Origin: an uncultured Clostridia bacterium | Lineage (GTDB): Bacteria; Bacillota; Clostridia; Christensenellales; UBA1242 | Assembly (NCBI GenBank): GCA_944349535.1 | Contig: CALVNA010000003.1 | Span: 1-53,074, forward strand | DNA: 53,074 nucleotides | Direction: 5' to 3' | Shown here: one piece after another, positions 1-53,074 of the stretch | How positions within the stretch are numbered: position 1 is the first letter of the stretch | How the letters are laid out: each line of letters opens with the position of its first letter | The notes under the pieces: generated by a model | Databases searched by the model: none | The model's input: only the letters and a program-made list of their open reading frames with translations | Told to the model about the DNA's origin: nothing | Program-made: the position numbers and the translations under genes

Positions 1-1
1 C

Positions 2-274
2 AATGACTTTAAGCGTAAACAGCAGAAAGCAGCAAAAAGAGCTCAAAGAAAAGAAGATGCTAAAGAAGTTCTTTCTACTATTGGCAGAGGAGTTTTAAAA
101 ACTGTAAAAGCTGTGGTAAAAGGTGCAGCAATAGTGTTGTCAAGCATTGGAAAGGCTATATCAAAGATCGGGAAAGGAATTGTAAAGAAGATTGAACATG
201 TTAAACCTTTTGAACGAAAGAAAGAAGGTTTTAATAATTCAAATTCTGAAAATGAAGATTCGGAAATGGATTAA
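2..274 (+). CDS. 3' end of hypothetical protein (truncated by window edge), amphipathic helix and acidic tail
   Basis: Open frame from position 2 to TAA 272-274: NDFKRKQQKAAKR...LSTIGRGVLKTVKAVVKGAAIVLSSIGKAISKIGKG...NSENEDSEMD*. Not recognisable as ribosomal protein S7. Confidence 0.75.
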   Translation, partial: NDFKRKQQKAAKRAQRKEDAKEVLSTIGRGVLKTVKAVVKGAAIVLSSIGKAISKIGKGIVKKIEHVKPFERKKEGFNNSNSENEDSEMD

Positions 275-348
275 AATAAATTAATTTTTTATCAAAAGTG
301 CATATAACCACACTTTAAATTGGTTATAAATCTAAAAGGAGAAAAAAT

Positions 349-2427
349 ATGGCAAACAATCTAGAACTTACTAGAAATGTCGGCATTATGGCTCACATTG
401 ACGCTGGAAAAACCACAACAACTGAGCGTATTTTGTATTACACCGGCAAAAGCCACAAGATTGGCGAAGTTCACGACGGCGCTGCAACCATGGACTGGAT
501 GGCTCAAGAGCAAGAGCGTGGTATCACTATCACTTCTGCATGCACAACATGTTCTTGGAAAGGTCACAAAATCAACATTATTGACACTCCTGGACACGTT
601 GACTTTACAGTTGAAGTTGAGCGTTCTTTGAAAGTGCTTGATGGTGCTGTTTTGGTGCTTTCTGCTCGTGACAAGGTTCAACCTCAAACTGAAACTGTTT
701 GGCGCCAAGCTACAAAATACAAAGTGCCAACAATCATCTATGTAAACAAAATGGACAGAGATGCAGCTGACTTCTTTGGCTGTGTTGAATCTATTCAAAG
801 AAGACTTAAAACAAACCCATTGCCAATCCAAATGCCAATTGGTGAGGCTGATACATTCACGGGAATTATCGACCTTCTTACAATGAAGGCTGAAATTTAC
901 AAGGATGACATGGGAACTCAAATTGAAATCACTGACATTCCTGCAGAGCTTAAAGCAAAAGCACAAGAAGAGCACGACAAAATGATTGAAAAAATCGTTG
1001 AAACTGACGACGCACTTCTTGAAAGATACTTTGAAGGTGAAGAAATTTCAATTGACGAGCTTAAAAAAGCCATCAGAAAGGCAACAATTGCAAAAACTTT
1101 AACACCTGTTCTTTGTGGTTCTTCATATAAAAACAAAGGTGTTCAAATGCTTCTTGATGCGATGGTGGAATATCTTCCAAGCCCACTTGATATCGAATAT
1201 ATCAAAGGTATCAACCCTGAAACTGGCGAAGAAGAGGACAGAGCTCCTGACGAAAATGCTCCACTTGCTGGTCTTGCATTCAAAATTATGACTGACCCTT
1301 ATGTTGGTGGACTTACTTTCTTCCGTGTTTACAGCGGAAAACTTACTGCAGGCTCTTATGTTTACAACTCAAACACAGGCAAAACTGAAAGAGTTGGAAG
1401 ACTTATCAGAATGCACGCAAACAACAGACAGGAAATCACAGAAGTTGGCGCTGGTGACATTGCTGCCATCGTTGGGCTTAAAGACACAATCACAGGACAC
1501 ACTCTTTGTGATGAAAAACATCCAATTCAACTTGAAAGCATGGAATTCCCAGAGCCTGTTATTCAGCTTGCTATCGAACCTAAAACAAAAGATATGCAAG
1601 AAAAAATGGCTCTTGCTCTTGCAAAACTTTCAAGAGAAGACCCTTCATTTAGAGTTACAACAAACCAAGAAACTGGCCAAACTTTGATTGCTGGTATGGG
1701 TGAACTTCACCTTGAAATCATTGTTGACAGACTTCTTAGAGAGTTTAAAGTTGAAGCTACTGTCGGAAAACCACAAGTAAGCTATCGTGAAGCTATCAAG
1801 AAGGCTGTTAGAGCTGAAGGAAAATTCATCAGACAGTCTGGTGGTAAAGGTCAATATGGTCACTGTATCATTGAGATGGAACCTCTTGCTCCAGGCGAAG
1901 GATATCAATTTGTTGATAAAACAGTTGGTGGCTCTGTTCCTAAGGAATATATCCAACCTATCAACAATGGTATCAATGAAGCTAGAATGAACGGTGTTCT
2001 TGCTGGATATGAAACTGTTGACTTTAAAGTTACTTTGGTTGACGGTTCTTACCACGAAGTTGACTCTTCAGAAATGGCCTTCAAGATTGCTGGTTCTATG
2101 GCTTTCCAAGAAGGTGCAAGAAATGCAGATCCAGTGCTTCTTGAACCTATCATGAAGGTTTCTGTTGAAGTGCCTGATGAATATCTTGGAACAGTTATGG
2201 GCAACCTCACTTCAAGAAGAGGTATGCTTACTGGAACTGAATCTTCTGCAGGTATTCAAATTGTTAACGCTGAAGTTCCTCTTGCTGAGATGTTTGGTTA
2301 TGCAACTGACCTTCGTTCTCAGACACAGGGCAGAGGCAACTATGTTATGGAACCTCTTAAATATCAAGAAGTTCCAAAATCAATCGCTCAAAACATTATT
2401 GGTGAAAGAGCAAAAAACAAGCAATAA
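349..2427 (+). CDS. fusA: Elongation factor G
   Basis: [19 protein letters not shown] and NKMD GTPase motifs; 692 aa; AAGGAG RBS. Confidence 0.99.
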
Positions 2428-2512
2428 AATCTTAGCAGCTTTCTAGTGCAATACTTAGATTTTGGCTTATAAAAAAATTTGACAAAAATTTTAAAAAAAT
2501 TGAAAAATCATT

Positions 2513-2540
2513 TTGCTTTTGCAAAAAAATATGTTATGAT
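2513..2540 (+). promoter_or_regulatory. sigma-A promoter for tuf
   Basis: TTGCTT-N16-TATGAT with extended -10 TG. Confidence 0.6.
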
Positions 2541-2574
2541 ATCGTAGTAAAACAAAAAAAGGAGATTTTTTAAA

Positions 2575-3777
2575 ATGGCTATTGGTGTTTATGAAAGAAA
2601 AAAACCACACGTAAACGTTGGAACTATTGGTCACGTTGACCATGGTAAAACAACTCTTACTGCTGCAATCACAATGTATTCAGCTGCTAAGGGTTACGCT
2701 CAAAAAATGAGATATGATGAAATCGATAAAGCCCCAGAAGAAAAGGCTAGAGGTATCACTATCAACACAGCTCACGTTGAGTATGAAACTGACAAACGTC
2801 ACTATGCTCACGTTGACTGCCCAGGACACGCTGACTATGTTAAAAACATGATCACAGGTGCTGCTCAAATGGACGGCGCTATCCTTGTTGTTGCTGCAAC
2901 AGATGGTCCTATGCCTCAAACAAGAGAGCATATCCTTCTTGCTAGACAGGTAGGTGTTCCTTACATCGTTGTATTTATGAACAAAACTGATCAAGTTGAC
3001 GATCCAGAACTTCTTGAACTTGTTGAAATGGAAATTCGTGACCTTCTTACTGAATACGGATTCCCAGGAGACAAAACTCCAATCATCAAAGGTTCTGCTT
3101 TGAAAGCTTTGGAAGCTGCTCAAGCTGGAAATGTTTCTGACCCATCTTGCGCTTGCATTCAAGAACTTCTTGACGCTCTTGATTCTTACATTCCTGAGCC
3201 ACAAAGAGAAACTGACAAACCTTTCCTTATGCCTGTTGAAGACGTTTTCACAATCACTGGTCGTGGAACTGTTGCAACTGGTAGAGTTGAAAGAGGAACT
3301 GTAAAAGTTGGCGACACTGTAGAAATCGTTGGACTTGGCGCTTCAAAACAAACTGTTATCACAGGCGTTGAAATGTTCCACAAGTCTCTTGACGCTGCTA
3401 TTGCTGGAGACAATGCTGGTCTTCTTCTTCGTGGAATTCAAAGAACAGACATTGAAAGAGGTCAAGTTCTTTGCAAACCAGGTTCAATCCACCCACACAC
3501 AAAATTCACAGCAGAAGTTTACGTTCTTAAGAAAGAAGAAGGTGGCCGTCACACTCCATTCTTCAATGGTTACAGACCACAGTTCTATTTCAGAACAACT
3601 GACATCACTGGTGTTATTGAACTTGAAAAGGGCGTAGAAATGGTTATGCCTGGCGACCATGTTAAGATGACAATCACTCTTATCAATCCTATCGCTATTG
3701 AACAAGGACTTCGTTTCGCTATCCGTGAAGGTGGCAGAACAGTTGGTTCTGGTGTTGTATCAACAATTGTTGAATAA
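2575..3777 (+). CDS. tuf: Elongation factor Tu
   Basis: [22 protein letters not shown] and NKTD motifs; C-terminal REGGRTVG. Confidence 0.99.
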
Positions 3778-3790
3778 TTTTGGTGAAAAT

Positions 3791-3822
3791 AAAAAATGGC
3801 TGAGAAAATCAGTCATTTTTTT
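3791..3822 (+). terminator. Intrinsic terminator after tuf
   Basis: aaaaaatggctga-gaaaa-tcagtcattttttt hairpin plus T-run. Confidence 0.8.
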
Positions 3823-4029
3823 GTTGCTTATTTTAAGAAAATTTATTTATAATTTTGATTAAAAAAAATCGAGATAAAGCTTTCAAAATCCAGCGATTTT
3901 TGTTGAAATTTGTTTTGTCAAATCGTTTTTTGGTTTTGCAAATTTATAAAAATTTTGAATAGGCAAATTTTCTTTTATCTTTTCTTTTTTTGTGCTATAA
4001 TAATAAAAACTAGTTCGGAAGGTGTTTTT

Positions 4030-4395
4030 ATGGGATTGATGGGCAAAATTTTTAAGGCTTTTGGCTTTGAAAGCGAAGAAAAAGGCAAACCAGAAAAAAA
4101 CAAAACTAAGGCAAGCTTTAAAATCAAGCATGGCAAAATCAAATCAAGAGCAGAAGAAATCGATGGAGTGCCTGTGTATTATCCAGAAAGCTATTTGCAA
4201 GTGCGAGATTTTGCTGAAATTTTAAAGAAAGGCAATCCTTGCATAATTTCAATCGAATATTGTGAAAAGGAACTTGCCGAGCGAATAATGACTTATTTTG
4301 AAGGAGTTTGTTTTGCGCTTTCTGCCACAAGACATGAGATTGAAGAAAACAAACTGTATTTATATTTGCCGGAGGGCATGGAAGTTGAAAAGTAA
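4030..4395 (+). CDS. sepF: Cell division protein SepF
   Basis: ATG at 4030 (MGLMGKIFKAFGF, amphipathic N-terminus); SepF core YYPESY..VRDFAEILKKGNPCII...AERIMTYFEGVCFAL...YLYLPEGM; TGcTATAAT at 3993-4001. Confidence 0.85.
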   Translation: MGLMGKIFKAFGFESEEKGKPEKNKTKASFKIKHGKIKSRAEEIDGVPVYYPESYLQVRDFAEILKKGNPCIISIEYCEKELAERIMTYFEGVCFALSATRHEIEENKLYLYLPEGMEVEK

Positions 4396-5089
4396 ATTTT
4401 TTAAGACTGTTTTTGTTGCAATCATTGTTGTTGTGCTTGTTCTGGTGTTTGATATGCTTACAAAATATCTTTTGATTGGCAGTCTTATCCCAAATGTTGG
4501 AGATCAAGCCTCCTTTATTGAAGGTTTTATCAATTTTGTTCATGTTCAAAATGATGGTGCAAGTGGTGGAATTCTTGGCGGACAGACAGCTTTGCTTATT
4601 GTTATAACTTTGGTTTTGCTGGGTGTGCTGATTTGGTATTATCTTTTAAAGTTGAAAGACCAACAAAATAAATATTTGGCACTTTTGTCTGTTGCAATGG
4701 GCTTGATAATTGGAGGCTCACTTGGCAATTTATACGACAGAATAATTTTTGGCTACGTCCGAGATTTCATTAATTTTCAATTTATCAATTTCCCTGTATT
4801 CAATATTGCCGACAGTGCAATCACGATTGGGGTAATTTTGCTCGTTATTTATTTTATCTGCGAATATATCCTTTCAATCAAGAAAGAAAAGAAAATTGTT
4901 GAGCTTGAGCAAAAAGAAAATGTTACCATATCAAATAAAGAGTCAAAATTTAATGAAGAGCTTGCTGAATTTTTAGTTGACGCAGATAATAAGGATAAAA
5001 ATAAAGAAAATGCTGATAAAAACAGCGAAAAAAACAATAAAAAACAAAAAAAATCAAAAAATGAAGAAAAGCATAAGGAGAAAATTTGA
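4385..5089 (+). CDS. lspA: Lipoprotein signal peptidase II with long charged C-terminal tail
   Basis: DMLTK, NDGASGG, GGSLGNLYDR, VRDFI and FPVFNIAD motifs; likely TTG start at 4385 after GGAGG. Confidence 0.95.
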   Translation: MKSKFFKTVFVAIIVVVLVLVFDMLTKYLLIGSLIPNVGDQASFIEGFINFVHVQNDGASGGILGGQTALLIVITLVLLGVLIWYYLLKLKDQQNKYLALLSVAMGLIIGGSLGNLYDRIIFGYVRDFINFQFINFPVFNIADSAITIGVILLVIYFICEYILSIKKEKKIVELEQKENVTISNKESKFNEELAEFLVDADNKDKNKENADKNSEKNNKKQKKSKNEEKHKEKI

Positions 5090-5982
5090 AAGGATATTTT
5101 ACAGTCGATGAAAATGAAAAGGGGAAAAGGCTTGATGTTGTTTTCAATCTTCATTATCCTGATTTTTCACGCTCGCATATCAAGACTTTGATTGATCAAG
5201 GCAGCATTTTGTTGCAAGATAAGCTTGTCAAATCGGGAGAAAAGCTGAAAACTGGTCAAAAAGTTTCTTTTGATTTTCAAGATACTGTTCCACTGCAAGC
5301 CAAACCGCAAAACATTGATTTTGAAATTGTTTATCAAGATCAAGATCTGCTTGTTGTCAACAAACCTCAAGGTTTGGTGGTGCATCCTTGCGCGTCAACT
5401 AAAGAGGGCACTCTTGTCAACGGGCTTCTTGAAAAAGTGAAAGATCTCAGCGGCATCAACGGTGTGTTAAGACCGGGGATTGTGCATAGACTTGACAAAA
5501 ACACTTCCGGCCTTATGCTTGTTGCCAAAAATGATATGGCACACCTATCACTTGCTGAGCAAATCAAAAATAAAACCTGCAAACGCAAATACATAGCTCT
5601 TTGTGAAGGTGTTTTCAAGGAAAGCGAAGGACATATTGAAAATTTTTTGGTGCGCAGCAAGTCTGATCGCAAAAAATATGCAGTTTCTTCAACTGGGAAA
5701 AAAGCAATAACCGATTTTAAGGTGATCAAAACCTTTGCAAACAAAACTCTGGTTGAATTTTCCTTACAAACAGGCAGAACTCATCAAATTCGAGTCCATT
5801 GCAAGTGGATGGGGCATCCAATCGTTGGAGATGATGTTTATGGCAAAGCAGAAAAAGACTTGAAAGGGCAGCTTTTGCATTCTTACTTTATCCAGTTTTG
5901 TCATCCGCGCACAAATGAAGCTATGCATTTTGAAGCGGCATTGCCAACCCATTTTCAAGAATATCTTGACAAGCTTAAGTGA
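5086..5982 (+). CDS. rluD: RluA/RluD-family 23S rRNA pseudouridine synthase
   Basis: N-terminal S4 domain (RLD..SRS); NKPQG, HRLDKNTSG, TGRTHQIR and GHPIVGD motifs; lspA-rluD synteny. Confidence 0.95.
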   Translation: MKGYFTVDENEKGKRLDVVFNLHYPDFSRSHIKTLIDQGSILLQDKLVKSGEKLKTGQKVSFDFQDTVPLQAKPQNIDFEIVYQDQDLLVVNKPQGLVVHPCASTKEGTLVNGLLEKVKDLSGINGVLRPGIVHRLDKNTSGLMLVAKNDMAHLSLAEQIKNKTCKRKYIALCEGVFKESEGHIENFLVRSKSDRKKYAVSSTGKKAITDFKVIKTFANKTLVEFSLQTGRTHQIRVHCKWMGHPIVGDDVYGKAEKDLKGQLLHSYFIQFCHPRTNEAMHFEAALPTHFQEYLDKLK

Positions 5983-6002
5983 TAAAGCAACTAAAAAAGC
6001 TA

Positions 6003-6030
6003 TTGACAAATTGCAGAAAATTGATATAAT
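6003..6030 (+). promoter_or_regulatory. Consensus sigma-A promoter of WG-like gene 1
   Basis: TTGACA-N16-TATAAT. Confidence 0.85.
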
Positions 6031-6063
6031 ATAAGTATCATTGAAAGATAAAGGAGAGAGGAA

Positions 6064-6735
6064 ATGGATTTTAAACTTGTAAAAGAAAATGGAAAATATT
6101 TTTATAAAGGAACAGACGGCAAGTTGTATGGTGAAGGATATGATGATGCTTGGAGTTTCTACGAAGGCTATGCTAGAGTAAAAAAAGGTGGCAAATGGTA
6201 TTATGTTGACGACAAAGATTTTAATCTTCATGGCGAAGGGTATGATGATGCGGATGATTTCAGCGAAGGCTATGCTCCAGTAGAAATATATGGCAAATGT
6301 TATTTTGTTGACAAAAAAGACTTTAAGCTTCATGGCGAAGGGTTTGATAAGGCTTTCGTTTTCAGCGAAGGCTATGCTGAAGTAAAAAAAGGTGGCGTTT
6401 GGTATTGTATTAACAAAGATTTTCAGATTGATGATGAAGACAGCGCTTTACGAGTTGCAGAGCAAGATATTAAAAAAATAAATGAAATAGCACCAAAATG
6501 TTTTTTGAATGAAGGTTTTGCTAAAGCTTTAAATGAAGTTATATATAAGCATAACACTCAAAAAATTGAAGAAATGGTCTACAGCAGACTGCTTAAACTT
6601 AAAGAAGAAATGGAAGAACCTTATAAATTGATTGAAAGCAAGAAGCAGGAAGCAGAAAAACTTAAACAAGCAAAAACAGATGCAAAAGAAACTTTTGACA
6701 AACAGTTTGGGAACCCAGATGATGAAAAAGAATAA
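6064..6735 (+). CDS. WG-repeat-like protein (3 repeats) with C-terminal helical/coiled-coil domain
   Basis: YDxAxxFxEGYAxVKKxGKWYYVD repeats resemble the WG beta-repeat (PF14903-like); no signal peptide. Confidence 0.8.
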   Translation: MDFKLVKENGKYFYKGTDGKLYGEGYDDAWSFYEGYARVKKGGKWYYVDDKDFNLHGEGYDDADDFSEGYAPVEIYGKCYFVDKKDFKLHGEGFDKAFVFSEGYAEVKKGGVWYCINKDFQIDDEDSALRVAEQDIKKINEIAPKCFLNEGFAKALNEVIYKHNTQKIEEMVYSRLLKLKEEMEEPYKLIESKKQEAEKLKQAKTDAKETFDKQFGNPDDEKE

Positions 6736-6768
6736 TTGAACAAAAAATTAAAGTTGAAATGAGCTAAT

Positions 6769-6876
6769 ATGAAAAAAGATAGTGAAGAGGAGCGATTGGA
6801 AGAGCTTAAAAAAAGTTTGCATGAACTAAACGATTTATATTTTGGCTCGAAGAAAGAACAAACAAAGAAAAAATAA
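6769..6876 (+). CDS. 35-aa micro-protein, copy 1 (MKKDSEEERLEELKKSLHELNDLYFGSKKEQTKKK)
   Basis: Same length and frame as the copy at 8782; lies between the WG gene and the terminator; weak RBS. Confidence 0.55.
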   Translation: MKKDSEEERLEELKKSLHELNDLYFGSKKEQTKKK

Positions 6877-6888
6877 ACAAGTTTTACA

Positions 6889-6927
6889 AAAAAAGAACAT
6901 ATTTAAATTGTCAATATGTTCTTTTTT
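6889..6927 (+). terminator. Intrinsic terminator, unit 1
   Basis: aaaaaagaacatat...atatgttctttttt. Confidence 0.8.
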
Positions 6928-6938
6928 GTTTTGTGATA

Positions 6939-7094
6939 GGAGATGATGTTTATGGCAAAGCTGAAAAGAACTTGAAAGGGCAACTTTTGCATTCTTATTT
7001 CATCCAGTTTAGCCATCCTCGCACAAATGAAATTATACATTTTGAAGCGGCATTGCCAACCTATTTTCAAAAATATCTTGACAAGCTGAAGTAA
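6939..7094 (+). pseudogene. Duplicated 3' fragment of rluD
   Basis: Encodes GDDVYGKAEKNLKGQLLHSYFIQFSHPRTNEIIHFEAALPTYFQKYLDKLK*, a diverged copy of 5827-5982; no start codon or N-terminal domains. Confidence 0.9.
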
Positions 7095-7179
7095 AGCGGC
7101 AAGAAATTATTTTGAAAAATCATGTCTTCTATTTAATATATCAAACAGCCAAGAAAAGATTGTTGAGCAGCAAAAGCTC

Positions 7180-7207
7180 TTGACAAATTGCAGAAGATGG
7201 GTATAAT
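7180..7207 (+). promoter_or_regulatory. Consensus sigma-A promoter of WG-like gene 2
   Basis: TTGACA-N16-TATAAT, paralogous to 6003-6030. Confidence 0.85.
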
Positions 7208-7240
7208 AAAAGTATCATAAAAAGATAAAGGAGAGAGAAA

Positions 7241-8746
7241 ATGGATTTTAAGGTTGTAAAAAGATATGGAAAATATTTTTATGAAGGATCAGACGGCAAG
7301 CTGTATGATAGTGTTTTCTCTTTCGGCGAAGGCTATGCCATGGGTTTTAAGTTTGTAAAAAGAGATGGAGAATTTTTTTATATAGGATCAGACGGCAAGT
7401 TGTATGATCGGGTTTCCTCTTCCGGCGAAGGTTATGCTGTAGTAAAAAAAGATGGCAAATGGTATTATGTGGACAAAGACTTTAATCTTCATGGCGAAGG
7501 TTATGATTTGGCTGACGATTTCATAGAAGGCTATGCTAGAGTAAAAAAAGATGGCAAATGGTATTATGCTGACGACAAAGATTTTAAGCTTCATGGCGAA
7601 GGGTATGATGATGCTTTGTCTTTCAACGAAGGCTATGCTAACGTAGAAAAAGATGGCAAATGGTATTTTGTAGACAAAGACTTTAAGCTTCATGGCGACG
7701 TGTATGATCATGCTTATGAGTTCCGCGAAGGCTATGCTGTAGTAAAAAAAGATGGCAAATGGTATTATGTTGACAAAAACTTTAAACTTTATGGCGAAGG
7801 GTATGATATAGTTAACGATTTCATAGAAGGCTATGCTGTAGTAAAAAAAGATGGCAAATGGTATTATGTTGACAAAAACTTTAAATTTTATGGCGAAGGG
7901 TATGATCATACTGGATATTTCATAGAAGGCTATGCTTCAGTAAAAAAAGATGGCAAATGGTATTTTGTTGATAAAGATTTTAAGCCTCATGGCGAAGGGT
8001 ATGATGATGCTAGCTATTTCATAGAAGGCTATGCTAGAGTAAAAAAAGATGGCAAATTCTATTTTGTAGACAAAGACTTTAAACTTCATGGCGAAGGGTA
8101 TGATTCGGCTGACGATTTCATAAAAGGCTATGCTAGAGTAAGAAAAGATGGCAAATGGTATTATGTTGACGACAAAGATTTTAAGCTTCATGGCGAAGGG
8201 TATGATGATGCTGGCTATTTCAGAGAAGGCTATGCTTTAGTAAAAAAAGATGGCAAATTCTATTTTGTAGACAAAGACTTTAAGCTTCATGGCGACGTGT
8301 ATGATCATGCTTATGATTTCTACAAAGGCTATGCTATAGTAGAAAAAGATGATGTAGATTATCATATTAACAAAAATTTTCAGATTGTAGATGAAGTTGC
8401 GGCTTTACGAGTTGCAGAGCAGGATCTTGGAATAATAAACGAAATAGCACCAGAGTGTTTTTTGGTTGAAGGTTTTTCTGAAGCTTTAGATGAAATTATA
8501 CATAAGCATTATACTCAAAAAATTAAAAAAACAACCAGCCCGGATGATGTGCTTAAAATTAAAGATGAACTGGAAAAGCTTAATAAATTGCTTGAAAGCA
8601 AAAAACAGGAAGCAAAAGAGCTTGAAATAAAACAAGCTGAATTAATTGAGCGCAAAAAACAGGAAGCAAAAAAACTTGAACAAGCAAGAACAGATGCACA
8701 AGAAACTCTTGACAAGCTGTTTGGCAACTTGAATGAAAAAGAATAA
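7241..8746 (+). CDS. WG-repeat-like protein (11 repeat units) with C-terminal helical/coiled-coil domain
   Basis: Eleven (E/K)GYA units, mostly 36-37 aa (108-111 bp), with near-identical DNA scaffold; C-terminal domain paralogous to 6064-6735. Confidence 0.85.
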   Translation: MDFKVVKRYGKYFYEGSDGKLYDSVFSFGEGYAMGFKFVKRDGEFFYIGSDGKLYDRVSSSGEGYAVVKKDGKWYYVDKDFNLHGEGYDLADDFIEGYARVKKDGKWYYADDKDFKLHGEGYDDALSFNEGYANVEKDGKWYFVDKDFKLHGDVYDHAYEFREGYAVVKKDGKWYYVDKNFKLYGEGYDIVNDFIEGYAVVKKDGKWYYVDKNFKFYGEGYDHTGYFIEGYASVKKDGKWYFVDKDFKPHGEGYDDASYFIEGYARVKKDGKFYFVDKDFKLHGEGYDSADDFIKGYARVRKDGKWYYVDDKDFKLHGEGYDDAGYFREGYALVKKDGKFYFVDKDFKLHGDVYDHAYDFYKGYAIVEKDDVDYHINKNFQIVDEVAALRVAEQDLGIINEIAPECFLVEGFSEALDEIIHKHYTQKIKKTTSPDDVLKIKDELEKLNKLLESKKQEAKELEIKQAELIERKKQEAKKLEQARTDAQETLDKLFGNLNEKE

Positions 8747-8781
8747 TTGAGCAAAAAATTTCAAATTTAAAAGGAGCTAGT

Positions 8782-8889
8782 ATGAAAAAAGTTAGTGAAG
8801 AGAAGCAACTGGAAGAGCTTAAAAAAAGTTTGCATGAACTGAACGACTTATATTTTGGCTCGAAGAAAGAACAAGTAAAGAAAAAATAA
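8782..8889 (+). CDS. 35-aa micro-protein, copy 2 (MKKVSEEKQLEELKKSLHELNDLYFGSKKEQVKKK)
   Basis: AAGGAG RBS at 8771-8776; conserved with copy 1, including synonymous differences (cta/ctg, gat/gac). Confidence 0.65.
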   Translation: MKKVSEEKQLEELKKSLHELNDLYFGSKKEQVKKK

Positions 8890-8897
8890 CTAGATTT

Positions 8898-8936
8898 AAA
8901 AAAGAACATATTGACAATTTCAATATGTTCTTTTTT
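8898..8936. terminator. Bidirectional intrinsic terminator
   Basis: aaaaaagaacatattga-caatt-tcaatatgttctttttt between convergent genes. Confidence 0.8.
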
Positions 8937-8963
8937 GATTTTGTAAGTGGAATTTTGCCAATA

Positions 8964-9347
8964 TTATTCTTGTGGTGCTTGAAATTCTGTGATTCCGACA
9001 CGGCGTTTTTTTCTTTCAATTTCAATAAGATTTGAAAGAAGGTCACGAATTTTGTATGGATTTGCAATATGCATAAGATAAAAGTCTGGCATTGCAGAAT
9101 CATTGCTTTCAACTTTGATGGTTCCCGTTCCAAAAATTTTGTCTGCAAGTGAAGCGTGCAGCGTCAAGTCAAAGCATCTGTAAATGTTGACTTCATCAAT
9201 CACAGACGAAAGCAAACCTTTATGTCTGAAAAGTTTCACCCATTCGTTATCTTTTTTTACGATGTAATATCGTGTGAATGACAGCGGCATGCCCATAAAA
9301 CGCTTTCTATCATGCCATACAACTTCGCAATCTTTATCAAATTTCAT
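8964..9347 (-). CDS. Bacterial PH-domain protein (bPH_2-like)
   Basis: WHDRKR..GMPLSFTRY...GLLS..IDEVNIYR..DL..SLADKIFGTGTI pattern. Confidence 0.8.
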   Translation of the reverse strand: MKFDKDCEVVWHDRKRFMGMPLSFTRYYIVKKDNEWVKLFRHKGLLSSVIDEVNIYRCFDLTLHASLADKIFGTGTIKVESNDSAMPDFYLMHIANPYKIRDLLSNLIEIERKKRRVGITEFQAPQE

Positions 9348-9498
9348 ATCGCACCTCTTGAAAACTTAATCTGGTTTCATCTTACTATATTTTGCTGCAA
9401 ATGTAAAGCGTTTTATAAAAAATCATCCAATAATATCTTAAAATTGACTTTTTATTGCAAAAAAGCGAGCATAGAGCCCGCCTTTTTTAGCTTAAAAA

Positions 9499-9708
9499 TT
9501 ATTTGCCGCAATTTCCACAGCTGTTGCAGCCACCGCACAAAAGCAAAAGAATCACAAGTGTGCACGCGTCCATTCCGCAGCCGCTATTGTTGTTGCAGCC
9601 ACAGCCGCAAAGACTTTGCAAAATGATTATCCAAAGGATAAGTGAGCATGGATCGCAGCAACTGTTGCAGCCGCCAAATCCACCTTGGCATCCATTAAAG
9701 AAATTCAT
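9499..9708 (-). CDS. Small Cys/Gly-rich membrane protein (clostridial 'chorion class high-cysteine'-like), probably spore-associated
   Basis: GGAGG RBS; two Cys-rich segments each followed by a hydrophobic helix; sigma-K-like promoter upstream; hairpin at 9460-9488 downstream. Confidence 0.75.
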   Translation of the reverse strand: MNFFNGCQGGFGGCNSCCDPCSLILWIIILQSLCGCGCNNNSGCGMDACTLVILLLLCGGCNSCGNCGK

Positions 9709-9761
9709 TTGTTCCTCCTATATTTCTTATGTAAGTTGAAAGGTTTTGCTTTCACATTAAC

Positions 9762-9789
9762 ATACTACGCAAGGAAAATAAAAAATGTG
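9762..9789 (-). promoter_or_regulatory. sigma-K-like promoter of the Cys-rich gene
   Basis: Minus strand CACA-N16-CGTAGTAT versus the mACm-N16-CATAnnnT consensus. Confidence 0.5.
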
Positions 9790-9975
9790 CCACATCCTGA
9801 AATAAAAAAACAAAAGCTGCCCACTTTCGTCAAACTAAGTCATTTTTTGACAGTATAGAAAACAGTTCTATCCACAAAATATTTTTGTAATATTTGCAGC
9901 AATTTTGTTGACTTAGCAGGTAAAATATTATAAAATAGCATTGTTATAAAATTTATACTATAAAAGGATTTTGCA

Positions 9976-12900
9976 ATGAATAGAAAAAGCTTAAAACAGA
10001 AAAATATTTTTAAGAGTGCAGCATTTGGTGCAGCTCTTGTTTTATGTGGATCTTTTGTCCCTGTTGGTGCCATTCAGACTTTGGCTGCCGACTGGAACCA
10101 AAGCTCCAATCCTAGCAAAACTGATGGACAGATTGCTCAAAACACAAACCGAATTGAAGTTGATGCAAGCGGCGTTGAAACAACGGTTGCAAAGGGCGGA
10201 AAATTCACCATTCCAGCAGGACTTTACTATGGCGGCTCAACAACTGCTCATCTTATTGGAACTACTTCTTCAGAAGGCATCACTTCATCAAAAGTTGTTG
10301 CTCGCTATTCTAGCGGTGCAGTGGTTTATGATTCTTCCACGCAAGAAGGTGGCTTCCAGACAGGTGTGCAATTTGATGCAGACAGAGTTGGCAGATATGA
10401 AATTGAATATAGCGTGACTGATGGCGGCGTAACTTACACATACACACTTGAGCTTAATTGTGTTGTTGAAGATGTTACTTTCACTTTTGACACAAATGAC
10501 AAAAACATTGTGCCTTCAGTTTATGACCTTTCTTTGAGTGAAGCAAATGGATCTTACAAAGATATTGTTTTGCCTATTCCAACAATCACTGATGAAAAAG
10601 GCAACGAAATTCTTGATATTCCAGTGCATATTGACGGTGAAGAGCCAACTGAAGACGAATATATGACAATCACTCTTGATCAAGGCTATTCTGATGATGT
10701 CAAAGTCGCAAGGACTTCCGATGGCAAATATTACATCGACGGCGATTCTTTGAGCGAGGCAAACGGCAGCACTTTCAATATTGTTTACACTTTCTATCAA
10801 AATGGAGCTCCAATTGCTTCAACAACAAAGAGCTTCACGGTTGACGACAGCTACTACACAGATAGCAACAAAAATCCAGGTTATACGCTTACAATTTCAA
10901 AGGCAACTTCTGCGCCATCATCTGCAGTTGTTGGTGTAAAAACCTCTCTGCCATCAATCAATGCAGCAACTTCAGCCAGCGACACACCATCCAGCGAAAG
11001 TGTTACCGTCTCTTATGTTATCAATGTTTATCGCATGGAAAATGGTAACGTAGTTGAAACTATACAGGGGGCTATCGACGAAGATTATAACTTTACGGCT
11101 CCAAAAAATGGTGACTATAGAATTGAATATGTTGCAACAGATTTCTATGGCCATACTGCCACAAACAACTTTACAATCACCAATGTGCGTGATACTCAAT
11201 CTGCAACACCATATATTTACGATGCAGGGGATGAAAACGCAAAAAATGAAGATGGATCATATAAATCTGCGTTAAATTATGTAAAATCTAAAACTGAAAA
11301 TAGAAACATTGTGATTTTTGCAATCGGTGGGCATGATAATGCGGTTGCCGAGGATGAACTTAACCTTTATCGTGAAATCAGAAGCGGAACAAACAGTAAT
11401 GTCATCCTTTACGACATACAAGGATATGATCACTACAACCTTATCTTCAATGCACAAACAAATTCACAAGATAAAAGTGTTTACAGAGCAATCTATGATG
11501 ATAATGCTTACATCCGCAATCAAATGATTCTTGGTGGAGTTGTTGCAACAGATGACGACACAATCAAGAATTGGCTTAAAGAACACAACTATCTTATTGT
11601 AACAGATGGCCAAACTGATCCTATCACAGGAGAAGCGTTTGCATTTGCAGAAGGAGAAGCTCCAACCACTGAAGATGAGTGGAGTGCTTTGGGTTATGCT
11701 TGCATTGAGCCAAGCAGTAATCAAACTTTTGCAGTACAAATTTACTATGTTTACTACTATGCAGACGATAAAGTAAAAAACAACAATGCCGGCATGCTTG
11801 ACTATAGCTTTGAAATTGTTGACAATGCAGATGATTCAGCCGTTCCAACAATCCAATATCCAACTGAGCTTCAAAACTCATATCTTGGCGATGACATCAT
11901 TACTTTGACTGCTCCAACAGCTTCAGATGAAGGTGGCGACTCTTATGTTGATCTTCACACCGCTTACAGATATCTCGATTCAAGCAGACAACCAATCACA
12001 ACAGTTGGCGAAGAGATAAGATATGTGATCAATGAGGCTTCAAAAATAAACATCTCGTCTGACAGATGGTATGTCCAAGCGGACGGGAACAATGTTGTTT
12101 CATCTTCTGGTTGGACTATTCTTGAAGGGGAAGATGAATACGAAATTGATCTTTCAGAAAAACCAGAAGGGGCAGCTTATATCGAATTCTTCTCTTATGC
12201 CATTGATGATCAAGGCAATGTTGCTTTCTATGCACAACAAAGCTATGTTTCAAATATAGAAGACAGCGTTGCACCATTCTTGTATAGCGTCGTTTCAGCT
12301 CCAGAAGTTGATGGTGGATATATAAACGATAAAACAATTGTTTTGCCAACTCTGACTTACAAAGACAACTTGCCTCAATATATGACATCAGCTGTTGTTG
12401 TTTATCGCATTGATAAAAACACCCAAGAGCAATTTGTTGTTCATAGTTCTGGCATGAATTCTATGCCAAACGCTGGGACTGGCGATTATGTTCTTATGGC
12501 AGGCTCGTTCAATCCTTCTGTTGGCGGCACTTACATTGCTGCCGTGACAGTTACCGATGCAGGCAATCACTCAGTTACAACATACTTTACTTACCAAGTT
12601 GAAGAAATTCCAGTTGTGGAAGAGCCTGAAATCACAAATATAGGTCAAGAATCAAAAGAAATTGTTGTTGGACAGCCAGAACGACTCGATCCACCAAAAA
12701 TTTCTGTTTCTGAAAGTGATGAAATTGGCTATATCGGTTTTAATGCTTATTCAAGTGAAAATATTGCTAATGACTATATTATTTCAGTGGTTGAAGCAGA
12801 CAATAATGAATATGTTCTTGATCAAGGGACAGGCTATTTTACAGCCAATGAAAGCGGAACTTACACATTAGAATATACTGCATTTGTTATCAGCTATTCA

Positions 12901-14085
12901 ACAAAGGAGGAGTATTTCTCAACAGTTGAAGGTGGCGAAAACGGCAAACTCTTCTTGACAAAAGACAGCGGGGGACAAGATGTGCTTGCTTACAAAGCAG
13001 ACGGAACTGAAAACCTTGTTGGAGAAGGACAAGCCACTGCAGGCGAAACTTATTTGATCACAAGAACGGAATCAAACGGACAGTATGAACTGTCTGCAAA
13101 AACAAACCCTGCTGGATTCGATGGAAAAGAACTTGATTTGACAAGCTTGCCACAATACAGCAATGATACAAGCGTGGTTAAGCTTCATGTGGTTGAAAGC
13201 AAACCTATCACTTATATTTCTGGTAAAGTTGCAGTAAATCTTTATATGGATGACACTGCATATCCAAAAACGCAATATGGCGACCTTTCAAGCGAAGTTC
13301 TCATTAAAGAGCTTGTTGGAGATGTTGCTGGCGCAGGCAAGAAGGATTTAGAAAATTCAAATGTAAAAATATCTTTTGTTGAAACTGGCGGCACAACAAG
13401 AATTATTGACACAATTTCACTTGCAGATTGGACTGTGTCTGACGATAATGCTTATCTTAGACAGGATGGAAGAAATATTTACCTGAAACTTAATAGAAAT
13501 GGTCGATACACTATCACTTACACTCTCAAAGCAGTTAATCATATGGGAATGTCTGTTGGCAGTGAGCAAACTAAATCTTATACTCTTTCTGTTGGCGACG
13601 TGAGGGCTCCTGAACTTGATATTGACAACACAAACAATCAGTTTATTGCAGCAAGATATAATGTTGGCGACACTGTTGACATCAGAATTGCTGATGAATC
13701 ACTTGTTACTGTCAGTGATCCAGGTGGCTCAAGCAGAGATGAACTTCTTAAAAATCTTACAATCACTGTGAGAAACACAAGCACAAACTCTTCAGCTGTC
13801 ACCTTGAGCAATCAATCAGATGTTGAAGGGCAATATGCTTATTCTTATACAATTAAAGAAGAAGGCACTTATCAGATCTCAATTTCAGTGCGTGACGCAG
13901 CAGGCAACACAAGCCAAACAAGCAACTTCACTTTCACAGTTGGCGGCGAATCAACTGACCCTGTCAATGTTACAGAAGTTGTTGGTAAAGTTTTGATCGG
14001 AGTTGCAGCTGTTATTCTTGCTGGTGTTGTGGTTTACTTCATCGTTTCAAAAGTTAAAGAAAGCAAAGGCAAAAAAACTAAATAA
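9976..14085 (+). CDS. Large secreted surface protein with Ig-like beta domains and C-terminal transmembrane anchor
   Basis: Signal peptide (..GAIQTLAA); repeated GxYxIxYxxxDxxGN Ig-like motifs; C-terminal VLIGVAAVILAGVVVYFIV followed by Lys tail; TTGACT-N17-TAAAAT at 9908-9936. Confidence 0.85.
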   Translation: MNRKSLKQKNIFKSAAFGAALVLCGSFVPVGAIQTLAADWNQSSNPSKTDGQIAQNTNRIEVDASGVETTVAKGGKFTIPAGLYYGGSTTAHLIGTTSSEGITSSKVVARYSSGAVVYDSSTQEGGFQTGVQFDADRVGRYEIEYSVTDGGVTYTYTLELNCVVEDVTFTFDTNDKNIVPSVYDLSLSEANGSYKDIVLPIPTITDEKGNEILDIPVHIDGEEPTEDEYMTITLDQGYSDDVKVARTSDGKYYIDGDSLSEANGSTFNIVYTFYQNGAPIASTTKSFTVDDSYYTDSNKNPGYTLTISKATSAPSSAVVGVKTSLPSINAATSASDTPSSESVTVSYVINVYRMENGNVVETIQGAIDEDYNFTAPKNGDYRIEYVATDFYGHTATNNFTITNVRDTQSATPYIYDAGDENAKNEDGSYKSALNYVKSKTENRNIVIFAIGGHDNAVAEDELNLYREIRSGTNSNVILYDIQGYDHYNLIFNAQTNSQDKSVYRAIYDDNAYIRNQMILGGVVATDDDTIKNWLKEHNYLIVTDGQTDPITGEAFAFAEGEAPTTEDEWSALGYACIEPSSNQTFAVQIYYVYYYADDKVKNNNAGMLDYSFEIVDNADDSAVPTIQYPTELQNSYLGDDIITLTAPTASDEGGDSYVDLHTAYRYLDSSRQPITTVGEEIRYVINEASKINISSDRWYVQADGNNVVSSSGWTILEGEDEYEIDLSEKPEGAAYIEFFSYAIDDQGNVAFYAQQSYVSNIEDSVAPFLYSVVSAPEVDGGYINDKTIVLPTLTYKDNLPQYMTSAVVVYRIDKNTQEQFVVHSSGMNSMPNAGTGDYVLMAGSFNPSVGGTYIAAVTVTDAGNHSVTTYFTYQVEEIPVVEEPEITNIGQESKEIVVGQPERLDPPKISVSESDEIGYIGFNAYSSENIANDYIISVVEADNNEYVLDQGTGYFTANESGTYTLEYTAFVISYSTKEEYFSTVEGGENGKLFLTKDSGGQDVLAYKADGTENLVGEGQATAGETYLITRTESNGQYELSAKTNPAGFDGKELDLTSLPQYSNDTSVVKLHVVESKPITYISGKVAVNLYMDDTAYPKTQYGDLSSEVLIKELVGDVAGAGKKDLENSNVKISFVETGGTTRIIDTISLADWTVSDDNAYLRQDGRNIYLKLNRNGRYTITYTLKAVNHMGMSVGSEQTKSYTLSVGDVRAPELDIDNTNNQFIAARYNVGDTVDIRIADESLVTVSDPGGSSRDELLKNLTITVRNTSTNSSAVTLSNQSDVEGQYAYSYTIKEEGTYQISISVRDAAGNTSQTSNFTFTVGGESTDPVNVTEVVGKVLIGVAAVILAGVVVYFIVSKVKESKGKKTK

Positions 14086-14090
14086 AACAA

Positions 14091-14120
14091 AAAAAGCTTG
14101 CTAAAAAGCGAGCTTTTTTG
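14091..14120 (+). terminator. Intrinsic terminator
   Basis: aaaaagcttgct-aaaa-agcgagctttttt. Confidence 0.75.
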
Positions 14121-14217
14121 TTTTGAATAAAATGAGAATGAATTTGTTTAATTTTTGGTGTCACAGCAGTGTTTGACAAAACCGTAAACAAAAATTTTTA
14201 GAAAAATCGCTTTTCTC

Positions 14218-14246
14218 TTGACTTTTATGTTAGATTATGGTATATT
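14218..14246 (+). promoter_or_regulatory. sigma-A promoter of rplU operon
   Basis: TTGACT-N17-TATATT with extended TG. Confidence 0.75.
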
Positions 14247-14252
14247 GAAACA

Positions 14253-14312
14253 GTATCCGCTTGTGCAGGGTCTCTAAGTCCGTTTTGGCACCCGTTAAAC
14301 AGCGAGTTTGGT
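14253..14312 (+). ncRNA. Probable ribosomal protein L21 leader
   Basis: GC-richer structured 5' UTR (cgct...gggt...accc...agcg) between the promoter and the rplU RBS, where the Bacillota L21 leader is expected. Confidence 0.6.
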
Positions 14313-14328
14313 TAGAGGAGGTATAAAT

Positions 14329-14637
14329 ATGTTTGCTATTGTTCAGACTGGTGGAAAACAATACAAAGTTTGTGAAGGCGACATCATTTCTGTTGAAAAA
14401 CTTGACAAAAATGTTGGCGAAAAATTGACTTTGGATGTTCTTCTTGTTTCTGACAACGGAAATGTTGTTGCAGGATCACCATCAGTGAAAGGCGCTGTTT
14501 GTGAAGCCGAAGTTATTTCTCATGGCAAAGGCGATAAAATTGTTGTTTTCAAATATAAGCCTAAGAAAAATGAGAGAAAAAAACAAGGCCATAGACAACC
14601 ATTCACTCAAATTAAAATTTTATCAATCAAAAAGTAA
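14329..14637 (+). CDS. rplU: 50S ribosomal protein L21
   Basis: [14 protein letters not shown]...KQGHRQPFT; GGAGG RBS. Confidence 0.98.
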
Positions 14638-14646
14638 GGTGTCGCT

Positions 14647-14970
14647 ATGACAACAATTACTTTTTACAAACAGAATAATCTCTATCTTGGATTTGAAGTG
14701 GCAGGACATACCGGCAAAGATGATTTTGGCAAAGATTTGCTTTGTTGCCAAATTTCAACAGTTGCTCAACTTGCGGTTGTCGGCATTGACGAAATTGAAA
14801 AAAAAGCGTCTTTTCGGCAAATTTGCGATGGTTTTTTGAAAATAATGGTTGAGCCAAAAGATGCTGCAAATGAAAAAATTCAATTTCTTTTGAAAACCTG
14901 CTTCGACAGCCTTAAATCTATTGTGGAAGATGAAAAGAAATTTGCAAAATTGGAGGTAAAAAATGTTTAA
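14647..14970 (+). CDS. prp: Ribosomal-processing cysteine protease Prp (YsxB)
   Basis: GH...G.DL.C motif; located between rplU and rpmA. Confidence 0.9.
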
Positions 14971-15238
14971 GTTTAATGCTCAACTTTTTGCTCACAAAAA
15001 GGGTGGTGGTAGCACTAAAAACGGCCGTGATTCTCAAAGCAAACGTCTTGGCGTTAAAGCTTATGGTGGACAAAAAGTAACTGCAGGCAGCATAATCGTA
15101 AGACAAAAAGGCACAAAAGTTTACCCAAGCACCAATGTTGGCATGGGAAAAGACTATACTTTGTTTGCTCTTTGTGATGGCATTGTTAAATTTGGACTTA
15201 GCAATGGCAAAAAAGTTGTTTCTGTTGTTGCAGAATAA
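14963..15238 (+). CDS. rpmA: 50S ribosomal protein L27 with Prp-cleaved N-terminal extension
   Basis: MFKFNAQLF|[15 protein letters not shown]. Confidence 0.98.
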
Positions 15239-15291
15239 GTTTTGGCAGGCTTGTCCTGCTTTTTTGTTGTGCAAACACATAAAGGTTGAAT

Positions 15292-16116
15292 ATGTTATAC
15301 AAAAAATTCAAAGACAAAATTGAAGTTTATGATAAGTCGCAATTTGAGCCGCAGCATATTTTGGAGTGCGGTCAAGTTTTTTGCTTTGAAAAAACTGATC
15401 GTGGATATGTTGTTTTTCCTAGTGAAAATTTTGCAGAAATTACAGAAAAAGATGATTGCTATCAAATTTCTACTTCAAATCCCGACTTCTTTGAAACTTA
15501 TTTTGATTTGAAAACAGATTATACTGCAATAAAAGACAGACTGTCCAGCACAAAGATTTTGAAAGAACCTATCAAATTTGGCTACGGCATAAGAATTTTA
15601 AAGCAAGATTTGTTTGAAACCCTTATTTCCTTTATTATTTCAGCTAATAACAATATTGGGCGAATCAAACTGATTTTAGGCAGGCTTCGAAAGCACTTTT
15701 CTTCATCAGTTTTGCCACCTTTTCCAACTTTCAAACAACTTTCATCTTGTTCTGTCGATTTTTTCAAATCGATCGGTTGTGGCTATCGCAGTCAATATCT
15801 TTATAATGTTTTAAGGCAAACCAGTCCGCAACAACTTGAGCAGTGGCAACGCTTAGACACCGATCAATTGCGAAAAAACTTGATTGCACTTTCAGGTGTC
15901 GGACCAAAAGTAGCTGATTGTGTGCTTTTGTTTGGGTATGGCAGAAAGGATGTTTTCCCGGTTGACACATGGATAAATCAAATGTATAACAAATTTTATT
16001 CGCCACTTTCCAGCAGAGAAAAAATACGAAACAACTTGGTTTCACAGTTCGGCAGTTTTTCCGGTTATGCACAACAGTATTTATTCTATTATCAACGCTC
16101 TTTCTTAAAGCAATGA
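15292..16116 (+). CDS. 8-oxoguanine DNA glycosylase (OGG1-like, HhH-GPD)
   Basis: LECGQVF, GIRILKQD, ISANNNI, LSGVGPKVADC, FPVDTW and GYAQQYLF motifs. Confidence 0.93.
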   Translation: MLYKKFKDKIEVYDKSQFEPQHILECGQVFCFEKTDRGYVVFPSENFAEITEKDDCYQISTSNPDFFETYFDLKTDYTAIKDRLSSTKILKEPIKFGYGIRILKQDLFETLISFIISANNNIGRIKLILGRLRKHFSSSVLPPFPTFKQLSSCSVDFFKSIGCGYRSQYLYNVLRQTSPQQLEQWQRLDTDQLRKNLIALSGVGPKVADCVLLFGYGRKDVFPVDTWINQMYNKFYSPLSSREKIRNNLVSQFGSFSGYAQQYLFYYQRSFLKQ

Positions 16117-16224
16117 CATTCAACCATTTTTCATGGTTGATTTTTTTGTTCGTGAATTCAAATTTTGGGTATTTACAACCGGTCTGTAATGTGGTATAAT
16201 TGAAACATAAAAGGAGAGCAAAAG

Positions 16225-17262
16225 ATGAATTTTTCAATGCTAGCTGCTTTTGGTGCAGTTGAGATTACTTTTACAATTATCGGAGTGATTGCTTTGATTG
16301 CTTTAATCTTGTTTTTTATTATCGTGCCAGTCAAAGCATACTTTACCGCGTTGATATCAAAAGCCCATATTTCAATGGCAAAACTTACATCACTAAAAAA
16401 CTGCAAAGTTGATCCAATGCTGCTTGTTGAAGCAAATATTTTGGCAAAAAGACTGGGTGTTGAAATAAAAATCAACGAAATAGAGTCTGTTTTGCTTGCT
16501 GGAGGAAATGTCAAAGATATGTTGCAGGCAATGAAACTTGCCAAAGATGCTTCTATTTCTTGTCCATTCTCGCTTGCATCGGCACTTGAGCTCAAAACAA
16601 AAAAATCTCTTGAAATTGTTAAAAGTGCAGTTGAAAGCATAAGTGAAAATATCACTCAGATCAAAGCAATCACAAAAGACAACATTGAGCTTGTGATCGA
16701 GATAAACCTTACATTGAAAATCCAATTGCCAAAATATCTTTATGGTCTTTCAGTTGACAAAATTAAAGCATATGTGACAGAGCACGCAATCAAACATATT
16801 CCGCTTTATGACAAAGAACAAATTGTGACAAATCCACAGATCGTGCTGGAAGGAATTGATATGGCTGAGGCGGCTGCAAACACAGCTTATCAGTTGCATG
16901 AATGCCGCGTTTCAAACATTTCGATCAGTCGAAATATCGCAATGGAGATGGATGTAAAAAGGGCAGAGAAAGAAAGAGTGTATGCACAAATGCAAGCAGA
17001 TAGAATGAAGAATGCAGAAGAGATAAAAGAAATTCAATCTCGCACCAAAACCGAACAGACAAAAGCAAGCCTTTTGGAAGCAGAATCTCAAGTGCCACTT
17101 GCAATATCACAAGCAATCAAAGAAGGCAGGTTCTCTGTTATGGATTACTACAAATTGATGAATTTGCAAGCAGACACAGCGCTAAGGCGGAGCATTGTTT
17201 CTGGCAAAGATGATAGTTCTGATGGCTCTGCAGATGATGATATTTTTGGAGATGATGAATAA
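16225..17262 (+). CDS. floA: Flotillin-like protein FloA (YqfA/UPF0365), divergent
   Basis: N-terminal TM; LAGGNV; C-terminal AESQVPLAISQAIKEG..SVMDYYKLMNLQADT.LR.SI; TTTACA-N17-TATAAT at 16172-16200. Confidence 0.85.
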   Translation: MNFSMLAAFGAVEITFTIIGVIALIALILFFIIVPVKAYFTALISKAHISMAKLTSLKNCKVDPMLLVEANILAKRLGVEIKINEIESVLLAGGNVKDMLQAMKLAKDASISCPFSLASALELKTKKSLEIVKSAVESISENITQIKAITKDNIELVIEINLTLKIQLPKYLYGLSVDKIKAYVTEHAIKHIPLYDKEQIVTNPQIVLEGIDMAEAAANTAYQLHECRVSNISISRNIAMEMDVKRAEKERVYAQMQADRMKNAEEIKEIQSRTKTEQTKASLLEAESQVPLAISQAIKEGRFSVMDYYKLMNLQADTALRRSIVSGKDDSSDGSADDDIFGDDE

Positions 17263-17834
17263 TGGGAAATATGACGGCAATCATTGTTGTTTGTTCAGTC
17301 TGTGGGGCATTGATCTTGGTTTTGTTGTTTGCTTACAGAAAGATGTCAAAAAAAAGTTCAACCAGCAAACTTGACGAAGAAATCAATAAATACAAAAGGA
17401 TCAACGAAGGTTCTTATTTTGAAAATGCGAATGTTTCAACTGAGCAGAAAAACAAAAAACAACTAAAAAAGGGAAAAAAAGAGCAAAAAGCAGCTAAAAA
17501 AGCACAAAAACTTCAACAAAAGGTTTCAAATTCTGTCAATATTGACGATTTGGAAGACAAAGCTGAAGAATATGATCAAAATCAGGAAAGTTTTACGACA
17601 AAGAGAGATGAGAGTAATTTAAAGAATGTTGACGAGAAATATAATCCTTTTGAAGAACAAGAGAAGATCACTTCACAAAAAAAATATACTCGAGATGATT
17701 TTGACGATTTTATGAATGAATATTCATATTCTCGTGCAGCAGTAAACAAAAATCTTTTAAAACAAATGGAAAAATTGCCGCCAAAAGTTAAGGCGTTGGT
17801 GCTTGGCAACATATTCAACAGATTTGATGATTAA
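17262..17834 (+). CDS. Hypothetical single-TM protein in the yqfB position
   Basis: N-terminal hydrophobic helix and charged body; coupled to floA; terminator at 17833-17861. Confidence 0.75.
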   Translation: MGNMTAIIVVCSVCGALILVLLFAYRKMSKKSSTSKLDEEINKYKRINEGSYFENANVSTEQKNKKQLKKGKKEQKAAKKAQKLQQKVSNSVNIDDLEDKAEEYDQNQESFTTKRDESNLKNVDEKYNPFEEQEKITSQKKYTRDDFDDFMNEYSYSRAAVNKNLLKQMEKLPPKVKALVLGNIFNRFDD

Positions 17835-17874
17835 GATGCACTTCTTGTTGCATCTTTTTTTATCTTACCTTGAA

Positions 17875-17903
17875 TAATATTCTAGAAGTAAAACACATAT
17901 ATT
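17875..17903 (+). promoter_or_regulatory. sigma-E-type sporulation promoter of yqfC-yqfD
   Basis: TAATATT-N14-CATATATT; yqfCD is sigma-E dependent in B. subtilis. Confidence 0.7.
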
Positions 17904-17922
17904 TAATTTAAATGGGAGAAAT

Positions 17923-18186
17923 ATGTTTAATTTTTACGAAGAAATTAAAAGCCAATTAAAGAAAGCCCAACAAAACCTTTTAGCTTCTTACACCATGGTC
18001 AATCTTTCTGGAGCAATTTTGTATGTTGAAGGCCATCTTGGACTTACTGTGCTTTCGCCATCCTTGATTGCTTTTAAAATAAAAAAGGGAAGAGTTGAAG
18101 TGGAAGGTGAAGGACTTTTCTTAAGCGAACTGAGTCTGAATACTCTTAAAATAGAAGGCAAGATAAAAAGGGTGGAAGAATTTTGA
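17923..18186 (+). CDS. yqfC: YabP/YqfC-family sporulation protein
   Basis: LYVEGHLGL...VEVEGEGL.LSEL...LKIEGKI; directly before yqfD. Confidence 0.85.
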   Translation: MFNFYEEIKSQLKKAQQNLLASYTMVNLSGAILYVEGHLGLTVLSPSLIAFKIKKGRVEVEGEGLFLSELSLNTLKIEGKIKRVEEF

Positions 18187-19334
18187 TGAAAAGATATAAC
18201 CGCTCTCATTTTAAAATAAAGTCATTAAATCAGGAAAAACTGTTCAATAAAATTTGCAAACAGTTTGAACTTTATAATATCAAACAACAGGAAAATTTTG
18301 TTCAATTTGAAGTTGACGAAACTGACGCCGACAAAGTGGAAAAATACTTGCTTGAAAGCAATACCACAATTGAACAAGTCAAGCATAATGGATGGAAAAG
18401 AAAATGCAAAAATTTTTTTAAAAAATGGGGTATCATTGCAGGAATTTTGTGCGGCATAATTTTTTATTGCTTGCAATATTCTTTTGTTTTCAGAATTGAT
18501 GTTTGGGGTTGTCAAAACATTGGGCAGCAAGAGATTGTCAAATTTGTAAATGATCAACTTATTTCGAATTTTAAGCCCAACATTGACACTGAGAAATTGG
18601 AGCTTGAGCTCAAAGATAATTTTGAGCAGATCAGCTCGGTCAGCGTTGCTATCATTGGGCAAAGTTTGGTTGTCAACATCCATGAAGCCGTTTTGCCAGA
18701 AGAAATGCAAGGCAGTTTTCAGCCCATAGTCAGCGATTATGACGGGATGATAACTCACATCAATTTGATTCAAGGCACACCGAATGTCAAGGTTGGTGAT
18801 ATTGTTCAAAAAGGTGATGTTTTGGTTTATCCTTATGTTGCTGACGGAGAAGGTCAAGTTATGCCAGTTTTGCCAAGAGCAGAAATCAAAGCGGATGTTT
18901 GGCTGAGTGAAAATGAAGTATTTTATGAGTATCAAATCAAACAAGAGCGAACTGGAAGAAAAATAGAATGCGGAACAATCACTCTTTTTGGTCTTGAAAT
19001 TTATTCCAATCTCAGCGACAACACATTTGAAAATTATGAGAGTGAAAAAACAAGTTTTTATTTGACTCAAAACAATATTTTGCCTTTCATTTACAGCAAA
19101 ATCACATTTTATGAGACAAAAACCATTGAGATAATTCGAAATTTCGAGGAAGAAAAAGTTGAACTTTTTGAAAAACTTCGTCAAAAAGTCTTGATTTCTG
19201 TCGCCGAAAATGAGATAATAAAAGATGAAATGGTGTCGGTGAAACAAGGTGGAGGTGTTTATTACATCAACCTTATTTTAACCGTTGAAAAAGACATAGG
19301 AGAAGGTTATGGTTATATCTTTCCACAAAGCTAA
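18186..19334 (+). CDS. yqfD: Sporulation protein YqfD
   Basis: TM followed by IDVWG POTRA-like region; IVSDYDGMI...GTPNVKVGDIVQKGDVLV motif. Confidence 0.9.
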   Translation: MKRYNRSHFKIKSLNQEKLFNKICKQFELYNIKQQENFVQFEVDETDADKVEKYLLESNTTIEQVKHNGWKRKCKNFFKKWGIIAGILCGIIFYCLQYSFVFRIDVWGCQNIGQQEIVKFVNDQLISNFKPNIDTEKLELELKDNFEQISSVSVAIIGQSLVVNIHEAVLPEEMQGSFQPIVSDYDGMITHINLIQGTPNVKVGDIVQKGDVLVYPYVADGEGQVMPVLPRAEIKADVWLSENEVFYEYQIKQERTGRKIECGTITLFGLEIYSNLSDNTFENYESEKTSFYLTQNNILPFIYSKITFYETKTIEIIRNFEEEKVELFEKLRQKVLISVAENEIIKDEMVSVKQGGGVYYINLILTVEKDIGEGYGYIFPQS

Positions 19335-19791
19335 CTTTTTTTGCAAAAAACTGATTGAAAAGGTCTTTTCTGTCGCCTTGATTGCTACAGATAATTTTGA
19401 AATTGATTGCGAAGTTGATGTGTCTTTTGTGAGCGAAGAGCAAATCAAAAATTTAAACAAAACTTACAGGTCAGTTGATAAGATCACTGACGTTTTGTCT
19501 TTTCCTCAACTGCAAATCAAATATCCACAAAAGCTTGGCGAATTTGTTTCAGAGATTTCTCCTGATGGCTTGCTTAGACTGGGCGACATTGTCATCTGCA
19601 AGCAAAGAGCAAAAGCGCAAGCCAAACAGTTTGGGCATAGCTATAAAAGAGAGCTGGCTTTTTTGGCTTTGCATGGTCTTTTGCATCTTCTTGGCTATGA
19701 TCATATTGAAAAGGAAGATGAAAAAATCATGAATGATATGTGTGAAAAAATTCTTTCAAGTTTGAATATAAAACGAGGCGAAAATGTATAG
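19309..19791 (+). CDS. ybeY: rRNA maturation endoribonuclease YbeY
   Basis: LN..YR..DK.TDVLSF, LGDIVI and HGLLHLLGYDH motifs. Confidence 0.97.
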   Translation: MVISFHKANFFCKKLIEKVFSVALIATDNFEIDCEVDVSFVSEEQIKNLNKTYRSVDKITDVLSFPQLQIKYPQKLGEFVSEISPDGLLRLGDIVICKQRAKAQAKQFGHSYKRELAFLALHGLLHLLGYDHIEKEDEKIMNDMCEKILSSLNIKRGENV

Positions 19792-20620
19792 TTTTGGATA
19801 CGTTGCCGTTATTGGCCGTGCAAATGCAGGAAAAAGCAGCTTGGTCAACGCTTTGGTGGGGCAGAAAGTTGCCATTGTGACCAACAGACCACAGACAACT
19901 CGCGACAATATTTTGGGGATTTTAAATGGAGAAACTTATCAAGTTGTGCTGGTTGACACTCCTGGTGTGCATCGAAGCAAAAACAAACTTGACAAATCGA
20001 TGATGAAAAATGTGCGAAGTGCAATTTCTGGGGTGGATCTTATTTTGTATCTTGCGGATGGAAGCAAAATCTTTGATGAAGAAGAGCAGCGATATTATCA
20101 AAACTTGCCATCGCCAAAAGTGCTTGTGAAAACAAAAGTTGACAAGAAAAACATTTCGTCTTTTGAAAGCGACTTTGAAGTTTCATCACTCTCCGGGCAG
20201 GGGCTTGAACAGCTTAAAAATTTTATCATCGACAAGATGCCTAAAAGCCAAGTCAAAAATTTTATGTTTGATCAAGATTATTATACCGACAAAAGTGTCA
20301 GATTTATTATTGCAGAAGAAATCAGACAAAACGCCTTAAATATTTTATCCGATGAAATTCCGCATGGCATTGCAGTTGTGATTGAAAGATTTGAAGAAAA
20401 ACCTGATATTGTTGTGATAGATGCAACGCTGATTGTTGAAAAAGAAAGGCATAAAGGCATCGTGATCGGCAAAATGGGCAAGACTCTTAAACAGATTGGA
20501 CAAAACGCTAGAAGCTTTGCTCAAGAGCTTTTGGGCAAAAAAGTTTTACTGAAAATTTTTGTCAAGGTTGACGAAGATTGGCGCAACAAAGAAAACAGTT
20601 TAAAACAATTTGGTTATTAA
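19784..20620 (+). CDS. era: GTPase Era
   Basis: GRANAGKS, PQTTR, DTPG, EIPH and KH-domain GIVIGK.G..LK.IG motifs. Confidence 0.97.
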   Translation: MYSFGYVAVIGRANAGKSSLVNALVGQKVAIVTNRPQTTRDNILGILNGETYQVVLVDTPGVHRSKNKLDKSMMKNVRSAISGVDLILYLADGSKIFDEEEQRYYQNLPSPKVLVKTKVDKKNISSFESDFEVSSLSGQGLEQLKNFIIDKMPKSQVKNFMFDQDYYTDKSVRFIIAEEIRQNALNILSDEIPHGIAVVIERFEEKPDIVVIDATLIVEKERHKGIVIGKMGKTLKQIGQNARSFAQELLGKKVLLKIFVKVDEDWRNKENSLKQFGY

Positions 20621-20643
20621 AATCGCATATTTGCGATTTTTTT
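20618..20643. terminator. Bidirectional terminator era/murB
   Basis: aaaatcgca-tatt-tgcgatttt. Confidence 0.75.
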
Positions 20644-21508
20644 ATTTTATAATTTCAACATCATATTCAAGTTCAATTCCAAAATTTTCTTTCACTTTTC
20701 TTTTTGCAAGGTCTATAAGAAAATCAAAATCTTCAAATGTTGCATTGTTTTGGTTGAGAATGAAATTTGCGTGTTGTTCTGAAATTTTCGCTCCGCCATG
20801 GCACTGTCCTTTAAGACCGCACTTGTCAATCAACAGCCCGGCGCTTTGAGTTGTTGTATTTTTGAAAGTGCATCCAAAACTTCTGCCAAAAGGCTGTGTT
20901 TGTTTTCTTTTCGAACAAACTTCAAGGTATGTTTTTTGAATTTTGCAAGGATCAGTTGTTTTAAGCTTGAAGTTTGCAGATATGATTATTTCTGGATGAT
21001 AAAACCGGTTTTTCAAAAAAAATGAATTATGATAACCTTTTTCAATTTTGTTTTTGCTTATAGTTTTGATTTTGTTATCTTGAAAAACAGTCAAATTTTC
21101 CAGGTTATCGAAAATGCTTTCGCCATAACAGCTGGCTCCACTTGCGATTGCTCCACCAATATTCCCTGGAATTGAAGCAAGTTTTTCAAAACCACTTAAG
21201 CCGTTTTTCAGACAAAATTGATAGGCGTCAAACAAGGTTGTTGATGAAGAAAATTTGACTAAATTATCTCTTTTCGACATTTTTTTTGCAATTTTTCTGG
21301 TTGAAATCACGAAAAAAGGATGGAAATCATCACTAAAAAGCAAATTCGTTCCATTTCCAATCACTTTGAAGGGAAGGTTTTTATCATAAAGCTTTTTCAG
21401 GAGCTTGATAAATTCTTCATTTGTTTTTGGCATAAAAATTCCAAGGCAACTGCCGCCTATTTTTACACTTGTTATTGCTGCAAGTGAAGTTTCAACATTT
21501 CTATTCAT
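20642..21508 (-). CDS. murB: UDP-N-acetylenolpyruvoylglucosamine reductase
   Basis: KIGG, IGNGTNLL, GLSGFE.LASIPGNIGG, SFGCTFKN, AG.LID.CGLKG and SEQHANF motifs; ATG at 21508 with no SD. Confidence 0.92.
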   Translation of the reverse strand: MNRNVETSLAAITSVKIGGSCLGIFMPKTNEEFIKLLKKLYDKNLPFKVIGNGTNLLFSDDFHPFFVISTRKIAKKMSKRDNLVKFSSSTTLFDAYQFCLKNGLSGFEKLASIPGNIGGAIASGASCYGESIFDNLENLTVFQDNKIKTISKNKIEKGYHNSFFLKNRFYHPEIIISANFKLKTTDPCKIQKTYLEVCSKRKQTQPFGRSFGCTFKNTTTQSAGLLIDKCGLKGQCHGGAKISEQHANFILNQNNATFEDFDFLIDLAKRKVKENFGIELEYDVEIIK

Positions 21509-21513
21509 AGTCA

Positions 21514-21541
21514 AATATATGAAAGATCTTCTTTCAGTGTT
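21514..21541 (-). promoter_or_regulatory. sigma-K-like leaderless promoter of murB
   Basis: Minus strand AACA-N16-CATATATT, ending 5 nt before the ATG. Confidence 0.55.
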
Positions 21542-21545
21542 AAAG

Positions 21546-21574
21546 CACCTTTTTTCGTTATTGGCACATATAGT
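21546..21574 (+). promoter_or_regulatory. sigma-K/E-like leaderless promoter of murC
   Basis: CACC-N17-CATATAGT, ending 6 nt before the ATG; no SD. Confidence 0.55.
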
Positions 21575-21580
21575 GTTTAT

Positions 21581-22933
21581 ATGGATTTTATTGATATTGC
21601 AAAAGAATTACATATTTTGGGTATTGGTGGGATCAGTCTTTCCGCTTTGGCTGTGATATTAAAAGAAGAAGGCAAAGTTGTAACAGGCTATGACAGAGAG
21701 GTCTCGCCAATCACGCAAGCCCTTCAAGAAAAGGGCATTTTGGTTGTCAATCAATTTGATGAAAAATTGATAGATCAGGCAGACATTGTGGTTTATACAA
21801 GTGCTCTGCCAAAAGATGAGCCGCATCTTGCATATGCAATAAAAAAAGGCAAAATAATATTATCAAGATCTGAGCTGCTTGGTCAGCTTGCAAAAAAATA
21901 CTTCACCATTTCAATAGCTGGCAGCCATGGAAAAACAACTGCAACTTCTATGATCGGTTATATGTTTTTTCTTGCAGGCAAAGATCCCACCATTCATGTT
22001 GGTGGCATAATGAAAAACTTTGGCAGCAATGTTTGCGTTGGTAAGGGGAAGTATTTTATCACAGAAGCTTGTGAATATAAAGACAGTTTTTTAAGCCTCG
22101 CAAGTGATATAGGGGTTGTGTTGAATGAAGATCCTGACCACTTAGATTATTTTAAAACTAAGGAAAATTATTATAAATCTTTTGAAAAATTTGCAAAAAA
22201 CACAAAAAAAGGTGGAATTTTGATTGTAAATTATGATGATCCTTTTTCGCGTGGCTTAAAAAGCGGCAACACATTGTCATATGCGATCAAAAGCAAAGCC
22301 GATGTGCAGGCTAAAAATATTTGCAGAAAAAATGGTCTTTTAAGTTTTGATCTTTTTTACTTAGATTTAAATTTTGGAAATTTTAAGTTGAAAATGATTG
22401 GTCTGCATAATATCTACAATGCTCTTGCAACTATTGCTGTTGGCATTGCCTGCTCAATACCACTTGAAACAATTAAGACTGCTCTTTTGCAGTTTGAAGG
22501 TGTCGATCGGCGGCTAGAATATATAGGACTGGTCAAAGGAGCAGTGGTTTTGCATGATTATGCACATCATCCAGATGAAATCATAGCAACGATTAAAGCG
22601 GTAAAGAGCAACACTAATGACAGATTGATTTGTGTTTTTCAGCCACATACTTTCTCGCGAACTCGTGATTTGTATTATGAGTTTTGCCGCTGCTTTGCTT
22701 GTTGTGATGAAGTTTGGCTTTTGCCAATCTATTCTGCCAGAGAAAAACCTATACCAAAAATAACATCAAAGTTTTTGGCAAAAGGAGTTTCAAAATATAA
22801 TAAAATTGTAAGATATTTCTCAAATTTTGAAAAATGCTATGCTTTTATAAATAAAACAGCCAAAACAAACACAACTTTTTTAATTATGGGTGCAGGAGAT
22901 ATTTTTAATCTTGCTTATCGATTCAAAAAATGA
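21581..22933 (+). CDS. murC: UDP-N-acetylmuramate--L-alanine ligase
   Basis: GIGGISLS, AGSHGKTTAT, EACEY, DHLD, HNIYNA, DYAHHP, FQPHTFSRT and MGAGD motifs. Confidence 0.96.
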   Translation: MDFIDIAKELHILGIGGISLSALAVILKEEGKVVTGYDREVSPITQALQEKGILVVNQFDEKLIDQADIVVYTSALPKDEPHLAYAIKKGKIILSRSELLGQLAKKYFTISIAGSHGKTTATSMIGYMFFLAGKDPTIHVGGIMKNFGSNVCVGKGKYFITEACEYKDSFLSLASDIGVVLNEDPDHLDYFKTKENYYKSFEKFAKNTKKGGILIVNYDDPFSRGLKSGNTLSYAIKSKADVQAKNICRKNGLLSFDLFYLDLNFGNFKLKMIGLHNIYNALATIAVGIACSIPLETIKTALLQFEGVDRRLEYIGLVKGAVVLHDYAHHPDEIIATIKAVKSNTNDRLICVFQPHTFSRTRDLYYEFCRCFACCDEVWLLPIYSAREKPIPKITSKFLAKGVSKYNKIVRYFSNFEKCYAFINKTAKTNTTFLIMGAGDIFNLAYRFKK

Positions 22934-22948
22934 TAAGCGCATGGCTTA

Positions 22949-24700
22949 TCATTTTTGGTTGTCGGCATTGATTTGATCAATGACTTGTTTAACTTTTTTG
23001 AGCAATGCAAAATATTCTTCTGAGAAATATCTTTCTTTGTCTTTTGATTGATAAATTGCATTTACCATTTCTTCTGCAGTGTAGGAGCAATCAATAAGCG
23101 GTTTTATATTCTTTTTGTCCAAATATTCACGCATTTCAGATTTAGGTTCAGATCTTTTTGATTTATTTTCAAATTCCGCTTTAATTGCATCGATATTCAG
23201 CAAATTCAGCCAGCTAGATTTGCATGACTGTGAAGAAATGGATAAATAACTAAGGCACGTCCTTTCAATCATAGCTGCAAGTTTTTCAAAAGCAATTGGT
23301 TGATCTGTTCTGTTCATCATGTTTAAGTATGCCGAAATAATAGTTTTGTGTTCAATTGGATGACAAATTCCATCATGATTCATAATAAAATTGTTTGTTT
23401 CCGAAATTTGTTTGTCGATTCTCGTTTTCAGTTTGACGTTTGGAAGGGCTCTTTTTTGTCTAGCTATTTCTTTCATTTCATCGTCGAAGCAGAAACAAGT
23501 TTGGTCAATGCGCGATTTTGGTATGCTGATAAAAAAGATTGAATCACGATCGTATAAAGCATCACTAAATCTGAGTAAAATTCCAGCAAAATCAGCAATG
23601 TCTGCAACGCCAGCAGCTTTTGAGTTTGCGGTCAGATCGATGGCATAAGTTCCTTTGACTTTGTAATATTTGTCAACAATATTCACCAAGTTGAAACAGT
23701 GTCCGTAAAAGGCTTCTTCTGTCGGGACAAATTCTGCTGAAAGTTTTTTGCTGTGCAGAACATCGACAGCAATTTTAAACATGGAAGCAAAACCAGCGCA
23801 AGTAATTAGCTTTTTATCAGAAAACGCTCCAATTATGCTATGCTCACCATCGCAAAAGCCCTCTTGCCCATTGTACCGAAAATGATCAGCAATTTTCATA
23901 TAAATATACATAACAGCTTCAAGTGGAGAAAGCTTTTTGTTTGCAATCACAATTCGCGTCTCTTCCACAAATTGATTTGCTTTTTTCACATCTTCAAGGT
24001 CCCAAAGCTGCTTATATGCTTCTAAGCTTGTTGGAAAGTATAACAGCTCACAGAATCTAAGTTCACAATCAGCTTGGTTGTCTTTGTTGTAATATTCAAG
24101 TTTTTCTTGAAGTTTTGACAAACATTGAAGCTGCTCTTGAGTGTAGTAATATTCTATTTTTGAATCTATTGATTTGTCAGAAGATGCAACCATAATTTTT
24201 ATTTCAGGGCAATTATGGCTGTAAATATTATCACAAAGTTTGATGATCTTATTGACATATTTTTCAGAAATGTTGTTTGCGTCAATGGCAATATTGATTT
24301 GTTTTCCTGTTTCAATTTTTTTCTTCAGTTCAAGCAAATTTTGTCTTTCAAGTAATAATTTTTCGATTTTTTTGTCAATTTTGTTGCATTTTGATTCATT
24401 ATTCGTTGCTTTGTATCGCTCAAATCGCTCTTGACATTTTTTTATTGTCAGAGAATTTTCTGCAATTTGACTGTAAAGGGGATGCATATAATCTTGACTT
24501 GCCCAACTTTCAAAAAAATCTTTTTCTGTCATATTGTCAAAAAACAAAATCCAGTTTTCATCACACAAAAGAATGGGATGCAGTGCTATTGTTTGCCAAT
24601 CAGATAAAAACTTTCTTTTGTCTTCGGTCGAAAGTTCTTTAAAACCTTTGTAGTGTCTGTAACCATAATTAAAATCATATTTGCTAAATCTTTTTTTCAT
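22949..24700 (-). CDS. Hypothetical protein with transglutaminase-like (Cys-His-Asp) domain
   Basis: ITCAGFASMF...GHCFNLV...YAIDLT; own TTGACT-N16-TATAAT promoter (24718-24745, minus strand). Confidence 0.7.
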   Translation of the reverse strand: MKKRFSKYDFNYGYRHYKGFKELSTEDKRKFLSDWQTIALHPILLCDENWILFFDNMTEKDFFESWASQDYMHPLYSQIAENSLTIKKCQERFERYKATNNESKCNKIDKKIEKLLLERQNLLELKKKIETGKQINIAIDANNISEKYVNKIIKLCDNIYSHNCPEIKIMVASSDKSIDSKIEYYYTQEQLQCLSKLQEKLEYYNKDNQADCELRFCELLYFPTSLEAYKQLWDLEDVKKANQFVEETRIVIANKKLSPLEAVMYIYMKIADHFRYNGQEGFCDGEHSIIGAFSDKKLITCAGFASMFKIAVDVLHSKKLSAEFVPTEEAFYGHCFNLVNIVDKYYKVKGTYAIDLTANSKAAGVADIADFAGILLRFSDALYDRDSIFFISIPKSRIDQTCFCFDDEMKEIARQKRALPNVKLKTRIDKQISETNNFIMNHDGICHPIEHKTIISAYLNMMNRTDQPIAFEKLAAMIERTCLSYLSISSQSCKSSWLNLLNIDAIKAEFENKSKRSEPKSEMREYLDKKNIKPLIDCSYTAEEMVNAIYQSKDKERYFSEEYFALLKKVKQVIDQINADNQK

Positions 24701-24831
24701 AAGTTAATCCTAAAAATATTATAACTGCTTTCTTAAAATAGTCAATAGGCTTTTTTAAAATTTCCCGAGATTTTTTAGTTCCTTATATATAACTTAAATA
24801 ACATATATATCTAAGAAAATATTTATTAGTA

Positions 24832-24860
24832 TTGACTTTTTCTTGTCTTTATGCTAAAAT
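24832..24860 (+). promoter_or_regulatory. sigma-A promoter of ABC/adhesin operon
   Basis: TTGACT-N17-TAAAAT with extended TG. Confidence 0.75.
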
Positions 24861-24883
24861 CTTTTCGGTTTTAAGGGGAATTT

Positions 24884-26008
24884 ATGTTAGAAATTGTAGG
24901 GCTCACAAAAAGATATAAAAATTCAAATTTCTATTCTGTCAAAAATCTTAACCTGACACTTAACGAAGGCGAGATTTTTGGTTTTCTTGGAAAAAACGGT
25001 GCAGGAAAAAGCACGACCATCAAATGCTTGACGGGGATTCTGCCTTTTGATGAAGGAACAATCAAAGTTTGTGGTTATGACATTCAAAAAAATCCAATTG
25101 AGGCAAAACTTAACATTGGCTATGTGCCAGACAACCACGCAGTTTACGAAAATCTGACTGGCAGAGAATATGTCAACTATATGGGAAATATTTACAGAGT
25201 GCCAAAAGACATTATCAAAGAGCGAATTGAAAAATTTGCCAATTTATTCAGCATGAGCCATGCTATTGACAACCAAATTCGTTCTTATTCACATGGTATG
25301 AAACAAAAAATCTGCATTATTGCAGCACTTATACATAACCCTAAATTTTGGGTGCTCGATGAGCCTTTAATGGGTCTTGACCCACAAAGCACATTTGAAA
25401 TCAGAGAATATATGAAAGAGCACAAAAGACAGGGCAATTGCGTGTTCTTCTCATCACACAACATCGACATGGTTGAAAAACTTTGTGATAGAGTTGCGAT
25501 CATGAATCGCGGACAATTGATGGAGATTATCGATGTCAAAAAGTTTATGGCGGAAAGTTCCGTTCCGCTTGAAACTTACTTCTTGAATATGACCAAAGAC
25601 AGCAAGGCAAAAGTGATCAAATTTGAAGACAAGAAAGAGACTAAGAAAAAAATTAAAGCTGAAAAAATAAAAAACAAAAAAGAAATTCGAGCTCTTCAAA
25701 AACAAACAAAAGAGCAGAATGCTATGCAAATCAAAGCCATAAAAGAGAAAGAACGCCAAGCAAAACAAGAAAAGCTGGCTTTGCAAAAGGAATTGAAAGA
25801 AAAAAACGCACAGCAGCTTCAAGTGGTCAAAGAAAAACAGCGTTTGGCAAAAAAAGAAATTCAGACCATCAAAACAAAAGAAAAAGATTTGAAGAAAGAG
25901 CTTGACGCACAATACAAGCAGAATGTAAAAGCTCAGTTTGAACTTTTGAAAGGAAAAAGCTTTTCTGTCAGCGATGAGCAAAATCAAAGTGTAGAGAAGA
26001 AACAATAA
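24884..26008 (+). CDS. ABC transporter ATP-binding protein with Lys/Glu-rich C-terminal coiled coil
   Basis: GKNGAGKST, YSHGMKQK, VLDEP and SSH motifs; about 135 extra charged residues. Confidence 0.95.
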   Translation: MLEIVGLTKRYKNSNFYSVKNLNLTLNEGEIFGFLGKNGAGKSTTIKCLTGILPFDEGTIKVCGYDIQKNPIEAKLNIGYVPDNHAVYENLTGREYVNYMGNIYRVPKDIIKERIEKFANLFSMSHAIDNQIRSYSHGMKQKICIIAALIHNPKFWVLDEPLMGLDPQSTFEIREYMKEHKRQGNCVFFSSHNIDMVEKLCDRVAIMNRGQLMEIIDVKKFMAESSVPLETYFLNMTKDSKAKVIKFEDKKETKKKIKAEKIKNKKEIRALQKQTKEQNAMQIKAIKEKERQAKQEKLALQKELKEKNAQQLQVVKEKQRLAKKEIQTIKTKEKDLKKELDAQYKQNVKAQFELLKGKSFSVSDEQNQSVEKKQ

Positions 26009-26029
26009 ACGATTGAAAATGGAGATAAA

Positions 26030-27643
26030 ATGACTCAATTTTTGACTCTTTTAAAACTTGAATTTTTAAATCGTGCACCAAAAATAAGAGTGAAGGGGCA
26101 TATTTTTTCCAAAATTTTAAAATATCTGATCACCATTCTTGGCATTGTGGCAGTTGGTGGTGCTTTACTCTATGTTTTCAACAGTTTAATTTCAGTCTGT
26201 GTTGAAGCGGACCTCTCTCAAGAGTTTATTGTTTATTACAGCTGCCTTGTGCAGATCGTTCAGCTGTTTTTTGGTCTTAGTTTGACAACAAAGACGCTTT
26301 TTTATAATTCTGATTCAGACCTTTTAAAACTGCCGCTTAACGGAAAAACAATATTTCTTGCAAAGATCACATATCTTTTCATTTACGAATTTATTTTTAC
26401 AACTTTTTTGACTTTGCCTGTTTTTATTATCTATGGCATTCAAACCATGCAGGGTGCTTTGTTTTACATCATGCTTTTGCCAAACCTTATCTTCTTTCCA
26501 GTGATTCCGTTTTTGACAGGCGTGTTACTGTCTGTTCCTGCAATGTATGTGGTTGGTTACCTTAAAAACAAGTTTGTGGTTATGCTCTTTCTTTACATTA
26601 TTTGTGTTGCTGCAGGCTTTACCGTTTATACTTATGGTTTGAGATTTTTTATGGATGTTTTAAGTTCTTCTGATATTTCCTCAATTCTTCAAAGTCAGGT
26701 AGTGATAGACATAAAGTTTATTGCAAACTTTCTTTACACACCATTGCTGTTCAAAAACAGTTTGTTGTTCTACCGTTTTTGGCCAAGTGCTATTGTAAAT
26801 TTAACTATAGTTCTTATTCTCGCCTTTTTTGTTTATCTTTTTGCACAAAAGTCATATCTTAATATTTTGCTCAAAAATATTGAGAGTGGAGGCAGCATTT
26901 ATCACAACAAAACACAGATCAAAGAAAGATCGGTTTCAAAAGCTCTTTTCTTCAGAGAGTTTCTTTCTATCTTCCGTTCAGTGAACTACTCTTTTCAATA
27001 TCTGACTATAGTCATCACAACGCCACTTATGGTTTTCTTCTCAAGTCAAATTGCTTCAAATATAGGGGTTGAACAAGTTGGAGCAGGCATTTTGCCTGGC
27101 ATTGCTGTGCTTGTTCTTTTAATGTTTTTAAGCATGGGAACATCTTTTGCCGCAACTTCAATCACGCGAGAAGGCGGAAATTTTTTCCATACAAAGATAA
27201 TCCCTGTTTCATTTACAAAACAAATTGTGGTAAAATTTTTGATGTATGTGTTCGTTTCAATTCCATCAATAATCATAAGCTGTTTAGTGCTTGCTTTTGC
27301 TGGTTTCCTTTCTTATACAGATGTTATGCTGATTGCTCTTGCTGTTTGCATGATTGTGATTGGCTCAATTGCAAATTCCATCAATCTTGATATAAAGCGT
27401 CCGCAGTTTATGTTTCTTGATGGCAAAGAAATTACAAATTCAAACGGAAACATCAATGCAAGCATCACCATCGGTTTTGTGATTGCAGTTTTAATGGGCA
27501 TTGGGGCAATCGCAGTTTCAATGTTTGTGTCTGTTCCTGCCATTTACATTGTTCTGTTTGGTTTTGGTGTGCCGTTTATGGCAATTGAATTGTTTGCACT
27601 TTTCTTCAAACTTGAAAAGAGATATAGGAGCATTGAAGCATGA
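26030..27643 (+). CDS. ABC-2-like exporter permease (multi-TM, internally duplicated)
   Basis: Roughly 12-14 TM helices; DLLKLP...IFLAK in the first half and SITREG...IPVS...IVVK in the second half. Confidence 0.9.
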   Translation: MTQFLTLLKLEFLNRAPKIRVKGHIFSKILKYLITILGIVAVGGALLYVFNSLISVCVEADLSQEFIVYYSCLVQIVQLFFGLSLTTKTLFYNSDSDLLKLPLNGKTIFLAKITYLFIYEFIFTTFLTLPVFIIYGIQTMQGALFYIMLLPNLIFFPVIPFLTGVLLSVPAMYVVGYLKNKFVVMLFLYIICVAAGFTVYTYGLRFFMDVLSSSDISSILQSQVVIDIKFIANFLYTPLLFKNSLLFYRFWPSAIVNLTIVLILAFFVYLFAQKSYLNILLKNIESGGSIYHNKTQIKERSVSKALFFREFLSIFRSVNYSFQYLTIVITTPLMVFFSSQIASNIGVEQVGAGILPGIAVLVLLMFLSMGTSFAATSITREGGNFFHTKIIPVSFTKQIVVKFLMYVFVSIPSIIISCLVLAFAGFLSYTDVMLIALAVCMIVIGSIANSINLDIKRPQFMFLDGKEITNSNGNINASITIGFVIAVLMGIGAIAVSMFVSVPAIYIVLFGFGVPFMAIELFALFFKLEKRYRSIEA

Positions 27644-30600
27644 AAAAATTGATGATATTTTTGATGGTTGCAATACCACTCGTAATAATTATCCTAGTCA
27701 ATTTCACTGTCGAAGTTGTGGTTGGCAACGTTTCTATTGCAGTGGACAGAATTGAACTTGATCGCACAGAAATCACTGCAAATATTGACGAAACCATTTC
27801 ACTTGAAGCAACAATTTATCCTAAAAATGCAACAAACCAAGAAATTATTTGGGAGAGCACAAATGAACAAGTTGCAAGAGTTGACCTAGATGGCAACGTT
27901 TCTTTTGTTGGCTTTGGCAATGGATATATCACTGCAACAACTGCCGACGGAAACAAGATGGCAAGCTGTTATTATTATGTTACGGACAGCAGGGTACATA
28001 GTGTCAAATTAACAACTCCTAAAGCTGAATTGCATGTAGGAACAAATGTTCAATTAGATGTTGAAATTGTGCCATATGAAGCTGAAAATAAATATGTAAC
28101 TTTTTCGTCATCGGATGAAGAAATTGCTCGAGTTGATCAAAATGGGCTTGTTACTGGTTTGAAAGTGGGTTATGTTACCATCACAGTTACAACAGAGGAT
28201 GGGCAGTATAGCGATTTTGTCAATCTTGCTATCACAAATCCGGTGGAAGATATTCAGTTAAACAAAACATACGATGTGACTGGAGAACCAAATTATTCAA
28301 TTGGTTATCAAATTATGCCAAGCACTGCAACAAACACAAATATAATTTGTGTAATTGATGATGAGAGTGTTGCAACAGTTAACAATCTTGGACAAGTTTC
28401 TTTTCTTAAAGCTGGAACTGTTGAAGTTACGTTGACAACTGTCGATGGCGGATTTAGCAAAACTATGACTATAGTTTATACTGCAGGTTATGCTCAGAGT
28501 TTGCAACTTGAAAAATATTCAATCACAGCAATGATTGGTGATGCTGCTCAGGTTATTGAATACTCTACTATGCCGAATTATCTTGCAAGCACGCAAGTCA
28601 CCTTTTCTTCTTCAAATGAGGATGTCGCTTTTGTGAGAGGTGGCTATCTTTACTTTGTCGGCGGAGGAAGTGCTACGATAACAGTATCAGTCGAGAAAGC
28701 GGCTGGTGAATATATTTCTGAGCACATAATTGTTTATGTTGAAAGCCCTGCGACGGGCATCTTAATTGAAGATGTTGTAACAGCTGAAAAAACTGTTCAA
28801 CTTCAGCCAAGTTCATTCCCTGAAAACTCAACAAACAACAAATTCTTTTATCATACAAGCTCGAATGAAGTTTCTGTCAACGAGAACGGTCTGGTAACTT
28901 TCTTGACCTACAATCCAACAACGGCTGAAATTACAATCTATGCAAATTCAGACTACAGCAATGTTTCCACCACTGTTTCTGTTGAATACACTGCAGGAAA
29001 AGCCAAAACTTTTGAATTGTCCGAAGAAAAAATCACAATGTTGTATGGCTCATCTGCGGCAATAGGATATACAATTTTCCCAAGCAATGCAAATGCCAGC
29101 GCAGTGCAGGTTGAAGTGCTGAGCCAAAAAAACAATTCTGGCAGCGGCGATGTTGTTGAAATTTTGCCAGACGGCACTTTACGAGGGATTGGTGGTGGCA
29201 AGGCTCAAGTGCAAGTTTCACTTGTTTTGCTTGGTGGAGAAAAAGTTTCTCATACTCTTGAAGTCGAAGTATTACGCCACATTGACGATATAGATATACA
29301 TGTTGAGCTTGAACAACAAAACGGAGAATACGTAACAGCTGTCAACACTGTTTCATTTGCTGCTTCAATCAGCCCTGCTGATGCAAGTGACAAAACGATC
29401 ACATGGTCGCTTAATGACAGAAATATGGGTGTTATTCTGGGCGAAACTTTCATGTTCAATCAATCGGGAGTAGTCACACTGATTGCAACAACTTCGTCTG
29501 GCTATCAAGAAAGCGTGCAAATAAGATATACCGGTTCATACCCAATTTCTGCGGAAGTGGGGATGGTGGTTGATGGCAATATTGAAACTATGCCACAAAT
29601 GATCAATGTTGGGGATGAAATTGAAGTTGCTATCAAAGAAGTGTTCCCATCAGACACGATCAATAAAAATATTTCACTTTCAGTTTCAAATCAGCAAACA
29701 TCAAGTCTGTTGGGAAAAGTTTTGGAGATAAACGGAACAACTATTCAAGCTGTGGCAGGCGGACAGGCAACTTTGACTGTTCGTGTTTCAACAACGGTTA
29801 TTCTGACTTTTGAAATCACTGTATATCAAAAAGTAGAATCTATTGAGGTGACGCCTTCAAATATTCAAACCACAAATTCAAGTTTAACTTTGCAAGCAAA
29901 TGTTTCTCCTATTGATGCAACAAACAAAGGGGTTACCTATCAAGTTTTAACTCCAGAAATTGCATATATCGACGGCGATACCCTTTATTTCAAACAAGAC
30001 GGTGTTGCTCAAATTCTTGCAATAAGCCAAGATAATCAAGAAATAACTTATCAATTTACTATCGAAAAGATTGCTAAGGGCACAGGAGTGGTTGACCCGA
30101 CAGAAGATGAAATTGAAATGTTTGTCGGCGATAGCAACAAACTTGATTTCTCATCTCAAGGCATCAGTTATGACAATTTGGAAATCATGTTTGCTCAAGA
30201 CGCTGACACAAGCGTCATTGAAATCAACGGCGACACCATTGTTGCTTTGACAAGCGGACAAACCCAAATCATTTGCATTTTATATGATGCGTTTGGCTCT
30301 CCACTTAATTCATATCAAATCACTGTTACAGTAAAACAACTTGTTGAAAACATTATCTATGTTGGGCAGCTTGAAGAGTATAACGGTTACCTTACAACCG
30401 CAAAAGATGTTATCAGCCTTGACTTTGCAGCATTGCCAGAAGAAGCAACTGATGTTGACCTAAGCTATCGCATCATAAGTATCCACGACTTAGACGGAGT
30501 TGCAGCCGATAATATTGCCGCTATTGACAGCAGCTCTAACACACTTAAGTGGTTTAGCTCTGGTGCTCTGACACTTGAAGTCTCTTCAGCTGATGGAAAC

Positions 30601-33600
30601 ATAACCAAAACCTTCAGGTTCAAATACACCGGAGGAGACCCCCTTGCTGCTGAGATTAACATAAGCAGAGAAATTTCGCTCAATGTTGGAGAAAGCATTA
30701 CAATCGAGGTGCTTAAGTGGACACCAAGCGACACTGTTAATAAACAAATTTTGATCAGAGAGACAAATCATACAACAGGTGTCAATGTTATCAGTATCGA
30801 TAGCCAAAATTTGACAATTACTGCTTTAAGTGGTGGATTTAGCAATATTCGTATTGAGCTCTCAAATGGCTTGACGCAGGATATTACCATCAATGTTATC
30901 AAAAAAGTCACTTCAATAGTTGTAAGTGAAGAAAATATCGTCACGGCTTCAAACACTGCAGTCATCAATGCAACAGCATATCCAAGCAGTGCAACAAACA
31001 AAACACTTTCCTATCAAATTGAAAAGGTTGATTTTGCAACTCTTGATGGCAACACGGTGACTTTCACATCGGCTGGAACTGTTGTTGTAACAATTTCCAC
31101 TATGGATGGAAGCGATATTTATAAACAAGTTACTGTTACAAGCACTATGGGCTATCTGCATAGCATCGATTTGAATGTAACAACTCGAACTATTTCAAAA
31201 AGAGCTTCTTTCTCACTTTATGTAACTCAAACCTATCCATTTGATGCAACAAACAAAGATGTTCAATTTAAAATTCTTTCTCAGACTGCAGCTGATGAAA
31301 GCCAAAATGATGTAATTTCGATCACCCAAAATGGTTCGACAATTCTTGTTCACGGTCTTTACGGTGGAAGTGCGATTGTAAGGGCTTATAGCTATAACAG
31401 CTTGGGTGAAGAAGTTTATACAGATTGTGTTGTAACGGTAAGCAGCCCCGTTGAAAGTATTGAAATTGATTTTGTCAGCGAAATAGAATTTTATCGTAAT
31501 TATTATGTTACAAGTCAAAACCAAATTTTCTTTAATGAAATTGTAAAACCTTTTGATGCCACAAATAGAGATTTTGTTTACACAATTTCTGATCCAACCA
31601 AAGCTACAGTGGAAGATGGAGTTATCACTTTCCATCAAATTGGCACTGTGACGGTAACATTCACTAGTGCAGACAGAACAAATGGCGAAATCTCGGTATC
31701 TTATATCTTCTCTTATGCAGGCGACACTCTGTTGGAAGCAAGTTTGAATTTAGATCCTTTTGACAATGGTGTTCTCAGATTAAATGCAGGCGAAGAAGTA
31801 ACCCTCACACTCAACAACTGGGTGCCAAAAGATAATGTAAATGTTTCCATTATTTTGAATAATCTTTCTGAAGAGAGAAATGATTCGTCAAAAGCTGTTC
31901 TCAGCTTTGAAAATGGAGTGCTCAAAGCATTAAATGGAGGAGAGGCAACATTTGAGCTTATGGCAAACAATATCTCTCTTGGCTCGTTCAAAGTGATAGT
32001 GACTCGTCAAGCAAGTGATATTTGGGTTGAAAACGAGCAGATTTATGTTTCTTCTGCTGGCTATCAAATTAATGCTCAAGTTCTTCCAACTGACACATCA
32101 AACAAAGAACTTATTTATCAAACAAACAATCCATCTATTGCCACTGTTGATGAGTTTGGTGCTGTTTCATTCAGTGGTTATGGAGTAGTTGTGATAACTA
32201 TAATCCTTGAAGAGAATCCATCTATTTCAAAACAAATAACTATTGAATATACACGAGAAATAAAGGATATTTCTTTCAGCCAGACAAAAGATGCAATGTA
32301 TGAAAATGATTATGTTGTCCTTACAGTTGAGCCGCAGCCAATATATGCGGAGGGGTATTCATACTCCTTCTCACTCAGTGATCCTTCGGTTGCAACTATT
32401 GAACAAATTGACGATTTGCAGTGGAGATTGAGAGGAATAAAGGCGGGAGAAGTTGTTGTAACTCTTTCAGTTGATGGAACAGAAATTTCTTACAGCCATA
32501 CATTCACATTTTACACAAAAATCACAGACTTGAGGTTGGAACTAGACAATGAAGGGAACGATGCCTATGGGTTTGGTGGCTATAGGGTGTTTGCAAACAA
32601 ATTTGTCGATTCTTCAGGCAAATTGACCAATCAGTTTGTTATGAATTTTTCAACAAGTCCAAGCGATAAAGATTATTCAGATCTCATTGAATGGTCATCA
32701 AGCAATGACCAAATTGCAATAGTAGATCAATATGGAAGAATTACTTTCAAAGGAACTGGGGTTGTAACTATCACAGCTTCACAAATTCCTCCTTATGAAA
32801 ACGCAAATGTAGTTTGGGATTCATACACCTTCTATATTGTTGAAGGCATCAATGTTTATAACTTCGAACAATATAAAGCTGCAATAAGTGAACTAGAAAA
32901 GACGAACGCAAACAAGACAGACAATTTCAGTGCTCTTGTGCTTCACGGCGATATTATCATGCAGCAAAATTCTCTTAGCCATGCTTTGAATTACAATATT
33001 TATGGCAATGGTTATATGATTGATTTTTCAAATGACTCAAATTACGAAAAAATCAACATAACTCGAAGCAATCTTGTGATTGACAATGTCGTGCTGCGAG
33101 GAAACACTTTCTCAGGCGAAGGTGCTTTGTCGCAGCTTGAGAATAAAGGCAAAATACTGAAAATTAGCGGCAATGTAAAAAATGTTTTAATTTACAACAC
33201 TATCATTGAAAACGCCCATATATTGGCTGAAGTTATCAGTTCGCAAGCTTACTTTCAAGGCTGTATTTTGAGAAATTCTTTCTCAGGCGGACTTGTTTTG
33301 GCACGAACAAAAGATGACAAAGTCGCACCTAATGTTATCGTTGAAGATTGCATTTTGTCAAACAGTCTGTTCAGTTGCATATTGTTTAAACCAGACACTT
33401 CAAGTCAACTTGAAGGTTATGAAAGCAAATTGACTTTGAAGGGTGATGTGCGAATTTATAACTGGCTTACACTTGATGAATTTGAAGGAAGCTCAATACT
33501 AGGCTTTTTTGAAGAGTATGGCTTGAGTAATGTGGGTGATGATATTATCAACAAGATTAAGGATGCTATAAGAACTAAATACAGCCAATACAAATACACT

Positions 33601-33936
33601 TATAAAGGTGAAGACTATTATATGTTTGGGATCTTGCAATTTTACGCATCTGTTTACAACATGTTCACCTTCCAAAGCAATGGTATTATTGACAGAAGCG
33701 GACTCAACTCAAACTTCAATTATGCAGATTGTAAATTGGACGAAACCATACCAATCATAGGTGATATATCTGGCGATTTGGAGGTTGATTTGTTGACGTT
33801 CTACGGATATGATGAAACTGATCCTGAAGAAGATAGACCTAAACCATTTATTGCACCAAATGATACTTACGAAGCCAATCCAGTGATTTTGGGCGAGATC
33901 AGACAACCACGCAGAGATAGCGAGCTTGGATTTTAA
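27640..33936 (+). CDS. Giant N-terminally anchored protein with ~18 Big_2-type Ig domains and a C-terminal beta-helix-like domain
   Basis: N-terminal hydrophobic anchor; repeated P.xATNK...SS.xxIA.V...G.V motifs; distal IYGNGY.IDF, NLVIDNVVL and NVLIYNTII repeats; ATGA overlap with the permease. Confidence 0.88.
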   Translation: MKKLMIFLMVAIPLVIIILVNFTVEVVVGNVSIAVDRIELDRTEITANIDETISLEATIYPKNATNQEIIWESTNEQVARVDLDGNVSFVGFGNGYITATTADGNKMASCYYYVTDSRVHSVKLTTPKAELHVGTNVQLDVEIVPYEAENKYVTFSSSDEEIARVDQNGLVTGLKVGYVTITVTTEDGQYSDFVNLAITNPVEDIQLNKTYDVTGEPNYSIGYQIMPSTATNTNIICVIDDESVATVNNLGQVSFLKAGTVEVTLTTVDGGFSKTMTIVYTAGYAQSLQLEKYSITAMIGDAAQVIEYSTMPNYLASTQVTFSSSNEDVAFVRGGYLYFVGGGSATITVSVEKAAGEYISEHIIVYVESPATGILIEDVVTAEKTVQLQPSSFPENSTNNKFFYHTSSNEVSVNENGLVTFLTYNPTTAEITIYANSDYSNVSTTVSVEYTAGKAKTFELSEEKITMLYGSSAAIGYTIFPSNANASAVQVEVLSQKNNSGSGDVVEILPDGTLRGIGGGKAQVQVSLVLLGGEKVSHTLEVEVLRHIDDIDIHVELEQQNGEYVTAVNTVSFAASISPADASDKTITWSLNDRNMGVILGETFMFNQSGVVTLIATTSSGYQESVQIRYTGSYPISAEVGMVVDGNIETMPQMINVGDEIEVAIKEVFPSDTINKNISLSVSNQQTSSLLGKVLEINGTTIQAVAGGQATLTVRVSTTVILTFEITVYQKVESIEVTPSNIQTTNSSLTLQANVSPIDATNKGVTYQVLTPEIAYIDGDTLYFKQDGVAQILAISQDNQEITYQFTIEKIAKGTGVVDPTEDEIEMFVGDSNKLDFSSQGISYDNLEIMFAQDADTSVIEINGDTIVALTSGQTQIICILYDAFGSPLNSYQITVTVKQLVENIIYVGQLEEYNGYLTTAKDVISLDFAALPEEATDVDLSYRIISIHDLDGVAADNIAAIDSSSNTLKWFSSGALTLEVSSADGNITKTFRFKYTGGDPLAAEINISREISLNVGESITIEVLKWTPSDTVNKQILIRETNHTTGVNVISIDSQNLTITALSGGFSNIRIELSNGLTQDITINVIKKVTSIVVSEENIVTASNTAVINATAYPSSATNKTLSYQIEKVDFATLDGNTVTFTSAGTVVVTISTMDGSDIYKQVTVTSTMGYLHSIDLNVTTRTISKRASFSLYVTQTYPFDATNKDVQFKILSQTAADESQNDVISITQNGSTILVHGLYGGSAIVRAYSYNSLGEEVYTDCVVTVSSPVESIEIDFVSEIEFYRNYYVTSQNQIFFNEIVKPFDATNRDFVYTISDPTKATVEDGVITFHQIGTVTVTFTSADRTNGEISVSYIFSYAGDTLLEASLNLDPFDNGVLRLNAGEEVTLTLNNWVPKDNVNVSIILNNLSEERNDSSKAVLSFENGVLKALNGGEATFELMANNISLGSFKVIVTRQASDIWVENEQIYVSSAGYQINAQVLPTDTSNKELIYQTNNPSIATVDEFGAVSFSGYGVVVITIILEENPSISKQITIEYTREIKDISFSQTKDAMYENDYVVLTVEPQPIYAEGYSYSFSLSDPSVATIEQIDDLQWRLRGIKAGEVVVTLSVDGTEISYSHTFTFYTKITDLRLELDNEGNDAYGFGGYRVFANKFVDSSGKLTNQFVMNFSTSPSDKDYSDLIEWSSSNDQIAIVDQYGRITFKGTGVVTITASQIPPYENANVVWDSYTFYIVEGINVYNFEQYKAAISELEKTNANKTDNFSALVLHGDIIMQQNSLSHALNYNIYGNGYMIDFSNDSNYEKINITRSNLVIDNVVLRGNTFSGEGALSQLENKGKILKISGNVKNVLIYNTIIENAHILAEVISSQAYFQGCILRNSFSGGLVLARTKDDKVAPNVIVEDCILSNSLFSCILFKPDTSSQLEGYESKLTLKGDVRIYNWLTLDEFEGSSILGFFEEYGLSNVGDDIINKIKDAIRTKYSQYKYTYKGEDYYMFGILQFYASVYNMFTFQSNGIIDRSGLNSNFNYADCKLDETIPIIGDISGDLEVDLLTFYGYDETDPEEDRPKPFIAPNDTYEANPVILGEIRQPRRDSELGF

Positions 33937-33950
33937 AAAAGGAGAAGAAT

Positions 33951-36900
33951 ATGAAAGTTAAGAGTTTTTCATTGAAAATAACTGCTTTGCTAATAACTCT
34001 TTTTAGCATATTCTTTTTCGCTGGCCTATATATGACTGGCAATGGGGCTAATGCGGTCATTCAAGGAATTTCTGGCAATCAATTTATTTTGACAGCTTCG
34101 ATTGGCAACACAACAGGGCATTATTTTCGAGATAACGCAAACAATTCAACACTTTCGAATGCAGATTCTTCTGATGAGGGTGGAGAGTATTATTCAATTG
34201 TGCCCTCGTCAGGTCTTTTGCTTGGCAAAACAAGTTCTGGCTATGGCTCAGTTATCACAACAAGCGATATGAATGCTTTGATTGAAAAAGGTGTTCTTTA
34301 TGCAAGAGCAGAGTTTAGTTTTAAAGCAAACAATGACAACGCTCAGTCAAATATTGAAGTGGCTTTGTCGCAGGGCGATAATTCACAGACTATAACTACT
34401 TCATACAACAATGGTCAATCAACAGCTTACAGCACAGAACTTTTAAAACTGTCTGCAGATGAAGGCTCTGAGATTAGGTTTAGTTTTACCACTTTGTCTT
34501 CAACTTCTGTAGGATCTTATTCTAGTTTCATTTTGTCAAAACCTACAATAAAATTTTACACAAAAATCAACAGTCTTGATTTCTCAAATCAAGATCAGAT
34601 TGTTTCAGCAGGCGGAATTATTGAGCTTAATGCTACAAATGACATTTTGCAAATCAACAACACAACTGGCAATCTTCTTAGTTACAGCAAGATCAATCAC
34701 GACATTGAATATAAATTTATTGCGGGCTCAGAATACGCAAAAATAGTTGGAGATTATCTTCACATAGACAGCGACGCACCAGAAGGAGCAGAAATTGTCT
34801 TACAAGCAGAGTGTCGTGAAAATTCTTATGATAACACTTATATTGCAAGCGAAGAAGTGACTTTTACTGTTTCATACTCTCAAGTGGAGGTGAAAGTGAA
34901 GACCGATTTTGACAATCCGCCAACAATCACTGGCGAAGGTGTTTATACGCAAGGCAGAAGAATCTTTTTGAGAATTGACACAAACAAAAGCTCCAATTCA
35001 AGATTCAATTTCGAAGGATGGTATGTCAATGACATTCTTCAAAGCACTCAAGCAACTTTAAATTATGTTGTTAATGCTGGAGATGAAATTTATGCCAAAC
35101 TGACCAAGGATATAACAATCGACTCAATTGAAGTTGCAGACAAGATTTATGATGGAACAACAAATATTGATTCAAAAAGCATTACTTATCACTTTAATGG
35201 TGTTGAAGAAGGGCATGAAGTATCGCTTGGTGGTATTGAAATTGCCTTTGCTAATGCAAGTGCCGGTCAGGATAAAGCAATTTCTATTACTGGCATGGAA
35301 AATATGACATTGACGGGGACAAATGCCTCTTTGTATGTGCTTACAAGTCGCACAGTCTCTTCAGCAACCGGAAATATTATAAAACGAGATGTTACTTTGA
35401 CACCAACAACTCTTTCAAAATATTATGGAGACAGAGAGCCTGCTCTTGCATATGATTCAAAAGGTCTTGTTGATGGGCAAACTCTTTATGGCAGTTTATT
35501 GCGAGAGGTCGGCGAAGAAGTTGGGGAATATTTAATTAGCTTGGGCAGTATAGCAACAGATACGAGAAATAGCAACTATAACATCTCGATGGCTGAAGGA
35601 GAGTTTTATTTTAAGATAGAAAAGAGGCCTCTGACAATTTCCAACCTTTTTGTAGAAGATAAAGTTTACGATAAAACTACTAATGCCGTTTTAAGTGATT
35701 ATTCAGTTTCAAACATTGTGGGAAATGAAGACGTAACAGTTGAAATTGTTGGTCAATATGAAGACTGTAATGCTGGCTACGGCAAAACAGTCAACATCAC
35801 TGCTTCAGTTCAAGGTCAAGATAACGAAAATTATATTTTGCCGGAGCTTGAAGTTTTGACTGGAAATATTATTCAAAAATCCATTATAGTGAAGGCGAAT
35901 GACGCTACTGTAGTTTTTGGGGACGAGCTTGATTTGACCTATTCGGTTGAAGGTCTTTTAGAAGGCGACTTCTTGCAAGGCGAATTGCAAATTGAAGATT
36001 TAAATGTTGGGCTTCACACCATAACACTTGGAAATTTAAGTAATGAAAATTATTCAATCACTTATCAATCAGCAAACTGCCAAATAACGCCAAGAGATGT
36101 TTATATCACAGCTGAAGCTAAAACAAAACAGTATGGCGACGTTGATCCAGCTTTGACCTTTACCATAGAAAATGCTGTTGAAGGTCAAGTGTTAAACGGC
36201 AATTTGACAAGAGAGGCAGGTGAAGAGCTTGGCTCCTACCAAATTGGCCAGGGCACACTTTCAAATTCGAATTATACAATTCATTTTACTTGTGCATCGT
36301 TTGAAATTTTACAAAGAGATATAACTGTTCAATTTTCATTTTCAGATAAAACCTACGACGGCACCACAAATGTTTCATATCAAGCAAATTTCATAAATGC
36401 GCTTTCATCTGATGATTTTTCTATTGAAATTGACGCAGCTCTTAAAAGCAAAGACGCTGGGCAGGTTTCTGTTATTATAGAAGGCCAGCCAAAAGTGAAA
36501 CTAAGTGAGCAAAGGGTGAATCTAGGTGACAAGCTTTCAAATTACAACTTTACTTTTGAACAGCTCAACGATATTGTTCAGATTGAAAAGAAGCCAGTTA
36601 ATATTGTGATAGAATCTTTAAGCAAGACTTATGGAGATCAAGATCCGGAAATCAGCTATCAGGCGGAGGGTGTTGTTGAAGGCGAAACTTTGACCGGCAA
36701 ACCGCAGCGTAATGCTGGAGAAAGTGTTGGAGAATATTTGATCTATCTTGATGAGCTGAACAATCAAAATAACCCAAATTACATTATCACATATCTTTCA
36801 TCAGAAGCTGTTTTGACTGTTTTGCCAAGAGAAATTCAAATCGTTATGGACAACTTATCTAAATTTTATGGCGATGCCGACCCAGAATTCTCTTTTACAT

Positions 36901-39221
36901 TACAAGGAGCTCTTCAATTTGACGATGCCATAGAAGATCTTTTTGATGGTCAAATTGTAAGGCAAAGTGGCGAAATAGTTGGTATATATCAACTTTCAAT
37001 CGATGGTGTAACAAATGAAAACTATAACATAGTTTTTCAAAATGCTAATTTTGTCATCAATAAACGCCCTATAACAGTGATTGCTGATGATGCCACAAAA
37101 ATTTATGGCGACGAAGATCCTTCGTTTACCTATACTGCAACAAACCTTGTTGATGGCGAAAGCATAACTTTATCAGTCAAAAGGCAGTATGGCGAGAATG
37201 TAGGCGACTACGCAATGGTGCTTGAGTCATCAAATGATGCAAGATATTCAATCACTTTTGTGCCAGGGATTTTAACCATTTTGCCAAGCGAAATCACGCT
37301 TAGGGCGGAAGATAAGGTTAAAGTTTATGGGGATGAAGATCCTTCATATAGTGTCATTATTGTTGATGGTCTGCTTAAAAACAATGATGTGCTGGCAAAC
37401 ATTGCAAATGGGCAGATGGAAAGAACTGCTGGAGAAAATGTTGGGCAATATGTTATCAGTCAAGGGTCTTATAATTTGGGTGATAACTATAAAATAAAAT
37501 TTCAGACGGGAAGTCTTGAAATTGTTCAGCAGTCAATCACTGTTTCGGCAAATCAAACAAACAAACAATACGGCGATGCCGATCCTGTGATTGGATACAC
37601 CATAACATCTGGTAGCCTGAAGTTTAGTGACGATTTTGTTGGTGCACTAACAAGGCAACCAGGCGAAACTCTCGGATCTTACACCATAGAGCAAGGGTCG
37701 CTCTCTTTGAGTGAAAATTATATCCTTGAATTTGTTTCAAATGATTTTGTTATTGAAAAAAGACAAATTACTATCATTCCTTCGGTCTCGTCAAAGATTT
37801 ACGGAGAGGCGGAGCCTGAGTTAACTTATCAAATCGTGGTTGGGTCGCTTGTAAATGGCGAGAAATTGGAAGGAGAAATTTATCGTGATAAACCAACAAC
37901 TGCTGCTGATCCACACCTATACGAAAATGTTGGGTCTTACAGAATTTACTCTACTTTAAATCACGAAAATTATGAAATAACATTTGGCACTCATTATTTT
38001 GAAGTTGAACCAAGAGTGATTGAAATTCATGCGGAAAACGCAAGCAAAGTTTACGGACAAGAAGACCCAGAACTTGTTTATACTATTATCAACGAAGAGG
38101 ACATCTTGTCAGGGGATGTTTTGCAGGGATCTATCAGCCGTGTTTCTGGAGAAAATGCTGGAAATTATGATATAAGAAGCAGTTTAACTCTTGGTAGAAA
38201 TTATACAATAAATTTTACGAGAGGAATTTTCACAATTCTTCCGATTGAACTTGTTGTAAGAACAGAAAATTATGTTAAAACTTATGGTCAGATGGACCCA
38301 GTCTTTACCTATCAAATTGTTGAAGGAGAGCTCATCAATTCTGATATTCTTTATGGTTCGATCACTCGTGAGCAAGGCGAAGATGCTGGTGTTTATAAGA
38401 TGCTTTCAAGTCTTTCAAACATCAACTACAATATAACTTTGGAAGAAGCTTATCTTGTCATTGAAAAGAAGGATGTTTATATGCTGGCAAGTGTTTACGA
38501 CAAAATTTATGACGGAACTGATGTTGCTCAGATAAAAACACCGGTCGTTTCTGGCCTTGTTGATAAAGATGTATCCCTTTCTTATGATAGAAATAACTGT
38601 GCAAGATTTGCAACTTCGCAAGTTGGCGATAACATCCCTGTTTCCTTCCATGACATAGTGCTTGTTGGGGATAAGGCAGGCAATTACAATTTGATTCTGC
38701 CGACTGATGTTACTGGTTCAATCACATACAAAGAAGTCATTTCAGAAAATGAAGAAGTCATCATTGAAGCACTTGACAGTGCAGTGCTCTATCAAGGCAC
38801 AATGCTTAATGTCAACAATTTTGAAATTGCCAGAGAGGATATGGGGCTGAATAAATATCAAGTCATCACAGGCTTTGCAATCAGACTTGAGCGGGATGGG
38901 CAAAATATTGATTTGAATGGCACAATATCATTGACCATAAAACTTGATTCGGCTTTTGCTGACAGAAACAATATATACGTGTATCACAAAACAGAAAGCG
39001 GACAGTATGTTTTGGTCAACAGCGAAAATGAAGATGGCTTGATCAAAATCAACATTGATGAGCTCGGCGAATTTGTGCTTATGACCGATAATGATGCATG
39101 GATTGATGTTGTGGCATATGTATGTATTGGCGTTCTTGGTTTGTTCGCGATATGCTATGTGATCTATCTTGTTCGTAATCGAAAAAACAAGAAAAATTTT
39201 GACGAAAAAAAATCTTCTTAA
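33951..39221 (+). CDS. Giant adhesin-like protein with YDG and MBG repeats and C-terminal TM anchor
   Basis: Signal peptide; 4 DKxYD(G/K)T units and about 11 KxYGDxDP-like units; FEGWY B-repeat-like domain; C-terminal TM followed by RNRKNKK. Confidence 0.88.
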   Translation: MKVKSFSLKITALLITLFSIFFFAGLYMTGNGANAVIQGISGNQFILTASIGNTTGHYFRDNANNSTLSNADSSDEGGEYYSIVPSSGLLLGKTSSGYGSVITTSDMNALIEKGVLYARAEFSFKANNDNAQSNIEVALSQGDNSQTITTSYNNGQSTAYSTELLKLSADEGSEIRFSFTTLSSTSVGSYSSFILSKPTIKFYTKINSLDFSNQDQIVSAGGIIELNATNDILQINNTTGNLLSYSKINHDIEYKFIAGSEYAKIVGDYLHIDSDAPEGAEIVLQAECRENSYDNTYIASEEVTFTVSYSQVEVKVKTDFDNPPTITGEGVYTQGRRIFLRIDTNKSSNSRFNFEGWYVNDILQSTQATLNYVVNAGDEIYAKLTKDITIDSIEVADKIYDGTTNIDSKSITYHFNGVEEGHEVSLGGIEIAFANASAGQDKAISITGMENMTLTGTNASLYVLTSRTVSSATGNIIKRDVTLTPTTLSKYYGDREPALAYDSKGLVDGQTLYGSLLREVGEEVGEYLISLGSIATDTRNSNYNISMAEGEFYFKIEKRPLTISNLFVEDKVYDKTTNAVLSDYSVSNIVGNEDVTVEIVGQYEDCNAGYGKTVNITASVQGQDNENYILPELEVLTGNIIQKSIIVKANDATVVFGDELDLTYSVEGLLEGDFLQGELQIEDLNVGLHTITLGNLSNENYSITYQSANCQITPRDVYITAEAKTKQYGDVDPALTFTIENAVEGQVLNGNLTREAGEELGSYQIGQGTLSNSNYTIHFTCASFEILQRDITVQFSFSDKTYDGTTNVSYQANFINALSSDDFSIEIDAALKSKDAGQVSVIIEGQPKVKLSEQRVNLGDKLSNYNFTFEQLNDIVQIEKKPVNIVIESLSKTYGDQDPEISYQAEGVVEGETLTGKPQRNAGESVGEYLIYLDELNNQNNPNYIITYLSSEAVLTVLPREIQIVMDNLSKFYGDADPEFSFTLQGALQFDDAIEDLFDGQIVRQSGEIVGIYQLSIDGVTNENYNIVFQNANFVINKRPITVIADDATKIYGDEDPSFTYTATNLVDGESITLSVKRQYGENVGDYAMVLESSNDARYSITFVPGILTILPSEITLRAEDKVKVYGDEDPSYSVIIVDGLLKNNDVLANIANGQMERTAGENVGQYVISQGSYNLGDNYKIKFQTGSLEIVQQSITVSANQTNKQYGDADPVIGYTITSGSLKFSDDFVGALTRQPGETLGSYTIEQGSLSLSENYILEFVSNDFVIEKRQITIIPSVSSKIYGEAEPELTYQIVVGSLVNGEKLEGEIYRDKPTTAADPHLYENVGSYRIYSTLNHENYEITFGTHYFEVEPRVIEIHAENASKVYGQEDPELVYTIINEEDILSGDVLQGSISRVSGENAGNYDIRSSLTLGRNYTINFTRGIFTILPIELVVRTENYVKTYGQMDPVFTYQIVEGELINSDILYGSITREQGEDAGVYKMLSSLSNINYNITLEEAYLVIEKKDVYMLASVYDKIYDGTDVAQIKTPVVSGLVDKDVSLSYDRNNCARFATSQVGDNIPVSFHDIVLVGDKAGNYNLILPTDVTGSITYKEVISENEEVIIEALDSAVLYQGTMLNVNNFEIAREDMGLNKYQVITGFAIRLERDGQNIDLNGTISLTIKLDSAFADRNNIYVYHKTESGQYVLVNSENEDGLIKINIDELGEFVLMTDNDAWIDVVAYVCIGVLGLFAICYVIYLVRNRKNKKNFDEKKSS

Positions 39222-39238
39222 TTTAAGAAGATTTTTTA
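39205..39238. terminator. Bidirectional terminator
   Basis: aaaaaatcttctta-att-taagaagatttttt. Confidence 0.8.
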
Positions 39239-40513
39239 TTAGTCAGCTTCAGCTTCTTCAAAGCAGTCCTTTTCAATAACTTTTGCCGACATCTTTGTTT
39301 GGCTTTCTTGTTGATTTTCCTGCTCGTTTTCCGTTTCTTGAAAATTTATCAAAATATCATTGATGGTTTTTAAAGATTGATTGATTGTCAGGTTAGTTTG
39401 AGAAAACAGATTGCTCGCTTCGTCATTTTCGTCATTTAATTGTGCTATAAATGCTTTTGTTGGCGAGGAGTAGTTTAAATCTATCTCAGGGGTGGAACTG
39501 ATATCGGAAGCCCAAATGGTAACGCTTCCATCATTGTTGTAAACAGGAATTTTGTATATGATTGATCCGTCGTTTGCTGTGGCCCACTGAGTGTCTCCCA
39601 CATACAAAACATCATTTCCGCGATCGTTTAAGACTGCCATGATTTCTTGAGCATCTTCATTCATAGCAGTTATGTTAAAAAGTCCGCACATATCAGGGTT
39701 TTGCAAGTATTTCAGAAGTTCGTTTAACTTGTTGATATCAGACATTTGATCGGTTGAAAGTGTAAAATTTTGATCGGCATAAAATTGCATATCATAGGTT
39801 GCTTTATTTTTTGTTACAAATTTAAGGCTTACAAGATAGTTTGTAAACGTGCCATTTTGAATTACATCATTAAGTTGGAAGCTGGAAATCGACATAATTT
39901 CTGCCACTTGTTCGGTAATTCCAAAATTTGATGAATCCTGGGCAATATATGCTTTTATTTGATTCAGAGCCTCTTGCTTTTCTTCATCAGTTACAGGAAA
40001 AGGTTTGATATTCCCTGAATTGTCAGTTTCAAAGTCATTTTCGTTTGAATTGTCAATCGTTTCGCTTGTAGTGAAATCATTAACTGTTGTTCTGTCTCCA
40101 TTTGATAAATTCAGATAAATCGCGTTACCATTTTTCGCAAGTCCAATACAAATCAGGACTAATGCAATTTTTTTGATCAGCCCAGAAGCAACGATGGTTT
40201 TGTTAGATTTTTTTTGTGGAGCAATGTATTTTCCTTTTTTAACATTTTTGTTTTCTTTTTTAGTTTTTTGATCTTTTGCTGGTTTAAAGTCGTTTTTGTT
40301 TGAGCCTTCAATCAACACTGGAGTGAAATCATTAAGTTTTTTTGAAAGATAGGCAGGATAAAGTGGTAAATTTAAAGTGTAATTGGTTTTTATTTTCCTT
40401 GTTTTAAGTTTACCTTTATTTTCTTTAGGTTTACCAAAAAAATTTGAAAGCTTTTGCTTCAAATTATTGTCATTTGCAGAATTTTTGCTTTGTGTTGTTT
40501 GTTTTTGGCTCAT
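39239..40513 (-). CDS. Hypothetical single-pass membrane protein (basic N-terminus, acidic C-terminus), probably leaderless
   Basis: 424-aa ORF; hydrophobic IALVLICIGLA near aa 116-126; TTGATT-N17-TAAAAT ending 6 nt before the ATG. Confidence 0.75.
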   Translation of the reverse strand: MSQKQTTQSKNSANDNNLKQKLSNFFGKPKENKGKLKTRKIKTNYTLNLPLYPAYLSKKLNDFTPVLIEGSNKNDFKPAKDQKTKKENKNVKKGKYIAPQKKSNKTIVASGLIKKIALVLICIGLAKNGNAIYLNLSNGDRTTVNDFTTSETIDNSNENDFETDNSGNIKPFPVTDEEKQEALNQIKAYIAQDSSNFGITEQVAEIMSISSFQLNDVIQNGTFTNYLVSLKFVTKNKATYDMQFYADQNFTLSTDQMSDINKLNELLKYLQNPDMCGLFNITAMNEDAQEIMAVLNDRGNDVLYVGDTQWATANDGSIIYKIPVYNNDGSVTIWASDISSTPEIDLNYSSPTKAFIAQLNDENDEASNLFSQTNLTINQSLKTINDILINFQETENEQENQQESQTKMSAKVIEKDCFEEAEAD

Positions 40514-40616
40514 GCTTTGATTTTAGCATATTTTGTCAAATAAATCAAGACACATTGGTCAAAAAAATAAACAAACCAAAAGAAAAATTAAAGGTTTGTT
40601 TATTGTATAAATAAGT

Positions 40617-42671
40617 TTACAACTTTTCAGCAACATCCCAAGCACGCCAAACAACAGTGCGAAGGTTGCCAACTTTCAAAGCGTCACCTACAATATGCAC
40701 ATGCCTTGAAGCTTTGGCAAGTGGAGCAGGGTTGTAACCAACTGAAACAATCACAGTGTCAGCTTTTACTTTTTTCTGTGAGCCGTCTTTTTCTGTGACA
40801 ATCACATAATTTTTTCCAATCTGACTGACATAGCTTTCAAGGTAAACAGGAATATTGTTGTGCTTGAAATAATCTCTCAAAAACGATGAATTTGCAAGGC
40901 AAAGCCCACGCATTGCCATCAAATCATTTTTGGCTTCAACAATAACAGGTTTTTTGCCGTCAAGAGCAAGTTGGTATGCTATTTCGCAGCCTGTCAAGCC
41001 GCCGCCTATGATGACAACATTTTCTTTTGCCTTTTCTGGATTGTTTAAAAAGTCTATTGCTTCAATAGCTCTTTCAATGCCTTGAATTTTGAGCTTTTTG
41101 GCAGTTGAACCTGTTGCAATCACAATTTCATCGGCTTTGATTTGTTTTAAGTCCGTGATGTTGGTGTTAAGTTTTACTTCAATTTTCAGTTTGTCAATCT
41201 GTCTGCGATACCAATTTAAAAGCATTCTATCACGCTCTTTAAACGACATTTTGCCTGCAGGAATAAACACGCCGCCAAGCTGCGATGATTTTTCATAAAT
41301 TGTTGCTTTGTGCCCACGCATTGCCGCCACTCTTGCCACTTCCATTCCGCCAACTCCGCCGCCAATGATTGCAATCTGTTTGCATTTTTTTGCTGGCTTG
41401 AGATCATATTTTCCGCCATCCATTGTCATAGGGTTGAGTGCACATCTTGACATATGTTTTGAGTCTTGCATTGCTTGGTCATTTGCCACACCTTTATAGT
41501 GAGCCATTGTCAAACAAGCGTTGTGACAGTAAATGCAAGGTTGAATGTCTTCTGGTCTGTTTTCAATAATTTTTGTTACCCAGTGGCTGTCTGTCAAGAA
41601 TTGTCTTGCAACGCCCATTGCGTCAATTTTGCCCGCTTTGATTGCTTTGGCTGCATCTTCAACTTCCATTTTACCAGCACAAACAACAGGAATGGAAACC
41701 TCTTTTTTGATTTTGCTCGCATCCTCAAGATTGCAGTTTTTTGGCATATAAAGTGGTGGGTGTGCCCAGTACCAAGCATCATACGTTCCGTTGTCGGTGT
41801 TGAGCATATCATAGCCGGCATCCTGCAAATATTTAGCAGCCTTTTTGCCTTCTTCTATGTCTCTTCCAATATCTTTAAACTTTTCGCCAGGCAAGATGCC
41901 TTCGCAAAAGTCTTTGGTTTTGCTGACTGCTGAAAAGCGTAGGCTGACAGGGTAGTCCTGCCCACATTCTTTTTTGATTTCCTTTACCACTTCGGTGGCA
42001 AAACGATATTTGTTTTCCCAGTTCCCACCATATTCATCTGTGCGTTTGTTTGTATAGTCCAAAGTGAATTGATCAAGCAGATAACCTTCGTGAACAGCGT
42101 GAATTTCAACACCATCAACACCGGCATCTTTGCAAAGTTTTGCGGTTTTTGCAAAGGCATAAATCATTTTTTCGATTTCTTTTTTGGTAAGAGCTCGGCA
42201 AGTGTAGCCTTCAAGCCAGCGAGAAGGAAGTTTTGAAGGGCTGGCGCAAAGATAAGGCAGGTCGATAATAGGTTTTAAAACTTTTGATAAAATTTTTGAT
42301 TTGATGATTGATTTCATTGAGTTGGGAATAGAAAATGAGCGACCAAAGCCAGCGGTGAGTTGAACGAATAATTTCGCTCCCGTTTTATGAAATTCTTGCA
42401 TATAATCTTTCAATTTTTTGAAAGTGCGTTTTGATTTATAAAGCCATTGTCCACCGATTAAATTTTTTAGCGGAGCAATACCTGGAATAACCAAGCCGAC
42501 ATTATTTTTTGCAACATCCATAAAAAAATCGCAGGCATCTTTGTCTAAATGATGAGGCTCCATCCATCCAAAGAGTGAAGTCCCGCCCATTGGACAGAGA
42601 ACTATCCTATTTTTGATTTCCACATTACCAATTTTCCAAGGTGAAAAAAGTGGTTCAAGTTTTTTATTCAT
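40617..42671 (-). CDS. NADH:flavin oxidoreductase / 2-enoate reductase family (OYE + 4Fe-4S + FAD)
   Basis: KNRIVLCPM, DGVEIHAVHEGYLLDQF, NKRTDEYGG, CIYCHNAC...C, GGGVGG and GGGLTG motifs; GGAG RBS. Confidence 0.93.
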   Translation of the reverse strand: MNKKLEPLFSPWKIGNVEIKNRIVLCPMGGTSLFGWMEPHHLDKDACDFFMDVAKNNVGLVIPGIAPLKNLIGGQWLYKSKRTFKKLKDYMQEFHKTGAKLFVQLTAGFGRSFSIPNSMKSIIKSKILSKVLKPIIDLPYLCASPSKLPSRWLEGYTCRALTKKEIEKMIYAFAKTAKLCKDAGVDGVEIHAVHEGYLLDQFTLDYTNKRTDEYGGNWENKYRFATEVVKEIKKECGQDYPVSLRFSAVSKTKDFCEGILPGEKFKDIGRDIEEGKKAAKYLQDAGYDMLNTDNGTYDAWYWAHPPLYMPKNCNLEDASKIKKEVSIPVVCAGKMEVEDAAKAIKAGKIDAMGVARQFLTDSHWVTKIIENRPEDIQPCIYCHNACLTMAHYKGVANDQAMQDSKHMSRCALNPMTMDGGKYDLKPAKKCKQIAIIGGGVGGMEVARVAAMRGHKATIYEKSSQLGGVFIPAGKMSFKERDRMLLNWYRRQIDKLKIEVKLNTNITDLKQIKADEIVIATGSTAKKLKIQGIERAIEAIDFLNNPEKAKENVVIIGGGLTGCEIAYQLALDGKKPVIVEAKNDLMAMRGLCLANSSFLRDYFKHNNIPVYLESYVSQIGKNYVIVTEKDGSQKKVKADTVIVSVGYNPAPLAKASRHVHIVGDALKVGNLRTVVWRAWDVAEKL

Positions 42672-42804
42672 ATTCCATCTCCTTTTGATATATTTTAATT
42701 CATTTTATCTTATACTACAAACATTTTTAAAATATTTTTCATTTTATTTTTATTTTTTAGTTGCTTTGTGTAAAATAAAATTGTGAGAAATAAAGGAGCA
42801 AATA

Positions 42805-44109
42805 ATGAAAACACTTAAAATCAAAAAAATCCATGCAAGACAAATTTTGGATTCTCGGTCTAATCCTACCATTGAAGTTGATTTGACGCTGGAAAATGGT
42901 GTTATGGGCAGGGCCGCTGTGCCATCAGGTGCATCGACAGGTGCTTTTGAAGCGGTTGAGTTGCGAGATAATGATAAGAATTTTTATAACGGTAAATCAG
43001 TAATGCAAGCAGTAAAGAATGTGAATTCTGTGATTGCCAAGGCTGTTTGTGGCATGAATGTGTTTGACCAAAAAGCTATTGATGAAAAGATGATCAAACT
43101 TGATGGAACGGTAAACAAAGCAAAACTTGGTGCAAATGCTATTTTGGGAGTTTCGCTGGCTGCGGCGACGGCGGCTGCCAAAGCGGAAGGAAAAAGTTTG
43201 TTCCGCTATCTTGGCAGTGGCAAAATTCTTCCGGTGCCGATGCTTAATATTTTGAATGGTGGTAAACACGCAGACAACAATTTGAATTGCCAAGAGTTTA
43301 TGATAATGCCAGTTGGTGCAAAAAACTTTTCACAAGCACTTGAGTGGTCTGTCTGCATTTATCAAAACTTGAAAAAAATTTTAAAAGAAAAAAAGCTCTC
43401 AACAGGGGTAGGCGATGAAGGCGGCTTTGCTCCAAATCTTGAAAATGACGAGCAGGCATTAAAACTTCTTGTGCAGGCAATTGAGGTTTCGGGTTTTAAA
43501 AAAGGAGAACAAGTTGCCATTGCAATCGATGTTGCATCAACTGAAATGTTTGATGAAGCTGAAAAAATAGGGCAAAAGGGAAAATATTATTTCTGGAAAA
43601 CTGGAGAAATTTTCTCAGCTGACAAACTGATAAAACGCTATCAAGAATGGATAAAAAAATATCCTATTGTTTCGATTGAAGATGGACTAGCTGAAGAAGA
43701 TTGGCAGGGCTGGCAAAAACTTACGCAGGCTTTGGGCGATAAAATTCAACTCGTGGGAGATGACCTTTTTGTAACCAATCCAAGCAGACTTGAAAAAGGC
43801 ATCAAACTTAATGCTGCAAATTCAATACTTGTCAAAGTAAATCAAATTGGCACATTAACTGAAGCGGTCAAAGCTGTTAGGCTTGCTCAAAAAAGTAATA
43901 TGAGCGCAGTTGTTTCACACAGAAGCGGCGAAACTGAAGATAGTTTTATCGCTGACTTGGTGGTAGCGCTAGGTTGCGGACAAATCAAAACAGGTGCCCC
44001 TTGTCGAAGCGAAAGGGTGGCAAAATATAATCAGCTTTTGCGTATAGAAGAAGAGCTTGGCAAAAAAGCAATTTATCTGGGGCTTTCTGCTCTAAAAATA
44101 AAAAATTAA
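42805..44109 (+). CDS. eno: Enolase
   Basis: [37 protein letters not shown] and RSERVAKYN motifs. Confidence 0.99.
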
Positions 44110-44132
44110 GCACTTAGTTTTAAGTGCTTTTT
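44108..44132 (+). terminator. Intrinsic terminator after eno
   Basis: aagcactta-gttt-taagtgcttttt. Confidence 0.8.
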
Positions 44133-44186
44133 ATTTTGCATTTGGCTTTTTTTGTGATAAAATATTTTTGAAAACAAGGGGAAGAA

Positions 44187-47100
44187 ATGAGAAGCATCTA
44201 TACATATTACAAAGAACGATTGATAGAAATTAGCGGAAAAAATAGAAGTTTATACTTAAAAAATTTCAACAAAAAAAATGGTTATGATGTTGGAAAACTT
44301 TTATATCAAAATCAAGAGAGTGTTGCCGAACTTGTTGACAATCTTTGGAATGGCAAAACCTCTTCTTTTGAACTTATAAGTAAAGATAAACTTGAATATT
44401 TTATTAAAAATTTGAAAATTGATGACAGCCAAGTGGATTTGACGGATACTCAGGCTAGGCAGAAATTTGAAAGACAAAAAAGAGAACAGGCAAAGAAGAG
44501 TTTGGAACAGGAAATCAAAAATCTTATTGCCTTGAAAAGAGAGATTGAAGAGATTGAAAAAGAGACTGGAAGAAGCGAGCTTTATCTATGCTATCCTTTT
44601 GTGTTTGGCAATGTCAAAAATTATACTTTCAGAGCACCACTTTTGATGTTTCCAGTTGAAATTGATATTGAAGGGGACAATTATGCAAGCATAAGGCTAA
44701 AGCAAGCAGAGCCAGTTCAGCTTAACAAGGCACTTCTTTATGCATTTGCTGATGCAAAAAGATTGAATCTTGAAGATATTGAAACTGAATTTGATTGTTT
44801 GAAAAACAGGTTTTCATCACTACAAAAGCTGCTTGACTATCTTGCCGGTTTTGGCATAAAAATCTCGGCACCACAACGCAAAAACATATTTCCTTTTGAC
44901 AGATACTCTGAGCCAAAGCATAATCAAGCTCCAGAGATCAAAAATCTGTGCCTGCTGGCCAGGTGCTCGCTTGCAAATTCAATCTATAATGATTATGCAA
45001 AGCTAGAAAAACGCCACCTTGCAAACGAGTCAATAAATCAGCTTTTAAACAGAAAAGTGAAAAAATTTAAGTCTGGCAAAGCTCAAGATTTGTTTCTTAT
45101 CAACAATGTTGACTATGCTCAAGAGCAAGTTGTGAGAAAAGTCAATGATAGTGGAAACATGGTTATCTACGGTCCTCCAGGGACAGGAAAGAGTCAAACC
45201 ATCGTCAATGTTATTTCCGATGCTATGGCAAAAGGGAAAAAAGTTTTGGTTGTTTCTCAAAAGAAAGCTGCTTTGGATGTTGTTTTCAATCGTTTGGGAG
45301 TGCTCAACAACAGGGCAATGTTTGTTGTGGATTCAGAAAAAGAAAAGCGTGGTTTTTATGAGCGTTGCCTTTTGACTCATCAACAACTTGTAGATTTCAA
45401 AATAGATGAAGATGTATTCAAAAAATTTGACGAACTTTCTGTTGCACTTGCTCAAGAAGAGGCAAAACTCAAAGCGATAAATGATTGTCTCACAAGCAAA
45501 ACACCTTTTGGACTTTCGCTGCAAGAAATGTATTATAATTCCTTTAAGATTGGCAAACATTCGGTTGAATATTCAATTTATCAACAGATGCTTGGCAGCA
45601 AGAAGTTGCTATCACTAAATTTCGAGCAGTTAAGTCAAGCACTTAGCGTTTTAGATGAAGAAAATAAAACGCAACTTTATTATAACTTCATTGAAAACAA
45701 AAAGAAAAATCCTTTTATTGATCATTTAAATCTGCAAGCTGGACTTCATGTGATTGCTCAGGCTCAGTCAAAACTGGCACAACTTTCTTCAACAAGGCAG
45801 GCATTGTTTGATGGAGCTCAATACAAATACAGCAGACAGATTTTGACATATTTTAGCAAAATTCAAGACAAAACAAATTACAATGCCCTTAAAAAGATGG
45901 TGGCAAAGCTTGAATATCCTGCTTCAAGCAAATTTTTGAATTTGTCTCATATTGTTTTCCCACTTTATCCTTTTGCAAAAGCGGCAATGCATAAAAAGGA
46001 GAAAATAGTTGAAAAAGAATTTGAAAAAACAGTTGAGGCACTTGATGAATATCTTGCCGATTATCAGTTTTTGAAGGATGTTTTGAGTCAAGAAGGTTAT
46101 CTTATGGCTCTTGATGGTCTTTTAAGCGGAAACAGCAATGTTTTGAAACTTCTATTAAATGCTGTTGAAAATTATATTGGCAATCAAGACATAAATCAAA
46201 CTTTGAATAATTTGACCGAAAATCAAAAATTTGTGCTCAATTTCGCATATAAACATGCAAACTCTTATTCAAAATATTTGGAAATTTTAAACAAATTGTT
46301 GCCGCTAAGGATTTATCATGAAATTTTGACTTATGAAGAAAAAATGAAAAATGAGCTTGCTGGGGCGGTGGATTTTGAAAATATACGAGCAAGAATTGTT
46401 GCACTCAAAAAAGATCAAAACGCTCTTTCAAAGCAGATTTCTTTGCAAAGTTTTGTCAAAGACTATCAAGCAATGATTGATGGCAGTGTGGCTTCTAAAG
46501 ACTTTTTGTATCAAATTTCAAAAAAACAAAATTTCTGGAGCATAAGAAAGATGATGGAGGTGTATGGCGACTATCTTTTCAAAATGTTCCCTTGTTGGCT
46601 TTTATCGCCTGAAAATGTTTCATCAATTTTACCTCTTGAAAAAAATATGTTTGATATCGTGCTGTTTGATGAAGCTTCGCAAGTTTTTATTGAGAACACA
46701 ATTCCTTCAATATTCAGAGGAAAATGTGTGGTTGTTGCAGGAGATGCAAAACAACTGAGACCAACAACAACCTTTATGAAACGATACATGGGTGCAAACC
46801 TTGACGATGTTGACCTGTCAACGCAAGCTGCACTTGAGGTTGAAAGTTTGCTAGATCTTGCTGTTTCAAGATTTAACAGCGCAAACATAACCTATCACTA
46901 TCGAAGCAAAAATCAAGAGCTGATCGACTTTTCAAATAAAGCTTTTTATAGCGGTAATTTGCAGATCGCTCCAAATGTTTCAAAAAATCTAAAACAAAAA
47001 CCAATTGAAAGAATATTGGTTGATGGGAAATGGTCAGATCGTAAAAATATGGCGGAAGCCAAAAAGGTTGTTGAGCTTACAAAACACATTTTGAAAACAA

Positions 47101-47957
47101 GAAAAAACAACGAAACAATCGGAATTATAACTTTCAACTCTGATCAAGAAACACTGATTGAAGATCTGTTTGACAAAGAGTGCTTCAAAGACGAAAGTTT
47201 CAGGGTTAAATTTATCAAAGAAACCAGCAGAAAAGAAAATGATGAAGATGTCAGCTTGTTTGTCAAAAACCTTGAGAATGTTCAGGGGGATGAGAGAGAT
47301 ATAATCATCTTCTCAATCGGCTATGCAAGAAATGAGTTTGGCAAAGTCAATGCTTCATTCGGTTCGCTTTCCAACGAAGGCGGCGAAAACAGGCTCAATG
47401 TTGCCATCACCAGAGCAAAACAAAAAATCTATGTGGTAACAAGCATTGAACCAGAAGAACTTAAAGTGGATGGTGCAAAGTTTGCAGGTCCAAAACTTTT
47501 GCGAAGTTATCTTGCTTATGCAAGGGCTGTTTCAAAGGGAAAAACGGACGAAGTTCGTTCAATTCTTGACAGCTTCAACGATCGCATTCTCAAAACTAAC
47601 AAATTGATTGGGCTTAAGCCGCTTGAAGAGCAGATTGCACATAAACTTTCAAAACTTGGCTATGACTGCCAAGTCAACCTAGGAAATTCTGACAGCAAAG
47701 TTTCGGTTGCAATTTATGATAAGAAACTTGACAGATATATCTTAGGTATTGAGACTGATCAAACGGCAATCAACAGCAGCCCTTCAGTCCTTGAGCGAGA
47801 TGTTTATCGCAACGAATTTTTGAAATCTCGTGGCTGGAAGATTGTTAGAGTTTGGAGTAGAGATTGGTGGCATAACTATAAGGGTGTGACATCTATGATT
47901 GTTAAAGAGATTGAAAAGCAAAGAAAAATGCTTGAAAAAAGTGCAAAAAAAGTGTAA
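44187..47957 (+). CDS. DUF4011 / SF1 (UPF1-like) helicase / C-terminal restriction-endonuclease-like protein
   Basis: N-terminal RLIEISGKNRSL and APLLMFPV; GPPGTGKSQT, DEASQ, GDAKQL, HYRS, VQGDERD, RLNVAITRAK; C-terminal GIETD..ERD..R..L..RGW...RVWS.DW. Confidence 0.9.
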   Translation: MRSIYTYYKERLIEISGKNRSLYLKNFNKKNGYDVGKLLYQNQESVAELVDNLWNGKTSSFELISKDKLEYFIKNLKIDDSQVDLTDTQARQKFERQKREQAKKSLEQEIKNLIALKREIEEIEKETGRSELYLCYPFVFGNVKNYTFRAPLLMFPVEIDIEGDNYASIRLKQAEPVQLNKALLYAFADAKRLNLEDIETEFDCLKNRFSSLQKLLDYLAGFGIKISAPQRKNIFPFDRYSEPKHNQAPEIKNLCLLARCSLANSIYNDYAKLEKRHLANESINQLLNRKVKKFKSGKAQDLFLINNVDYAQEQVVRKVNDSGNMVIYGPPGTGKSQTIVNVISDAMAKGKKVLVVSQKKAALDVVFNRLGVLNNRAMFVVDSEKEKRGFYERCLLTHQQLVDFKIDEDVFKKFDELSVALAQEEAKLKAINDCLTSKTPFGLSLQEMYYNSFKIGKHSVEYSIYQQMLGSKKLLSLNFEQLSQALSVLDEENKTQLYYNFIENKKKNPFIDHLNLQAGLHVIAQAQSKLAQLSSTRQALFDGAQYKYSRQILTYFSKIQDKTNYNALKKMVAKLEYPASSKFLNLSHIVFPLYPFAKAAMHKKEKIVEKEFEKTVEALDEYLADYQFLKDVLSQEGYLMALDGLLSGNSNVLKLLLNAVENYIGNQDINQTLNNLTENQKFVLNFAYKHANSYSKYLEILNKLLPLRIYHEILTYEEKMKNELAGAVDFENIRARIVALKKDQNALSKQISLQSFVKDYQAMIDGSVASKDFLYQISKKQNFWSIRKMMEVYGDYLFKMFPCWLLSPENVSSILPLEKNMFDIVLFDEASQVFIENTIPSIFRGKCVVVAGDAKQLRPTTTFMKRYMGANLDDVDLSTQAALEVESLLDLAVSRFNSANITYHYRSKNQELIDFSNKAFYSGNLQIAPNVSKNLKQKPIERILVDGKWSDRKNMAEAKKVVELTKHILKTRKNNETIGIITFNSDQETLIEDLFDKECFKDESFRVKFIKETSRKENDEDVSLFVKNLENVQGDERDIIIFSIGYARNEFGKVNASFGSLSNEGGENRLNVAITRAKQKIYVVTSIEPEELKVDGAKFAGPKLLRSYLAYARAVSKGKTDEVRSILDSFNDRILKTNKLIGLKPLEEQIAHKLSKLGYDCQVNLGNSDSKVSVAIYDKKLDRYILGIETDQTAINSSPSVLERDVYRNEFLKSRGWKIVRVWSRDWWHNYKGVTSMIVKEIEKQRKMLEKSAKKV

Positions 47958-47977
47958 AATACAAAAAAGGAGAGAGT

Positions 47978-48430
47978 ATGGAACAAAAAATTCAAACTTC
48001 ATATGTTATGGTAAAGCCAGGTTTTGCAAATTATGAAATGGTGATTGATGAGATTGAAAAAAGATTGTATGGTGCTGGTTTAAAAATTACAGAAGAAAGC
48101 TATATTTCTTACGATCGAGAAATGGCAAGGCAACATTATTATGAGCATGTGGGTAAAGATTTTTATCAGAAGCTTGAAGATTACATCACAAGCGACAAAG
48201 CATATGGCATGATTGTTGAAGGCCAAGATGCTATTGCAAAAATCAGAGCTATGGTCGGCTCAACAATGAATCCAAAAAAAGGCACCATCAGATTTGATAT
48301 CCCTGCAATGCTTGGTCGCAAACCGACCACTCCTGCAAATGTAGTGCATGCATCAGATAGCGTAGAAGCTGCGCAAAAAGAGATTCAGATTTTTAAAAAT
48401 TATTTAGAAAAATTGCAAACAGAAAGATAA
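47978..48430 (+). CDS. ndk: Nucleoside diphosphate kinase
   Basis: MVKP, HY.EH.GK.FY, IR.MVGST, GTIR and NVVHASDS motifs. Confidence 0.93.
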   Translation: MEQKIQTSYVMVKPGFANYEMVIDEIEKRLYGAGLKITEESYISYDREMARQHYYEHVGKDFYQKLEDYITSDKAYGMIVEGQDAIAKIRAMVGSTMNPKKGTIRFDIPAMLGRKPTTPANVVHASDSVEAAQKEIQIFKNYLEKLQTER

Positions 48431-48503
48431 ACAAAAATGACAATAACAACATCTTTGATAGCATAAAAATATGATTTCAAAGCAGTTATTGTCATTTTTA
48501 TTT

Positions 48504-49463
48504 TCATTGCTGGCACAACTCAGGTGTTTTTTTTGGCAGGGCAATAAGCACTATTTCAGTTGCATAAAGCGGACCACCATAATATCGCAAATAAAAACTA
48601 TATTCTTTTTGAAAGTGGTGGATAAGTTTTGGAATTTTAAATAAATCAGTGTTGTTATGATAGACTGAAACGAGAAGCAAAGGTTTATCGTTTTTCAAAT
48701 GTTCTTTACAGCCCTTTATTGCTTTGATTTCTCCGCCTTCAATATCCATTTTCAACATTCCGATCTTTTCGTGGATTTGTTCATCTAAAGTTGTTGTCTC
48801 AATTTTGATTTTGCCATCCGAGCATACTTGATTTGCAGAAGAAGAAAAAGTATTTTCCTTTAAATACTTTATTTCACTTTTGTCAGAGACCGCCTTGCCT
48901 ATACAACAAATATTTGAAAAAGCAGACAAATTTTGTTTGATTTGCTCAAGAGATTGCGGCGTTATATCAAAGCAATAGATCTTTTTATACTTTTCTCCGT
49001 AAGACTGGATAAAATCTAAGGTTGAATCTCCGCTGTATGCGCCTACGTCAACAAAAGTTTGGTTTTCAAATTTGGGAATAATGTCAAGATCAAAATAATG
49101 TTTAAAAATATTTTCAGTAACTAGTGGAAGAGAAGCAAAATCGAAATTATAGAAATTATTCAAAATTGCAAATAATGTTTGTTTTGACCTATAATCTTGC
49201 AGCTTTCTGTAAAGCCATACATAATCCTTGTAATGTTTTTTAAAAACCTGAGCTTTTAAAAATAAAAATTGATAATTGCCATTTTTTAAATCCAAATCTC
49301 CCCAGTAGTCAAATTGTTTAAAAAAACTTTCAAAAGATTCTTGCGTTTGAAAAGGAATTTGTTTGAATTTATCATACATATGCGTATAAAGAGCAATTTC
49401 GTCTTTATTTTTAAATTCTTCAATTAAAGCATAGAAATTTTTATCTATATAATTCATTTTCAC
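48504..49463 (-). CDS. FkbM-family SAM methyltransferase
   Basis: FVDVGAYSGDS, TTLD, LKMDIEGGE, SVYH and LRYY motifs; start may be ATG at 49457. Confidence 0.9.
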   Translation of the reverse strand: MKMNYIDKNFYALIEEFKNKDEIALYTHMYDKFKQIPFQTQESFESFFKQFDYWGDLDLKNGNYQFLFLKAQVFKKHYKDYVWLYRKLQDYRSKQTLFAILNNFYNFDFASLPLVTENIFKHYFDLDIIPKFENQTFVDVGAYSGDSTLDFIQSYGEKYKKIYCFDITPQSLEQIKQNLSAFSNICCIGKAVSDKSEIKYLKENTFSSSANQVCSDGKIKIETTTLDEQIHEKIGMLKMDIEGGEIKAIKGCKEHLKNDKPLLLVSVYHNNTDLFKIPKLIHHFQKEYSFYLRYYGGPLYATEIVLIALPKKTPELCQQ

Positions 49464-49611
49464 CTCACAAAATGATATATTAAAATTTTTATCAAAAGTT
49501 TAATGATATCTGAACCAAAAATTTTGCAAACGAATAAATTGAAATTGAAGAGAAAAAACTTTTGCTCTTCATTTACATAAATTTTCAAAAAAAATCAAAA
49601 TTTTAGGCAAA

Positions 49612-49639
49612 AACCTTTTGTCTGTTTTTTCCATAGTAT
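49612..49639 (+). promoter_or_regulatory. sigma-K-like promoter of collagen-like remnant
   Basis: AACC-N16-CATAGTAT. Confidence 0.6.
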
Positions 49640-49673
49640 GCATTGGTGAGCGAAATCACCAAAAGGAGAAAAC

Positions 49674-49912
49674 ATGTTTAATTGTTGTAGTAATAATTGC
49701 AGGCCCAATTTTATTCCTGTAAGTTTTGTAACAACTCCATCAGTTACAGGTCCTGCAGGTCCACAAGGTCCAACAGGTCCGAGGTGACTCTTGAAGTTGT
49801 TTTGGAGCTTAAAGCTGGAAATGTTGTTAAGTTTAAGCAAACCGGTGCGTCAATGGGTTGTTCTCTTGGGAATATGAAGGTAAATATTCAGAAAATGAAT
49901 ATCGGAGAATAG
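49674..49912 (+). pseudogene. Internally deleted, frameshifted collagen-like (BclA-type) spore-surface gene
   Basis: AAGGAG RBS; MFNCCSNNCRPNFIPVSFVTTPSVTGPAGPQGPTGPR* (stop 49785-49787); the -1 frame continues EVTLEVVLELKAGNVVKFKQ...NIQKM, resembling the end of a C1q/BclA C-terminal domain. Confidence 0.6.
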
Positions 49913-49921
49913 AAACAAAAG

Positions 49922-50089
49922 AATGTCATCTTCAAAAGTTGAAGGGTTGACACAATATTTGCCTTTTTTAGATTTTAGCAGTGAGTGATACATCAAAATT
50001 GGCAGCTCCACACAATTTTCTTCAGCATAGCTGGCTTTTTGTGGAAGAAGTAAGGGCAGTATTATGAAAATCACAGCTAGAAACATCAA
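49922..50089 (-). pseudogene. 5' fragment of polysaccharide deacetylase
   Basis: Signal peptide followed by LPILMYHS.LK...GKY.V.P..FEDD; then homology ends with no TFDDG catalytic motif. Confidence 0.75.
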
Positions 50090-50227
50090 TCTTTTCAGGT
50101 GATTAATGTTTGCAAAATGACAAATTTTATGACAATATAAACAAAATCTATTTGAAAGCTTTTCTAAAAAATTTGTCTAATTTGTCAAATGGGATTCTGT
50201 CTGCTCTGTCATATAAGTCGATATGCT

Positions 50228-50413
50228 CTGCATGGCTGTGGAGTGATTGGCAAGATTGTCCGAGTTTCTGTTGAAGACAAAGTATTAAAAAATGGTCAAG
50301 TTGACATATCTCTCTTAGAAGCCATCGCTTTTGATCCTTACACACACGGTTATTGCAGAGTTCAACAGCGGGTGGGCAATGCTTTTAAAGATGAACTTGA
50401 ACTAAAAAAATAA
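50228..50413 (+). pseudogene. 3' fragment of flavin reductase (flavoredoxin-like) gene
   Basis: VIGKIVRVSVEDKVL.NGQVD...L..IAFDP....Y......VGNAF.D is the typical C-terminus; no N-terminal half or RBS; terminator retained at 50406-50437. Confidence 0.7.
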
Positions 50414-50586
50414 TCTGCTTTATTGCAGATTATTTTTATTTTATTCATAAAAAATCAAGTTCTTATTTGAAATAATTTTTTTGTTTGAACCTGTCAGCTC
50501 TTGCTTTTTGATTTAAGCGTTGACTTTTGTTTAAAATCATGTATAATAAATTTACTGAAAATTTTCAGCAAAAAGGAGGGGAAAGT

Positions 50587-51105
50587 ATGGAAATTATTGA
50601 TTTGTATGACGAAAATAAAGAGCTGACAGGCGAAACACTAGTTCGAGGAGAGCCTATGCCACAAGGCAGATACAAATTGTCTATTCATATATGGATCATG
50701 AATAGTGAAGGCAAAGTATATATTCAAAAAAGAGCTGCTGAAAGAAAAATTTTCCCAAACAAGTGGGAAAATCCTGGTGGCGGTGCCACTGTTGGACAGA
50801 CCAGTGAACAAAGCTTTGTAAGAGAGTTTGAAGAAGAGCTGGGGATTTCTCCTGATTTAAAAAACTCGAAGCTGATTTTAACCATAAAAAGAGAAAAAGA
50901 CTTTGTTGATATGTGGTTTGTCAAACAAGATTTTGATATAGCCAAACTTAAATTGCAAAAGGAAGAAGTTTGTGCTGCAAAATGGGCAACCTTTGAAGAT
51001 ATTAAAGAAATGATTGAAAAAGGAGAGTTTTGTCCAACGATCAATCAAAGCTTAGAACCATTTTTGCAGTATATCTCTACTCACAGCCAAGCAAAAGAGT
51101 GTTAA
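50587..51105 (+). CDS. NUDIX hydrolase (Idi/YfcD-like)
   Basis: QKRA..RK.FPNKW..GGG...GQTSEQSFVREFEEELGI NUDIX box; GGAGG RBS; TTGACT-N16-TATAAT at 50520-50547. Confidence 0.9.
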   Translation: MEIIDLYDENKELTGETLVRGEPMPQGRYKLSIHIWIMNSEGKVYIQKRAAERKIFPNKWENPGGGATVGQTSEQSFVREFEEELGISPDLKNSKLILTIKREKDFVDMWFVKQDFDIAKLKLQKEEVCAAKWATFEDIKEMIEKGEFCPTINQSLEPFLQYISTHSQAKEC

Positions 51106-51134
51106 ATCGCTAAGTATCAGATCTTAGCGATTTT
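51104..51134 (+). terminator. Intrinsic terminator
   Basis: aaatcgctaag...cttagcgatttt. Confidence 0.75.
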
Positions 51135-51274
51135 TTAAATTTAAAATAGTTTAAATCGCTCGCTGCTTTTTGTGATAATAAATTAAAAAAAATAGAAAGA
51201 ATTAAAGAAGAAAAACTTTAACATTTATGTAATTGAGCGGCAAACACAAAGAAAATGATGTTGTCAATAAAAAA

Positions 51275-51409
51275 ACTCGCATATAAGCGAGTAATACTGG
51301 AGCTTTTCAGTGAGCGGGAGCGAACGCTGAGCGGCTCCAGTGCAAACGGAAGTTTGCCTTGTGCGAGAGCACAAAAAAACTTGCCATAAGGCAAGTTTTA
51401 CTGGAGCTT
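51275..51409. repeat. Multi-hairpin element bounded by direct repeat TACTGGAGCTT
   Basis: TACTGGAGCTT at 51295-51305 and 51399-51409, each preceded by a hairpin; internal stems actggagc/gctccagt, gcaaac-GGAA-gtttgc and ttgtgc-GAGA-gcacaa. Confidence 0.65.
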
Positions 51410-51436
51410 ATGATGGGGACTTGAACTCATGACCTC
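51402..51436 (-). other. tRNA 3'-half remnant (probably tRNA-Thr), att-like site
   Basis: Minus strand GAGGTC ATGAG TTCAAGT CCCCAT CATAAGC T CCA gives a variable loop, degenerate T-arm, acceptor 3' strand and CCA; no D or anticodon arm. Confidence 0.7.
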
Positions 51437-51787
51437 AGCGCAAGGATGAAGCAAAATGGCTTTTATATTAAAAAATTTTTCAACATAAAAAGACAAGCGA
51501 TGCTTGCTGTTAAGTTTGGAAAAAATGGAAAACTTGTTGAAAAGGCTTTTCAACTGTTTAAGCAAGTCGCCATAAAAAAAGTGGCAGCGCAAGAAGGAAT
51601 TGCGTATGCGGCTTTTTCTGCTAGCATCAAAAAACATTCCAAAAAAAGCAAGGATGATGGCAAACCAAAAATTCCTGAAGAGTATTGATAAAAAAGAAGG
51701 CTAAAGCTTTTTTGCAAAGCCTTCTTTTTTATCAATATCGTTTGGTTTTAATATAAATTTGCGTTATACTTTTCTTGTGAGGGGGGG

Positions 51788-52603
51788 ATGAAAAAAGCAA
51801 TTCTTGAACAAATGCTGTGTGATTGCCAAATAGGCATGTATTTTGACGGCGTAAAAAAGTTGTCAAATGGCTTTGTGGTCTATTCAAATTTTATCAAAGA
51901 TGAAAATTGGAATTTTATCGCAGGGTTAAAGGCAAAAAGCGTTAAAGAGTTTGACCATCTCATCAAACAAGGTGGCGACTTTTTGGCTGGGCAAGGCAAA
52001 AAAATGTGTTTTTCGCTTTCTCCACTTGCTTCAATCAGTTTGGCAGTCAGAAAGCATATTGAAAAAAACTTTCAAAAAGTGGACGAAGATGTTTTTCTTC
52101 TGTGCAAAAAAATTGCAAAGGTAAGGCCGCTGGGAGAGGACTATACATTCAAAAAAATTGACAACTCCCGCCAGAGAGAGCTGTTTGTTCAGACCTTTCG
52201 CAGCAGCAAACAGCAAACTTTGCCGGGCGACACCTATAAGCCGCTGGGAGAAGAATATTTCCAGGCGCTTGACCACTCCTTTGACAAACGCGGTCAGTGG
52301 CAGTTTGTGCACTATCTAAGCCTTTTCAAAGAAAAACCTGTTGGCATGGTCTCATTATGCAAAAAAGGTGAGTTTTGCGGCATATTTGGCGCGGGCACTT
52401 ATGTCAAACATAGAGGCAAAGGGGTGTTTTCAAACCTTTTTAAATTTATTTACGACGAGCAAACAAAACTTGGCGTGAAATACTTCTTCTGCACCACAAA
52501 AGCCAATTCATACAACCATAAATTTTACAACAAACTGGGGTTTAAAGACTGCTTTTTACTTGAGAGATGGATGGAAAAAAAGAGAGGAAAAGATGGAGAA
52601 TAA
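51788..52603 (+). CDS. GNAT-family N-acetyltransferase
   Basis: C-terminal PVGMVSL..GIFGAGT..HRGKGV...FYNKLGF; GAGG RBS. Confidence 0.85.
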   Translation: MKKAILEQMLCDCQIGMYFDGVKKLSNGFVVYSNFIKDENWNFIAGLKAKSVKEFDHLIKQGGDFLAGQGKKMCFSLSPLASISLAVRKHIEKNFQKVDEDVFLLCKKIAKVRPLGEDYTFKKIDNSRQRELFVQTFRSSKQQTLPGDTYKPLGEEYFQALDHSFDKRGQWQFVHYLSLFKEKPVGMVSLCKKGEFCGIFGAGTYVKHRGKGVFSNLFKFIYDEQTKLGVKYFFCTTKANSYNHKFYNKLGFKDCFLLERWMEKKRGKDGE

Positions 52604-53074
52604 AAAAAATTTCAACTGGCTTGAAAAACTTGTAAGAAAAAGTTTTGGGCAAGAGTATAAACTTGAGGTGTTCTATCAAGGCGACGACGTTTTTGCGGAT
52701 GAAGCGCAAATTTTTTTGAAAGTGCCGTTTAGCAAAATTTACACAAAAGTGCAGTTTTCTTCTTTTTTGCAACTTAGGCAGCAAATTGAAGAGTTTGGCA
52801 AAGAGCAAACATGGAAGGCTGTCAAAGAATATCTAGAAGACAAGGCTTTGGTGCTTAATCTTGACCCGCTTTTGCTGCCAGCTGTCAAACTTTGCATAGA
52901 AAAAAATGATTGTTCAACCACTTTGGTGCAGCGAGAATTTGGCATAGGCTACCCGCGTGCGGCAAGAATTGTTGATCAAATGATAGAGCTTGGATTTGCA
53001 AGCGGCGAGTGCCCAAGAAAGATGCTTGTTTCATCCGAAAAAAAAAAAAAAAAATTTTCAGATGTCTCTTGGCC
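52593..53074 (+). CDS. Small protein with FtsK gamma (winged-helix) domain, open at window end
   Basis: ATG at 52593 after GAGG; DPLLLPAVKLCIEKNDCSTTLVQREFGIGYPRAARIVDQMIELGF...PRKML. Absent from the ORF track because it has no stop in the window. Confidence 0.8.
   Translation, partial: MENKKNFNWLEKLVRKSFGQEYKLEVFYQGDDVFADEAQIFLKVPFSKIYTKVQFSSFLQLRQQIEEFGKEQTWKAVKEYLEDKALVLNLDPLLLPAVKLCIEKNDCSTTLVQREFGIGYPRAARIVDQMIELGFASGECPRKMLVSSEKKKKKFSDVSW

Follow-up and report, generated by a model that had tools for sequence, protein, structure and literature searches.

Vasudevan et al. in 2007 reportedly found that sigma-K controls the supply of peptidoglycan precursors for the cortex in Bacillus subtilis. 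A mother-cell sigma factor there raises the supply of Mur enzymes for the cortex, much as we propose below, but the same genes also serve the essential vegetative wall; in the branch of Christensenellales examined here, murC has apparently exchanged its sigma-A promoter, the elongasome looks to be lost, and the pathway disappears from genomes that no longer sporulate. Chlamydiae make division-ring peptidoglycan, and L-forms grow without a sacculus. These resemble the state we propose in that peptidoglycan is confined to one stage or place and growth can proceed without a sacculus, but peptidoglycan there serves division or disappears under stress and is not set aside for a dormant spore. We know of no bacterium that grows wall-less yet builds a peptidoglycan-armoured endospore, and gene-content surveys would score such genomes as walled because mur genes are present.

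In excerpts of a study of Clostridioides difficile, the dcw SEDS/class B pair is SpoVE-SpoVD, dispensable for growth, and there is no FtsW-FtsI; an essential RodA-PBP2 together with PBP1 is retained for the vegetative wall (PMC10693644). The sporulation-specialised dcw cluster is shared with our genomes, which, in contrast, have neither MreC nor a second SEDS protein and carry two PBPs, both losable. RF39, RFN20, ML615J-28, Anaeroplasmataceae and Mollicutes are gut lineages with small genomes that lost peptidoglycan and sporulation genes jointly, and the excerpted text gives no peptidoglycan loss without sporulation loss among reduced Bacilli (PMC10868615). Habitat, genome size and joint loss are points of likeness, but that text, which treats Bacilli, takes the peptidoglycan genes as a sign of a thin vegetative wall and nowhere uses the word 'promoter', whereas we propose a wall-less spore-forming state as a step between a walled spore former and a Mollicute-like cell. 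The family UBA1242 (Christensenellales) has been described with genomes near 1 Mb and sporulation genes (PMC12306168). We analysed a 53,074-nt stretch of one genome assigned to UBA1242 (the window), together with other genomes of the family and order. The source names of MurC homologs in related families point to Christensenellales, and a size near 1 Mb together with sporulation genes suggests the family.

The murB-murC spacer and other window features

The window carries murB (UDP-N-acetylmuramate dehydrogenase; 20642..21508, minus strand; Pfam match) and murC (UDP-N-acetylmuramate--L-alanine ligase; 21581..22933, plus strand), each the sole copy found, diverging from a 72-bp spacer (21509-21580). 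Both products exceed their NCBIfam cut-offs (TIGR00179, 188.5 bits against 144.5 for MurB; TIGR01082, 417.5 against 335.1 for MurC). Read directly from the sequence, the minus strand has AACA (21541-21538), N16, CATATATT (21521-21514) and 5 nt before the murB ATG at 21508, a predicted sigma-K-like leaderless promoter spanning 21514..21541; on the plus strand, CACC (21546-21549), N17, CATATAGT (21567-21574) and 6 nt precede the murC ATG at 21581, giving a second such predicted promoter (21546..21574). According to excerpts of one source, the -35 element, AC for sigma-K versus ATA for sigma-E, lies about 16 nt upstream (PMC3789822). An earlier note on this DNA had described leaderless CATAnnnT promoters with a sigma-K-like -35 element at both genes and no SD ahead of either; our inspection of the spacer bore this out, and the pattern extends far beyond the window. 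Promoter models gave 11.5 bits for sigma-E/K versus 6.3 for sigma-A at murB, and 10.2 versus 3.7 bits at murC. The added statement that no sigma-A -10 is recognisable went too far, as the -10 boxes contain TATAGT and TATATT, 5/6 matches to TATAAT, and the murB site can also be read as TTAACA-18-TATATT, a 10/12 match to the sigma-70 consensus with an 18-nt spacer. Since CATAnnnT includes the sigma-A core TAnnnT, weak vegetative transcription is possible. A terminator-like hairpin between era and the murB end (20619..20640, plus strand; a pattern match) may close the upstream era operon, and would stop its read-through towards murC.

The mother-cell sporulation genes yqfC-yqfD (17923..19334, plus strand), preceded by ATA-N16-CATATATT, serve as a sigma-E-type internal reference; both are missing between their neighbours in G047, a relative described below. 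The murB-murC motif had also been placed ahead of two spore-surface genes. One of these sites is AACC-N16-CATAGTAT (49612..49639, plus strand), upstream of a 37-aa collagen-like ORF (49674-49787) with a putative spore-surface role; the other, ACA-N16-CGTAGTAT (9762..9789, minus strand), lacks CATA, and the 69-aa Cys/Gly-rich ORF behind it (9499-9708), for which no Pfam family was found, is likely a spore-surface gene. MurB and MurC had been called K/F/I/N/C-rich like YqfD. Relative to housekeeping proteins, peptidoglycan enzymes are indeed enriched in these residues (10 vs 35, p=6e-4). The sporulation proteins taken together show no such bias (22 vs 35, p=0.72), and amino-acid composition was therefore rejected as a signature of sporulation. 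The giant surface proteins had been said to lack wall anchors, and the 15 proteins with at least 1200 aa contain no LPxTG; of the three giants in the window, two end in a membrane segment. Searches of this genome, which is 84% complete, for sortase, SLH and LCP returned none at E<=1e-7.

Wall-gene promoters across the family and order

Genome-wide, the strict pattern CATAnnnT-N4-7-ATG lies ahead of only 7/695 genes, a rate no higher than the 0.6% background per ATG. Three of the seven are murA, murB and murC, of which murA is the sole independent case because the pattern was derived from the other two. Presence of the strict motif was not significantly linked to absence of the gene from G047 (5 vs 2 genes, p=0.29).

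Conservation at murC also speaks against a chance match. Of 30 murC loci in the family, 28 retain a CATA site located 4-7 nt ahead of the start codon, with 36-45% identity between the proteins, compared with 5/445 upstream regions in a relative without sporulation sigma factors. Loci from 15 related families have it ahead of murC in 25/35 cases, whereas none of 34 loci does among 21 mreC-retaining families of the order; there, TATAAT and an SD are found at murC instead (26/34). The sigma-E/K score exceeded the sigma-A score at 32/35 murC loci in mreC-less families versus 6/34 in mreC-bearing families. Within the family, the -10 box has C in 28/29 murC sites and the final T in 19/29, and -18 is C in 22/29 and T in 0/29, the C being looser outside the family (13/29 sites). 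TTG occupies the -35 position in 3/29 of the family sites, whereas in the sigma-A model, built from G047, the frequencies are 0.97/0.88/0.75 for TTG and 0.02 for a C lying two bases upstream of the -10. No SD was found at any of the 30 family murC loci, and none had a sigma-A score above the null 90th percentile. Read-through into murC could occur at 4 of these 30 loci, and 10 more gave no clear outcome. Motif position is fixed across 16 families, GC-rich ones included, and in a quick tree all 17 mreC-less families (16 tested) fall on one side of a single MurC branch. The clade represents a single evolutionary event, a limit on this comparison.

Other wall genes are less uniform. Among 30 family murB loci, only 13 have a leaderless CATA site and 8 have a strong sigma-A-like site. 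At the head of the murF-ddl-murE-mraY-murD-SEDS operon in this genome neither model fits (6.2 vs 4.4 bits); most of the ddl loci sampled did not reach as far as this head, upstream of murF. Upstream of the class A PBP, the forespore model exceeded the null 90th percentile in 10/29 loci, a modest call, and the sigma-A model in 0/29. Sigma-A-like promoters were found at ftsA, ftsZ, divIB, PAP2 and an ftsL-like gene, the last, ahead of the class B PBP, with an extended sigma-A -10 in this genome. Transcription of the dcw genes could, in several relatives, start from the mraZ-rsmH promoter.

Copy numbers and joint gene loss

The earlier note's alternative, that murB and murC are sporulation-specific paralogs, was refuted by the copy counts: a second, vegetative copy was looked for among MurA, MurB and MurC and none was found. 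MurB gave one match per genome in 296/301 family genomes, MurC one in 111/121 order genomes and MurA a single match in 58/61, with two pieces in two genomes. Each genome with a full-length SEDS match has exactly one (98/101 genomes), and 53/55 have one class A glycosyltransferase. MreC was detected in 1/101 family genomes; the contig that carries it shares few homologs with this genome. PBP matches numbered two in 54/60 genomes of mreC-less families versus 3-9 in 61/61 of mreC-bearing families. The best-scoring assignments were SpoVE for the SEDS protein, SpoVD for the class B PBP and SpoVB for both flippases, all below cut-off. This genome has the full mur set and retains MreB, for which an ESM Atlas search returned MreB_Mbl clusters only.

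Sporulation genes are nearly universal in the family (SpoIVA in 296/301 genomes). The endospore set of this genome includes spo0A, four sigma factors, spoIIIA, spoIVA and cortex enzymes, with a full dormancy set of spoVA, ger, sleB and dacB. The SigE-like gene adjoins spoIIGA, and the SigK-like gene is assigned by best hits; SigK is above one subfamily cut-off and SigE above none. The sigK product is extended at its N-terminus and probably needs processing, and the gene has a promoter of the mother-cell type.

Four genomes of mreC-less families without SpoIVA also lack every PBP, whereas in mreC-bearing families all 16 genomes without SpoIVA retain 3-9 PBPs, and a murC match persists in 14. 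G047 lacks murA-G, mraY, ddl, SEDS, both PBPs, uppP, the flippases, the spo genes, sigE/F/G/K, minD/minE and sepF, but retains ftsA, ftsZ and mreB; its wall and sporulation gaps lie within contigs, between conserved neighbours of otherwise intact operons. G344, G348 and G378 have no SpoIVA, PBPs or true Mur ligases; their assemblies, of 40-140 contigs, underlie three of the four joint losses. Peptidoglycan synthesis genes are absent in G047, and apparently in these three, only. G002, G094, G113 and G292 (MurB but no SpoIVA match) were rejected as counter-examples and are read as assembly gaps, because SpoIIIAE is present in three of them, and Spo0A with six sigma factors in G002. Likewise, SpoIVA and Mur ligases are present in G339 and G357, which gave no murC match at E<=1e-60, and G397 has SpoIVA and two PBPs. 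G358, from a walled family and without a SpoIVA, murC or MreC match, keeps three PBPs.

A proposed spore-restricted wall and its alternatives

The proposal of the earlier note, that peptidoglycan is made mainly for the spore and growth proceeds with little or no wall, is supported by the single copies, the apparent elongasome loss, a promoter switch that tracks the mreC-less clade and the four joint losses. Judging from these sequence data, we consider it likely that peptidoglycan here is essentially spore material. The ancestor of the 17-family Christensenellales gut branch would have lost MreC, the elongation PBP, RodA and further PBPs, and the housekeeping promoter of its single murC would have given way to a leaderless one of late mother-cell (sigma-K-like) type, a change that murA, murB and murG may also have made in this genome. 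With the wall machinery lost and the murC promoter swapped, muramyl-peptide precursors would be made in the mother cell during sporulation. The sole SEDS/class B pair, of SpoVE-SpoVD type, would polymerise them into cortex, and the sole class A PBP, probably forespore-expressed, would make the germ cell wall. In growing cells, ftsA, ftsZ and a DivIB-like gene would remain under sigma-A, alongside a fast-evolving MreB, and division would proceed almost or entirely without peptidoglycan. Once sporulation was dropped, the whole pathway would become useless and be deleted along with it.

Growing cells could instead have a thin or septal wall, with sigma-A, or early sigma-K, reading the same promoters weakly, the single class A PBP polymerising in small cocci without an elongasome, and the sigma-K-like site only boosting cortex supply as in B. 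subtilis. Sigma-K is active early in some clostridia; the sigma-A core inside the -10 box, the sigma-A-like sites at some murB loci and at the five genes listed above (ftsA to the ftsL-like gene), the near-universal class A PBP and, in this genome, a protein with a weak SH3-domain match and a sigma-A-like promoter all fit such a wall, as does the precedent, in excerpts on C. difficile, of a class A PBP alone dividing the cell (PMC10693644). We nevertheless regard this as unlikely: the four SpoIVA-less clade genomes examined in detail lost every PBP, unlike those of walled families, TTG is rare and CA conserved at murC, no class A PBP upstream region passed the sigma-A threshold, and sigK appears to require processing.

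Reproduction through internal offspring, as in Epulopiscium, Metabacterium and segmented filamentous bacteria, would let each cell inherit a wall made under sporulation sigma factors at every generation and so not be wall-less. The near-universal spo genes and the loss of minD/minE and sepF together with sporulation in G047 suit this idea, which we nonetheless hold to be improbable, since relatives live without both programmes while keeping ftsA/ftsZ, the dormancy set is complete and an inherited wall presumably could not grow without an elongasome or vegetative precursor supply. Least credible, and largely refuted, is a paralog pair or an artefact of incomplete AT-rich assemblies. This genome is 84% complete in 50 contigs and lacks the alr that 5/5 better genomes have, and the motif itself is rich in AT and shows no genome-wide enrichment; against this stand the absence of a second MurB in any of the 296 genomes, the motif position shared with GC-rich families and the location of the G047 gaps inside contigs, flanked by conserved neighbours.

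Restriction of the wall to the spore, which is stated in no paper that we found, may apply to a whole clade. On balance we favour the view that 17 of the 38 sampled Christensenellales families form one clade with wall-less vegetative cells and peptidoglycan only for endospores, a stable intermediate between a walled spore former and a Mollicute-like cell. This would account for the so far unexplained bloom of Ca. Borkfalkia under ceftriaxone if that genus belongs to the clade; it was not named among homologs in the homolog searches or the cluster look-up, and the supplements of the Ca. Borkfalkia paper contain no gene list with wall genes. Its cells are rods by FISH (PMC6839795), which counts against the view if the genus is in the clade.

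Because the wall genes look spore-restricted and vanish in non-spore-forming members, growing cells of this branch probably have at most a scant wall and would not respond to antibiotics of the penicillin type. RF39 and Anaeroplasmataceae also combine mur with spo genes, and the promoter test is transferable to them. If correct, our reading gives a route for wall loss in Firmicutes, from the growing cell first and then with the spore, and would provide a natural setting in which to study wall-independent division based on FtsZ/MreB. For these common members of animal and human gut communities it also predicts intrinsic indifference to beta-lactams, fosfomycin and vancomycin, together with limited exposure to NOD1/NOD2 or lysozyme, and it suggests a reason for their resistance to culture.

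Gene content and the murB-murC spacer

The earlier note placed a sigma-K-like motif immediately before each of the divergent genes murB (20642..21508, minus strand) and murC (21581..22933, plus strand), and direct reading of the sequence agreed with the 72-bp spacer, both motifs and their distances to the two ATGs. The accompanying statement that the spacer holds no recognisable sigma-A -10 was too strong, as the murB site matches the sigma-70 consensus at 10/12 positions with an 18-nt spacer. Since CATAnnnT always includes the sigma-A core TAnnnT, the -35 and the two bases before the hexamer must discriminate between sigma types. MurB and MurC are full length and above NCBIfam cut-offs, and a hairpin with a T run (20619-20640) lies at the end of the era operon.

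In G000, the genome carrying the window (829,801 bases, 50 contigs, 83.7% complete), 723 genes were called. Going by the organism names attached to MurC homologs, it probably belongs to Christensenellales, and it may be a member of family UBA1242, whose published description it matches (PMC12306168). A Pfam scan of the 38 window ORFs and 683/684 others (one 5695-aa ORF was too long) detected a complete sporulation set, single copies of murA-G, mraY, ddl and the SEDS, class B PBP (penicillin-binding protein) and class A PBP genes, two D,D-carboxypeptidases and two SpoVB-like flippases. The SEDS protein scored highest as SpoVE (364.8 bits; FtsW 356.2, RodA 279.2) and the class B PBP as SpoVD (559 vs 329 bits for MrdA). 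The mreB gene lies in ppx-mreB-minD-minE, with no mreC, mreD, PBP gene, minC or rodA in between. There are four Mur ligases (C-F) and no Mpl; MurC is the sole L-Ala-adding ligase, so its restriction would restrict the whole pathway.

Second copies of EF-G (L064:222-2297 and window 349-2427) and hslUV-thiF (L067 and L010:17387-19912) suggest slight strain mixing in G000, and the S10/spc operon is partly missing. Roughly twelve proteins of 1,300-5,700 aa that look secreted or membrane-located, mostly without a Pfam family (contigs C1, C3, C6, C10, C14, C16, C18, C28 and C30), take up a large share of the 830 kb. Two WG-repeat proteins (window 6064-8746) have 223 and 501 aa, the latter with at least eight repeats and a coiled tail. 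A collagen-like GPxG repeat ORF downstream of a sigma-K-like site (window 49674-49787) ends after 37 codons; a longer collagen-like gene (L048:2-697) has ACA-N16-CATATTAT. Additional Spo0A C-terminal-domain paralogs were found (L014:18764-19162, L065:755-1201, L223:7717-8025), and one is retained in the non-sporulating relative G047, so a Spo0A_C match alone misleads.

Promoters of wall genes in the genome, family and order

A sigma-A model was trained on 445 upstream regions of G047, which lacks sporulation sigma factors. It gives TTG at 0.97/0.88/0.75 and a spacer of 17 nt, and 0.02 for C at the second base ahead of the -10. A mother-cell model was built from 23 sporulation-gene upstream regions chosen by homology, with the known consensus as seed and mur genes excluded; sigma-E and sigma-K differ in the -35 (ATA and AC, respectively) and have near-identical -10 boxes, according to the accessible text of PMC3789822. 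In G000, sigma-A and mother-cell scores were 6.3 and 11.5 bits for murB, 3.7 and 10.2 for murC, 5.4 and 11.5 for murA, 6.1 and 10.7 for murG, and 4.0 and 9.7 for the class A PBP gene. The corresponding values were 14.4 and 4.0 for ftsA, 12.8 and 2.0 for ftsZ, 9.7 and 3.7 for divIB, and 12.9 and 6.7 for minD. Neither model fits the head of the murF...SEDS operon (6.2 and 4.4), which counts against spore-only peptidoglycan, and recA is high on both (11.6 and 11.4), so single scores are weak. The sequence CATATATT is located 5 nt upstream of the true murA start.

Among the best 30 of 100 family murC matches (36-45% identity), CATA lies 4-7 nt before the start in 28 and a GATA variant in one more, and none has a Shine-Dalgarno sequence (SD). 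These sites carry C at -18 in 22/29, T in 0/29 and TTG at the sigma-A position in three. As murB adjoins murC only in three close relatives and the murC neighbourhood otherwise varies, the promoter moves together with murC. The mother-cell score exceeded the null 90th percentile in 18/30 murA regions (sigma-A, 0/30), and a forespore-type score did so in 10/29 class A PBP regions (sigma-A, 0/29), leaning toward a forespore-type promoter for the latter; P values computed across relatives are overstated. The murB regions are mixed, with leaderless CATA in 13/30 and strong TTGAAA-17-TAAAAT-like sites in 8/30, a minority that counts against spore-only peptidoglycan. In eight murB upstream regions of relatives (L144, L145, L147, L148, L152, L153, L155, L163) TTGAAA-N17-TAAAAT abuts an in-frame ATG with zero spacing, and the N17 spacer terminates in SD-like GGAG/AAGG.

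The earlier note's alternative, that murB and murC are sporulation-specific paralogs, does not hold: MurB gave one match each in 296 of the 301 family genomes, and the 98/101 family genomes with a SEDS match have one full-length copy. MreC matched in 1/101 family genomes; the 11.5-kb contig that carries it (L187, G039:C22) shares few homologs with G000 and is either foreign or the result of a transfer. Full-length GlmU was not found among five near-complete family genomes, four of which (G029, G088, G171, G023) have a stand-alone C-terminal half of about 210-225 aa; glutamate racemase matched weakly in 2/5. In L178 (G002:C27), SEDS and the murA end lie in the opposite orientation to murE-mraY-murD, possibly by misassembly.

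Across Christensenellales, MreC is all-or-none by family (59/61 genomes in 21 families vs 0/60 in 17). Leaderless CATA precedes murC in 25/35 mreC-less loci (29 including A/G variants) vs 0/34 mreC-bearing loci, of which 26 have TATAAT and an SD. The mreC-less sample comprised 32 loci from 14 families, chosen after the MreC result and before promoters were viewed, and three earlier loci; the mreC-bearing sample covered all 21 families (26 top matches and eight picked), and f29 was excluded because of a contig edge. Transpeptidase matches numbered two in 54, one in three and zero in three of the 60 mreC-less genomes, and 3-9 in 61/61 mreC-bearing genomes. In a quick, unrooted MurC tree (N-terminal part, 73 rows, one gene), one branch parts the two groups (SH-aLRT 97), and terminal branches are longer among the mreC-less families. 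The mreC/promoter split is one event.

Joint loss of sporulation and peptidoglycan genes

G047 (933.5 kb in 11 contigs, with a listed completeness of 100%) alone among the 301 family genomes lacks both SpoIVA and MurB. In tblastn against the entire genome, 415/723 G000 proteins were recovered, including ftsA, ftsZ, a DivIB-like gene, mreB and uppS; murA-G, mraY, ddl, SEDS, both PBPs, both carboxypeptidases, uppP, both flippases, cwlD, pdaA/B and spo/ger genes were not. The gaps are mid-contig: a mraZ-like gene, rsmH and a gene at the ftsL position lead directly to divIB-ftsA-ftsZ, with spoIIGA-sigE-sigG missing after, spoIVA is missing from der-plsY, and yqfC-yqfD from floA...ybeY-era. In its congener G087, mraY, murD, murA, spoIIGA-sigE-sigG and spoIVA are all in place. 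Sigma-70 region-2 matches numbered three in G047 against seven.

The mreB gene (L177:8508-9518, L008:2127-3125) is kept in G047, and MreB evolves rapidly across the family (29-49% identity). A DivIB/FtsQ-like POTRA protein (L174:12618-13403) is present there with uppS despite zero peptidoglycan synthesis genes; minD, minE and sepF are gone together with sporulation.

Genomes of three other mreC-less families (G344, G348, G378) have no SpoIVA, no transpeptidases and 0-2 weak Mur-domain matches. Among mreC-bearing families, 16 genomes in seven families lack SpoIVA; all 16 have 3-9 PBPs and 14 a murC match. By family, PBPs were retained after SpoIVA loss in 7/7 mreC-bearing vs 0/4 mreC-less families (Fisher p=0.003), though three of the four joint losses are fragmented assemblies, which counts against spore-only peptidoglycan. 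Sporulation loss abolishes the need for peptidoglycan within the mreC-less clade and not outside it. One genome of the mreC-bearing family f20 (G358, 98% complete) has no SpoIVA, murC or MreC match and three PBP matches vs 6-8 in f20.

A probable spore-only peptidoglycan and a thin-wall alternative

The mother cell is the source of cortex precursors, and SpoVE-SpoVD of the clostridial dcw cluster are sporulation enzymes, according to the accessible parts of PMC11513918 and PMC10693644. In the scheme proposed here, sigma-K would transcribe murC into leaderless mRNA at a late stage of sporulation; lipid II would be flipped by SpoVB, the cortex built by SpoVE-SpoVD and the germ cell wall by the class A PBP, and division after outgrowth would proceed by FtsZ/FtsA with no sacculus. 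We consider this scheme as a whole, with peptidoglycan for cortex and germ cell wall and growth without a sacculus, probable. The main rival, a thin wall made by the class A PBP and supplied by leaky transcription, we regard as unlikely. Against spore-only peptidoglycan count the sigma-A core overlap in CATAnnnT and possible read-through, within the dcw cluster as well as into murC (4/30 loci, ten more undecided in a crude scan). A 218-aa protein with a weak, below-cut-off SH3-like domain, encoded downstream of DnaA boxes (L003:6913-7566), has a sigma-A-like promoter in G000 (TTGACA-17-GATAAT), which also counts against a wall only in the spore; it has no match in G047.

Ca. Borkfalkia belongs to Christensenellales and, we presume, to the former order 4C28d-15 alongside UBA1242. 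UBA1242 and CAG-917 were assigned to that order (PMC8035907, accessible part). According to the accessible text of PMC6839795, Ca. Borkfalkia rose >1,100-fold one day after ceftriaxone, its beta-lactamases gave E. coli no protection, spores alone were deemed an unlikely cause of the rise, and the cells labelled by FISH were rod-shaped, 1.5 x 0.8 um in size; a second species rose to 63.5% following a cephalosporin (bioRxiv 2025.02.07.636470, accessible part). The antibiotic response fits a wall-less grower and the rods count against it, if Ca. Borkfalkia falls within the mreC-less clade.

The literature covered, mostly outside subscription journals, does not describe peptidoglycan restricted to spores for any lineage, and neither do the accessible portions of PMC10868615, PMC13155120, PMC11257099 and PMC12516126. 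In Bacilli, as far as the available text of PMC10868615 goes, wall genes have been lost only where sporulation genes were lost too, and retained wall genes are interpreted there as a thin wall. The components are already known; the arrangement, if confirmed, would be a kind of cell that, as far as we know, is undescribed.
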